Shown: positions 1 to 45,855 of the stretch, in pieces | Position numbering within the stretch: position 1 is the first letter of the stretch | How the letters are laid out: every line of letters begins with the position of its first letter | Source: a virus | Lineage: Duplodnaviria > Heunggongvirae > Uroviricota > Caudoviricetes | Strand: one strand, 5' to 3' | DNA length: 45,855 nucleotides | IMG/VR virus record: IMGVR_UViG_2531839662_000038 | Program-made: the position numbers and the translations under genes | Notes under the pieces: model-generated | What the model was told of the DNA's origin: nothing | The model's database searches: none | The model's input: the letters and a program-made list of their open reading frames with translations, nothing else

Positions 1-1284
1 TTACTTCTTCGCCTCTGCAACCACTTTACTACCCACGCCGCGGTTATTGTATTCCCACATGCGGTTGTAGTTAGTGTCATTCAGATTGCGCTGTATTTCG
101 TCGTTATCATCTACGCTGCCGGTATTACCCGCAAACGGACGATTAGAGATCACCGCATCGGCCCACGGTTTAGCCGTGTTAAAACCTTCGTTGATGGCGC
201 TATCACGGATCACCACCTGACCGTTGGTATTGGCATCAACATCCAGCGAGCGGCCCAGTTGCGCCACACCATCACCGAAAGCATTGAAACGGCTGTTTAC
301 GGCGAGGAAACCGTAGTAAATGTTGGACAGCGTAGCCGGTGCAAACACATACGCTTCTTGCTGAGTACGTGAGTTCACCACGCGGAATTCGGTGTTATCG
401 AACACCACTGCGCCGCGACCAGAAACGATATCCACATCCCCTTCAATGTAGCTGTTGGTCACCAGCGTACGCGGCTGACGATTTGTTTCCAGACGGTTCT
501 GCACACCGCTGTTGGTGACAAAGAAGGTGTTCTGACGACCGAGAATGTTAACGTTGTTAATCTGTACCTGGTCACCATCAGTACGCAGTGCCACCGCCGG
601 ATGGTTACCTGCATCTACGCTATCGCCCAGCGTGTTTTCGATGGTCAGATTTTGCAGTTGCAGGCCATTGTTTTGTGACCAGAAGACCGCAGAGCAGAGA
701 ACACCGATACTGTCGCTGCGTTTGCTCTGGCAGCTATCGTACATATACCACGCTGGTTTACCTGGCATATATTTGCCGCGCGGGTTGACGTCGTGACGCC
801 AGTCGGCAGGGCTCATGCCACCATCAAGGGAAAGCCCAATCTTCACATCAATCGGTTTTTCACCTGTACCGTACAGAGTAATTCCACCCGGAGCGGCAGG
901 GACATATACCGTTCCCTGATACTCACCAGGCATCACGGCAATATACTGGCGCTTGTTGGTACGCTTGATAATTGCCGCATCTACCGCCGCCTGAATCGTG
1001 GTATGCGTTACACCTTGAGTGCCCGCCGGGCCGACAACAAAGTCAGGTTGCGCAGGCAGGGTAATCGGGGAAGGATTCCACGCTGCAGCACCTGGTGTCA
1101 GGGATGCAAAATAGTGTTGAGCATCGAAATTCTGCGCTTCTTTTGCCGACAGAATCGGGCGAGAAGAGGTACCAGGCGCGGTTTGATCAGAAGGACGTTG
1201 ATCGGGCGGGGTTGAGCTACAGGCGGTCAGCGTCACGCCAAAAGCCAATGCCAGCGCCAGACGGGAAACTGAAAATGTGTTCAC
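1..1284 (-). CDS. ybhC: YbhC, outer-membrane lipoprotein (pectinesterase-like / acyl-CoA thioesterase family); host gene on the gal side of the lambda attachment site
   Basis: Full 427-aa ORF with N-terminal lipoprotein signal (LTACSS); recognised as E. coli YbhC; sits immediately left of the lambda att core. Confidence 0.9.
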   Translation of the reverse strand: MNTFSVSRLALALAFGVTLTACSSTPPDQRPSDQTAPGTSSRPILSAKEAQNFDAQHYFASLTPGAAAWNPSPITLPAQPDFVVGPAGTQGVTHTTIQAAVDAAIIKRTNKRQYIAVMPGEYQGTVYVPAAPGGITLYGTGEKPIDVKIGLSLDGGMSPADWRHDVNPRGKYMPGKPAWYMYDSCQSKRSDSIGVLCSAVFWSQNNGLQLQNLTIENTLGDSVDAGNHPAVALRTDGDQVQINNVNILGRQNTFFVTNSGVQNRLETNRQPRTLVTNSYIEGDVDIVSGRGAVVFDNTEFRVVNSRTQQEAYVFAPATLSNIYYGFLAVNSRFNAFGDGVAQLGRSLDVDANTNGQVVIRDSAINEGFNTAKPWADAVISNRPFAGNTGSVDDNDEIQRNLNDTNYNRMWEYNNRGVGSKVVAEAKK

Positions 1285-1299
1285 AGGTTGCTCCGGGCT

Positions 1300-1420
1300 A
1301 TGAAATAGAAAAATGAATCCGTTGAAGCCTGCTTTTTTATACTAAGTTGGCATTATAAAAAAGCATTGCTTATCAATTTGTTGCAACGAACAGGTCACTA
1401 TCAGTCAAAATAAAATCATT
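1300..1420. other. attL: Lambda-type attL (core GCTTTTTTATACTAA at 1331..1345 plus P' arm running to the int stop)
   Basis: Sequence 1331..1440 matches the remembered lambda attP core and P' arm; directly abuts int 3' end. Confidence 0.9.
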
Positions 1421-2489
1421 ATTTGATTTCAATTTTGTCCCACTCCCTGCCTCTGTCATCACGATACTGTGATGCCATGGTGTCCGACTTATGCCCGAGA
1501 AGATGTTGAGCAAACTTATCGCTTATCTGCTTCTCATAGAGTCTTGCAGACAAACTGCGCAACTCGTGAAAGGTAGGCGGATCCCCTTCGAAGGAAAGAC
1601 CTGATGCTTTTCGTGCGCGCATAAAATACCTTGATACTGTGCCGGATGAAAGCGGTTCGCGACGAGTAGATGCAATTATGGTTTCTCCGCCAAGAATCTC
1701 TTTGCATTTATCAAGTGTTTCCTTCATTGATATTCCGAGAGCATCAACATGCAATGCTGTTGGGATGGCAATTTTTACGCCTGTTTTGCTTTGCTCGACA
1801 TAAAGATATCCATCTACGATATCAGACCACTTCATTTCGCATAAATCACCAACTCGTTGCCCGGTAACAACAGCCAGTTCCATTGCAAGTCTGAGCCAAC
1901 ATGGTGATGATTCTGCTGCTTGATAAATTTTCAGGTATTCGTCAGCCGTAAGTCTTGATCTCCTTACCTCTGATTTTGCTGCGCGAGTGGCAGCGACAGG
2001 GTTTGTTGTTATATGGCCTTCAGCTATTGCCTCTCGGAATGCATCGCTCAGTGTTGATCTGATTAACTTGGCTGACGCCGCCTTGCCCTCGTCTATGTAT
2101 CCATTGAGCATTGCCGCAATTTCTTTTGTGGTGATGTCTTCAAGTGGAGCATCAGGCAGACCCCTCCTTATTGCTTTAATTTTGCTCATGTAATTTATGA
2201 GTGTCTTCTGCTTGATTCCTCTGCTGGCCAGGATTTTTTCGTAGCGATCAAGCCATGAATGTAACGTAACGGAATTATCACTGTTGATTCTCGCTGTCAG
2301 AGGCTTGTGTTTGTGTCCTGAAAATAACTCAATGTTGGCCTGTATAGCTTCAGTGATTGCGATTCGCCTGTCTCGGCCTAATCCAAACTCTTTACCCGTC
2401 CTTGGGTCCCTGTAGCAGTAATATCCATTGTTTCTTATATAAAGGTTAGGGGGTAAATCCCGGCGCTCATGACTTCGCCTTCTTCCCAT
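1419..2489 (-). CDS. int: Tyrosine integrase, lambda Int type
   Basis: 356-aa ORF starting MGRRRSHERRDLPPNLYIRNNGYYCYRDPRTGKEF, recognised as lambda Int; transcribed toward attL. Confidence 0.97.
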   Translation of the reverse strand: MGRRRSHERRDLPPNLYIRNNGYYCYRDPRTGKEFGLGRDRRIAITEAIQANIELFSGHKHKPLTARINSDNSVTLHSWLDRYEKILASRGIKQKTLINYMSKIKAIRRGLPDAPLEDITTKEIAAMLNGYIDEGKAASAKLIRSTLSDAFREAIAEGHITTNPVAATRAAKSEVRRSRLTADEYLKIYQAAESSPCWLRLAMELAVVTGQRVGDLCEMKWSDIVDGYLYVEQSKTGVKIAIPTALHVDALGISMKETLDKCKEILGGETIIASTRREPLSSGTVSRYFMRARKASGLSFEGDPPTFHELRSLSARLYEKQISDKFAQHLLGHKSDTMASQYRDDRGREWDKIEIK

Positions 2490-2685
2490 TTCTGATCCTC
2501 TTCAAAAGGCTACCTGTTATTGGTCGATTTAAGTCAACCTTTACTGCTGATTCGTGGAACAAATACTCTCTTCCGTCCTTAATCGGTGGTGGGAATATCC
2601 TGCACTCGCGTACCCATCGACGAACTGTTTCAAGGCTTCTTGGGCGCCGCTGGCGTGCGTTCCACTCCTGAAGTGTCAAGTACAT
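2467..2685 (-). CDS. xis: Excisionase, lambda Xis type
   Basis: 72-aa ORF MYLTLQEWNARQRRPRSLETVRRWVRE..., overlaps int start as in lambda. Confidence 0.95.
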   Translation of the reverse strand: MYLTLQEWNARQRRPRSLETVRRWVRECRIFPPPIKDGREYLFHESAVKVDLNRPITGSLLKRIRNGKKAKS

Positions 2686-2769
2686 CGCAAAGTCTCCGCA
2701 ATTACTCGCAAGGGAACGAGTAGTGGTTGATTTTCTCCAACAAAAAAGGAGCCGAAGCTCCTTTGATGA

Positions 2770-3393
2770 TTAAAATTCGAATTGTCTCGCCCGAAGGCTT
2801 TTCAACATTGGTCTTGCCCGTTCGAAAACGGCGCTTGTCTGGTCAAGTCGTGTCGCCTCCCTGAGCAGTACATCTCTGTTTTTCGTCACCGCATAGAAGG
2901 TTTCAAACGCAATGTCATACAGCTTACTCGCGTATGATGAGTTAAGTTCCTTCATTATCGGGTACAGGCGTTTGCAGATGTCCTGTGCATTCTCCATCTG
3001 TACCTGCATGTAGCAGAGGAGGATGATTTCCTCGTCTGTGAATTGCTGCGCTGGTTGCATGCTGCGAAGTTTCTTTTCGCACTCGATGAAGTATCGGCGT
3101 ATCTGGCGGCCTTTTTCGTTGCGCTCGACCATTGCCAGCTCTTTGGCTGTGTCGAGGGTGAGGTGGTAATCCTTGCGGTTGTGACCGCCTCTACCAGATG
3201 TTTGCTTTCCCAAATTGGAAAGCAAAATATAGTCTTGATTTTCAATGAATTCGTATTCTGAAATGCGATTTGTAATCCATGCCGCAAACACCTTTTTCAC
3301 GCCTAAAAAAGCATGCAGATTGCGGGCATTGCAGAGTAGGGCTGTTTCGTTGGCGATAGTGCCGTTGAATACGGGGATGAGTTGACTGGTCAT
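2770..3393 (-). CDS. Phage antirepressor-like protein (AntA/KilAC-type domain), accessory early-left gene
   Basis: 207-aa ORF; segment DYHLTLDTAKELAMVERNEKGRQIRRYFIE resembles the conserved antirepressor C-terminal motif; family call from memory only. Confidence 0.5.
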   Translation of the reverse strand: MTSQLIPVFNGTIANETALLCNARNLHAFLGVKKVFAAWITNRISEYEFIENQDYILLSNLGKQTSGRGGHNRKDYHLTLDTAKELAMVERNEKGRQIRRYFIECEKKLRSMQPAQQFTDEEIILLCYMQVQMENAQDICKRLYPIMKELNSSYASKLYDIAFETFYAVTKNRDVLLREATRLDQTSAVFERARPMLKSLRARQFEF

Positions 3394-3739
3394 TTTTATG
3401 TCCTTTGCATTTGTTCAGATAGCCCTGTGTTCAGCAGGGCGGTCAGGTACTTGAACACCGTGCAAAGTCGGCCCGTATCCTTAACCTTTCGGCTGTTTTT
3501 CGGTATACGCGCTACCCGACCATATCTGAGAAATGGACATAAAAAAGCCGCATGACTGACGGGTGCGGTTTCCGCTTTGCAAGGTGTGTTCAGCACCATG
3601 AAGCGGAATATAGCCCCGTTAATGCGGATTTGTCAAATCATGTAGGCCTTATCTTGCTGTAAGCCGCGCCATTCGGGCTTTTCCCCATATTTGGGGAAAA
3701 CTATCTGCGAATTATTCACCTTTGACGGCAAGTTGCAGG

Positions 3740-4357
3740 TTAGCCACGCTTAACCTCCTGCGGCGGTTCCGGTAGCGGCATCCAGTGAGTTGCTTGCTCA
3801 ATACCATTACCCGGCTTAATCGTTGCATCTCCGCGCCGAAAGGTGCTTCCGGTATAGCGTGCGGAGCATATTAGCGGTTCAACCAGAGAGCTATCGAAAT
3901 TCACCGAAATAAGCACGTTCTGGCCCTTTTCAGGCATTCGCTCACTACAGCTTATCCAACCATCCTTAATGCAATTACCTTGACTCTGAAGCATAGCGGC
4001 ACGACAGGCGTTCCAGCCTCTCACCTCTGCAATAGCGGCAACAGCATCAACCGCGTACATTTTAAGAGGGTTAGGCATTGGTTTTTCTTCCGGTACTACT
4101 GGAACGGGGGGAGCGGCGTAGACCTCAATAATTCCATTATCAATAGGCCATTCTCCATCCTTGAGGTAGTCACTTGCGCCGTCAACTTGCTGTTCTGCAA
4201 TGTGGAATGCACCTATTGGTTTTGCTTCCAGCGATGCCAGTGCAATTCGTGCCAGTTCTTCCGCTTCTTCTGCTGGCAGTACAACGTTGCTACCAGGTCC
4301 GTATGTTTCGCGCCACTGCTTGATTGTCAGTAGTCGCTCTTTGGTAATAGTGGTCAT
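3740..4357 (-). CDS. DUF551-family phage protein
   Basis: 205-aa ORF; C-terminal THWMPLPEPP motif typical of DUF551. Confidence 0.5.
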   Translation of the reverse strand: MTTITKERLLTIKQWRETYGPGSNVVLPAEEAEELARIALASLEAKPIGAFHIAEQQVDGASDYLKDGEWPIDNGIIEVYAAPPVPVVPEEKPMPNPLKMYAVDAVAAIAEVRGWNACRAAMLQSQGNCIKDGWISCSERMPEKGQNVLISVNFDSSLVEPLICSARYTGSTFRRGDATIKPGNGIEQATHWMPLPEPPQEVKRG

Positions 4358-4367
4358 AGGTTAGTCC

Positions 4368-4988
4368 TTAATCATCTGCTTGCAGTGGTGGTAAATCCGG
4401 CACTGTTACGCCAAACAATGCAGCCAGCGCACGATAGTTTTGCTCACTGTGATAGCGGCCTTTACAGCGAACCAGTTTTTCAGCGGCTGTAACAATCGAG
4501 CTTTGTTCTGCTATGCGCTTTTCTGAGGCTTCAAGTAACGCCTGCTTGTCGCGTAGTGCTTCTTCCAGTTCAGCAACATGGCATTCACTATCAATGAGGT
4601 TGTTCTCTGTTGCTTCCAGCTCAACACGCAGCTTCACTACCGTTAGCGCAATATCCTCGTTCTCCTGATCGCGGAGTTTGATGTATTGCTGGTTTCTTTC
4701 CCGTTCATCCAGCAGTGCCAGCACAGTAACAGGATTGGCTGCGGCGATGAATTCAGCATTGGCCTGCTGTTCCATTTGGAAATCTTCATCGAAACCGCTT
4801 TCAGGATGCACTCCTTCAATTCTGCAAATGGGAAGATATCCAACAACGTCACGATGAATTAGCGCATCATCACAATCAAATCGGCTCTCTCCATATTCTA
4901 GCGACCACACACCACACGTTGCTTTCTCTGCCTTTTCACGCAGTGCCTGATAATCAATCTGGCTCACTGGTTGCCTCCTTTGCGCCAC
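4368..4988 (-). CDS. Ead/Ea22-like protein
   Basis: 206-aa ORF with central coiled coil; resembles Ea22-family proteins of lambdoid early-left regions. Confidence 0.5.
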
Positions 4989-5141
4989 ATCGCATTCAGA
5001 TATTTGTTTTGATTCACTGACGGAAAAGAATTTCTCTTAAGTAATTCCTCTCTCGATGGCATTGGCTTTACGCGTTGGCGAATAATCATTTCTGCCGGAA
5101 GAATGCCGGGATTGTATGCAAGTCCTCTCATGGTAAATTCC

Positions 5142-5435
5142 TCAGTCATTACTGATAGCGCCATAGCGTGAGCGGTAATTACGCAGGCGCGGGTCAATTT
5201 CATGGAAGTGGGTATATGTGGCTTTGCGGAATGGTCGGATTGATGTCTGGTAAATTCGCTCGCGTTCTTCTTTCTCTGCAAGCCATATACAATGGCGAAA
5301 TTCCTTTTCCTCTTTCGTTTCCTGCGGTAGCGACATTATCCTGTCGTAGTTTTTCCTGAATTTATCCAGCACCTCCGATACGGAATTGCCGGAACAGCGG
5401 CGCGCGTCGTCCGCACCATACAGAGGCGCTGGCAT
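5142..5435 (-). CDS. Hypothetical early-left protein
   Basis: 97-aa ORF in operon context; the overlapping ORF 4964..5281 probably contributes only a short downstream gene (ATG at 5131 with GAGG Shine-Dalgarno). Confidence 0.4.
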
Positions 5436-5458
5436 AATGGGAGCCTTATTTTAAGTAA

Positions 5459-6046
5459 TCAGAAAGGAGGGTAATCGTTCTGGCTGTAACCATAATCATC
5501 TGCATGATTCTGGCTTACGTTTTTAGAGCGATTGTCTTTATCTTTGAGGCTGGCAACCATGTTGGCGATAGTTTCTGGTTGCTTGCCTTCCGCCTTTTCT
5601 TTAAGGGTTTGACCTGTTTGTGCAATAAACGGGATGCGTATTTCCATCTGGTAGCTGTCTGCGCCAGTCTTTTTGTTTGTGGTTAATACTTTCTGGAGCA
5701 CTAACCCGATTTTCTTTCCATGAAATTCAGGAGCAACAAATTTACTGGCGGAAACCATATGTTGCGTTAATTGTCCAATCCCGGCACACCCCATCATGGC
5801 GTGGACGACATTTGCGCCAAATTTATTTTCCGTTCCGTCATTTTTCTGAACACAGACGCTAAGATATTGGATTTTACGTCCGTCGTCGGATTCGCCAGAA
5901 AACTCAATAAATTTGGCTCCTTTTTCTGATTGCTTTAGTTCTGCTTCAGTAATGGTAATGATATGAGCGCCAGTTTCGTTAATAAAACCACCTTGCCCTG
6001 CGGTCAGTGCTGCTTCTTCGTTATAAGTAAAAATCACGTTGTTCAT
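5459..6046 (-). CDS. SSB-like protein (DUF669-type) partnered with Sak4
   Basis: 195-aa ORF; acidic/aromatic C-terminal tip (DDYGYSQNDYPPF) resembling the SSB C-terminal DDDIPF tail; immediately downstream of Sak4. Confidence 0.55.
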   Translation of the reverse strand: MNNVIFTYNEEAALTAGQGGFINETGAHIITITEAELKQSEKGAKFIEFSGESDDGRKIQYLSVCVQKNDGTENKFGANVVHAMMGCAGIGQLTQHMVSASKFVAPEFHGKKIGLVLQKVLTTNKKTGADSYQMEIRIPFIAQTGQTLKEKAEGKQPETIANMVASLKDKDNRSKNVSQNHADDYGYSQNDYPPF

Positions 6047-6723
6047 GCTGCGTTTTCCTTAATTTGATGAACATTATTGATGCCGTAGTAATCACAAACA
6101 GTGGCATCGACGAAAGAGAGATCGTTATCAATCTCATTGGAGTCAAACATTCCCATTGGGGATTTAACAGTGTCTGCACCGTTGTTTTTTGTGGTGAAAA
6201 AGAACTGGTCATCACGGGTAAGGGTGCGAAGAACTATAGTAAACATGCCTTCGACAGTGATTTTCTCGTCCAGCATTTTGCCGATAGTTTTCATTTTCAC
6301 GCGCCCCATAGGGGTTTCTTCGGTGTGTGCAAGAAAATAGACTCTCAGGTCATCAGGTGCATCCTGTGCAGCCTTAATCACCTCCCATGCGTGGCGGCCT
6401 ATCTCAGTAAATTTATCAAACGATTTTTCTTCTGAGCGGCGCATAAACTCATTGCTCATCACATACTGGAAGTCATCAACAATAACGATTCTTTTCCCGT
6501 ATTCGTGAGCACGCTTAATTACGGCAACTATTACGTCCCATTTGTCAGTGGTAACTACGGTTCCTTTTTTTGCTCTGGCATCCCATGCAAGCCAGTCTTT
6601 TGATTTAAATGGTAGCGGCTTGCCTATTGGTTTTATAAGTATTGCTTCCTCTGGATTGATATTTCTCATGCTGGTTGATTTTCCGGTGCCAGATTCACCG
6701 AGTATTAATGTCGCAGTTCCCAT
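6043..6723 (-). CDS. sak4: Sak4-type RecA-like single-strand annealing ATPase
   Basis: 226-aa ORF; Walker A GESGTGKST and Walker B IVIVDD; occupies the position of lambda Red genes. Confidence 0.7.
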   Translation of the reverse strand: MGTATLILGESGTGKSTSMRNINPEEAILIKPIGKPLPFKSKDWLAWDARAKKGTVVTTDKWDVIVAVIKRAHEYGKRIVIVDDFQYVMSNEFMRRSEEKSFDKFTEIGRHAWEVIKAAQDAPDDLRVYFLAHTEETPMGRVKMKTIGKMLDEKITVEGMFTIVLRTLTRDDQFFFTTKNNGADTVKSPMGMFDSNEIDNDLSFVDATVCDYYGINNVHQIKENAA

Positions 6724-6731
6724 AATTTGCC

Positions 6732-6932
6732 TCAGAATGGTAATTCGGATGGGACGGAAAGAAATTCGCGCTCATTCATGCGCTCTCTTTGAGCCTGCCA
6801 TAAACAAAGTTGTTTCTTTGATTTATCTCCCGCTTTACGCCAGTAACGAGCCTCAGCAATGTGATATTCTCTTTTTAATCGACTTAATTCTGGAGTTTTC
6901 GCCAGTTCTACCGGAATCATTTTGACCTCCAT
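6732..6932 (-). CDS. Hypothetical small protein
   Basis: 66-aa ORF between Sak4 and kil. Confidence 0.4.
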   Translation of the reverse strand: MEVKMIPVELAKTPELSRLKREYHIAEARYWRKAGDKSKKQLCLWQAQRERMNEREFLSVPSELPF

Positions 6933-7030
6933 TTTCTGTAGGCTTCGATGGCCTCACGAAACATCTTTTCATCGCCAATAAAAGTGGCGATAGTGAATTT
7001 AGTCTGGATAGCCATAAGTGTTTGATCCAT
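6917..7030 (-). CDS. kil: Kil-like host-killing protein
   Basis: ORF 6917..7156 contains MDQTLMAIQTKFTIATFIGDEKMFREAIEAYRKWRSK, recognised as lambda-Kil-like; overlaps cIII by about 30 nt in another frame as in lambda; start codon uncertain. Confidence 0.55.
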   Translation of the reverse strand: MDQTLMAIQTKFTIATFIGDEKMFREAIEAYRKWRSK

Positions 7031-7163
7031 TTTTTGGGACTCCTGGCTGATTAAGTACGTCGATGAGTCGTTTCCATCCGTCACGTAATTTGCGGGTGAT
7101 TCGTTCAAGTAAAGATTCGGAAGGGCAGCCAGCAACAGGCCACCCTGCAATGGCATATTGCAT
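6999..7163 (-). CDS. cIII: CIII, inhibitor of FtsH (stabilises CII)
   Basis: Internal 54-aa segment MQYAIAGWPVAGCPSESLLERITRKLRDGWKRLIDVLNQPGVPKNGSNTYGYPD within ORF 6999..7223, recognised as lambda CIII. Confidence 0.9.
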   Translation of the reverse strand: MQYAIAGWPVAGCPSESLLERITRKLRDGWKRLIDVLNQPGVPKNGSNTYGYPD

Positions 7164-7223
7164 GGTGTGCTCCTTATTTATACATAACGAAAACGCCTCG
7201 AGTGAAGCGTTATTGGTATGCAT

Positions 7224-7251
7224 ATAAAAAGGCCCTCACACTGGAGGGCAA
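7224..7251 (-). terminator. Intrinsic terminator between N and cIII (tL1-like)
   Basis: Plus-strand GCCCTC-ACACTG-GAGGGC preceded by AAAA, i.e. hairpin plus U-run on the minus strand. Confidence 0.45.
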
Positions 7252-7466
7252 AGAAGATTTCCAATAATCAGAACAAGTCGGCTCCTGTTTAGTTACGAGC
7301 GACATTGCTCCGTGTATTCACTCGTTGGAATGAATACACAGTGCAGTGTTTATTCGTATGCCTGTCTTTTAACCACATCAGGCTCGGTGGTTCTCGTGTA
7401 CCCCTACAGCGAGAAATCGGATAAACTCTATTCACCCCCTACAGAGAGAATGATGGAGATTCACCG

Positions 7467-8006
7467 ATGAGTAACTGGTGGCAGGAACTATTACGTTTCT
7501 TCCTGCGTGGTCTTACGCTACAACAGTTAATTCATATGCTTATTATTTTAATTGCCTTGATAATAATCACCCCTGCATCAATTAAAGAGTGGGTAGATAT
7601 AAGGAACCCAGAAATACTTCCAGATCACTGGATGTATTACGCAATGCTTTTGTGTATCAGTTATGTTCTGAACAGGGTGATGGAGTTTATATTTCTGGCA
7701 TCTTCAGACAGATATAAAAAATATCTCAGTAAGAGAGATGAGGCTAAAGTAATTGTGGAGACTGAGCGCCTGTTCAATTCTCTGAGTATTCAGGAAAAAG
7801 AGGTTTTAGCATTTGCTGTTATGGCAAATAACAAAATCGTACTTAAGCACGGCGATCCGGTCGCTTTATCTCTTATGAGAAAAGGCCTTCTCCATCGCTC
7901 AGGTGTGACTTACAGCGCGTCAGGTAAAGAGAAATTTGTTATACCTGACGTCTGGTTCCATGAGTGTTATATGCGCTTTGCTGGTAAAGCTGATGAGCTA
8001 ATTTAG
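7467..8006 (+). CDS. sieB: Superinfection exclusion protein B-like membrane protein
   Basis: 179-aa ORF with two predicted transmembrane helices; located between cIII and N on the opposite strand, as sieB is in lambda/P22; good Shine-Dalgarno context. Confidence 0.5.
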   Translation: MSNWWQELLRFFLRGLTLQQLIHMLIILIALIIITPASIKEWVDIRNPEILPDHWMYYAMLLCISYVLNRVMEFIFLASSDRYKKYLSKRDEAKVIVETERLFNSLSIQEKEVLAFAVMANNKIVLKHGDPVALSLMRKGLLHRSGVTYSASGKEKFVIPDVWFHECYMRFAGKADELI

Positions 8007-8027
8007 TTCCTCGACGGCGGGGGATCG

Positions 8028-8300
8028 TCACCTCGCCGTCAGTTGTTTTGATTTCCGGTAGCCTGCCGCGTAAATAGCTACGTTCGGAAGACAAGTTGAA
8101 CCTTCATATTTTCTGGTCAACGTTGTCAGTGTTATTACTTCTGCTCTCATTGCTGGTTTGCGCTTGCATTGCAAGACCACTCGTGAGGGGGTTGGCCTGT
8201 GTAGCTTGTCGGAGCTAATCGACTCCTGACTTTGCAGATTTGCGCGACGAGCTCTACGGCGAGAAGCTGCGGTGCCTTTAAATTCTGTTTTTCTGGACAT
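8028..8300 (-). CDS. N: N-type antitermination protein (P22 gene 24 / phage 21 N family)
   Basis: 90 aa from MSRKTEFKGTAASRRRARRANLQ (arginine-rich motif); C-terminus VAIYAAGYRKSKQLTAR matches remembered P22 gp24 end; GGAGG Shine-Dalgarno before ATG at 8300. Confidence 0.75.
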   Translation of the reverse strand: MSRKTEFKGTAASRRRARRANLQSQESISSDKLHRPTPSRVVLQCKRKPAMRAEVITLTTLTRKYEGSTCLPNVAIYAAGYRKSKQLTAR

Positions 8301-8325
8301 AGATTCCTCCCGAATAAACTCTGGC

Positions 8326-8373
8326 GATGCAATCCCGAAGCTACTCCTGAGAGGGTTGCTTCGGCATTGCATC
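8326..8373 (-). promoter_or_regulatory. Long hairpin in the N leader (RNase III processing site-like)
   Basis: 16-bp inverted repeat with one mismatch (GATGCAATCCCGAAGC / GCTTCGGCATTGCATC) between nutL and the N start. Confidence 0.5.
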
Positions 8374-8417
8374 CCACAGCTTATGTGGTTGGGTGATCTG
8401 GCTTTTCAGCCACGTAG

Positions 8418-8446
8418 TCGAGTGTTCGACGTTGTTTAAAGAGCCT
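8418..8446 (-). promoter_or_regulatory. nutL: nutL candidate (boxA-like GGCTCTTTAAACAAC plus short boxB-like hairpin TCGAACACTCGA on the minus strand)
   Basis: boxA-like CGCTCTT-type motif on the transcribed strand upstream of N; the same architecture recurs at 10932..10959 (nutR). Confidence 0.45.
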
Positions 8447-8479
8447 GCCAGTCTGTTCCGTTTGGCTTACAGCGTCCTG

Positions 8480-8540
8480 CTGATGAGTTAACTTTATCGA
8501 AATGATAAATTAATGGCAATAGCAAAATGATAAATTGTTT
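8480..8540. promoter_or_regulatory. OL/pL operator-promoter region
   Basis: Palindrome TTTATCGAAATGATAAA (8493..8509) and second ATGATAAAT site (8527..8535); same half-site family as in OR. Confidence 0.5.
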
Positions 8541-8711
8541 TAGTTTTCAAATATCCTGTTGATTATTATGGTTTTTTATTTGATTGCAGGAATTTATCAG
8601 AAGGAATAAAGAGACTTGAGGGGGATCAGAATTGCGCGTTTTAGTGAGTTGTATCTGTTTATTTTTCAACAAATACAATCGATTATGTGTTTTTAGGTGG
8701 GCGAACGTTGG

Positions 8712-8740
8712 GCAAAGAAAACCCGGCACTGAGGCCGGGT
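8712..8740 (-). terminator. Intrinsic terminator ending the cI-linked leftward operon
   Basis: Plus-strand AAAGAAAA then CCCGGC-ACTGAG-GCCGGG, i.e. GC hairpin plus U-run on the minus strand, 5 nt after the ORF-B stop. Confidence 0.6.
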
Positions 8741-8745
8741 GTGTA

Positions 8746-9429
8746 TTAGGGGGTTGAGACTCCAGAGAGCAATCCGTAGATTTTATATACAGCAAATGCT
8801 AATGCTGGCAAGCCAAGGGCCCATTTGATTATATCAAGCTTAACATCACTAAGCTTACCTTCTAACTTTGCCTCTTGAACAGAAAGAGCTGCATCGATCT
8901 TTTTTGATTGGGAGTCAAGGGCACTCTCAATTCTACTCGATTGTATGTCCAGACGACTGTTGATTTGTTCGTGCTGAGTAACAACTAAATGCTTCATCTC
9001 CTTTATATCTGAAGCCATTAGTTCACGCCATTTGGCCATATCAGCCTGCATTTTTGAGGCCACTGCATCCACTTCAGCTTTATTTGCCTTCAGAAGTGCC
9101 TGTATTTCGTTTCTGCTCAAATCGGACATTGCGGTTCCCTGTATAGGAGTTTCCTCGTACGGTGGGATAACATTAGATTGTCCTTTACAATCGGCAACCC
9201 CTCCTTTATCTACGATTGTAGCAGTTAGCTGGGAATTGGTCGCATCATCCACCATGTTTTTTGGTGAATAAGAGGAAATAGGCGTAGAAAACAGATTACC
9301 TTTTGCTGTTTCCATGAACATCATGAAATCGCGAGTATTAACGTTATTCAGGGAAACTTGCAGTGGTTTAACAATACTTGATGTTTTGTAAGTAATAGTT
9401 AAATCACCTACTTCTTCCGGTTGTTGCAT
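8746..9429 (-). CDS. Unrecognised coiled-coil protein with C-terminal hydrophobic helix (ORF-B of the cI-linked cassette)
   Basis: 227-aa ORF; extended heptad-like region (EIQALLKANKAEVDAVASKMQADMAKWRELM...) and C-terminal WALGLPALAFAVYKIYGLL; start overlaps ORF-A stop (TAATG). Confidence 0.6.
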   Translation of the reverse strand: MQQPEEVGDLTITYKTSSIVKPLQVSLNNVNTRDFMMFMETAKGNLFSTPISSYSPKNMVDDATNSQLTATIVDKGGVADCKGQSNVIPPYEETPIQGTAMSDLSRNEIQALLKANKAEVDAVASKMQADMAKWRELMASDIKEMKHLVVTQHEQINSRLDIQSSRIESALDSQSKKIDAALSVQEAKLEGKLSDVKLDIIKWALGLPALAFAVYKIYGLLSGVSTP

Positions 9430-9749
9430 TACGACTTCGCTCCATTAGAGTTTTGTGCCTCTAATTGTTCGAAAAGAAGAACTATATTCTCCTGAAGAGC
9501 CTTTAGTTGTGCCATTGGCATTATCACAGTGCATTGCTGATTGAGTTCATTTACAGAGCCTATCTGCATATTCGCTCTACCTGGTTGATCTGGTATATCA
9601 TTTTGGGATAGTACCGCAGGTATTGACTTGTTTGCGATAAAATGTATACAAATGAGATTTTTTTCCGCTCCCGGTAGTGGAGCAAAACTAGCGAAGTCCG
9701 CATAGGTTTCAATATAATCCACAGATGGTTTAATTTTGACCGGTTCCAT
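9429..9749 (-). CDS. Unrecognised small protein (ORF-A of the cI-linked cassette)
   Basis: ORF track gives 9429..9764 with a TTG start; ATG at 9749 (MEPVKIKP...) has a GAGAGG Shine-Dalgarno and is the likelier start; AT-rich codon usage. Confidence 0.55.
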   Translation of the reverse strand: MEPVKIKPSVDYIETYADFASFAPLPGAEKNLICIHFIANKSIPAVLSQNDIPDQPGRANMQIGSVNELNQQCTVIMPMAQLKALQENIVLLFEQLEAQNSNGAKS

Positions 9750-9872
9750 AACGCCTCTCATCAAATATTGTAGGTTTTTTAATTCAATGTGTTAAATGTT
9801 GGTGGTGTGTTATTTAAAGTTATTTTGACATCCTCCACGCCCTGAAGGACGGGGCTTGTCACGTACTTGAAG

Positions 9873-10577
9873 TCACAAACTTTTCAGCCACTCCCTTGCC
9901 TCGATGTCATCCAGATGACGAGATTGCTTCAGAATACCAGCCACATACTCCACCTTTGCTACTTGATGATAAGGTAACGTTATTGGCCTGTGGTCCTGGT
10001 TGATGCTTGTAAATTGGTATTCTCCATCTCTGTCATAGCCAAGAATCTTGATCATGTTGTGTCCTTCAACGGTTCTGACAAACACCTCATCCCCCGGGAA
10101 TACTTTGGTGTTAGGCTCAATGAGTACATATTCTCCTGATTTTATTCTGGGCCACATGCTGTCTCCTTTCACACGAAGACCAAAGGCATCTGGATCATCA
10201 CTATAAATCTTGAGCCACCCATCGCGCTCTTCGGTCATCTCGATGGCACCATCAACACCAAGAATTGCCTCACCAACCACGCGCACTAACCCTTTTCTTA
10301 CCTGACCGACAAAAGTTAAAGAATCTGAGCATGATGCAATTGGTGTTACATCATGTACCAAATCAAGCCACCCATTAGGTAACCCAAGTGCGGCTTCGAA
10401 TTTTCTTGCTAGTTTATCCCCTATGTTTCGAGTGCTTTTTTCACCGGAGACTTGCGTGAGTTGAGAAGGGCTAACTCCAAGCTTATCGGCAAAGCTTGCA
10501 TTAGTGTTACCCGCGATTTTTTTATGCTCATCTAGCAAAAACGCCAGATTCGATTTGCGAATATCTTTGTTTTCCAT
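9873..10577 (-). CDS. cI: CI-type prophage repressor (N-terminal HTH, C-terminal LexA-like S24 autopeptidase)
   Basis: 234-aa ORF; HTH region FADKLGVSPSQLTQVSG; S24 motifs GDSM and a downstream Lys; divergent from the cro-like gene across an operator region. Confidence 0.8.
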   Translation of the reverse strand: MENKDIRKSNLAFLLDEHKKIAGNTNASFADKLGVSPSQLTQVSGEKSTRNIGDKLARKFEAALGLPNGWLDLVHDVTPIASCSDSLTFVGQVRKGLVRVVGEAILGVDGAIEMTEERDGWLKIYSDDPDAFGLRVKGDSMWPRIKSGEYVLIEPNTKVFPGDEVFVRTVEGHNMIKILGYDRDGEYQFTSINQDHRPITLPYHQVAKVEYVAGILKQSRHLDDIEAREWLKSL

Positions 10578-10599
10578 CCCACGATTCTCCCTCTATTTA

Positions 10600-10690
10600 G
10601 TAAATGGATAAATACGCATTTTGATAAATCTCCATTGCAGTTTATTTATCAAGATGGTAAAGTTGCTCTGTGTGATAAACGGAGGCACTA
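10600..10690. promoter_or_regulatory. OR/pR/pRM operator-promoter region
   Basis: Repeated GATAAAT / ATTTATC half-sites at 10607..10613, 10621..10629, 10644..10652 and 10672..10679 between divergent cI and cro-like genes. Confidence 0.55.
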
Positions 10691-10924
10691 ATGAGTAATG
10701 AACTACTACGCTGGCGAAAAGAGGCTTCTAGTGAGGAATGGAAGCGACTCGCCGCATTAGCGAATACTTCAGTTGGCTATCTTGATCAGATTGCATATGG
10801 GTTTCGAAGAGCTTCCCCAGATAAAGCGAATGCAATCGAAGAAGCCACTCGTAATTTCACGGGTTATAAACCTGTGAAAAAGGAAAATCTGGTGTTCGTA
10901 TCGCGTAGAGCATCAGCAGCATAA
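10691..10924 (+). CDS. cro: Cro-like early regulator
   Basis: 77-aa ORF immediately right of OR with GGAGG Shine-Dalgarno; position-based call; sequence not a lambda Cro. Confidence 0.55.
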   Translation: MSNELLRWRKEASSEEWKRLAALANTSVGYLDQIAYGFRRASPDKANAIEEATRNFTGYKPVKKENLVFVSRRASAA

Positions 10925-10931
10925 GTAACCT

Positions 10932-10959
10932 CGCTCTTTGTAACAACGGACATTCGTCC
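10932..10959 (+). promoter_or_regulatory. nutR: nutR candidate (boxA CGCTCTTTG plus boxB-like hairpin GGACATTCGTCC)
   Basis: boxA-like motif directly downstream of the cro-like gene and upstream of cII. Confidence 0.45.
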
Positions 10960-11062
10960 TACGTCGCTGAAAAGCGAATCCCAGAATATCTGACCAACCA
11001 AGGCCATATGCGTTTCCACGCATACCTTTCAACTAGCTATTCACTATTGGAAATCATAAGAA

Positions 11063-11362
11063 ATGGAACAAACAAGTTACAGCAAACTATCACAGCGCGA
11101 CGTTGATCGCGCAGAAACAGATTTACTCATCAACCTGTCAACGCTTACCCAGCGCGGTCTGGCAAAGATGATTGGCTGTCATGAATCGAAGATAAGCAGA
11201 ACGGACTGGAGATTTATTGCTTCGGTCCTGTGTGCTTTTGGAATGGCATCAGACATCAGTCCGATTAGCAGGGCTTTTAAGTATGCGCTTGATGGACTCA
11301 CCAATAAAAAACGCCCGGTGTGCAAGATCGAGCGTTCTGATCAAATACAAATGGAATTTTAA
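11063..11362 (+). CDS. cII: CII transcriptional activator
   Basis: C-terminus LTNKKRPVCKIERSDQIQMEF matches the remembered lambda CII end (...NKKRPAATERSEQIQMEF); HTH-like central region. Confidence 0.8.
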   Translation: MEQTSYSKLSQRDVDRAETDLLINLSTLTQRGLAKMIGCHESKISRTDWRFIASVLCAFGMASDISPISRAFKYALDGLTNKKRPVCKIERSDQIQMEF

Positions 11363-11384
11363 CAACATCCAACGAGGTAATTAT

Positions 11385-11657
11385 ATGCGAAACAAAGGCT
11401 TTAATCCACCTGATACACACAAAGAAGCTAAGCGTTTGCGCTTCCTTCGTTCCATTGATGAAAGAACTCAAATCTCTTTTGTGAAAGTTGCCAGAACTGA
11501 GCTTCTGAAGGCTGAGGCGAGGGCGTTGCTCCCGTCTCTACCAAAAGAGGAGGGATATACGTTCATTCCAAACGCATTTCTGGAAAAGCTGCTCAAAGAA
11601 GACATATCCGTAAGTCAGTTTAACGATGTTCTTAAGGTCTTTCGTCAAGGCAGGTAG
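11385..11657 (+). CDS. Hypothetical protein between cII and the replication genes
   Basis: 90 aa from the internal ATG at 11385 (GAGG Shine-Dalgarno); the ORF-track start at 11217 would overlap cII. Confidence 0.45.
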   Translation: MRNKGFNPPDTHKEAKRLRFLRSIDERTQISFVKVARTELLKAEARALLPSLPKEEGYTFIPNAFLEKLLKEDISVSQFNDVLKVFRQGR

Positions 11658-11659
11658 TT

Positions 11660-12607
11660 ATGAGCAATACAGCAAAAATCTACGATTTCAGCGCCGCACA
11701 CGAGCGCAGGAGCAACAGGATGGAGAACCAGAAAACTGGTTACATTCCGTTGTACCGGAGCATTCTGAAACAGTCATGGGCGAAAGATGTTTATCTTCGC
11801 ACCCTGTGGGAAAACCTTCTCCTGAATGCCGCCAGAAAGCCACACAAAGCGAATTTCAAAGGTCATGAATGGCATCTGCAACCCGGTCAACTGGTTGTGA
11901 CAGCAGCTGATTTAGGTCTTCAGTTATGCGACAGGCATGGCAAGCCGGCAAGCCGTGATCAGGTTGAGCGGATGCTTCAGGTTTTTGTGAAAGAGGGGAT
12001 GATCACCATTGATGGAGAGAAGCAAAAAGGTCGTGTGATCACCATCACGAATTACCATGAATATGCTCAAAAAATGGACAATTCACCCGCACATGAAGCC
12101 GCACAAACAACCGCACATGACGCCGCACATGACGAAGCCAGTAATGGCGCGGCTTTCAGCGTACATGCCGCACATGAAAGCGCACATGAAGCCGCACAAA
12201 CAACCGCACATCATGAACAAGAAGGTATTAACAAGAATATAAATAATACCCCCCTACCCCCCAATGGGGGAGGCGATGGGCAGGTTAAACCTGAACGTCG
12301 CAAGGCAGAACGAATCGACTATGAATCCTTCCTGAATGCCTACAACACCGAAGTCGGTGACAGACTGCCACACGCTGTTGCGGTCAACGAGAAACGCAAA
12401 CGTCGCCTGAAGAAAATCATTCCGCAACTGAAAACGCCAAACGTGGACGGTTTCAGAGCGTATGTCAGGGCGTTTGTGCATCAGGCCAAGCCGTTTTACT
12501 TCGGAGACAACGACACGGGCTGGACGGCAGATTTTGATTACCTGCTGAGGGAAGATTCGTTAACGGGAGTACGGGAAGGGAAGTTTGCAGACAGGGGGAT
12601 TGCATGA
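11660..12607 (+). CDS. O: Replication initiator, O-like (P22 gene 18-like), containing the iteron origin
   Basis: 315-aa ORF starting [10 protein letters not shown] (compare lambda O MTNTAKI...); internal iteron array followed by an AT-rich tract. Confidence 0.65.
12085..12250. repeat. Origin iterons: repeated CCGCACATGA / GCCGCACAAACAA units followed by an AT-rich tract
   Basis: At least six CGCACATGA copies between 12087 and 12213, including two near-identical 29-bp units; AT-rich 12215..12250. Confidence 0.7.
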
Positions 12608-13980
12608 GACAGGATATCGAAGCGAGCGTTATCGGTGGCCTGCTGATTGGTGGATTAACTCCAACCGCCAGTGACGTTCTGGCAACGCTTGAGCCGGAAG
12701 CGTTTTCAATTCCGCTCTACAGGAAAGCCTTCGAGGTTATCCGCAAGCAGGCGAGAAACAGAAACCTAATCGATGCGCTGATGGTTGCCGAGGCGTGCGG
12801 AGAGGAGCATTTCACGTCAATCCTGATGACCAGCAAAAACTGCCCGAGTGCCGCAAACCTGAAGGGATATGCCGGAATGGTCGCGGATAACTATCACCGC
12901 CGTCTGGTGCTGGAAATCATGGATGAAATGCGTGAACCAATTCAGAGCGGAACCATCGACGCATCGAGTCAGGCGATGGATGAGCTTGTAAAGCGTCTCT
13001 CAGCCATCAGAAAGCCCCGTGACGAGGTTAAACCTGTACGGTTAGGGGAAATCATCACCGACTACACTGACACGCTTGACAGGCGTCTGAGGAACGGAGA
13101 AGGGTCAGATACCCTGAAGACCGGAATCGAAGAACTTGACGCCATCACCGGAGGGATGAACGCAGAAGACCTGGTGATTATCGCTGCTCGTCCTGGTATG
13201 GGGAAAACCGAGCTGGCGCTGAAGATTGCCGAAGGCGTTGCAAGCCGCGTTATTCCAGGTTCTGACGTTCGGCGCGGAGTATTGATTTTCTCAATGGAAA
13301 TGAGCGCATTGCAGATTGCAGAGCGAAGCATTGCCAACGCCGGGAGGATGTCGGTTAGCGTACTGCGAAATCCTGCATCGATGGATGACGAAGGCTGGGC
13401 GCGTGTTGCTAACGGCATGAGTCAGCTTGCAGATTTGGATGTATGGGTAGTCGATGCCTCGCGGTTATCGGTCGAAGAAATACGCTCAATCGCAGAACGG
13501 CACAAACAGGAAAATCCAAACCTCTCACTCATCATGGCGGATTATCTTGGCCTGATTGAGAAGCCGAAAGCAGACCGCAACGACCTCGCAATTGCTCACA
13601 TCTCCGGAAGCCTGAAGGCGATGGCGAAAGACCTGAAAACGCCTGTTATCTCCCTGAGTCAGCTTTCTCGCGATGTTGAGAAGCGACCAAACAAACGCCC
13701 GACAAACGCAGATTTGCGTGATTCAGGAAGCATTGAGCAGGACGCAGACTCAATCATCATGCTCTATCGGGAAGCGGTGTATGACGAGAACAGTAGCGCC
13801 GCGCCATTTGCTGAAATCATCGTGACGAAAAACCGTTTTGGCTCACTTGGTACGGTTTACCAGCGGTTCTGTAACGGACACTTTGTTGCATGTGACCAGG
13901 ATGAAGCCAGACAGATTTGCACAGCATCAAATGCGCCTGCTGCGCGTGGCAGACGATATGCACAAGGGGCGGACGTATGA
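12604..13980 (+). CDS. Replicative DNA helicase, DnaB family (P22 gene 12-like)
   Basis: 458-aa ORF; Walker A ARPGMGKT, DnaB-like C-terminal domain; start overlaps O-like stop. Confidence 0.85.
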
Positions 13981-14061
13981 CCATCTACATCACTGAGCTA
14001 ATAACAGGGGCTATTTACACAGTAGCCCTTTTTTATTGGATTAAGAACGAGGGGGATCCTG

Positions 14062-14274
14062 ATGGACACCGTTAACGGAATGTGTTCAGACGCACCGCGT
14101 GCCAAAAAATGTAAGTGCGGAAAATCACCGACAATATTCGACATGGAGAACGGGTGCCAAATCTACTGCGCTAACCACGCTGCTGTGGCGGCCGCGAATT
14201 ATCGCAGTGCGGTAACGGAGTGGAATAACCTGAAATCTGTTAGAGAGGGAAGTCATGAAAAAACTAACCTTTGA
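14062..14274 (+). CDS. Hypothetical small Cys-rich protein
   Basis: 70-aa ORF with CKCG...C...C pattern in the position of ren/ninA. Confidence 0.4.
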   Translation: MDTVNGMCSDAPRAKKCKCGKSPTIFDMENGCQIYCANHAAVAAANYRSAVTEWNNLKSVREGSHEKTNL

Positions 14275-14671
14275 AATTCGATCCCCAGCACATCAGCAAA
14301 ACGCTATTCACGCGGTACAGAAAATTCTTCCAGACCCAACCAAACCAATCGTAGTAACCATTCAGGAACGCAACCGCAGCATTCGGCAAAATGCACGCCT
14401 TCACGCGATGCTATCTGAAATAAGTAAGAAGGCTACATATCATGGGAAAGCAAGAAATATTGAGTTTTGGAAGGGGTTATTCGTTTCTGGTTGGCAGATT
14501 GCAACCAACCAGCACCCTGAGATTATATCAGGGTTAGAAGGTGAGCTAATAAACATCAGAGAGAGTACGGCGACTCTATCTGTAAAAAAAATATCCGAAA
14601 TAATGGACTACATAGAAGCATATTGTGCCATGAACTCAATTCATCTTAGCGAATGGAGGAATTATGATTGA
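14255..14671 (+). CDS. ninB: NinB (Orf-family recombination protein), C-terminally altered
   Basis: Starts MKKLTFEIRSPAHQQNAIHAVQKILPDPTKPIVVTIQERNRS as lambda NinB; ends ...SEWRNYD just where the HNH gene begins. Confidence 0.8.
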   Translation: MKKLTFEIRSPAHQQNAIHAVQKILPDPTKPIVVTIQERNRSIRQNARLHAMLSEISKKATYHGKARNIEFWKGLFVSGWQIATNQHPEIISGLEGELINIRESTATLSVKKISEIMDYIEAYCAMNSIHLSEWRNYD

Positions 14672-15266
14672 GGTTTGGGTAGATATCGAAGGAATTCCAT
14701 TTTATCAGGTTAGCAATAAAGGAAATTTCAGGTCTATTACGAGGGAAATTACAGTAACATCAACCAGACAGAGGCCATATAAGAAAATAATTAATGGCAC
14801 TAGCGTAAAACCATTCAAGTGCAAGTCGACAGGATATCTTCAAATAAAGGTATACGGTAAGAAATACAGCGCCCACAGGATAGTTGCGAAAGCATTCTGT
14901 ACAGGGTTCTGTGATGGCTTGGTAGTTAATCACAAAAATGGGCAAAGAGATGACAATAGGGCTGAAAACCTTGAGTGGGTATCACATTCTGAAAACTCAA
15001 AGCACGGATATAAACAAAATGGAAGAATACCTATATCGCTAGGTAAATTTAGTGGTGATCATCCTGCCAGTAAAGCTGTTATTTCTACTGACATGAAAAC
15101 TGGGGAGGAGGTTTATTATGAAGCAGCTATGGATGCTGTCAGAGAAGGATTTGATAGTTCGTCAATTAGTCGTTGCTGTAATGGCGAAAGCTCATATCAC
15201 AAAGGAAGATTCTGGCGATTTGCAAATGAAACAATGAAAGCGCGATGGGGAGATCGGGCCGCATGA
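14664..15266 (+). CDS. HNH homing endonuclease (NUMOD4-like N-terminus plus HNH_3 motif) inserted at the ninB 3' end
   Basis: 200-aa ORF; motifs VWVDIEGIPFYQVSNKGNFRS and VNHKNGQRDDNRAENLEW; GGAGG Shine-Dalgarno; C-terminal KARWGDRAA looks like a NinB tail; stop overlaps methylase ATG. Confidence 0.8.
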   Translation: MIEVWVDIEGIPFYQVSNKGNFRSITREITVTSTRQRPYKKIINGTSVKPFKCKSTGYLQIKVYGKKYSAHRIVAKAFCTGFCDGLVVNHKNGQRDDNRAENLEWVSHSENSKHGYKQNGRIPISLGKFSGDHPASKAVISTDMKTGEEVYYEAAMDAVREGFDSSSISRCCNGESSYHKGRFWRFANETMKARWGDRAA

Positions 15267-15790
15267 CTATCAAATCAAATACGCCAGCACACGACAAGGA
15301 CTGCTGGCAAACGCCGCTTTGGCTTTTTGATGCACTGGATATTGAGTTTGGATTCTGGCTGGATTCGGCAGCGAGCGACAAAAATGCTTTATGCGCTCAC
15401 TGGCTAACTGAGGCCGACGACGCGCTCAATTCTGAGTGGGTAAGCCACGGTGCAATCTGGAATAACCCACCGTACAGCAATATCAGGCCGTGGGTGGAAA
15501 AAGCCGCTGAGCAGTGCATACAACAGCGACAGACGGTAGTTATGCTTGTGCCAGAGGATATGTCAGTCGGATGGTTCAGCAAGGCTCTGGAGAGTGTCGA
15601 CGAAGTTCGCATTATCACTGATGGACGGATTAATTTTATCGAACCATCGACAGGGCTGGAGAAGAAGGGAAACAGCAAAGGCTCCATGCTGCTGATTTGG
15701 CGACCGTTCATCAGTCCTCGACGGATGTTTACTACCGTATCCAAAGCGGCATTGATGGCAATCGGGCAGGGCGTCAGGAGGGCGGCATGA
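15263..15790 (+). CDS. Phage DNA N6-adenine methyltransferase (Dam-like), in the ninC position
   Basis: 175 aa from ATG at 15263 (ATGA overlap); NPPY motif (IWNNPPYSN). Confidence 0.7.
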
Positions 15791-15963
15791 GGCGACAGCG
15801 ACGAAGTTTCACCGACATCATCTGCGAAAACTGCAAATACCTTCCAACGAAACGCTCCAGAAATAAACGCAAGCCAATCCCGAAAGAATCTGACGTAAAA
15901 ACCTTCAACTACACGGCTCACCTGTGGGATATCCGGTGGCTAAGACATCGTGCGAGGAAATGA
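15787..15963 (+). CDS. ninE: NinD/NinE-family small protein
   Basis: 58 aa [58 protein letters not shown]; ATGA-coupled to the methylase gene. Confidence 0.6.
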
Positions 15964-16331
15964 CAATGGATTATTCACAGTTAAGTGATTTTGAAATTAA
16001 CGTGGCGGTATTCGAAGCCATTCATAACGGATCACCGGATTACAAAGAAGGTGAGAATGGCGATATGGTGTTTGTCTCATTTGAGGGAGACATTGTAAAC
16101 GGAGACGCAGTTGAAGTAGAAGTTGAGCGCGGATCCTTTAACCCATGCGCAAACCCAGCAGACTCATGGCCGATTATTGAAAAATACAGGATTAGCATTA
16201 TCAATCTCGATGAAGACGAGTGGGGTGCACGCGGTGTGGCCTACTGTAAATCTAAGCGAGCTATACATGAAAATCCCCTCCGCGCCGCCATGATTGTCTT
16301 TCTCATGATGCAGGACGCCAATAATGCTTAG
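15960..16331 (+). CDS. Nin-region protein (DUF2591/NinX-like)
   Basis: 123 aa from ATG 15960 overlapping the upstream stop. Confidence 0.45.
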
Positions 16332-16500
16332 CCCATCCCAATCCATTCAATACCAGAAAGAAAGCGTCGAGCGGGCTTTAACGTGCGCTAACTGCGGTCA
16401 GAAGCTGCATGTGCTGGAAGTTCACGTGTGCTCCGATTGCTGCGCAGAACTGATGAGCGATCCGAATAGCTCAATGTACGAGGAAGAAGACGATGGCTAA
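16324..16500 (+). CDS. ninF: NinF
   Basis: 58-aa ORF below the ORF-track cut-off, [58 protein letters not shown], recognised as NinF. Confidence 0.75.
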   Translation: MLSPSQSIQYQKESVERALTCANCGQKLHVLEVHVCSDCCAELMSDPNSSMYEEEDDG

Positions 16501-17059
16501 ACCAGCGCGAAGACGATGTAACCGTAAAAGAGAAGATTTAACTGTTAAAAGGATATTTGAGTTACTAAGTTTCGATAAATCTACCGGTGTATTTAGATGG
16601 AAAGTTCCCACTCAGGGAAGGATAGCATTAAATAGTGTTGCTGGAACTTTTGATTCCAACGGTTATTCAATGATCATGATTGATGGGCGTAGATATAAAA
16701 CTCACGTCTTAGTTTTTTACATAACTCATAATCGTTGGCCTGCTGGTCAAATTGACCACGTTAATGGAATTAGGACCGACAATAGGCCAGAAAATTTAAG
16801 AGAATGCCTGCCAATAGAAAATTCAAGAAATATAAGGATCCGAAAGAATAGCAAATCAGGTTGCAGAGGAGTTACTTGGCACAAACGACAGAAAAAATGG
16901 AATGTTAGGCTAGGTTTCCATGGCAAGAGTAAACACTTCGGATGCTTTGATGATCTGGAGTTAGCGGTACTAGTTGCTGAAGAAGCCCGAGATAAGTATT
17001 ACGGTGATTTTTCCGGCAACGAAAGGAGCACTTATGCGAATCTATCGAAGGAAATGTAA
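16493..17059 (+). CDS. HNH endonuclease with AP2-type DNA-binding domain, inserted at the ninF/ninG junction
   Basis: 188-aa ORF; HNH motif [19 protein letters not shown]2-like [27 protein letters not shown]; N-terminus MAKPARRRC resembles a NinG N-terminus; overlaps ninG start by 26 nt. Confidence 0.8.
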
Positions 17060-17636
17060 ATGTTGCAATGAATGGTTTATACCAAAATATCAAAATCAAT
17101 ATTGGTGTAATGAGATTTGTGGAACAAAGATAGCACTCGAACGACGAAGCAAAGAACGCGAAAAAGCGGAAAAAGCAGCAGAGAAGAAACTACGACGAGA
17201 GGAGCAGAAACAGAAAGATAAACTGAAGATTCGAAAACTCGCCTTAAAGCCCCGCAGTTACTGGATTAAACAAGCCCAACAAGCCGTAAACGCCTTCATC
17301 AGAGAAAGAGACCGCGACTTACCATGTATCTCGTGCGGAACGCTCACGTCTGCTCAGTGGGATGCCGGACATTACCGGACAACTGCTGCGGCACCTCAAC
17401 TCCGATTTGATGAACGCAATATTCACAAGCAATGCGTGGTGTGCAACCAGCACAAAAGCGGAAATCTCGTTCCGTATCGCGTCGAACTGATTAATCGCAT
17501 CGGGCAGGAAGCAGTAGACGAAATCGAATCAAACCATAACCGCCATCGCTGGACTGTCGAAGAGTGCAGGGCCATCAAGGCGGAGTATCAACAGAAACTT
17601 AAAAAACTGCGAAACAGCAGAAGTGAGGCTGCATGA
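17034..17636 (+). CDS. ninG: NinG (Rap-family recombination endonuclease)
   Basis: 200 aa from ATG at 17034 with AAAGGAG Shine-Dalgarno; Cys-rich CxxC motifs; the ORF-track start at 16974 is inside the HNH gene. Confidence 0.8.
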
Positions 17637-18298
17637 ATATCTACGAAAGAATTGATGGCAGCAAATACCGAAATATTTGGGTAGTTGGCGATCTGCACGG
17701 ATGCTACACGAACCTGATGAAAAAACTGGAGACGATAGGATTCGACACCAAAAAAGACCTGCTTATCTCGGTGGGCGATTTGGTTGATCGCGGTACAGAG
17801 AACGTCGAATGTCTGGAATTAATCACATTCCCCTGGTTCAGAGCTGTACGTGGAAACCATGAGCAAATGATGATTGATGGCTTATCAGAGCGTGGAAACG
17901 TCAATCACTGGCTGCTTAATGGCGGTGGCTGGTTCTTTAATCTCGATTACGACAAAGAAATTCTGGCTAAAGCTCTTGCCCATAAAGCAGAAGAACTTCC
18001 GTTAATCATCGAACTGGTGAGCAAAGATAAAAAATATGTTATCTGCCACGCCGATTATCCCTTTGACGAATACGAGTTTGGAAAGCCAGTTGATCATCAG
18101 CAGGTAATCTGGAACCGCAAACGAATCAGCAACTCACAAGACGGGATCGTGAAAGAAATTAAAGGCGCGGACACGTTCATCTTTGGTCATACGCCAGCAG
18201 TGAAACCACTCAAATTTGCCAACCAGATGTATATCGATACCGGCGCAGTGTTCTGCGGAAACCTCACATTGATTCAGGTACAGGGAGAAGGCGCATGA
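17633..18298 (+). CDS. ninI: NinI serine/threonine protein phosphatase
   Basis: 221-aa ORF; metallophosphatase motifs GDLHG, GDLVDRG, GNHE. Confidence 0.85.
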
Positions 18299-18918
18299 GA
18301 CTCGAAAGCGTAGCTAAATTTCATTCGCCAAAAAGCCCGATGATGAGCGACTCACCACGGGCTACGGCTTCTGACTCTCTTTCCGGTACTGATGTGATGG
18401 CTGCTATGGGGATGGCGCAATCACAAGCCGGATTCGGAATGGCTGCATTCTGCGGTAAGCATGAACTCAGCCAGAACGACAAACAAAAGGCTATCAACTA
18501 TCTGATGCAATTTGCACACAAGGTATCGGGGAAATACCGTGGTGTGGCAAAGCTTGAAGGAAATACTAAGGCAAAGGTACTGCAAGTGCTCGCAACATTC
18601 GCTTATGCGGATTATTGCCGTAGTGCCGCGACGCCGGGGGCAAGATGCAGAGATTGCCACGGTACAGGCCGCGCGGTTGATATAGCAAAAACAGAGCAGT
18701 GGGGGAGAGTTGTTGAGAAAGAGTGCGGAAGATGCAAAGGTGTCGGCTATTCAAGGATGCCAGCAAGCGCCGCATATCGCGCTGTAACGATGCTAATCCC
18801 AAACCTTACTCAACCCACCTGGTCACGCACTGTTAAGCCGCTGTATGACGCTCTGGTGGTGCAATGCCACAAGGAAGAGTCAATCGCAGACAATATCTTG
18901 AATGCGGTCACACGTTAG
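18295..18918 (+). CDS. Q: Late-gene antiterminator Q, lambda type
   Basis: 207-aa [30 protein letters not shown]..., recognised as lambda Q. Confidence 0.95.
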
Positions 18919-18960
18919 CAGCATGATTGCCACGGATGGCAACATATTAACGGCATGATA

Positions 18961-18989
18961 TTGACTTTTTGAATAAAGTTGGGTAAATT
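18961..18989 (+). promoter_or_regulatory. Late promoter pR' (-35 TTGACT, 17-bp spacer, -10 TAAATT) with qut region immediately downstream
   Basis: Near-identical to remembered lambda pR' sequence TTGACT...GGGTAAATTTGAC. Confidence 0.8.
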
Positions 18990-19128
18990 TGACCCAACGA
19001 TGGGTTAATTCGCTCGTTGTGGTAGTGAGATAAAAAGAGGCGGCGCTTACTACCGATTCCGCCTAGTTGGCCACTTCGACGTATCGTCTGGAACTCCAAC
19101 CATCGCAGGCTGAGAGGTCTGCAAAATG

Positions 19129-19191
19129 CAATCCCGAAACAGTTCGCAGGTAATAGTTAGAGCCTGCATAACGGTTTCGGGATTTTTTATA
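19129..19191 (+). terminator. tR' terminator (3' end of the short 6S-type pR' transcript)
   Basis: Stem AATCCCGAAAC ... GTTTCGGGATT followed by TTTTTT. Confidence 0.8.
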
Positions 19192-19586
19192 TCTGTGCAA
19201 CAGGTAAGAGCATTCTCCCTTATGGGGCTTGGCTTAAATGCACCGAGTGCTCTTATCGTTGTGCTGAATTAAGCGAATGCCGGAAGCAGAACCGGATCAC
19301 CAAATGCGTACAGGCGTCATCGCCGCCCAGCAACAGCACAACCTAAACTGAGCCGTAGCCACTGGCTATCCTGAATTCATCAGTGATAGTTACGCTGCGG
19401 CCTTCTACACATGACCTTCGTGAAAGCGGGTGGCAGGAGGTTGCGCTAACAACCTCATGCCGTTTTGCCCGTGCATATCGGTCACGAACAAATCTGATTA
19501 CTAAACACAGTAGCCTGGATTTGTTCTATCAGTAACCGACCTTATTCCTAATTAAATAGAGCAAATCCCCTTATTGGGGGTAAGAC

Positions 19587-19910
19587 ATGAAGATGCCAGA
19601 AAAACATGACCTGTTAGCCGCCATTCTCGCGGCAAAGGAACAAGGCATCGGGGCAATCCTTGCGTTTGCAATGGCGTACCTTCGCGGCAGATATAATGGC
19701 GGTGCGTTTACAAAAACAGTAATCGACGCAACGATGTGCGCCATTATCGCCTGGTTCATTCGTGACCTTCTCGACTTCGCCGGACTAAGTAGCAATCTCG
19801 CTTATATAACGAGCGTGTTCATCGGCTACATCGGTACTGACTCGATTGGTTCGCTTATCAAACGCTTCGCTGCTAAAAAAGCCGGAGTAGAAGATGGTGG
19901 AAATCAATAA
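19587..19910 (+). CDS. S: Holin/antiholin S (dual-start MKM motif)
   Basis: 107-aa [34 protein letters not shown]..., recognised as lambda S107. Confidence 0.95.
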
Positions 19911-20370
19911 TCAACGTAAGGCGTTCCTCGATATGCTGGCGTGGTCAGAGGGGACTGATAGCGGACGTCAGAAAACCAGAAATCATGGTTATGACGTCAT
20001 TGTAGGCGGAGAGCTATTCACTGATTACTCAGATCACCCTCGCAAACTTGTCACGCTAAACCCCAAACTCAAATCAACAGCTGCAGGCCGTTACCAGCTT
20101 CTTTCCCGTTGGTGGGATGCCTATCGTAAGCAGCTTGGCCTGAAAGATTTCTCTCCGAAAAGCCAGGACGCTGTGGCACTGCAACAGATTAAAGAGCGTG
20201 GCGCTTTACCGATGATTGATCGCGGTGATATCCGTCAGGCTATCGACCGTTGCAGCAATATCTGGGCTTCACTGCCGGGCGCTGGTTATGGTCAGTTCGA
20301 GCATAAGGCTGACAACCTGATTGCAAAATTCAAAGAAGCAGGCGGAACGGTCAGAGAGATTGAGGTATGA
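19894..20370 (+). CDS. R: Endolysin R (lambda-type lytic transglycosylase)
   Basis: 158-aa [25 protein letters not shown]..., recognised as lambda R. Confidence 0.95.
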
Positions 20371-20804
20371 GCAGAGTAACCGCGATTATCTCCGCTCTGG
20401 TTATCTGCATCATCGTCTGCCTGTCATGGGCTGTTAATCATTACCGTGATAACGCCATGACCTACAAAGAGCAGCGCGATAAAGCCACATCCATCATCGC
20501 TGACATGCAGAAGCGTCAACGTGATGTAGCAGAACTTGACGCCAGATACACAAAGGAGCTTGCTGATGCTAACGCGACTATCGAAAATCTCCGTGCTGAT
20601 GTTTCTGCTGGTCGTAAGCGCCTGCAAGTCGCCGCCATCTGTGCAAAGTCAACGACCGGAGCCAGCAGCATGGGCGATGGAGAAAGCCCAAGACTTACAG
20701 CAGATGCTGAACTCAATTATTACCGTCTCCGAAGTGGAATCGACAGGATAACCGCGCAGGTTAACTACCTGCAGGAGTACATCAGGACGCAATGCCTTCG
20801 ATGA
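20367..20804 (+). CDS. Rz: Spanin inner-membrane subunit Rz
   Basis: 145-aa ORF with N-terminal TM helix and coiled coil; position after R. Confidence 0.85.
20566..20751 (+). CDS. Rz1: Spanin outer-membrane lipoprotein Rz1, embedded in the +1 frame of Rz
   Basis: 61 aa from internal ATG of ORF 20536..20751; lipobox LVVSAC; proline-rich. Confidence 0.75.
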
Positions 20805-21148
20805 TAGCGATAATTTTACTCATCATCCTTCACATCTGGCTCTGTAGACAGGGTGATGATCACTTCTGGAGTGAATCCAGATTAAACATCTCATTGCTGA
20901 TGCTTGATATTGAGCATCTGGCGCGCGGTAAGGGGCTGCGTTGAGATAAGAGCCAGTCATCAAAAACACCAGGATTTAGCCTCGCATTCGCGGGGCTTTT
21001 TTACATCTGCAGTAAACAGCGCATCGCAGCGCGTAACAATCCCGAGTCTTTCAGAAAGCTGAGCCTGAGAACTGCCGTATATGGTGGCGACCATCTCGGG
21101 GCGGCTTTTCTGTGCGAACAGGCTCATCTTTCTAAAAGGTAAGACGCT

Positions 21149-21670
21149 ATGAATATCGTTCCACTGAATTACAAAGGCGAACCTATCCGCTTCAATACGG
21201 ATGGCTGGATTAATGCCACTGATATTGCAAAACGTTTCGGGAAGCGTCTGGATCACTGGTTGTCCAACGCTGAAACTCTCGAATACGTTAGAGCTCTGGA
21301 TGAGGTTTATTCAGGTGAACCATCGAAAATTCTACATACCCGTGATTCCGGGTATGTAAAAACAAGCAAGGCACGAAAGGACAGGGGAGGCGGAACATGG
21401 CTGCACCCAAAGTTATCAGTTGCCTTTGCAAGATGGTGCGATCCGAAATTCTCCGTATGGTGCGACCTGCACATTGATAGTCTGCTTCGCGGTGAACTGA
21501 CTGAGCAGCAGAAATATGAGCAAGCATGTCGCATTCGCGATGACCGGAAATCAAAAGCCAGCAATGGGGCAAGAGAGATGGCTCGCTGGCGATGGGATAA
21601 GCCGGTTATTGAAGCAAATGTCGAGTACTGGCGCGAGCAACTGCAGCTGACTCTCGATATCGCGTGCTGA
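21149..21670 (+). CDS. KilA-N domain protein
   Basis: 173-aa ORF; KilA-N-like segment TWLHPKLSVAFARWCDPKFSVW. Confidence 0.55.
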   Translation: MNIVPLNYKGEPIRFNTDGWINATDIAKRFGKRLDHWLSNAETLEYVRALDEVYSGEPSKILHTRDSGYVKTSKARKDRGGGTWLHPKLSVAFARWCDPKFSVWCDLHIDSLLRGELTEQQKYEQACRIRDDRKSKASNGAREMARWRWDKPVIEANVEYWREQLQLTLDIAC

Positions 21671-22027
21671 TGGCAAACGCAAAACTGCGTTATCGGAAAA
21701 ATCAAAGCATTACGAGAACTGAGCAACAGCTATCCATTACAAAGCCCATCTACGGGTGGGCTTGATAATGAAACCGGAATTTATTCTGGGAAACCAGTTA
21801 CGGCAGTACAGCGAAACAACCCAAGCCAGTAAGTGGGGAAATAACACTGGCAGCCACTGAAAGATGAACCTCCTGCCTTATGGCAAAAAAGATTCTTTGT
21901 GGTGGCGGACTGATGGAAAGACATCGGTTATTGCAGAGACCATTCAATGAGTGGTCTCGACAATGGCTTATACCCTACACGGGATAACTTAACTGATATC
22001 CCTTTTAACGGATAAACGGAGCCAACA

Positions 22028-22270
22028 ATGGCAGAGATTATTCCCATGACTGAAGAACAGAAATTCCAGCTAGAGATTTACAAACTGGTCATGAACCAGA
22101 ACGCAGCCGCAGAAGAAGCATTTCAGTTCATTGGCACTGACGAGCTGAAGCTTGAGCTATTCAAAATTCACTTCCAGTCAGGCGGCGCTAATTCAGATAT
22201 CACGACCCGCACAATCGAAGCGGTGCGTAAATCGAAGGAAGCGTTAGACCTGTTCACTACCGGAGCATAA
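22028..22270 (+). CDS. Hypothetical small protein upstream of terminase
   Basis: 80-aa ORF. Confidence 0.4.
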   Translation: MAEIIPMTEEQKFQLEIYKLVMNQNAAAEEAFQFIGTDELKLELFKIHFQSGGANSDITTRTIEAVRKSKEALDLFTTGA

Positions 22271-22349
22271 ACATGGCAACTCAAGGTTTCGACAACCCAT
22301 CCAAATTCCGCGATGAATGGGATAAGCAAGCAGAAGGGAAATAATCAAT

Positions 22350-22838
22350 ATGGCAGCACCAAAGGGCAACCGATTTTGGGAGGCCCGCAGTAGTCATGGG
22401 CGAAATCCTAAATTCGAATCGCCTGAGGCGCTGTGGGCTGCTTGTTGTGAATACTTCGAGTGGGCTGATGATAACCCGCTATGGGAGGGTAAGGTATTTT
22501 CATATCAGGGAGAAATAATTGAGGCTAATGTCCCTAAGATGCGAGCCATGACTATTTCAGGATTGTGTACCTTCCTTGATATCACCAGGCAAACATGGGG
22601 AACCTTCCGGTCAATGGAAGGTTTTTCTGACGTCACATCACGAGCGGAAGACATCATCTACGACCAGAAATTCTCTGGCGCAGCCGCTGACCTTCTCAAC
22701 GCTAACATCATCGCCCGTGATTTGGGCCTCAAAGAGCAGTCGCAAGTTGAAGACGTGACACCTGATAAGGGAGATCGCGATAAGCGGCGCTCTCGTATCA
22801 AGGAGCTATTCAACCGTGGAACTGGACGCGATTCTTGA
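22350..22838 (+). CDS. terS: Terminase small subunit (P22 gene 3 type)
   Basis: 162-aa [41 protein letters not shown]..., recognised as P22 gp3-like. Confidence 0.85.
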
Positions 22839-24312
22839 TAACTTGAGCGACGAAGAGCAAATCGAATTGCTCGAGCTACTCGAAGAAGAAGAGAACTACC
22901 GTAACACACACCTGCTATATGAATTTACGCCATACAGCAAACAGCGTGAGTTCATCGACGCCGGGCATGACTATCCAGAGCGATGTTTTATGGCTGGTAA
23001 CCAGCTTGGTAAGTCATTTACTGGTGCTGCTGAAGTCGCGTTTCACCTTACCGGGCGTTACCCGGGCACAAAAGGCTATCCTGCTGATGGTAAATATGGC
23101 GGTGAGTGGAAAGGTAAGCGTTTCTATGAGCCTGTTGTCTTCTGGATTGGCGGCGAGACAAACGAGACTGTAACCAAAACGACTCAACGCATCCTGTGTG
23201 GTCGTATCGAAGAGAATGATGAGCCAGGCTACGGTTCCATACCTAAAGAAGACATCATTAGCTGGAAGAAGTCTCCTTTCTTTCCGAACCTTGTTGATCA
23301 TCTTCTGGTTAAGCATCACACGGCTGATGGCGTTGAAGATGGCATTTCAATCTGCTACTTCAAACCATACTCGCAAGGCCGCGCTCGCTGGCAGGGTGAC
23401 ACAATCCACGGCGTGTGGTTTGACGAAGAGCCACCATACAGCATTTATGGCGAAGGTCTTACCCGTACCAACAAATACGGGCAATTCTCAATTCTGACGT
23501 TTACCCCGCTGATGGGGATGTCTGACGTTGTTACCAAGTTCCTGAAGAATCCCAGCAAGTCGCAGAAAGTGGTCAACATGACCATCTATGACGCTGAGCA
23601 CTACACAGACGAACAGAAAGAGCAAATCATCGCATCCTATCCCGAGCATGAGAGAGAGGCGCGTGCTCGCGGTATTCCTACGATGGGTAGCGGTCGAATC
23701 TTCCAGATACCGGAAGAGACGATTAAGTGTCAGCCGTTCGAGTGTCCTGATCACTTCTACGTCATCAATGCAATGGACTTCGGATGGGATCACCCACAGG
23801 CACATATCCAGCTTTGGTGGGATAAAGACGAGGGCGTGATTTATCTTTCTCGCGTCTGGAAGGCCAAACAGAAGAAGGCGACAGAGGCATGGAGTGCTGT
23901 TAAAGCATGGAGCAAAAACACCCCTACGGCTTGGCCTCATGACGGGCATCAGCACGAAAAGGGAGGCGGCGCTCAGCTCAAGGAACAATACGCCGAAGCT
24001 GGGTTCGACATGTTGCCAGATCATGCAACATGGCCTGATGGAGGTAATGCGGTCGAACCCGGGATAGCAGAGATACGCGACATGATGCTCGACGGTCGTT
24101 TCAAGGTATTTAACACCTGCGAGCCATTCTTTGAAGAGTTTCGTCTGTATCACCGCGATGAGAACGGGAAGATCGTCAAGCTAAATGACGACATCCTTTC
24201 TGCTGTTCGCTATGGCTACATGATGAGGCGTTTTGCAATACAGATGCGAGACATCAAAGATCCTAAAGAGATTGATTACTCAAGCTACAACATACCTTGC
24301 GGAGTTGGATGA
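22816..24312 (+). CDS. terL: Terminase large subunit (P22 gene 2 type)
   Basis: 498-aa ORF with GTG start overlapping terS; ATPase and nuclease regions; position. Confidence 0.85.
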
Positions 24313-26513
24313 TGGCTGATGATAGAAAGATGACTGACTGGCATCGCAAGGTGCTGTGCAACTTTGATAATGCCTGGTCAGCAACGCAGGATATGCGTGA
24401 GCAGATTATTGAGGCTCAACGTTTCGTCCGGGTATCCGGCGCACAGTGGGAAGGCAGCACAAACGCTGGTTACTCATTTGATGAAGGCAGGTTTGAGCAT
24501 TACCCGCGCTTTGAACTGAATAAGATTGCCCGTGAATGTGATCGCATCATTGGCGAGTATCGACAGAATCGCATCAGCGTTAAATTCAGGCCGAAGGATG
24601 ACAAGGCATCGGAAGCGTTAGCCGAAAAGATGAACGGCAAATTCCGCGCTGATTATCAGGAAACATCCGGTGGCGAAGCGTGTGATAACGCATTTGATGA
24701 TGCTGTAACGGGCGGATTCGGTTGTTTCCGCATGTGTGCTGATTACGAAGATGAAATGGATCCGAGTAACGAGCAGCGACGCATCAGCCTTCTTCCTGTT
24801 TACGACCCGGCGACATGCGTCTTCTTCGATCAGGACAGCAAGCAATATGACCGCTCTGATGCCATGTGGGCTATGGAAATGTTCTCCATGACGCCTAAAG
24901 CGTTCGAGGCTGAATACCCTGATTCCATCGCGGCAAGCCTTTCTCGTGATGACACTGGTACTCAGTATGACTGGTCAACGCCTGATGCCATCTATGTTGG
25001 ACGCTACTACGAAGTCCGCATAGAGAAGGTGAAGCTCACAGCATGGCGTAACCCTGTCAGCGGAGAAACGGCAATCTATGATGAAGAGCAAATCAAAGAT
25101 ATTGTCGACGAGCTGACCGATGGTGCATTCGAACTGATTGGCGAGCGAACGGTGAAGAAACGCCGAGTTTATTGCGGTCTTCTGTCTGGCGCTGAATGGC
25201 TGGAAGAACCGAAGCGTATTCCGGGCGAACATATTCCTCTCATCCCGGTATATGGGCGTCGTTCATTTGTTGATAATCAGGAGCGAATCGAAGGCCACGC
25301 AGCAAAAGCGATGGATGCACAGCGTCTTGAGAACCTGATGGTTTCCATGATTGCAGATAACGCTACTCAGGCTGGCGGCGATGGCATTCCTGTAGTTGAT
25401 GTTGACATGATTCCTGGTCATCTTGCCACTCATTGGGCGGAGCGCAACAAAAAGCGCCCGGCGTTCCTGCCGATGGTCAGTTTGAAAAACAAAAACGGAG
25501 ATATTACTGCGCAGGCTCAGGTCAGCAGTTATACGCCTTCGACACAAATGCCTCCAGCTCTTGCCGGGCTATTGCAGTACACCGGAACGGCTATTCAGCA
25601 AATTACAGGTGCGTCGCAGCTTGAGAACATGCCGAGCAACGTCGCCACCGATACCGTTGATAGCATCTTTAACCGGATGGACACGCAGTCCTATATCTAC
25701 ATGGACAACATGGCTAAATCCATGCGCCGTGCTGGCGTCGTGTGGCTTTCTATGGCTCGTGAAGTCTATGGCAGCGATACGCCAATGCGCATCGTTAATG
25801 AGGATGGCAGCGATGACGTGGCGCTGATGACTGGTGAAGTGGTTGACCGTCAGACAGGGAAGGTTATCGCGCTTAACGACCTTTCGCAGGGTAACTATGA
25901 AGTGACTGTCGATGTCGGTCAGTCGTTCGCTACTCGCCGTGATGCAACGGTTAAGTCGTTGCTTTCCATGCTGGCACTTATCCCGCCAGGAACGCCGAAG
26001 CATGACCTTGTATCGTCGATGATTCTCGACAATATGGACGGCGAAGGGATGGACGACCTTAAAGAATACAACCGCAATCAGTTGCTTCTGTCTGGCGTTA
26101 TTAAGCCGAGAACACCAGAAGAACAGCAAATGGTTGAGCAGGCGAAACAACAACAGGCCAGTCAGCCAGATCCGGCTATGGTTGCTGCGCAAGGTCAGCT
26201 TCTTGCTGGTCAGGCTGAATTGCAGAAAGCGCAGAACGAACAGGCAGCCATTCAGGTTAAAGCATTCCAGGCACAGACTGATGCTCAGGTTGCAGCGGCA
26301 AATGTTGTGAAAATCCTCGCATCTGCCGATAGCCAGCAGAAATCTGATATCCGCGAGGCTCTGAAACTGCTCGGACAGTTCCAGCAACAGCAAGGAGACA
26401 ATGCCCGTGCTGATGCAGAGCTTGTCCTGAAAAGTCAGGCACAGGGTCATGCGCAGCGCATGGACATCAGCAGCATCCTGCAAAAATCAACTCAGCAACA
26501 ACCACAGCAGTAA
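24309..26513 (+). CDS. Portal protein (P22 gene 1 type)
   Basis: ATG at 24309 overlaps terL stop (ATGA) with GGAG Shine-Dalgarno; conserved portal segments (GEHIPLIPVYG; C-terminal Q-rich PEEQQMVEQAKQQQ..QRMDIS) match remembered P22 gp1. Confidence 0.85.
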   Translation: MMADDRKMTDWHRKVLCNFDNAWSATQDMREQIIEAQRFVRVSGAQWEGSTNAGYSFDEGRFEHYPRFELNKIARECDRIIGEYRQNRISVKFRPKDDKASEALAEKMNGKFRADYQETSGGEACDNAFDDAVTGGFGCFRMCADYEDEMDPSNEQRRISLLPVYDPATCVFFDQDSKQYDRSDAMWAMEMFSMTPKAFEAEYPDSIAASLSRDDTGTQYDWSTPDAIYVGRYYEVRIEKVKLTAWRNPVSGETAIYDEEQIKDIVDELTDGAFELIGERTVKKRRVYCGLLSGAEWLEEPKRIPGEHIPLIPVYGRRSFVDNQERIEGHAAKAMDAQRLENLMVSMIADNATQAGGDGIPVVDVDMIPGHLATHWAERNKKRPAFLPMVSLKNKNGDITAQAQVSSYTPSTQMPPALAGLLQYTGTAIQQITGASQLENMPSNVATDTVDSIFNRMDTQSYIYMDNMAKSMRRAGVVWLSMAREVYGSDTPMRIVNEDGSDDVALMTGEVVDRQTGKVIALNDLSQGNYEVTVDVGQSFATRRDATVKSLLSMLALIPPGTPKHDLVSSMILDNMDGEGMDDLKEYNRNQLLLSGVIKPRTPEEQQMVEQAKQQQASQPDPAMVAAQGQLLAGQAELQKAQNEQAAIQVKAFQAQTDAQVAAANVVKILASADSQQKSDIREALKLLGQFQQQQGDNARADAELVLKSQAQGHAQRMDISSILQKSTQQQPQQ

Positions 26514-26603
26514 TTAACCCATAACGTGCAATGGCTGTCTTTATGAGGCCTGGCACCCTATTGCCTTCCGATGGGCTGAACATCGAGTAAACAGGGGTAA
26601 CAA

Positions 26604-27497
26604 ATGGACCAGATGGCAGAAAACACACCAGAAGTTGAAATCGAAACCGACGCGTCAGAGCAGATTCCTGATGATGTCGAACTGGCTGAAGAAGTCGAAA
26701 CAGAAGATGGCAGTGAGTCCTCCGGCAATGATGCAGAGGAAGCTACTGAAACTGATGACGACGAATCAGAACAGGAATTCTACTTTGGTGACGAAAAGCT
26801 GGATTCGCCAACCAGCGAAGATAGCGCAGAGCATGGACTGGTAAAACACCTGCGCAAGACGATTAAAGAGAAAGACCGCGAGCTGAAAGAGCTGATGCGT
26901 CAGTCTCAGAAACCCGTCGAGCAGCAGCCGGTAATAACTCAACCACCGCGAATGCCAAAACTGGATGATGAGGACATCGGTTTCGATGAAGAAATCTACC
27001 AGCAACGCATGGCTAAGTGGGCAGAGGATAACGGCAAGTACCAGCAACAGGAGATGGCTCGCAAGCAGAAGGAGCAGGAGCTTCAGGCTGCCTATCAAGA
27101 GCGATTATCCAAATATCAGCAACGTGTTAAGGCTCTCAAAGTTCCTGGCTATCAGGAAGCAGAACAGGCCGTACTCGAGGAAATCCCCATCGAGACACAA
27201 AACGCGATCCTGTTTGAGTCAGAGAAGCCGGAAATCGTTGTTCTGGCGCTCGGTCGCAACGCTGAACTGCGCAAGCAACTGGCAGAAGCTACCAACCCCG
27301 TAGCAATTGGTCGTCTGCTGGAACGTATCGAATCGAAGGCTAGAGTCATGCCAAAAGCAAAAACCACGGCAGCCACAACCCCGACAGTTAAGGGGAGCAA
27401 CGGCGCAGTAATCAACAACCTCGGCAAATTGAAAGCCAAGGCGCTGGAAACTGGTGACTGGACGCCGTATTTCGCCGCTAAAAAGGCAAAAAAATAA
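26604..27497 (+). CDS. Scaffolding protein
   Basis: 297-aa acidic, coiled-coil-rich ORF between portal and coat. Confidence 0.65.
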   Translation: MDQMAENTPEVEIETDASEQIPDDVELAEEVETEDGSESSGNDAEEATETDDDESEQEFYFGDEKLDSPTSEDSAEHGLVKHLRKTIKEKDRELKELMRQSQKPVEQQPVITQPPRMPKLDDEDIGFDEEIYQQRMAKWAEDNGKYQQQEMARKQKEQELQAAYQERLSKYQQRVKALKVPGYQEAEQAVLEEIPIETQNAILFESEKPEIVVLALGRNAELRKQLAEATNPVAIGRLLERIESKARVMPKAKTTAATTPTVKGSNGAVINNLGKLKAKALETGDWTPYFAAKKAKK

Positions 27498-27515
27498 CCT
27501 ATCGGAGCATTAAAC

Positions 27516-28769
27516 ATGGCTAACCAATTAGCAAAAGACCTTGAAATCATGTTCGAAAACTACGTTGAAGGCTTTGAGGCCGCCTGCGTAGTTTCCCGTA
27601 ACGCTAAAAAATTCCGTCCCGGTGATACAGCAATGCAGCGAGCAGGTGATGTTCTGTATCGTCCGCAGCATTACCACATGAACATTGAGGAAGGCCTAGA
27701 CCTCAGCGGCAAAACGCCAACAGCACTGGTTCAGCGCCTTGTTCCTTCTGTGTTCAAGGAGCCGAAAAACATTCTGTACACTCTGGATGCGCGTGAAATG
27801 CGTGACCCGGAACATAAAACTGAAGCTGGTCGCGCCGCAGGTATGCGCCTTGCTGCACAGATTGACTCTGACCTGATTTCCATGGTCACGCAGCGTGCTA
27901 CTAACGTGATCACAATGGCTGACTCAACCACTGGTTCACAGGGCCGTGATTTGTGGAACTGTGCGGCAGGTATTGATGCCACCATGACGGCGATTGGTGT
28001 ACCACAGGGTATCAACCGCCGCTCTTTCTGGAACCCCTTCAACTACAAAGACCTTGCTGGCGAGCTTGGTCACCGTGCCTATGCTCAGGGCGCAACCCTG
28101 ACAGCATACGAAAAAGCGCAGATCCCTCCGGTTGCGTCCTTCGATAGCTACAAGACCGATATTTCTGGTCGTGTTCCGAAGGGTACAGCAACTTCCATTA
28201 CGCTGGCAGCAGCACCTGCGCACAAGGTTGAAGCGAAAGATGCTAACGAAATGCCAGTGGATAACCGACAGGGGACCATTACGGTATCTGCTGAAGGTTT
28301 GCAGGTTGGCGATGCGTTTACCATCGCAGGGGTGAATTCCGTACACCAGATCACCAAAGATACCACCGGGCAGCCGCAGGTATTCCGCGTTCTGGCAGTT
28401 AGCGGAACGACAGTAACTATCTCCCCGAAAATTCTGCCGCCTGACAACGCGGATGTCGCCAGCCGTCCATATGCAAACGTTGATGCTAATGCGGCAAGTA
28501 GCGCAGCAATCACCATTCTCAACAAAAATGCCGCACCGGCTAACCTGTTCTGGGCTGATGGTTCTGTTGAACTGATGTACGGCAAACTGGCGTTCCCGAC
28601 TGGTCAGGGTCCACAGGTAATGACAGCAACCACCGAGCAGGGCGCTACGCTGATCATGTCTTACGCCTTCGACCACATCAAAGGCGTAACCACTGCGCGT
28701 TTCACCACTCTGTACGGTTGCTCTGTACTGGTTCCTGAATATACGGGCATCGTTATTGCCGGGCAGTAA
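27516..28769 (+). CDS. Major capsid (coat) protein, P22/Sf6 type
   Basis: 417-aa ORF; position and local similarity to P22 coat (for example NLFWADGSVEL versus NVFWADDAIRI). Confidence 0.8.
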   Translation: MANQLAKDLEIMFENYVEGFEAACVVSRNAKKFRPGDTAMQRAGDVLYRPQHYHMNIEEGLDLSGKTPTALVQRLVPSVFKEPKNILYTLDAREMRDPEHKTEAGRAAGMRLAAQIDSDLISMVTQRATNVITMADSTTGSQGRDLWNCAAGIDATMTAIGVPQGINRRSFWNPFNYKDLAGELGHRAYAQGATLTAYEKAQIPPVASFDSYKTDISGRVPKGTATSITLAAAPAHKVEAKDANEMPVDNRQGTITVSAEGLQVGDAFTIAGVNSVHQITKDTTGQPQVFRVLAVSGTTVTISPKILPPDNADVASRPYANVDANAASSAAITILNKNAAPANLFWADGSVELMYGKLAFPTGQGPQVMTATTEQGATLIMSYAFDHIKGVTTARFTTLYGCSVLVPEYTGIVIAGQ

Positions 28770-28774
28770 TTTAG

Positions 28775-28797
28775 GTGGGGCTTCGGCCCCATTTTTA
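28775..28797 (+). terminator. Hairpin plus T-run directly after the coat gene (partial terminator/attenuator)
   Basis: GGGGC-TTCG-GCCCC followed by ATTTTTATT. Confidence 0.5.
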
Positions 28798-28810
28798 TTG
28801 GGAGAAGACA

Positions 28811-28999
28811 ATGGCACGAACAATGCTCTATAAGCCGGGCAACATGATCACCTGTGGTCAGTTTGCTGTCGATTACATCATTGTTGATGACGAAGAAGTT
28901 AAATCTCACCTGAAAAAAGGCTGGGTAAAAACTCCTGAAGAAACCGCAACGAAGCAAAAAGTGGCTAAGGCGGAAGAAGATGGCGAAAACGAAGGGTGA
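28811..28999 (+). CDS. Hypothetical small protein
   Basis: 62 aa from ATG 28811 with GGGAGAAG Shine-Dalgarno; overlaps gene 4 start by 20 nt. Confidence 0.4.
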   Translation: MARTMLYKPGNMITCGQFAVDYIIVDDEEVKSHLKKGWVKTPEETATKQKVAKAEEDGENEG

Positions 29000-29441
29000 T
29001 CTCGTTCTTAAGGCTTTACGAAAAGCCGGGCTGTATTCCAATGCCACGTTGACAGATGCTGACCCTCAGGCAATTGAAGATGCCATTAATGACCTCGAAG
29101 ACATGATGGCAGCATGGCAGGCAAAAGGTATCGAGCTTGGGTATCAGTTTGCTGATACAGAAAACGGCATCATGCCGTTACCTGACGATGATTCAGGTAT
29201 CCCTGCATGGGCAAATGATGGCGTCGCTTTGAAACTCGCTGTGCAAGTGTGCATGGATAACGTCATTCAGCCGTCAGACGCTCTCCTTACCGCTGCTGAC
29301 AGTGCATATCAGACAATCTGTATCGCTTTAACCAAAATACCACCACTTGAGCGGAGAAATGACATGCCTCGCGGTAGTGGTAACAAAAGCGCGTTTACGT
29401 GGAATCGGTTTTACATCGAGAAAGATGATCCGAGTACGTGA
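28980..29441 (+). CDS. Head completion/tail adaptor protein (P22 gene 4 type)
   Basis: 153-aa ORF MAKTKGDLVLKALRKAGLYSNATLTDADPQAIEDAINDLEDMMAAWQ similar to remembered P22 gp4. Confidence 0.8.
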   Translation: MAKTKGDLVLKALRKAGLYSNATLTDADPQAIEDAINDLEDMMAAWQAKGIELGYQFADTENGIMPLPDDDSGIPAWANDGVALKLAVQVCMDNVIQPSDALLTAADSAYQTICIALTKIPPLERRNDMPRGSGNKSAFTWNRFYIEKDDPST

Positions 29442-29450
29442 GGTGAATAA

Positions 29451-30869
29451 ATGCCGATTCAGCAACTTCCGCTTATGAAAGGTGTCGGCAAAGACTTTAG
29501 AAACGCCGACTATATCGACTATCTGCCAGTGAATATGTTGGCTACACCCAAAGAAATCCTGAACAGCAGCGGATATCTTCGCTCATTCCCGGGCATTGCC
29601 AAACGTTCTGATGTGAACGGCGTATCGCGCGGAGTTGAGTACAACATGGCGCAGAGTGCTGTTTATCGCGTGTGTGGCGGCAAGCTGTACAAAGGAGAAA
29701 GTGAAGTCGGTGATGTTGCCGGAAGTGGTCGTGTATCAATGGCGCATGGTCGGACATCTCAGGCTGTAGGCGTTAATGGCCAACTGGTCGAGTATCGTTA
29801 TGATGGCACGGTTAAAGCAGTCTCAAACTGGCCTACAGACAGCGGATTCACGCAGTATGAGTTAGGTTCTGTTCGTGACATTACGCGCTTACGCGGGCGT
29901 TATGCGTGGTCAAAAGACGGCACTGATTCATGGTTTATCACTGACCTTGAAGACGAATCGCATCCTGACCGCTACAGCGCACAATATCGCGCAGAATCGC
30001 AGCCGGACGGTATCCTCGGCATCGGCACATGGCGAGACTTCATCGTCTGCTTTGGTTCATCGACGATTGAATATTTCTCCCTGACTGGTGCAACCACCGT
30101 TGGTGCAGCTTTGTATGTCGCACAGCCATCACTGATGGTGCAAAAAGGCATCGCCGGGACTTACTGCAAAACGCCGTTTGCTGATTCCTATGCGTTTATC
30201 AGCAATCCGGCAACAGGTGCGCCGTCTGTGTATATCATCGGCTCCGGTCAGGTATCACCAATCGCCAGCGCGAGCATTGAGAAAATACTACGCTCCTACA
30301 CTGCTGATGAACTGGCTGATGGCGTGATGGAGTCTCTGCGATTTGATGCGCATGAGCTGCTGATTATCCATCTTCCGCGCCATGTCCTCGTATACGACGC
30401 ATCTTCAAGCGCCAATGGTCCGCAATGGTGTGTGCTGAAAACTGGCTTGTATGACGATGTGTACCGCGCTATCGACTTCATTTACGAAGGCAATCAGATA
30501 ACGTGCGGAGATAAGCTGGAGTTCGTGACCGGGAAATTGCAGTTCGATATCAGCAGCCAGTACGACAAGCAACAGGAACACCTGCTGTTTACTCCGTTGT
30601 TCAAAGCAGATAACGCCAGAGTTTTCGACCTTGAAGTTGAATCTTCAACTGGCGTTGCGCAGTACGCTGACCGCCTGTTCCTATCGGCAACCACTGACGG
30701 CATCAATTACGGACGTGAGCAGATGATTGAGCAGAATGAACCGTTCGTTTACGACAAACGCGTTTTGTGGAAGCGAGTAGGGCGCATCAGGAAAAATGTT
30801 GGCTTCAAATTGCGCGTTATCACGAAGTCTCCTGTCACTCTGTCTGGCGCTCAGATAAGGATTGAGTAA
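29451..30869 (+). CDS. Tail hub / DNA stabilisation protein (P22 gene 10 type)
   Basis: 472-aa [52 protein letters not shown]... close to P22 gp10. Confidence 0.9.
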
Positions 30870-31570
30870 TGGCGGATTCGAATCTCAATGTGCCGGTAAT
30901 CATCCAAGCTACGCGGCTCGATACATCAATCCTTCCACGCAATATATTCAGCCAGTCTTACCTGCTGTATGTCATAAATCAGGGTGCTGATGTTGGCGCA
31001 ATTGCCGGGAAGGCAAATCAGGCTGGTCAGGGCGCTTACGATGCTCAGGTAAAAAACGATGAACAGGACGTCGAACTGGCAGATCACGACGCAAGAATCA
31101 CCGCAAACACAAAAGCGATAAATCTCCTTGAGGTCAGGTTAACAACCGCCGAAGGGAAGATAGTCGTACTGCGTAGCGATGTTGATTACTTGCTGGATGA
31201 GGTTATCGATATTCAGGCGCATCTGGTCACTGTTGACCAAAGACTGGATGGCGTAGAAAGCGATGTATCTGACATTAAGAGTGATTACGTATCGAAAACC
31301 GTAACCGAATCGCAGTCTCTTGCGTCACCGCTGGATGTAAAAACATCATATTCAGTTGATGGAATTCAGGTTGTTGGAGCAAGAAATACCGGATGGACTG
31401 CAGCCACAGGTACGCCACTTCTTGGCTCATTCAACGCTAACCAGTCATACACTGTCGGCACTACGTACACGCAATCCGAAGTCGCAGCTCTCGCTACAGG
31501 TTTGCAGCAGGCGCGGCAGCGTATTCTGGCGCTTGAAACAGCACTTAGATTACATGGGCTGATTGACTGA
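30869..31570 (+). CDS. Tail needle (P22 gene 26 type)
   Basis: 233-aa ORF; N-terminal [25 protein letters not shown] and C-terminal [21 protein letters not shown] match P22 gp26. Confidence 0.9.
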
Positions 31571-32025
31571 TGATTACATTCAAACCAACGCGAAACATCG
31601 ACCTGATCGAAGCAGTCGGAAATCACCCTGACATTATTGCCGGAAGCAACAACGGTGATGGATACGACTACAAGCCTGAATGCCGTTACTTTGAGGTTAA
31701 CGTGCACGGTCAGTTCGGCGGCATTGTTTACTATCAGGAGATTCAGCCGCTTACATTCGATTGCCACGCCATGTACCTGCCAGAGATTCGCGGCTTCAGC
31801 AAGGAAATCGGGATGGCGTTCTGGCGATACATTCTGACTAACACCACCGTTCAGTGCGTCACATCGTTCGCCGCACGCAAATTCCGCCACGGGCAGATTT
31901 ACTGCGCAATGATTGGCCTTAAGCGTGTCGGAACCATCAAGAAATACTTTAAAGGCGTGGATGACGTGACTTTTTACAGCGCCACACGCGAAGAACTAAT
32001 CGACTTCCTGAATCACGGGAGATAG
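31570..32025 (+). CDS. Virion protein (P22 gene 14 type)
   Basis: 151-aa ORF in conserved position after the needle gene. Confidence 0.7.
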   Translation: MITFKPTRNIDLIEAVGNHPDIIAGSNNGDGYDYKPECRYFEVNVHGQFGGIVYYQEIQPLTFDCHAMYLPEIRGFSKEIGMAFWRYILTNTTVQCVTSFAARKFRHGQIYCAMIGLKRVGTIKKYFKGVDDVTFYSATREELIDFLNHGR

Positions 32026-32027
32026 CC

Positions 32028-32720
32028 ATGTTATATGCATTTAAGCTGGGCAGAAAACTGCGCGGCGAGGAACCTTGGCGCCCTGAAAAAGGCGGGAAAG
32101 GTGGTAGCTCTGATAAAAGCGCAAAGTATGCAGCAGAAGCCCAGAAGTATGCCGCAGACCTGCAAAATCAGCAGTGGCAGACGATCATGAAAAACCTTGC
32201 TCCGTTCACGCCTCTTGCGGAGCAGTATGTTAACCAGCTTCAGAACCTTTCCAGTTTAGAAGGTCAGGGGCAGGCACTTAATCAGTATCGCAACTCTCAG
32301 CAGTATAAAGACCTTGCAGGTCAGGCTCGTTACCAGAGTCTTGCTGCTGCGGAGGCGACGGGTGGACTTGGTTCGACAGCCACAAGCAATCAACTGGCTA
32401 CGATCGCGCCGACACTCGGTCAGTCTTGGTTATCAAATCAGATGAGCAATTACAACAATCTGGCAAACGTTGGGCTTGGTGCGCTGCAAGGTCAGGCAAA
32501 CGCCGGGCAGACATACGCCAACAACATGAGCAGCATTGCACAGCAAAGCGCAGCTCTTGCCGCTGCTAATGCCAACAAACCATCAAGTCTTCAGACAGCA
32601 ATTAGTGGCGGAACGTCTGGTGCGATTGCCGGTGCAGGTCTTGCCAGCCTTTTGGGAACATCAACACCTTGGGGCGCTGGCATTGGTGCTGGTATCGGAT
32701 TGCTTGGCTCGTTGTTTTAA
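32028..32720 (+). CDS. Ejection protein (P22 gene 7 type)
   Basis: 230-aa ORF; position; Gly/Ala-rich C-terminus. Confidence 0.75.
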   Translation: MLYAFKLGRKLRGEEPWRPEKGGKGGSSDKSAKYAAEAQKYAADLQNQQWQTIMKNLAPFTPLAEQYVNQLQNLSSLEGQGQALNQYRNSQQYKDLAGQARYQSLAAAEATGGLGSTATSNQLATIAPTLGQSWLSNQMSNYNNLANVGLGALQGQANAGQTYANNMSSIAQQSAALAAANANKPSSLQTAISGGTSGAIAGAGLASLLGTSTPWGAGIGAGIGLLGSLF

Positions 32721-32729
32721 GGGGTAATC

Positions 32730-34196
32730 ATGGCTACTTGGCAAGGATCAAATGGCGGATTATTGGCTGGTATCGGCGGCGTCAACTCAAACGCTCCGAA
32801 CGTAAATGACATCGGCAATACGCTTCAGTTTATCAGGCAGAACAATGATATTGAGCGTTCAGGCGCTAACAATGTTGGGCTGACTGCTTTGCAAGGCCTT
32901 TCAGGTATTGCGGGGGTGTTTCAGCAGGAAAAGCAGGCTCAGCGGCAGAAAGAATTTCAGCAGGCATACGCTAATGCTTATGCGTCTGGTGATCGCGGTG
33001 CTTTGCGTCAGTTGGCTACTCAATATCCAGACCAGATTGAATCCGTTCGTAAAGGCATGGGATTCATTGATGAAGACCAACGCAATTCTATCGGCACCTT
33101 AGCGGCTGGCGCACGCCTTGCGGCCTCGTCTCCAGAAGCAATGCAATCATGGCTGCAAAACAACGCCAATGAGCTGGCGCGCGTCGGTGTTGACCCTAAT
33201 AACGTTGCTCAGATGTATCAGCAGAATCCTTCAGGATTTGGTGAGTTTGTTGATCACCTTGGGATGGCTGCTCTCGGTCCGATTGACTACTTCAATGTTC
33301 AGGACAAGATGGCTGGTCGTGAGATTGACCGAGGCAGGCTGGCAGAGACAATCCGCAGCAATCAGGCCGGAGAAGCACTTCAGGCGAGAGGGCAGGATAT
33401 TAGCCGAGCAAATGCGTTAACGTCAGCATATGCACCAACAGCCGCAATGCAGAATTACAATCAGTACGCGCAAATGTTAAAGGCAGATCCAGATGGTGCA
33501 GCGGCATTTGCGGCAGCGGCGGGAATTAATCCCAATGCTAAGAAATTACTTAAGGTTGAAACCAATCCTGATGGATCGGTAACTAAGTATTACACCGATG
33601 GCAGCGAGGAAGCCGGAAAACTAAACCAACCTATATCTGGTGATGGCATTAAACCAATTAGCTTGCCACAAGCGCAAAGCATCATAGATAAGGCTAATGA
33701 GGGTTCCAAGAAGGCGGCAGGATTTGCTTTGCGATTAAAAGATTCAATGGACTCAATGAATCAGCTTAGTAAAAGCATTGACCCTAAGCGAGTTGCATTA
33801 ATAAATCGCTCTCTTGGTGATGGGACTATTGCAAATTTAAGCCTATCACCAGCGGAGCAGCAATATATGGTAAATGCGAGAGACGCCTTGTATGCAATTT
33901 TGCGCCCAGAAACAGGTGCAGCAATTACTCTGCCAGAGATGCAGGAGTATTCCAAAATGTACCTGCCTCAGCCCGGTGATTCCAAGGCTGCTACTGAAAC
34001 AAAAATGCGAAAAATGCAGGGCCAATATAACTCATTACGTGGTCAGTCTGGTCGCGTTTATGATGCTTTGGTGGTTTCAAGTGCTGCAAATAGTCAACAA
34101 CAGAGCAATAGCCAACAACCGACAAATACCCAACAGCAGCAGAGTCAATCCGGATCATATACCTCAAAATCAGGCATTCAATTTACGGTGGAATGA
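32730..34196 (+). CDS. Ejection protein (P22 gene 20 type)
   Basis: 488-aa ORF; position. Confidence 0.75.
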
Positions 34197-36319
34197 TGAA
34201 AGTAACTGCAAACGGTAAGACATTTACCTTCCCTGATGGTACGAGCACGGAAGATATTGGCACCGCCATTGATGAGTATTTTGCTGGTCAGGCTGTTCAG
34301 CAACAAACAGTTAATCAGGCCAATAATGCACCAACACGGGAAGAACCATCATTAATGCAACAAGCTGGCGATTGGCTCACTGGTGGTCAAAGTGCAGGGC
34401 AAATTGCAGAACAGGCTGGTCGTGGTCTGGTAAACATACCATTTGACGTATTGCAGGGTGGCGCAAGTCTGATTAATGCAATCAGTCAGGGGCTTGGTGG
34501 GCCAAAAGTATTGGATGATGTCTATCGTCCAGTCGATCGACCGACAGACCCTTATGCGCAAGCTGGAGAAACAATTGGCGGGTATCTCCTGCCAATTGGC
34601 ACAGCGGCAAAAGTTGCTGGAGCGCCAGCAAAGCTCGCAGGAGACATCGGTTCCGCAGGAAACATGATTGCAGGTTCTCTTGCTGATGCTGCAAATCAGG
34701 AGGGTGATTTTGCACAAAATGCTGCCATTAACGGTGGTATCAATATTGGTGCTCAAGGCGTTCTTTCAGGTGTCGGGCGCGTTATTGCGCCAAGGGTTTC
34801 ACAGGCTCTTGGTGGTGCAGCACTGAATTCTGCTAATGAAGTTTCTAGGATGGCAAAGTCAGGTGCTGGGCGTCAGTCAATTGCCAGTCAGGCCGCTAAT
34901 GTGTCCGAAGATGTAGCAAAAGCGGCTGAGTCTGCTGGAATTGATATAAACGCATTAACACCAGGAATGCGATCTGGAAGTCGTGGAATTGCACAAGCCG
35001 AAGGCGCATTGGCATCAACACCTGGAATTGTTCAGGACGCCCATCAGGCAGCATTTAACGAAATATCATCAAAGTTAAGTCGAAACCTTGATGAATTTGG
35101 GGCCACATCTGGAACGGCATCAGAAAAAAGTGCGGCTATAAAACAAAGGATTCTTCAAAATCTTGATCAGATGAAGGATGCCGAGCGCGCGGCATGGGAT
35201 GACGTGCGGTCAACAATGCCAAATCAAAAAGCAAGAATGCTAAATGGTAATGCCGTTATTCAGGCAGAGCGATCTGCTGGCATACCGCTTACTCCTGAAA
35301 TGAAACAGTTTGTTCAGGCAAACAATCAAGGTGGAGTAACATTTGATGGCATGAAAGCATGGAGAGCGAAATTTGCTGATGCGGAGCAAAAATATAAGCG
35401 TAGCGGAGAGGCAAATGCGGCAAGGAGAGCAGGGGAAATACGCCGGGCAATTACTGATGATATGCGCACAATGGCGGAAAACGGCGGATTTCTTGATGAC
35501 TGGCAGAAAGCTAATGATCTGTCTAAAGCGAGGTTATCAGCACAAGAGAGTGCAGAGTCTGTTTTCGGGCGTGATTTGGCAACAGATGCACTGATTACGA
35601 ATGGAGTAAAATCCCTTCAATCATCGTCAGCTAAAGGTCTTAATGGTCCTGCTGGATTCCATTCTATGATCCGCGCGCTGCCAGAATCAGAGCGTGTTCC
35701 TGCTATATCATCAATGTTGCAAGATGCTATCTCGCATGGTGTACGTGGTGGCAAAGCTGATGCAGCAGGAATTAACCATATCGCAGAGATACTGACTCCA
35801 CAAAATGTAAAAGCCATTAGCCGATATTCCTCAGAGCTTGGAAGAATTGCTGATGCATATGGCACTCTTGCAAGAGCAGCAGTGAAACCTCAGCAGTATA
35901 TTGAAAGAACAGGTAGAACTGCCAATGTACTACGCGATCTGGATGCTGGTTTATCCAACGTCACATCAACAGTGTTAAATGCAATTGCCAATTCAACATC
36001 AGGTGCCATTGTTGGTGGCGCTGGAGGAGGCATTGCAGGCGCTGCCGCAGGTGCTTTAGTTGGCGCTGGGTTAAAAGGCGCTGTATCTAAAATTGCCACC
36101 ACACGTAGTGGTCGGTATGCGATAGAGAAAGCGGTTCAGGAAGCAACTAAAGCAGTAAGAGCAGGCGGAAGCAAAGAAGCATTAGCGGCGGCGGAACGCA
36201 GATTTATGGCAAATAAGGCCGCCGTAAAAGCAATACGCGAGGCACTAGGAAACGAAGAGTTCCAGCGTTTAGCAAGGGCTGGAATTGTGGCATCGCTAAG
36301 CGGAATGGCACAGGAGTAA
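34193..36319 (+). CDS. Ejection protein (P22 gene 16 type)
   Basis: 708-aa ORF; position; Gly/Ala-rich repeats. Confidence 0.75.
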
Positions 36320-36649
36320 TTAGTCATCCATGGATGGATTGAGCTTATCTCGTGTTGATGTGGCAATTTTACCAACATTTTTCAACCAAGATTTTAAGAA
36401 GGATATGTCGTCCTTAATATCATGAATATCCTCATTCTTTATACGATCAACCTTATCCTCTAGGCTCTCTATAGAACGCTCAATGCTAGACAGAGAGATT
36501 TTTAAGTCTCCTTGCTCACGTTCCAGTGAGGATTTGAGAGCACAATATTCGTTTTCTAGAATTCCTATTTTTTTTGTTAGAGAGTGCATTCGATACTCAT
36601 ACACCAAACTAGAAACGACTAATGCAGCCAACAGAAACCATTCAAGCAC
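36320..36649 (-). CDS. Unrecognised membrane protein with N-terminal TM helix and coiled coil (immI-region moron)
   Basis: 109-aa ORF; hydrophobic N-terminus WFLLAALVVSSLVY then heptad-rich region; convergent with gene 16. Confidence 0.5.
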   Translation of the reverse strand: MLEWFLLAALVVSSLVYEYRMHSLTKKIGILENEYCALKSSLEREQGDLKISLSSIERSIESLEDKVDRIKNEDIHDIKDDISFLKSWLKNVGKIATSTRDKLNPSMDD

Positions 36650-37017
36650 ACCAACCTCCTTAGTTTTGCGCAGGATACCAGATGATACTTTATTGGTGGA
36701 GTGGTGTGTGAAAACGTGTCAACGACAAACCATCCACAACTTGGGCGAATGATTTAGCAAAAAGTGCTATTTTTGGTGTTTGGTGTCATAGAAAAGTGAA
36801 TAGCTCACTTTTCAACATTGCATGAAACTTGCAGGAAATGTGACATTACCTTATAGGTAACTTCGGCGAAAATGCAGTAAATGTGAAATGTAATGATTTA
36901 AACGTGTCGATAAAGTGGTTGTAAGTTAGCCTCTGAAGGATTGATGACAGCTTTGTTATGGTATTAAATGCAACTTGACACAGTTGTATACATAGCTGCG
37001 GCTATCAAGATGGAGGT

Positions 37018-37467
37018 ATGTTTATGCTCACTTGTTTTGATGTCGCCGACTACTTCTTGGCGCATTGCGATGAAGAAAGTGGCGACATTATCTCTAACCT
37101 AAAAATTCAGAAGTTGACGTATTATGCCCAAGGGTTTTCTCTGGTTCTTCTGGGTAAGCCGCTATTTAATGAGAAAATTGAAGCCTGGATGCATGGGCCA
37201 GTAGTTCCTGAATTGTATCGTAAATATAGGGACTGTGGTAACGGAGCTTTACCTGCGCCAGAAAACTTTGACGCTAAAAAATTCAGTGAAGATGAAATTG
37301 AATTGCTGGATGAGGTGTATAAAGTTTATGGTCAGTTTTCTGCCTGGAAACTGCGCAATATGACTCACGAAGAGCAGCCATGGAAAGATGCTTACATTGA
37401 GGGTGCGGTTAGCCAAGAAATCACACTTGATTCTATGAAAGGTTTTTTCAAAACGTTAATTAACTGA
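37018..37467 (+). CDS. Panacea-domain (DUF4065, SocA/GepA-like) protein, PanA-antitoxin-like
   Basis: 149-aa ORF; motif KIQKLTYYAQGFSLVLLGKPLFNEKIEAWMHGPVVPELY typical of DUF4065. Confidence 0.65.
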   Translation: MFMLTCFDVADYFLAHCDEESGDIISNLKIQKLTYYAQGFSLVLLGKPLFNEKIEAWMHGPVVPELYRKYRDCGNGALPAPENFDAKKFSEDEIELLDEVYKVYGQFSAWKLRNMTHEEQPWKDAYIEGAVSQEITLDSMKGFFKTLIN

Positions 37468-37472
37468 CGTGT

Positions 37473-37895
37473 ATGTCTAGAGTTAAGGGAAGAATAAAAC
37501 AGAGGGATAAAGAGAGCTCTGCTACTGTTGGCCTCTCTATCCATCACGAATCTCATGATGTAGACAAAAGTCCGCCTGTATTTTCTCTTAGATACCTACA
37601 AAAGGGGTATTGCCTAGATTGCTGCCAAAAGCATGAAAAGGCAGCATTTGCAGATAGGCTGTTCAGGTTAAGTCGGATGTCATGGGATGAGATACGAAAA
37701 TCTGATAAACACGGGCTTGGGACGGAAAAAATTGCCAGAAACGCGATAAAAGCTCCGATTCCTAAGCATGTTACTCAAGATGTGGATTTCATTGCGTTCA
37801 GATTTTGCTCTAAGGCACCTATGGTTGGTTATAAGATAGGAGCCACTTTTTATGTCTTATGGCTCGACAGGGAGTTCAAGCTATACAAGCACTAA
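37473..37895 (+). CDS. Unrecognised protein, operon partner of the Panacea-domain gene (candidate toxin/effector)
   Basis: 140-aa ORF 5 nt after the upstream stop; basic; no family recognised; followed by a strong terminator. Confidence 0.5.
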   Translation: MSRVKGRIKQRDKESSATVGLSIHHESHDVDKSPPVFSLRYLQKGYCLDCCQKHEKAAFADRLFRLSRMSWDEIRKSDKHGLGTEKIARNAIKAPIPKHVTQDVDFIAFRFCSKAPMVGYKIGATFYVLWLDREFKLYKH

Positions 37896-37896
37896 T

Positions 37897-37924
37897 AAAA
37901 CCCACCGTCAGGTGGGTTTTTTTG
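37897..37924 (+). terminator. Intrinsic terminator after the Panacea operon
   Basis: AAACCCACC-GTCA-GGTGGGTTTTTTTGTT. Confidence 0.75.
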
Positions 37925-37939
37925 TTGGAGATAAAATGG

Positions 37940-38143
37940 TTAACCAAATCGATCCTTAAAGCGTCTATCGCTGTTGCGTCTCTCCATTTTACTGTTGCAG
38001 TACGGACAAAGATGCTGTTTCTTTCCATCGATAGTCCATGTGAAGTACTTTTTCTTAAATCCAGCACCACAGATATCGCAACTTCTTGGTTTAAACATAC
38101 TGGCTATGAAGATAAGAACAACAAATCCTATGATCCATTCCAT
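37940..38143 (-). CDS. Small membrane protein with zinc-ribbon (CxxC...CxxC)
   Basis: 67-aa ORF; TM helix WIIGFVVLIFIASMF; CDICG...CPYC. Confidence 0.4.
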   Translation of the reverse strand: MEWIIGFVVLIFIASMFKPRSCDICGAGFKKKYFTWTIDGKKQHLCPYCNSKMERRNSDRRFKDRFG

Positions 38144-38479
38144 ATCATGTACCTGTTTTAACTTTATTTTTTGATTTTTAGGGATTAATCAGAAACTTTA
38201 TCTTGCGATTAAGCAAAGCTACTAGCTAACAAAAGAGTGCGTATACAATCAATCGTTTCACATCAACCTCAACAAGGAGAAATCATGACCATAGAAGAAC
38301 GCCTGAACAACATTGAGTTGAACCAAACCCTGCTTGACCAGCGACTTTCAGATCTTGAGCTTAAAGATCTGGATGCGCAAATATCAGAAGCAGAAGCCAA
38401 GCTCTCCAGCTTAAACCACCGCAAGAAGCAAATCCGCAACAGAATTACTCAGGGACGCGGAAGCCGTTGAAATCATAGT

Positions 38480-38797
38480 CTATTTTTTCTCAGAGCTCAT
38501 ATTGTAATAGGTGGTATAAATAGAGATTGATTTCTGACATGCTTCAAGAAATTGCTGCGGAGTCATCCCGAGCCTTGCTTGCTCTGTAGTAAGGAATCTC
38601 TGTAAGAATTCATTCCCACCTGGCATGTTTGTAGATTCTTGGAATATTGCCATTTGTTTGATTGCACCACACATACCAGCCATTTTAGAAGCTATCATGA
38701 GGCCTTGTATTTCATCAAAACTGCTATCGTCTGATTTTGTTTCTGCGTTAGCTATGCTCGAGAGACACAGGAGCAATAGGATAGCGATACGTTTCAT
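38480..38797 (-). CDS. Small secreted/periplasmic protein with signal peptide
   Basis: 105-aa ORF; signal peptide MKRIAILLLLCLSSIANA; start overlaps mnt stop (ATGA). Confidence 0.5.
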   Translation of the reverse strand: MKRIAILLLLCLSSIANAETKSDDSSFDEIQGLMIASKMAGMCGAIKQMAIFQESTNMPGGNEFLQRFLTTEQARLGMTPQQFLEACQKSISIYTTYYNMSSEKK

Positions 38798-39045
38798 TTT
38801 TCACCATTGCCATGCATACATTTTAACTTCTCAACATCATGCTCAAGCTCTATCAGTCGCGATGCTATAGTTGCAAGATCTAGTGCTTGAATGTGTTTGT
38901 TTTTTTCGGTCCATGCTTCAAGTGCTGCGACCATCTCAGCATTTAATGAACGAGAATTAGCCTCAGCCAGTTCAATAAGACGTTCCTTTATCTCTACAGG
39001 AAGCCTCAGATTCACTTGAGGGTTTTTGTACTTACGATCAGACAT
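38794..39045 (-). CDS. mnt: Mnt-like ribbon-helix-helix repressor
   Basis: 83 aa; NLRLPVEIKERLIELAEANSRSLNAEMV aligns with remembered P22 Mnt NFRMPMEVREKLKFRAEANGRSMNSELL. Confidence 0.7.
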   Translation of the reverse strand: MSDRKYKNPQVNLRLPVEIKERLIELAEANSRSLNAEMVAALEAWTEKNKHIQALDLATIASRLIELEHDVEKLKCMHGNGEK

Positions 39046-39148
39046 CGGCGCATCCTGAATAATTTTTTACCACAGGATATGTAGGTATCTATTGACTATC
39101 AATGCGTACCTAAATACTATGTATGCGTACCACATACAAAGGAGCAAA
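39046..39148. promoter_or_regulatory. Divergent mnt/arc-ant promoter-operator region
   Basis: Inverted TAGGTA/TACCTA and repeated GCGTACC motifs between divergent RHH repressor genes. Confidence 0.4.
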
Positions 39149-39295
39149 AATGAAAGTTAAGACATTAAGGATGCCAGAATGGCTGGAAAAGGCTTTGGAG
39201 CAGTCCGCGAAAAAGGATGATCGGTCGTTCAGTAATGAGGTATTGAGGAGACTAAAGGAGTCAGTAGCTAAGGATGGAATTGTTTGTCCAGAATG
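39149..39295 (+). CDS. arc: Arc-like ribbon-helix-helix repressor
   Basis: 48-aa ORF below the ORF-track cut-off (MKVKTLRMPEWLEKALEQSAKKDDRSFSNEVLRRLKESV...), RHH pattern; position between mnt and ant. Confidence 0.65.
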
Positions 39296-39362
39296 AGTAA
39301 AGCCCAAGCTATTGCGAGTAGCTCGGGCTTAAATCGCCAGTAAATTTTGAGGAAAAACTGAC

Positions 39363-40292
39363 ATGAAAAGTATAGCAACAGCAGTATCTACTATCAACGT
39401 GCCATTCCACGGCGCAGAGCTTTATGTCGTCAATCACAACGGTGAGCCGTACACCCCAATGAAACCTATCGTTGAAGGTATGGGTATGGATTGGGCTTCA
39501 CAGTTTACGAAAATAAAGCAACGGTTTAAAACCTCCATTGTGAAAATCACAATGCAGCTTCCTGGTGATGAACAGTGCCGTGAGATTATTTGTTTGGCAC
39601 TTCGCAAACTTGCTGGCTGGCTGCAAACCATCAGCCCTAACAAAGTCCGCACTGAAATCCGCGACAAGGTAATCCAGTATCAGGAAGAGTGTGACGATGT
39701 GCTCTACGAATACTGGACTAAAGGCCATGTAGTTAACCCGCGCAAAGCTAAAAAGGCGTTGCCGGGTAAAATCACCACTGAACAGCAGGAAGCCATTAAA
39801 CAACTCGTCATGAGTCGCGGTCAGTCTCTGCCAAAGGAAAAACAGGCGAAGGCAATGATTACCATGTGGTCGTCACTGAAATCTCATTTTGGGTGTTCAT
39901 ACAAAGAAATCAGCGATGAGCAGTTTACCGAAGCTCTGTCACTTGCAGCTCGCGTTCCGCTTGAAGGCGAGTTAATCGGCAAACAAGAGAAGAAAGCAAA
40001 CGAGCTTTCTGCAAAAGAAGCAAACAGCCTTGTATGGTTATGGGATTATGCCAACCGCTCACAGGCATTATTCCGCGAACTGTATCCGGCGCTAAAACAA
40101 ATTCAATCGAACTATTCAGGCAGATGCTACGACTACGGTCATGAGTTCTCGTATGTTATCGGAATGGCGAGAGACGTTTTAATCAATCACACACGAGATG
40201 TTGATATTAATGAGCCAGACGGACCAACGAATCTTTCCGCATGGATGAGACTTAAGAATAAAGAATTACCTCCTTCAGTACATAACTACTGA
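39363..40292 (+). CDS. ant: Antirepressor Ant
   Basis: 309-aa ORF directly after arc with GAGG Shine-Dalgarno; position as P22 ant. Confidence 0.65.
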
Positions 40293-40309
40293 CAGATAAC
40301 CAACGCAAC

Positions 40310-40336
40310 GACCCAGCTTCGGCTGGGTTTTTTTAT
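40310..40336 (+). terminator. Intrinsic terminator after ant
   Basis: ACCCAGC-TTCG-GCTGGGTTTTTTT. Confidence 0.75.
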
Positions 40337-40392
40337 GCCCAAAATTCACCGTGGCCACGCTGCGGCGATTCATTGTATCTGGAGCAAATTAA

Positions 40393-42387
40393 ATGACAGA
40401 CATTACAGCCAATGTGATCGTATCGATGCCTTCGCAACTTTTCACTATGGCGCGTTCTTTTAAAGCGGTTGCCAATGGCAAAATTTATATCGGTAAAATT
40501 GACACTGACCCGGTGAATCCTGAAAACCAGATTCAGGTTTATGTGGAAAACGAAGACGGTTCTCACGTTCCTGTTTCGCAACCAATCATCATTAACGCTG
40601 CTGGTTATCCTGTATATAACGGACAGATTGCCAAATTCGTAACTGTGCAAGGCCATTCTATGGCTGTTTATGATGCGTACGGTGCGCAGCAGTTCTATTT
40701 TCCTAACGTCCTGAAGTATGACCCTGACCAATTAAGGCAAGAATTAGCTTCTGACAGAGGAGCAACATTATCATTAAGTCAGATAGCTACTTCTTACGGC
40801 CTTGATTTCTCGTTAGGCGGTGTATGGCGGGAGGGGGCGTTATCTAATGTTGATAACTGGTGGTGGTATAATAATAAAATCTACACCGGTGGTAGCGGCA
40901 CTCTTCCGTCATCTCCTGCTTTGCCATGGTACGAAGTGACGGTAGCAGATTATATTTCTGTTGCTCAATTTTTCCCCATTACTGGTGATCCAGCGGCAGA
41001 TAACTCAGCTAGCTTTAATGCTGCTGCAGCAGTTGCTTTATCGGCAGGAAAGAGGCTGTTTGTCCCTGCAGGAACTTACTATGTTAAGTCACCAGTTGAT
41101 TTAACAATAGGCACTGTTGACCTATTCGGGGATGGCGTTGAGAAGTCATTCATTATTGCGGGGAGTGGGTTCACTGGAGAGACAGTTGTCAACATGTACT
41201 ACGAAACTGACTCTATAAGACGTAGCACATCTATCTCTCACGTTACAGTTGATGGGAACAACATCGCCAACTATGCTTGCCGAATTCAATATGTTCACCT
41301 AGGAAGAACCCATAATTGTCGTTTCATCAATGGCGTGGTGGCGAACTTCTATACTATAAACGACTGGCTTAATACCTATGATTGCTGTTCTTTTGTTCCT
41401 GCGCCAAATCGCGGAGTTCACCTTGCTGGGGCTAACAACCGCGTAACGTTCAATAACTGTGGATTTGCATCAAATAAGGTCGGTGAATATGCCTTTTATG
41501 CTTCTGGTACTTCCCCTATTGAAGGTTTAAGCTTAATTGGATGTGACCTTGAGTTCGGCATTGGGCATGGCATGTACTTAAATACCCGAGTGACCAATAT
41601 TGTTGGCGGGTACTATGGCGAAGCGATACAAGGCGATATCTTTACGGTTCCAGATGGAGTAGTAAAAATAAGCGGTGTAAATGCTTTTGTAGGATATTAC
41701 AATGAGGGAGGAAGGTTTGTTGTTCTTGACAATGATGCTGTAGTTAAGGTTGATAGTTGCTGGATTGCAGATCAGGGCAACTTTAAACTTTCATTACTTG
41801 CATCAAGCACTGACAACAGGGCTCATGCTGTATTTACTAATTGTTATATTGGTGCAACTGTGTCTGGCCCACAAGTTATGGAAGGAGATTGTTTAGGCAA
41901 GATTAATATGAGGACGTTTGCAGAAAGCAGAGCAATCCTTTATACAATGAACAATACTGGTAATACAGTAACCAGAAGCAGATACAACTCAATAGGAGCA
42001 AAAATAACCATTAATACCGTAACGACCCCTAGTTCTAACAAGCTATCACTTAATACTAAGATAAAAGACAGAGGGTGGAAGGTTAACGACCGGGTATACT
42101 TAATTGTTACTTATGAGAGTAATGTTGATATAAATATTTATTTAAGCAGTTCGATATATGCTGCATCGGATGCAACGCTATTTGGAACTTTACCATCAAC
42201 AAATGGTTCTTTATCTACGTGTTATATTGCTAATAATATTATTCCGGAAAATACATCTGAGATATTCGAGTTTTATGTAAATGGCGCTGGTGTTGGCGAT
42301 TACTTTGCTATTCAGGATGTTACTCTTACAGACAGGTCATTCACTTTCAGTGGAACAACTATGACCACTTTTGCTAAGGCTGAATAA
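40393..42387 (+). CDS. Tailspike: P22-type N-terminal head-binding domain fused to a divergent receptor-binding domain
   Basis: 664-aa ORF; first ~115 aa ([59 protein letters not shown]...) match remembered P22 gp9 N-terminus; remainder unrelated to P22. Confidence 0.85.
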
Positions 42388-42392
42388 TTAAC

Positions 42393-42420
42393 AGAAAAGG
42401 TGGATCACTCCACCTTTTCA
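42393..42420. terminator. Bidirectional hairpin terminator between convergent tailspike and integrase genes
   Basis: AAGGTGGA-TCAC-TCCACCTT flanked by A-run and T-run; the integrase stop codon lies in the loop. Confidence 0.65.
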
Positions 42421-43562
42421 TCAAGCCAGTCCGCCCACCACTGCATCATTTCTCTGCGCTTATCGAGATACTGAGCATGGTTGTAAATCCCACGCACAGA
42501 TCCGCCGTTGGCATGTGCCAGTTGCACTTCAATAGCATCAGCAGGCCATTCGTGCTCGTTCGTAATCGTGCTGAATTCATGCCTGAATCCGTGACCGCTT
42601 TCCAGACCTTCATAGCCGATTTGTTTGATCACAAGCAGTACAGCGTTCTCGCAAATTGGCTTCTTCTTATCGTTGCGCCCGGCAAAAACAAACTCTGATA
42701 CTGGTTTGGTGATTGAGCTTAGCGTAGTGAGAAGTTCAACCACCTGGTCTGACATAGGAACCACATGAATTTTGCGTCCCTTCATCACACTGGCGTCGAT
42801 GGTGATAATCCTGTTTTCAAAATCGACGTTCTTCCATAGCATGGAACGAAGCTCTTTCGTTCTTAGGGCTGTGTAGCGTAAAACTTTGGTCGCAATGAGC
42901 GATACGATGCTTCCTGAAAATGTTGCCAGTGCTTTGTTGAATGCCGGGATCTGGTCTGCAGGAAGAAACGGGAAGTTCTTCTTGCGGTATCCCTTCATGG
43001 CGTCAGCAAGGTCAGGTGCCGGGTTATATTTAGCCCTGCCGGTGACAATAGCGTAACGGAAAACCTCGCCGCATCTTCTGCGTGCTTTGTTGGCTCGCTC
43101 CATTGCACCGCGATCTTCAAATCTGCGGATTACTTCCAGCAGTTGCATCGGCTCAATATCCTGAATCTCAAGACCGCCGATGATGGGTAAAATGTCGTCA
43201 TCAAACATTTTTGCAAGTTCAGTCGCATACCCTACTGACCAGACTTGCTTCTTGTGTTCGTACCATTCCTTGTAAATTGCACTAAAGGAATTGTTGTTAG
43301 ACGAAGCCTTTTTCGCTTTTACCGGATCGATGCCAACCGAGATGTCTTTCCTCGCAGTCCATGCTTTATCCCTTGCCTCCTGCAAAGTCATAAGCGGATA
43401 TTTTCCTACGGTCAGGATTTTCTCCTTACCGTCAATCTTGTAGCGAAGCTGCCATACCTTTTTCCCTGACACAGGGACATAAAGGTACAGGCCATTACCA
43501 TCGAGTAGGCGGTATGGTTTTTCTTTCGGCTTTGCTGCTTCAATCTGCTTAACGGTGAGCAT
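42405..43562 (-). CDS. intS: Tyrosine integrase, P4/IntS type with N-terminal arm-binding domain
   Basis: 385 aa from MLTVKQIEAAKPKEKPYRLLDGNGLYLYV (the ORF track extends to a GTG at 43598); catalytic region with HGFRH and a C-terminal Tyr; lies about 160 bp from argW. Confidence 0.85.
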   Translation of the reverse strand: MLTVKQIEAAKPKEKPYRLLDGNGLYLYVPVSGKKVWQLRYKIDGKEKILTVGKYPLMTLQEARDKAWTARKDISVGIDPVKAKKASSNNNSFSAIYKEWYEHKKQVWSVGYATELAKMFDDDILPIIGGLEIQDIEPMQLLEVIRRFEDRGAMERANKARRRCGEVFRYAIVTGRAKYNPAPDLADAMKGYRKKNFPFLPADQIPAFNKALATFSGSIVSLIATKVLRYTALRTKELRSMLWKNVDFENRIITIDASVMKGRKIHVVPMSDQVVELLTTLSSITKPVSEFVFAGRNDKKKPICENAVLLVIKQIGYEGLESGHGFRHEFSTITNEHEWPADAIEVQLAHANGGSVRGIYNHAQYLDKRREMMQWWADWLDEKVE

Positions 43563-43723
43563 GGGTAAAAATCCGGTGGGTAAAATTATTTTATCCACTT
43601 TTTACCCGTCATGGAGTGCGGCTGTCAACGATCTGACGCGAACCATTACGAACTGTGAATCTACGGAAGGCTTGATATTCAGGGGATTTTGCGGACTGGT
43701 ACGGATGGGAGCGAACTGATAAA

Positions 43724-43798
43724 TGGTGTCCCCTGCAGGAATCGAACCTGCAATTAGCCCTTAGGAGGGGCTCGTTATATCCATTTAACTAAGAGGAC
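43724..43798 (-). tRNA. argW: tRNA-Arg (anticodon CCU), argW
   Basis: 75-nt sequence on the minus strand: GTCCTCTTAGTTAAATGGATATAACGAGCCCCTCCTAAGGGCTAATTGCAGGTTCGATTCCTGCAGGGGACACCA, cloverleaf-compatible, anticodon loop CUCCUAA. Confidence 0.9.
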
Positions 43799-43873
43799 AA
43801 TGCGGCATGAGTATACCCGCTAATGGAGTGCGGGGTAAGTACGCTGCCGCTCGATTGCTTAAACCCTCGCCAT

Positions 43874-44806
43874 TTATGCCGGGTTTTTATAATTTTTCTT
43901 AATGTTTTCCGCACGTTCTGCTTTTTGGCGTGCTTCTGCTTTACGCTTATTGCTCATGTCGTTACGAATCTGTGCATGACTCATTAACGCGAAGATAAAG
44001 GTGCCGCCGCAGATGTTCCCCGCTAAAGTAGGTAGTGCGAAGGGCCAGATGAAATCGCTCCAGTGCAGCGTACCGTTAAACACCAGATAGAGGATTTCAA
44101 CAGAACCGACCACGATATGGGTGGTGTCACCCAGGGCAATAAGCCAGGTCATCAATATAATCACCACAATCTTTGCCGCACCCGCTGCAGGAAACATCCA
44201 AACCATAGTGGCGATCAGCCAGCCGGAAATGATCGCGTTGGCAAACATCTCGCTGGGGGTGTTCTTCATCACATCCATGCCGATTTTGACAAATGCATCG
44301 CGAGTTTCTTCATTGAAGATAGGCATATATTCAAATGCCCACGCCGCAATACCTGTCCCGAGAATATTACCCAGCAGCACGACGCCCCATAACCGTATAA
44401 GTAAGCCGACGTTGCTCATTGTCGGTTTTTGCATGACGGGTAGTACCGCAGTCACGGTATTTTCGGTAAATAATTGCTGGCGGGCCATAATGACGATAAT
44501 AAAACCAAAGGTATAACCGAGATTCTCCAGCAAGAAGCTGCCCGGCACACCTTCCAGTTCGACTTGAAATATCCCTTTTGCCAGTAACGAAGCGCCCATC
44601 GACAGACCCGCCGCAATGGCTGACCACAGTAGCGCCATTGCGTCGCGTTCCAGCTCTTTTTCACCATCCTGGCGGATATGCTCATGAATTGCCATCGCCC
44701 GGGAGGGGAGTCGGTCTTCATCTATTTCTATTTTTTTGCCGCGCTCTTTTTCTTCGCTCTCAACTTCAATTTCGTCGCTGTGTTGATCAATTTTGTCGTT
44801 GTCCAT
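43874..44806 (-). CDS. yfdC: Inner membrane protein YfdC (formate/nitrite transporter family)
   Basis: 310-aa polytopic membrane ORF recognised as E. coli YfdC, the known neighbour of argW. Confidence 0.85.
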   Translation of the reverse strand: MDNDKIDQHSDEIEVESEEKERGKKIEIDEDRLPSRAMAIHEHIRQDGEKELERDAMALLWSAIAAGLSMGASLLAKGIFQVELEGVPGSFLLENLGYTFGFIIVIMARQQLFTENTVTAVLPVMQKPTMSNVGLLIRLWGVVLLGNILGTGIAAWAFEYMPIFNEETRDAFVKIGMDVMKNTPSEMFANAIISGWLIATMVWMFPAAGAAKIVVIILMTWLIALGDTTHIVVGSVEILYLVFNGTLHWSDFIWPFALPTLAGNICGGTFIFALMSHAQIRNDMSNKRKAEARQKAERAENIKKNYKNPA

Positions 44807-45099
44807 GGTCTCTTCTCTTGAATTAGCACGTATAGCTAAAGCGTAGCGGCTTTTTTGCTCGCAACTGACGGGAGTTACTCTGAAAATGTAGAAAAGGCTG
44901 CGTTTGCCTTTTTCTGTTTCTATAGAATCAAGTAGCCTACAGGGCGGCGATTACCAGGCTATGATCAAATCAGCAAATCAGGGCGTCTGGACATCAGTTG
45001 ACGTGCTGTTACAATCGCCCACACCTAAACAGGCGGATACGGTATCGTTCCGTCATGGATGGCAAACTGCATAAGCCATAAAAAAACAGGGAGACATTT

Positions 45100-45855
45100 A
45101 TGAAGCTTCGCCTGTCGGCGCTTGCTCTGGGAACTACGCTTCTGGTGGGGTGTGCGAGTTCCGGTACAGATCAGCAAGGGCGTTCTGACCCGTTAGAAGG
45201 GTTCAACCGCACCATGTACAACTTCAACTTCAATGTATTAGACCCGTATATTGTTCGACCGGTCGCTGTCGCCTGGCGTGATTATGTTCCGCAACCGGCG
45301 CGTAACGGTTTGAGCAACTTTACTGGCAACCTTGAAGAACCTGCGGTGATGGTTAACTACTTCTTGCAGGGCGACCCTTATCAGGGGATGGTCCACTTTA
45401 CCCGCTTTTTCCTGAACACCATTTTGGGGATGGGCGGTTTTATTGATGTTGCAGGGATGGCGAACCCGAAACTGCAACGGACTGAGCCTCACCGCTTCGG
45501 TAGTACGCTTGGTCATTATGGCGTGGGTTATGGGCCTTACGTTCAGTTACCGTTCTACGGTAGCTTCACGCTGCGTGATGACGGTGGTGATATGGCGGAT
45601 GGTCTTTACCCGGTTCTTTCCTGGCTGACCTGGCCGATGTCTGTGGGTAAATGGACGCTTGAAGGGATCGAAACCCGCGCTCAGCTGCTGGATTCCGATG
45701 GTCTGCTGCGTCAGTCGTCCGATCCTTATATTATGGTGCGCGAAGCGTACTTCCAGCGTCATGATTTCATCGCTAATGGCGGCGAACTCAAACCGCAGGA
45801 AAATCCGAACGCACAAGCGATTCAGGATGATTTAAAAGATATTGATTCTGAATAA
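45100..45855 (+). CDS. mlaA: MlaA (VacJ) outer-membrane lipoprotein
   Basis: 251-aa ORF with lipoprotein signal (LLVGCASS); recognised as E. coli MlaA. Confidence 0.9.
   Translation: MKLRLSALALGTTLLVGCASSGTDQQGRSDPLEGFNRTMYNFNFNVLDPYIVRPVAVAWRDYVPQPARNGLSNFTGNLEEPAVMVNYFLQGDPYQGMVHFTRFFLNTILGMGGFIDVAGMANPKLQRTEPHRFGSTLGHYGVGYGPYVQLPFYGSFTLRDDGGDMADGLYPVLSWLTWPMSVGKWTLEGIETRAQLLDSDGLLRQSSDPYIMVREAYFQRHDFIANGGELKPQENPNAQAIQDDLKDIDSE

Follow-up and report, generated by a model that had tools for sequence, protein, structure and literature searches.

A PanA–PanT pair of cluster T1 forms a self-contained cassette in the gene 16–mnt region of a P22-like Escherichia coli prophage

The DUF4065 domain was renamed Panacea by Kurata et al. 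(2022), who scanned 20,209 genomes for it and sorted the partners of the proteins that carry it into 88 groups, with 1,268 predicted loci in all (PMC8832971). In the part of their Dataset S1 available to us, the Salmonella phage vB_SemP_Emek pair YP_006560565.1/YP_006560566.1 is listed as cluster T1, with the architecture noNTD and the order A|T. In the same part of that source, the cluster also has Spiroplasma and Chloroflexi members, and the tag 'pT1' occurs at least 395 times (occurrences of the tag, not rows), to be set against the 1,268 loci (PMC8832971). As far as this part of the dataset goes, T1, the first-numbered cluster, is probably the largest partner cluster associated with Panacea. 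Two T1 proteins, Emek YP_006560566.1 and E. coli MOD1 WP_077635758.1 (pBAD33), are given as 'not toxic' in E. coli BW25113 in SI Table S1, where the predicted mode of action of both is 'mRNase' (PMC8832971). Further, it has been proposed that Panacea may act as a sensor and not only as a neutraliser, standalone Panacea proteins neutralizing directly (PMC10440598). The accessions of the Emek and E. coli T1 proteins were not found in the NetFlax supplement, and a literature search for reports in which a PanA/DUF4065 pair had been tested for phage defence returned none.

Two further systems are relevant here. The C-terminal domain of the Menshen protein NsnC, PB-BECR1, has been classed as a BECR RNase effector of the YafQ-like type, carrying an H-R-H triad, and as the ancestral effector of Menshen, in a study in which Panacea is unmentioned (PMC12065111). 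In Mycoplasma agalactiae, MAG6450 adjoins MAG6440, which is annotated as 'prophage protein ps3' (PMC3179502).

The locus described here lies in IMG/VR record IMGVR_UViG_2531839662_000038 (45,855 nucleotides, hereafter referred to as the window), which represents a P22-like (Lederbergvirus-type) prophage of E. coli. Over positions 36650–38250 the window shows 100% identity with the E. coli UMNF18 chromosome and with those of several porcine enterotoxigenic (ETEC) strains. In UMNF18, genes for ejection proteins are found on one side of the pair and Arc-family/mnt, arc, ant and tailspike genes on the other, with ybhB/bioA adjoining. The annotations of the UMNF18 prophage and of phage P22, in which the order is 16, sieA (minus strand), orf59a (minus), mnt (minus), arc, ant and 9, together place the pair between gene 16 and mnt. 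It reads in the direction of the late operon and has gene 16 on one side and the tailspike gene on the other. The features of the locus are collected in Table 1. A preliminary description of this DNA had put the pair in the slot where P22 carries sieA; the region was correct, while the exact position of sieA is held by a minus-strand open reading frame (ORF).

Table 1. Features of the PanA–T1 locus (window coordinates).
Feature	Position	Strand	Remarks
109-aa ORF	36320–36649	minus	occupies the exact sieA position abutting gene 16; the pair lies between this ORF and mnt
5′ leader/intergenic region	36650–37011	plus	about 370 nt; belongs to the cassette
Shine-Dalgarno GGAGG for panA	37012–37016	plus	read from the sequence; 7 nt before ATG 37024, only 1 nt before ATG 37018
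panA, standalone Panacea-domain protein	37024–37467	plus	147 aa; 149 aa if from ATG 37018
panT (cluster T1), putative RNase effector	37473–37895	plus	140 aa; disordered K/R-rich N-terminus 1–30; predicted RelE/ParE-fold domain ~35–140
Intrinsic terminator	37897–37920	plus	10-bp stem, 4-nt loop, T-run; −18.2 kcal/mol, z = −3.87 vs. shuffles

The preliminary description had read a Panacea (DUF4065) signature in ORF 37018–37467, a basic 140-aa ORF five nucleotides downstream of it, and a strong terminator closing the pair, and all three were borne out. The upstream ORF matched Pfam PF13274 (SocA_Panacea) with an E-value of 2.2e-24 and 87 bits, well over the gathering cut-off of 25.7 bits, its residues 30–123 covering positions 1–113 of the 113 in the profile; it is therefore a member of the Panacea/PanA (DUF4065) family. 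The protein is acidic (pI 4.77), matched phrog_1281 (E = 1.5e-59) and bears the RefSeq name 'Panacea domain-containing protein' (WP_001331791.1). It is 58–79% identical to the T1-paired PanA proteins of a cyanobacterium, a Methanosarcinaceae metagenome bin and Serratia. With regard to its start codon, a block comprising GGAGG/GAGG followed by ATGCTxACTTGTTTT is kept in diverged loci, and diverged homologues begin at that block. Since ATG 37024 stands 7 nt after GGAGG and homologues of other phyla begin there, this codon (MLTCFD...), and not ATG 37018, is probably the true start of PanA.

The stop codon of panA is separated by 5 nt from the ATG of a second gene, whose product is basic (pI 9.67) and to which the preliminary description had assigned no recognizable family. 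This did not hold, as the partner belongs to PanT cluster T1, together with a standalone PanA in the order antitoxin then toxin. In tblastn, the window protein was 55.8% identical to the Emek T1 gene product (E = 3e-37; about 51–56% overall), both proteins match one common family HMM, and the PanA proteins of the two loci are 70% identical. The T1 protein falls into phrog_8366 which, like the PHROG of PanA (phrog_1281), is annotated as of unknown function. A word-indexed search retrieved 258 T1 homologues at E ≤ 1e-3, about 135–145 aa long, typically 45–75% identical and distributed over several phyla; they come from Enterobacterales, many cyanobacteria and one Methanosarcinaceae metagenome bin, and all are named 'hypothetical'. 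With the family profile in HMMER, 1,502 clusters at 50% identity were recovered at E ≤ 1e-3 (863 at E ≤ 1e-10), and nearly all of the best 150 of the 1,502 are stand-alone proteins of similar size. The family thus spans bacteria, phages and an archaeal metagenome bin.

The constructs behind the reported lack of toxicity deserve comment. The Emek protein that was tested is the annotated orf161, whose start lies 62 nt inside panA. The N-termini of the family indicate that the true start is a Met 22 codons downstream, and the Emek construct thus carried 22 extra non-native N-terminal residues because the start was mis-called. The listed gap of −20 suggests that the MOD1 construct was also extended, presumably by about 8 residues. 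By the measure applied by Kurata et al., growth inhibition by the toxin with rescue by PanA, T1 pairs do not count as validated toxin–antitoxin pairs. Independently of the constructs, the absence of toxicity could equally mean that T1 is no effector at all, which would speak against reading the cassette as conflict cargo.

PanA and T1 are tightly coupled. In an HMM scan for both proteins over 92 fetched loci plus the window, PanA was encoded directly upstream of T1 and on the same strand in 89 of the 92 loci, a co-occurrence that the preliminary description had put forward for checking. Likewise, all five contexts fetched by exact protein look-up (the cyanobacterium Aerosakkonema, a Serratia siphovirus-like prophage, the Methanosarcinaceae metagenome bin and environmental phage-like contigs) had a PF13274 gene immediately upstream, often overlapping. 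The locus agrees with the layout asked of PanAT systems by Kurata 2022: a partner no more than 100 nt away, an arrangement kept from species to species, and an operon of at most three genes. A like arrangement occurs in Pseudomonas phages, with the upstream gene annotated as 'prophage ps3 protein 01'. Since 'ps3' is a legacy annotation also borne by the PanA gene of Pseudomonas phage CF60a, and since MAG6440 bears the same label, the PanA–T1 pairing probably extends to Mollicutes.

The exceptions to this coupling are few. Two loci (L032 and L035) hold N-terminally truncated T1 remnants and lack PanA. In a third (L037), T1 is intact and PanA is reduced to about 17 C-terminal residues fused to an upstream ORF that, judged by eye from its sequence, appears to be a tail-assembly gene. 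Further, in phage phiv205-1 (L012), T1 is intact, and a frameshift in an A-run, where a sequencing error is possible, interrupts PanA. The intact T1 genes at these last two loci therefore indicate that T1 can persist without a functional PanA.

The two genes also show a characteristic pattern of conservation. For 39 distinct PanA–T1 pairs, pairwise identity in one protein correlates with that in the other (r = 0.91), and PanA is the better conserved protein in 97% of the comparisons. In type II toxin–antitoxin (TA) pairs the reverse is usual, the toxin being better conserved. When the window genes were compared with diverged alleles, dS was saturated for both and dN ranged from 0.13 to 0.46. 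In T1, residues H80, E85, R110, D132, Y138 and H140 are invariant among 39 distinct phage-borne sequences, and these six polar residues look like an active site. The preliminary description had singled out a Cys cluster (CLDCCQKHEK); the CLDCC motif proved to be lineage-specific, with C51 alone conserved across the T1 family, and the idea of a zinc/Cys-cluster protein was discarded because a single conserved cysteine makes no metal site.

Modelling of the partner, another step that the preliminary description had suggested, gave a confident AlphaFold2 prediction from a 56-sequence alignment, with pLDDT above 92 for residues 31–140. The model starts with a disordered basic N-terminus of 35 residues, followed by beta(36–38), alpha(53–67), alpha(71–76), beta(85–87), beta(106–111), beta(115–122) and beta(125–131), with a long loop at 88–105. 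The predicted fold is of the RelE/ParE (BECR) type, with N-terminal helices on an antiparallel β-sheet. A Foldseek search with this model returned nothing significant (best E = 0.7 in PDB and 0.28 in BFVD), although RelE-type toxins predominated among the top-ranked PDB rows of that non-significant search. At the level of sequence, T1 matched no Pfam family at E ≤ 1 and hence none of the Pfam BECR families (RelE, YoeB, HigB, YafQ, ParE), and no match was found in PDB with either the single protein or the family profile. An hhalign comparison of the T1 family profile with single E. coli YoeB and YafQ sequences (with residue numbering consistent with the literature) produced no usable alignment. 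No catalytic residue could therefore be mapped onto a known active site, and any correspondence of the invariant T1 residues to the catalytic sites of RelE, YoeB or YafQ is presumptive.

A relationship was detected by a different route. T1 matched the PADLOC model PDLC03891 NsnC with an E-value of 2.7e-7, residues 40–137 aligning with positions 185–280 of the 284 in the profile, and the same profile was matched by 55 of the 56 T1 family members (best, 1.4e-11). Judged from these profile matches, T1 is related in sequence to PB-BECR1, the RNase effector domain at the C-terminus of Menshen NsnC. This weak match was the sole PADLOC match of T1; no PADLOC model was matched by PanA or by the neighbouring proteins. 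T1 also matched NCBIfam NF046006 ('MAG6450 family') below the cut-off, as did 48 of the 56 family members. Taken by themselves, the non-significant Foldseek search, the empty hhalign comparison with YoeB and YafQ and the weakness of the PADLOC match speak against a reading of the cassette as conflict cargo.

The pair is part of a larger unit. Other E. coli prophages and Emek resemble the window over a stretch that starts at 36650 and stops at about 37922. Compared with Emek, positions 36655–37054 are 92–100% identical at the nucleotide level, against 46–72% for both genes and up to 86% at the 3′ end; two diverged alleles thus have one common leader, which is far better conserved than the genes. 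Among phage records, the leader turned up in none that lacks the pair. The promoter or promoters of the pair, and of the 109-aa ORF that diverges from it, presumably lie in this leader. A search of both its strands gave no sigma-70 consensus (a TTGACA read from the sequence at 36975–36980 has no matching −10), and the leader yielded neither an Rfam match nor a significant RNA fold (z = −1.4). The GC content of the cassette is 40.8%, against 47.1% for the window. The cassette is carried by 166 of 5,426 complete E. coli genomes (~3%), in 112 of them at ≥99% identity and in 48 at 80–90%; the latter are taken to carry the other allele. Given its own terminator, its low GC content, its place in the P22 slot for exclusion cargo, the leader common to two alleles and its carriage by a minority of E. 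coli genomes, the cassette (36650–37925) is a self-contained prophage moron of the PanA–PanT T1 family.

The identity of the locus as a PanA–T1 pair is secure. Its function can be proposed more tentatively. The reading that we favour, at a probability of about 0.45, is that T1 is an RNase effector with a RelE fold and without constitutive toxicity, that PanA binds and controls it, and that the cassette is prophage conflict cargo. T1 would act on mRNA or on another translation-linked RNA, without being constitutively active. The acidic PanA would bind the basic T1, like standalone Panacea antitoxins with their toxins, and would control it by holding it off and/or by switching it on upon a cue. 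Expression in the lysogen would be driven from the conserved leader, and the pair may serve in phage–phage conflict of the abortive-infection or exclusion type, by an analogy that we draw with other cargo of the gene 16–mnt region; such expression is an assumption, since the promoter search of the leader found none. During lytic growth, antiterminated late transcription would run through the pair as well. The favoured reading draws support from the predicted fold of T1, its tie to a defence effector domain, its invariant polar residues and the moron-like build of the cassette, besides the correlated identities and opposite charges (pI 4.8 and 9.7) of the two proteins. That toxicity is conditional is supported by the two relatives reported as 'not toxic', by the occurrence of intact T1 without PanA and by the better conservation of PanA. 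The last of these also fits the proposal of Panacea as a sensor (PMC10440598), and the link to NsnC makes an antiphage role more plausible.

Several other explanations were weighed against conflict cargo. One, which we consider on balance unlikely, is that PanA–T1 is no TA pair but a two-protein immune sensor–effector, in which T1 would be an intrinsically silent RelE-fold RNase, the effector module that in Menshen stands under NsnAB control, and PanA the conserved sensor that turns it on once a foreign phage component is present. If true, this would explain both the non-toxicity of the most abundant partner family and the better-conserved 'antitoxin', and it would be the first demonstrated sensory function for Panacea, in a tractable E. 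coli/P22-like prophage. The pair could also be a classical type II TA addiction module, in which T1 would be a constitutively toxic RelE-like mRNA interferase neutralized by a labile PanA, so that the prophage is stabilized or cells are killed when PanA decays. The layout is canonical for such a module, with the antitoxin first, a 5-nt gap or an overlap, and acidic and basic partners; the fold predicted for T1 is that of RelE-type toxins; and nine further PanA–PanT pairs have been validated as complex-forming TAs (PMC8832971). Moreover, the N-terminal extensions of the Emek and, presumably, MOD1 constructs might have masked toxicity, and the window T1 is only ~56% identical to the tested proteins. 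Nevertheless, neither of the two T1 proteins tested was toxic in E. coli, which is a native or near-native host for them; T1 has stayed intact at loci where most of PanA is missing (L037) or where PanA carries a frameshift (L012); and PanA evolves more slowly than T1. An addiction module is therefore distinctly improbable. Of the candidate TA pair in the preliminary description, the tightly coupled and genuine partner stands, whereas a non-toxic partner, which that description had named as speaking against its proposal, has been reported for the two relatives tested (PMC8832971).

It is rather doubtful that the pair is neither toxin nor defence but an RNA-binding or RNA-processing accessory, or a counter-defence pair, that works for host physiology or for the phage's own life cycle and is expressed chiefly as part of the late transcript. 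The lack of toxicity of the T1 relatives and of a recognizable lysogenic promoter in the leader would agree with this, as would the late-operon orientation between gene 16 and the tailspike gene and the location of the pair among tail genes in Serratia and at L037. In M. agalactiae, a transposon insertion in MAG6450 led to reduced growth on host cells and was neither lethal nor neutral (PMC3179502), which is also in line with an accessory role. However, the family is equally common in cyanobacterial chromosomes and other non-phage contexts, the closest sequence relative of T1 is a defence effector domain, its invariant His/Arg/Glu/Tyr set points to catalysis, and the cassette, with its own terminator and leader and its atypical GC content, is moron-like. 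Finally, the downstream ORF might be a chance frame or a decayed gene, with PanA alone being functional: PGAP leaves 37473–37895 without annotation in UMNF18 and in most E. coli genomes, and no obvious Shine-Dalgarno sequence precedes ATG 37473. This explanation is refuted by the conservation data, namely the 258 homologues that are typically 45–75% identical across phyla, the ~1,500 clusters at 50% identity, and a saturated dS with a low dN, besides the confident AlphaFold2 model and the invariant residues; in addition, the 5-nt spacing or the overlaps imply translational coupling of the two genes.

To the extent that the accessible part of the catalogue allows, T1 is probably the largest Panacea partner cluster, yet its tested members are non-toxic, which marks a gap in PanAT biology. 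The present locus offers a convenient native context in which to address it: the cassette measures 1.27 kb, includes a leader and a terminator of its own, is lodged in a P22-like E. coli prophage and exists as two diverged alleles. Together, the NsnC link, the invariant residues and the conservation pattern lead to concrete, testable hypotheses. A triggered RNase defence, if true, would support Panacea as a sensor domain; otherwise, the cassette would be one more catalogued moron.

Among known systems, SocAB, the type VI TA of Caulobacter, has in common with the pair that SocA carries a Panacea domain. Membership was rejected, given that PanA reached 61.8 bits against the 190-bit cut-off of NCBIfam SocA_antitoxin NF047745 and that its partner T1 is not SocB-like. 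With the sieA/immI-region cargo of P22 the pair has in common the variable region between gene 16 and mnt and the moron-like organization in units with their own regulatory signals. However, SieA is an inner-membrane protein whose minus-strand gene stands beside gene 16, whereas the pair is an additional plus-strand cassette; neither protein matches the family, and with only the region in common the assignment to SieA was rejected.

As regards RelE, HigB, YoeB and YafQ, the ribosome-dependent mRNA interferases of type II TAs, T1 lies outside the Pfam BECR families, has the additional disordered basic N-terminus of 35 residues and the long 88–105 loop, is partnered by Panacea rather than by RelB, HigA, YefM or DinJ, and has tested relatives that are non-toxic. 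Menshen NsnC resembles T1 in that the core of T1 (residues 40–137) is homologous to it, with a BECR/RelE-type fold and conserved His/Arg/His-type residues in both. In contrast to NsnC, T1 lacks the N-terminal inactive-PIN domain and has PanA as the controlling partner instead. Membership in the Menshen system was rejected, as no nsnA (ParB-DUF262) or nsnB (ABC ATPase) gene lies nearby and the scanned flanking proteins match no PADLOC Nsn model.

The closest counterpart is the PanA–T1 pair of Emek, which agrees with that of the window in both families, in gene order, in its standalone PanA ('noNTD'), in its Lederbergvirus slot and in its leader (92–100% at the nucleotide level), and differs in that the window proteins represent a diverged allele (PanA 70%, T1 ~51–56%). 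[quoted passage not shown]

The non-coding leader of the cassette (positions 36655-37054) was compared with its counterpart in Salmonella phage Emek and found to be 92-100% identical. The genes behind it reached only 46-72% identity, with saturated dS. By this sequence comparison, we regard the two versions as old alleles of the pair formed by the Panacea-domain protein PanA and its partner T1, lying behind one regulatory region that they came to share recently. Examination of this leader for a promoter, an RNA family and a stable fold revealed none of the three.

The two proteins were not equally conserved. Across 39 distinct PanA-T1 pairs from the compared loci (L002-L092), PanA was better conserved than T1 in 97% of pairwise comparisons, with median identities of 56% and 45%, respectively. 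Type II toxin-antitoxin pairs usually show the reverse. Natural variants of the cassette were also recorded, in which either T1 was intact next to a damaged PanA, or a truncated T1 was left on its own (see table). In the locus L037, the upstream ORF to which the PanA remnant is joined looks, as judged by eye, like a tail-assembly gene.

With regard to annotation, the T1 ORF (37473-37895, corresponding to 6824-7246 in the E. coli UMNF18 locus) was left unannotated by NCBI PGAP in UMNF18, and in most of the E. coli genomes listed, PanA was the sole gene annotated under the match. The widespread T1 family is therefore systematically absent from the E. coli RefSeq protein sets.

Further features were found on the minus strand on either side of the cassette. 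The stop codon of a 109-aa ORF abuts that of gene 16 (36319/36320), which is the exact place of sieA in P22, and the slot's true exclusion-type gene may be this ORF. It matched phrog_5962, a family of unknown function (E=5e-61), and, weakly, DpdH of PADLOC (E=4.5e-4). At the same position, Emek instead carries a 129-aa ORF that is unrelated or much diverged (36-48% nucleotide identity). On the other side, the segment 3' of the terminator, common to only eight complete E. coli genomes, holds a candidate 67-aa ORF with weak matches to Pfam zinc-ribbon models (E ~0.007). Directly downstream of mnt, a 105-aa ORF overlaps this gene by 4 nt, so that both probably form one operon; its predicted product resembles a moron protein that the lysogen expresses and that is secreted or periplasmic. 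Between arc and ant, where sar lies in P22, RF00262 scored 29.3 bits (E=0.005), below its gathering score of 43 bits.

Features flanking the cassette in the window, and cassette variants in other loci
Feature	Location	Positions	Strand	Description
ORF, 109 aa	window	36320-36649	-	N-terminal hydrophobic helix, remainder coiled-coil-like
Candidate ORF, 67 aa	window	37940-38143	-	Unannotated; N-terminal hydrophobic helix and CxxC...CxxC zinc-ribbon motif
ORF, 105 aa	window	38480-38797	-	Typical Sec signal peptide (MKRIAILLLLCLSSIANA|E)
Candidate sar antisense RNA	window	39296-39362	-	Sub-threshold Rfam match RF00262
Cassette variant	L037	2673-3408		T1 intact; PanA cut to ~17 C-terminal residues, joined to upstream ORF
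Cassette variant	L012 (phage phiv205-1)	2931-3839		T1 intact; frameshift in A-run of PanA
Cassette variants	L032 and L035	~2980-3327		Truncated T1 remnants without PanA

The curated model closest to T1 was the NCBIfam 'MAG6450 family', named after MAG6450 of Mycoplasma agalactiae. In that organism, mutants with a transposon in MAG6450 showed reduced growth on host cells, and insertions in the non-coding region upstream of the adjoining gene, MAG6440, were likewise recovered as mutants growing less on host cells (PMC3179502). MAG6440 is annotated as 'prophage protein ps3' (PMC3179502), a legacy label that is also carried by the PanA gene of Pseudomonas phage CF60a.

Follow-up and report, generated by a model that had tools for sequence, protein, structure and literature searches.

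The tailspike of a P22-like prophage joins a conserved head-binding domain, through a shared junction module, to an uncharacterised beta-helix receptor domain with a probable O141 association

The tailspike encoded by a P22-like prophage in the window (the whole stretch of 45,855 nucleotides of viral DNA that was analysed) was found to combine a conserved virion anchor with a receptor domain of an uncharacterised type. The evidence as a whole slightly favours the explanation that it is an O141-directed O-antigen depolymerase with a four-part architecture: head-binding domain, junction module, beta-helix and C-terminal beta-sandwich. The protein is a P22-like tailspike by its PF09008 domain, its gene position and its beta-helix receptor domain. 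Its architecture and mode of evolution are as expected and leave the general understanding of tailspikes unchanged; what is added beyond a bare domain swap is a probable association with O141 and a defined junction module common to several anchors.

The tailspike gene is located on the plus strand at 40393..42387, where an ATG start opens 664 codons (664 aa). A ribosome-binding site, GGAG (40381..40384, plus strand), was read from the sequence 8 nt 5′ of the ATG. A scan for terminators detected a terminator-like hairpin with a T run at 40310..40336 on the plus strand (hairpin 40310–40329, GACCCAGCTTCGGCTGGGTT, then TTTTTAT), 3′ of the antirepressor gene ant and directly 5′ of the tailspike gene. 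A palindromic hairpin without assigned strand was found by the same scan at 42394..42419, between the convergent tailspike and integrase genes, where it overlaps the 3′ end of the integrase ORF and spans the gap between the two. The IntS-type tyrosine integrase is encoded on the minus strand at 42405..43598 (PF00589, PF22022 and PF13356; intS in matching genomes), and the tRNA-Arg(CCU) gene argW is located on the minus strand at 43724..43798 (ARAGORN and annotations of matching genomes). According to the annotation of matching genomes, the prophage ends at argW, its attachment site, beyond which lie the host genes yfdC and mlaA.

From 22350 to 42387, ORF order and sizes were shown to follow those of a prophage annotated in E. 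coli UMNF18 and carrying an identical tailspike copy. The order in UMNF18 is small and large terminase, portal, scaffold, coat, gp4, gp10, ejection proteins, Arc repressors, Ant and tailspike. The presence of ant in the window was confirmed by PF10547 and PF10548, which places the tailspike after the immI (arc/ant) region. The tailspike gene is the last late gene of an apparently complete P22-like (Lederbergvirus-type) prophage integrated at argW. No seroconversion gene was found between the tailspike and integrase genes, since the gap between the two ORFs is just 17 nt. Related argW prophages contain O-antigen-modifying genes (wsfD, acyltransferases) at this position, and these are absent from the prophage of the window.

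The head-binding (virion-attachment) domain comprises aa 1–113 (40731 being its last nucleotide; 40393..40731, plus strand) and was delimited by PF09008 and by alignment with P22 and Sf6. The Pfam Head_binding profile was covered over positions 1–113 of 113 (E 8.9e-67), and in a search of PDB sequences the same residues aligned without gaps with the P22 gp9 and Sf6 gp14 chains. The initial annotation had assigned the N-terminus to the P22 gp9 domain, and this assignment holds; its description of the match as almost residue for residue does not, as 86 of 113 residues (76%) are identical to P22 gp9. The identity to Sf6 gp14 is 104/113 (92%), and because of these two values the domain is placed in the Sf6/HK620/CUS-3 branch and not as near-identical to P22. 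The domain would dock a presumed trimer on the tail hub, as in P22 and Sf6; the structure models described below are of monomers.

Beyond the anchor, the absence of resemblance to the P22 endorhamnosidase claimed in the initial annotation was borne out: past aa ~119 no P22 chain aligned, and no P22-tail Pfam family was matched. A domain swap to an uncharacterised receptor domain was likewise upheld, as no full-length alignment with a characterised tailspike was obtained from PDB, phage records or NCBIfam. In the PDB sequence search with the full protein, alignment was limited to the N-terminal domain and a weak Sf6 stretch. A tblastn search of 50,697 phage records with aa 176–664 gave zero matches at E ≤ 1e-3, and the 182 matches obtained with the full protein were all through the N-terminal domain. 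No NCBIfam model matched the receptor domain, and a GH28 model did not match it either, though PGAP names the ETEC4090 copy glycoside hydrolase family 28. The generic pectate-lyase-like family PF12708 was the sole Pfam family detected past the head-binding domain (aa 194–311, 37.1 bits, cut-off 27), and it was also matched by 46 of 66 aligned family members. In PHROGs, phrog_7173 spans the full length with an annotation no more specific than 'tail spike protein'. A candidate with colanic-acid degradation activity, phrog_8280, was rejected because its match is through the N-terminal domain. The exact protein occurs in public collections as 'phage tailspike protein' or 'hypothetical', always from E. 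coli. The corresponding cluster (P0001) contains 64 member sequences, encoded on dozens of contigs. The receptor domain had been called unrecognised; it is indeed uncharacterised but can be recognised as a PF12708-type right-handed beta-helix with remote homology to Sf6.

Relatives of aa 176–664 were found by exhaustive HMMER search of 1.84 billion representatives, which gave 107 cluster representatives at E ≤ 1e-3 (63 at E ≤ 1e-10), most of the 107 aligning across the full 489 residues with 20–30% identity. A profile search of a word-indexed protein database gave 16 matches and added almost nothing to this set. The closest family member (P0005) is 57% identical and contains a different anchor. 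N-termini among the 66 aligned members included the TSP1/gp66-type tail-spike domain PF18668 (n = 10), the T7 tail-fibre N-terminal domain (n = 5) and the endosialidase N-terminal extension (n = 2), and because of these anchors the family is regarded as one of phage tail receptor domains that occur on virions of several types, with the window protein as its P22-anchored representative. Judged from these comparisons, the window protein has a receptor domain of an uncharacterised type on a standard anchor, with a probable new specificity.

An AlphaFold2 model of aa 114–664, built from 66 sequences (pLDDT 89.3, pTM 0.83), showed a short helix and a small beta-sheet followed by a beta-helix at ~187–500 and a beta-sandwich at ~505–664; within it, the junction module had pLDDT values of 57–78. 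This model replaced an earlier full-length run on a 15-sequence alignment (pLDDT 62), in which the N-terminal domain was scrambled by heterogeneous anchors. The predicted right-handed parallel beta-helix, presumed to bind and cleave glycan, was assigned to aa ~179–505 (40927..41907, plus strand) and the predicted C-terminal beta-sandwich to aa ~506–664 (41908..42384, plus strand). The GC content of the receptor domain is 40.5% overall and 35% in the C-terminal domain, compared to 46.9% for the prophage. In a Foldseek search with the full-length model the top match was the Sf6 tailspike. The closest structural matches included epimerases, lyases and hydrolases. Nothing closer was detected among predicted viral structures, where the best match was a 'pectate lyase superfamily protein' of an uncultured phage (19% identity, TM ~0.5). 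The family profile picked up Sf6 gp14 among PDB sequences (E 1.2e-20), and hhalign aligned aa 176–371 of the window protein, that is, the first ~200 helix residues, with Sf6 134–355 (probability 98.3%, E 2.5e-14). Based on the profile and hhalign matches, the Sf6 endorhamnosidase and the first half of the window helix have a common ancestor.

The swap had been placed at about residue 115 with about 550 residues replaced. This boundary was shifted by the present comparison: in the closest relatives the shared region reaches residue ~178, and the swapped part is therefore ~485 residues and not ~550. The intervening junction module (aa 114–178, 65 residues; 40732..40926, plus strand) was delimited by the alignment and by the ends of genome matches. 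In the alignment, L118–P175 does not vary among proteins that between them have three types of anchor and two or more types of receptor domain. One protein (P0018) is identical to the window product as far as aa 179 and shows no relationship beyond, while a 763-residue protein from ETEC4090 has another N-terminus with a weak match to the T7-fibre N-terminal domain, becomes homologous from ~120 and is identical from aa 146. At the nucleotide level, among 5,426 complete E. coli genomes, matches in more than 1,000 genomes were limited to nt 1–~355 of the gene, corresponding to the head-binding domain; nt 1–521 were matched by six records, and the receptor-domain part in seven genomes, with full gene length in six.

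We conclude from these alignments that aa 114–178 form a junction module and that recombination within it or at its edges exchanges the parts on either side, the module acting as a homologous crossover region. Compared with PDB, the module alone gave no significant match; a run of sub-threshold matches to SH3 domains (E 0.04–0.6) may be a hint. Among deposited phage genomes the module was found in one, Erwinia phage MIF8. Pas et al. (2023; PMC10408124) described E. coli tailspikes in which the anchor is conserved and the receptor domain can be exchanged, its subtype following the serogroup of the host; a conserved stretch where the two meet was proposed as a recombination hotspot. In that work conserved motifs were reported in lytic genera and not in Lederbergvirus and Uetakevirus prophages.

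The receptor domain of the window, here called type A, was present in seven of the 5,426 complete E. coli genomes, and five of these seven were O141. The O141 cluster was found in 14 records representing 13 strains, the cluster of VG48B2 being read as O141, and the type A carriers among them were VG48B2, P13-6, ETEC1716, ST12468 and ETEC4090. The overlap of five strains corresponds to a Fisher exact p of 7e-13, a value that overstates the evidence because the genomes are not phylogenetically independent. Four prophage contexts are represented among the five carriers: a P22-like prophage located at argW in VG48B2, a prophage containing an intS pseudogene on the ybhB/bioA side in P13-6, a P22-like prophage with its end at dacD in ST12468 and a non-P22 prophage near yfgI in ETEC4090, where the receptor domain is joined to another anchor. 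Thus, the view that specificity cannot be read still applies to the sequence alone, whereas the genomes in which the domain occurs indicate O141 (5/7 carriers). We give the O141 O-antigen an even chance of being the receptor. No O141-specific tailspike was found in the searchable literature, and the serogroups to which PMC10408124 assigns a tailspike do not include O141. The O141 O-antigen has been described as having 'a branched three-residue backbone' (PMC11267873).

The two remaining carriers have other O clusters. UMNF18 contains the O147 cluster and two tailspike gene copies and was the sole carrier among seven O147-cluster genomes; ET245 contains a rare cluster with fnlABC and a pyruvyl transferase, which is present in four genomes with no other carrier among them. 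In both strains wzzB is inactivated. The receptor domains of UMNF18 and ET245 were identical or 99.9% identical to the window copy, and across all carriers the receptor-domain protein differed by 0–8 substitutions at a whole-gene nucleotide divergence of 1–2%. This pattern argues for purifying selection on the receptor domain across lysogens. Since the domain is near-invariant in all carriers, its function appears to be under constraint, which speaks against allele-specific retargeting in UMNF18 and ET245. Specificity-changing substitutions in the non-O141 alleles were considered and rejected, as the UMNF18 protein is the same as the window protein and the O141 alleles differ at 2–8 mostly conservative positions. 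A recent O-antigen switch of UMNF18 from an O141 lineage gained no support, its rfb flanks differing by 3–5% from those of VG48B2, although these flanks are hypervariable and make this a weak test.

A second receptor domain was detected on the same anchor and junction. All six records matching nt 1–521 were O141 strains, and their receptor domain, type B, is unrelated to type A. Type B was found in eight of the complete E. coli genomes, all O141; a further type, B′, shares just 85 nt more with type B. Type A, B or B′ was present in 10 of the 13 O141 strains, and three strains contained two types (A and B in VG48B2 and ETEC4090, A and B′ in ST12468). Several receptor domains thus occur in the P22-like phage lineage that circulates in O141 hosts. 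As type B occurs solely in O141 genomes, the O141 association does not single out one enzyme-substrate pair, and with several receptor domains in these hosts type A may target the native O141 chain, a phage-modified O141 chain or a co-occurring capsule.

It is accordingly necessary to consider receptors other than native O141. One such receptor would be a glycan that often accompanies O141, either a phage-converted O141 chain, by analogy with the relationship between Salmonella phages epsilon15 and epsilon34, or the K-antigen capsule of O141 strains from pigs. This is consistent with the finding of at least two, probably three, receptor domains on the same anchor and junction in O141 genomes, some strains carrying two, and candidate conversion genes were found: a 446-aa ORF between tailspike and integrase in the type B prophage of ETEC4073, with a weak resemblance to Wzy_C, and an Acyl_transf_3 gene near the tailspike copy of P13-6. 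The prophage of the window, lacking a conversion gene at the corresponding position, fits as well. However, the Wzy_C match is below the Pfam cut-off (22.7 vs 31.7 bits), P13-6 and ETEC1716 contain type A without detected type B, and the O147 and ET245 carriers are explained no better than by native O141; we therefore regard an accompanying glycan as an unlikely receptor. A related proposal takes aa 114–178 as a dedicated portable adaptor for at least three anchors (P22 head-binding, TSP1/gp66-type and T7-fibre-type), with types A, B and B′ arising by serial seroconversion. The Wzy-like or acyltransferase genes beside its tailspike would then enable one phage to modify the O141 chain, and another tailspike type would be specific for the altered chain, as for epsilon15 and epsilon34 of Salmonella. 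This combined proposal is doubtful.

If the receptor were a structure found across several serogroups or in the majority of E. coli, for example a sugar motif that they have in common, colanic acid or a different exopolysaccharide, the excess of O141 would only mirror where one phage lineage circulates. The carriers do span O141, O147 and a third O cluster without rhamnose genes with an essentially identical receptor domain throughout, and head-binding and junction alleles of the window type are confined to the same few genomes, which fits a lineage effect. Yet a broad receptor should give broad hosts, and the receptor domain was found in just 7 of 5,426 genomes; the four prophage contexts in O141 strains, one with a different anchor, argue for selection by the host surface; and the receptor domain alone is not matched by phrog_8280. 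We consider a broadly shared receptor very improbable.

That the protein is a functional polysaccharide-recognising tailspike is very likely. The beta-helix would bind the host surface polysaccharide and most likely cleave it, and the beta-sandwich would cap the spike, where it may stabilise the trimer or add sugar binding. Candidate catalytic carboxylates were selected by family conservation: D385 and E387 in CDLEF and E410 in YYGE (41545..41622, plus strand). Among 54 family members the acidic helix residues D273 (91%), D287 (72%), D385 (87%), E387 (89%) and E410 (96%) were conserved, as were H302, N348 and Y407. D385/E387 and E410 are 23–25 residues apart, equal to one coil, and hence lie on successive coils of the helix. 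One-coil spacing of carboxylates is typical of beta-helix glycosidases. In a forced global hhalign of near-zero confidence, CDLEF was opposite Sf6 LDLDY, which puts E387 opposite the presumed catalytic Asp, and the Sf6 catalytic Glu fell in an insertion; we take the Sf6 pair to be Glu366 and Asp399 (mature numbering for D399). No catalytic residue is backed by a confident alignment, since the local hhalign alignment ends ahead of the active site of Sf6, and from conservation and spacing we infer a catalytic role for D385, E387 and E410.

The most likely chemistry would be endoglycosidase hydrolysis with carboxylates on adjacent coils (D385/E387 and E410), and we consider it evenly balanced whether the protein is a hydrolase using these three residues. 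Against hydrolysis, the closest structural matches include epimerases and lyases beside hydrolases. Alternatively, the beta-helix would be a polysaccharide lyase or a mere binding module. Endorhamnosidases are hydrolases. The sole sequence-detectable homologue with known activity, Sf6 gp14, is an endorhamnosidase in its GenBank record, motifs are partly degenerate in the window protein (QYVH, ANNR) whereas D385, E387 and E410 are kept, and the conserved E387 is opposite the Sf6 catalytic Asp in the low-confidence global alignment; a lyase or pure binding module is in our judgement rather improbable.

Tailspike receptor domains set phage host range and serve as reagents for serogroup-specific detection and for removal of capsule or O-antigen. 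In pigs, ETEC strains with F18 fimbriae are a cause of diarrhoea after weaning and of oedema disease. The serogroups reported for these strains include O141 (PMC11267873). If the O141 assignment is true, the tailspike would be a ready-made O141 reagent, and types A and B would form a natural pair of two unrelated enzymes acting on one O-antigen. For the engineering of chimeric tailspikes on different podovirus anchors, the junction module offers a defined point at which to splice.

Compared to known systems, the closest structure to the receptor domain is ORF18 of Geobacillus virus E2 (PDB 7chu, 'putative pectin lyase'), which showed 17% identity in a match that covered the helix but neither the junction module nor the C-terminal sandwich. 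Its host, unlike that of the window prophage, is Gram-positive and thermophilic, and no activity of 7chu was described in the literature searched. Sf6 gp14 (PDB 2vbk, 7sg7/7ukj) resembles the window tailspike in that its gene ends the late region beside an integration/conversion locus, and showed ~22% identity over the aligned helix columns in the profile comparison, the confident alignment ending at Sf6 residue 355, just before the Sf6 active site. Sf6 gp14 does not contain the 65-residue junction module, the C-terminal domains of the two proteins do not align, and Sf6 has an O-acetylase gene after the tailspike where the window prophage has none. In CUS-3 (CP000711), a 'bsq1 boundary sequence' feature, of the kind recorded as K1-phage boundary sequences, lies under the tailspike match to the window. 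The boundary element of the window, a 65-residue protein-coding module, is unlike the motifs described in PMC10408124. The P22 endorhamnosidase gp9 (PDB 2xc1, 8tvr) follows the same overall plan as the window tailspike, an anchor followed by a beta-helix and a C-terminal domain.

The junction module of the window tailspike, a stretch of 65 residues (aa 114–178; window 40732–40926) between the anchor and the receptor domain, was found to be invariant among tailspikes whose N-terminal anchors are of three kinds and whose receptor domains belong to two or more unrelated types. Among 50,697 phage records, only that of Erwinia phage MIF8 contained this module. A comparison with solved structures gave no significant homologue of the module, the only matches being SH3-like and below threshold.

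The receptor domain of the window tailspike (type A) was also found on another anchor. A 763-aa protein from E. coli ETEC4090 (region L009, 5343–7634) was shown to be identical to the window tailspike from aa 146 on, and its differing anchor showed weak resemblance to the N-terminal domain of the T7 fibre. This gene, located in a non-P22 prophage close to yfgI/pdeF, precedes a 3′ integrase-gene fragment, which suggests that the receptor-domain cassette arrived in ETEC4090 together with flanking DNA. The C-terminal domain of the window tailspike (window 41908–42384) had a GC content of 35% compared to 47% for the entire prophage, which is consistent with a foreign origin of the receptor domain.

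Other receptor domains were present in O141 strains. Type B, which belongs to the cluster of tailspike P0018 and was located at 4001–6085 of region L010 from E. coli ETEC4073, was unrelated to the window receptor domain, and the same anchor and junction module were found beneath both. All eight genomes containing type B were O141. The overlap of a third variant, B′, with type B extended just 85 nt further. VG48B2, ETEC4090, and ST12468 each contained two receptor-domain types. Genes adjoining the O141-associated tailspikes are possible candidates for seroconversion genes. These were a 446-aa ORF in ETEC4073 (L010, 6153–7493) with a weak Wzy_C match under the cut-off (E = 9e-5) and an Acyl_transf_3 acyltransferase gene in P13-6 (region L008, 10088–11203). 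No gene was found at the corresponding position beside the tailspike in the window prophage.

The O147 strain UMNF18, one of two non-O141 carriers of type A, contained two full-length copies of the window tailspike that were not identical to each other, one adjoining ybhB/bioA (NZ_AGTD01000001.1, 835210–837204) and one at argW/intS (same record, approximately 2879053–2884527). The late region of the window was collinear with the ybhB/bioA copy, whereas the right end of the window resembled the argW/intS copy instead. It was also observed that wzzB, the O-antigen chain-length regulator gene, was inactivated in both non-O141 carriers. In UMNF18 (region L005, 19430–20407) it contains an internal stop, and in ET245 (region L002, 23214–24968) it is interrupted by IS1; ET245 has a further IS1 between galF and wzx. 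The internal stop in UMNF18 could be a sequencing error, since this assembly is older and of draft quality, with multiple genes annotated with frameshifts or internal stops.

In the window prophage, two small ORFs on the minus strand adjoin an Arc/Mnt-like repressor gene and were assigned no function: a 67-aa ORF (37940–38143), which has a hydrophobic segment at the N-terminus and weakly matches a zinc ribbon, and a 105-aa ORF (38480–38797) with a signal-peptide-like N-terminus (MKRIAILLLLCLSSIANA). On the plus strand, an ORF with a SocA/Panacea antitoxin domain (37018–37467; PF13274, E = 2e-24) is followed after 6 nt by a 140-aa ORF without a Pfam match (37473–37895), and these two may constitute a toxin-antitoxin or defence pair. 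Both ORFs are located in the immI region, the part in which sieA is found in P22 and in the prophages of ST12468 and P13-6.
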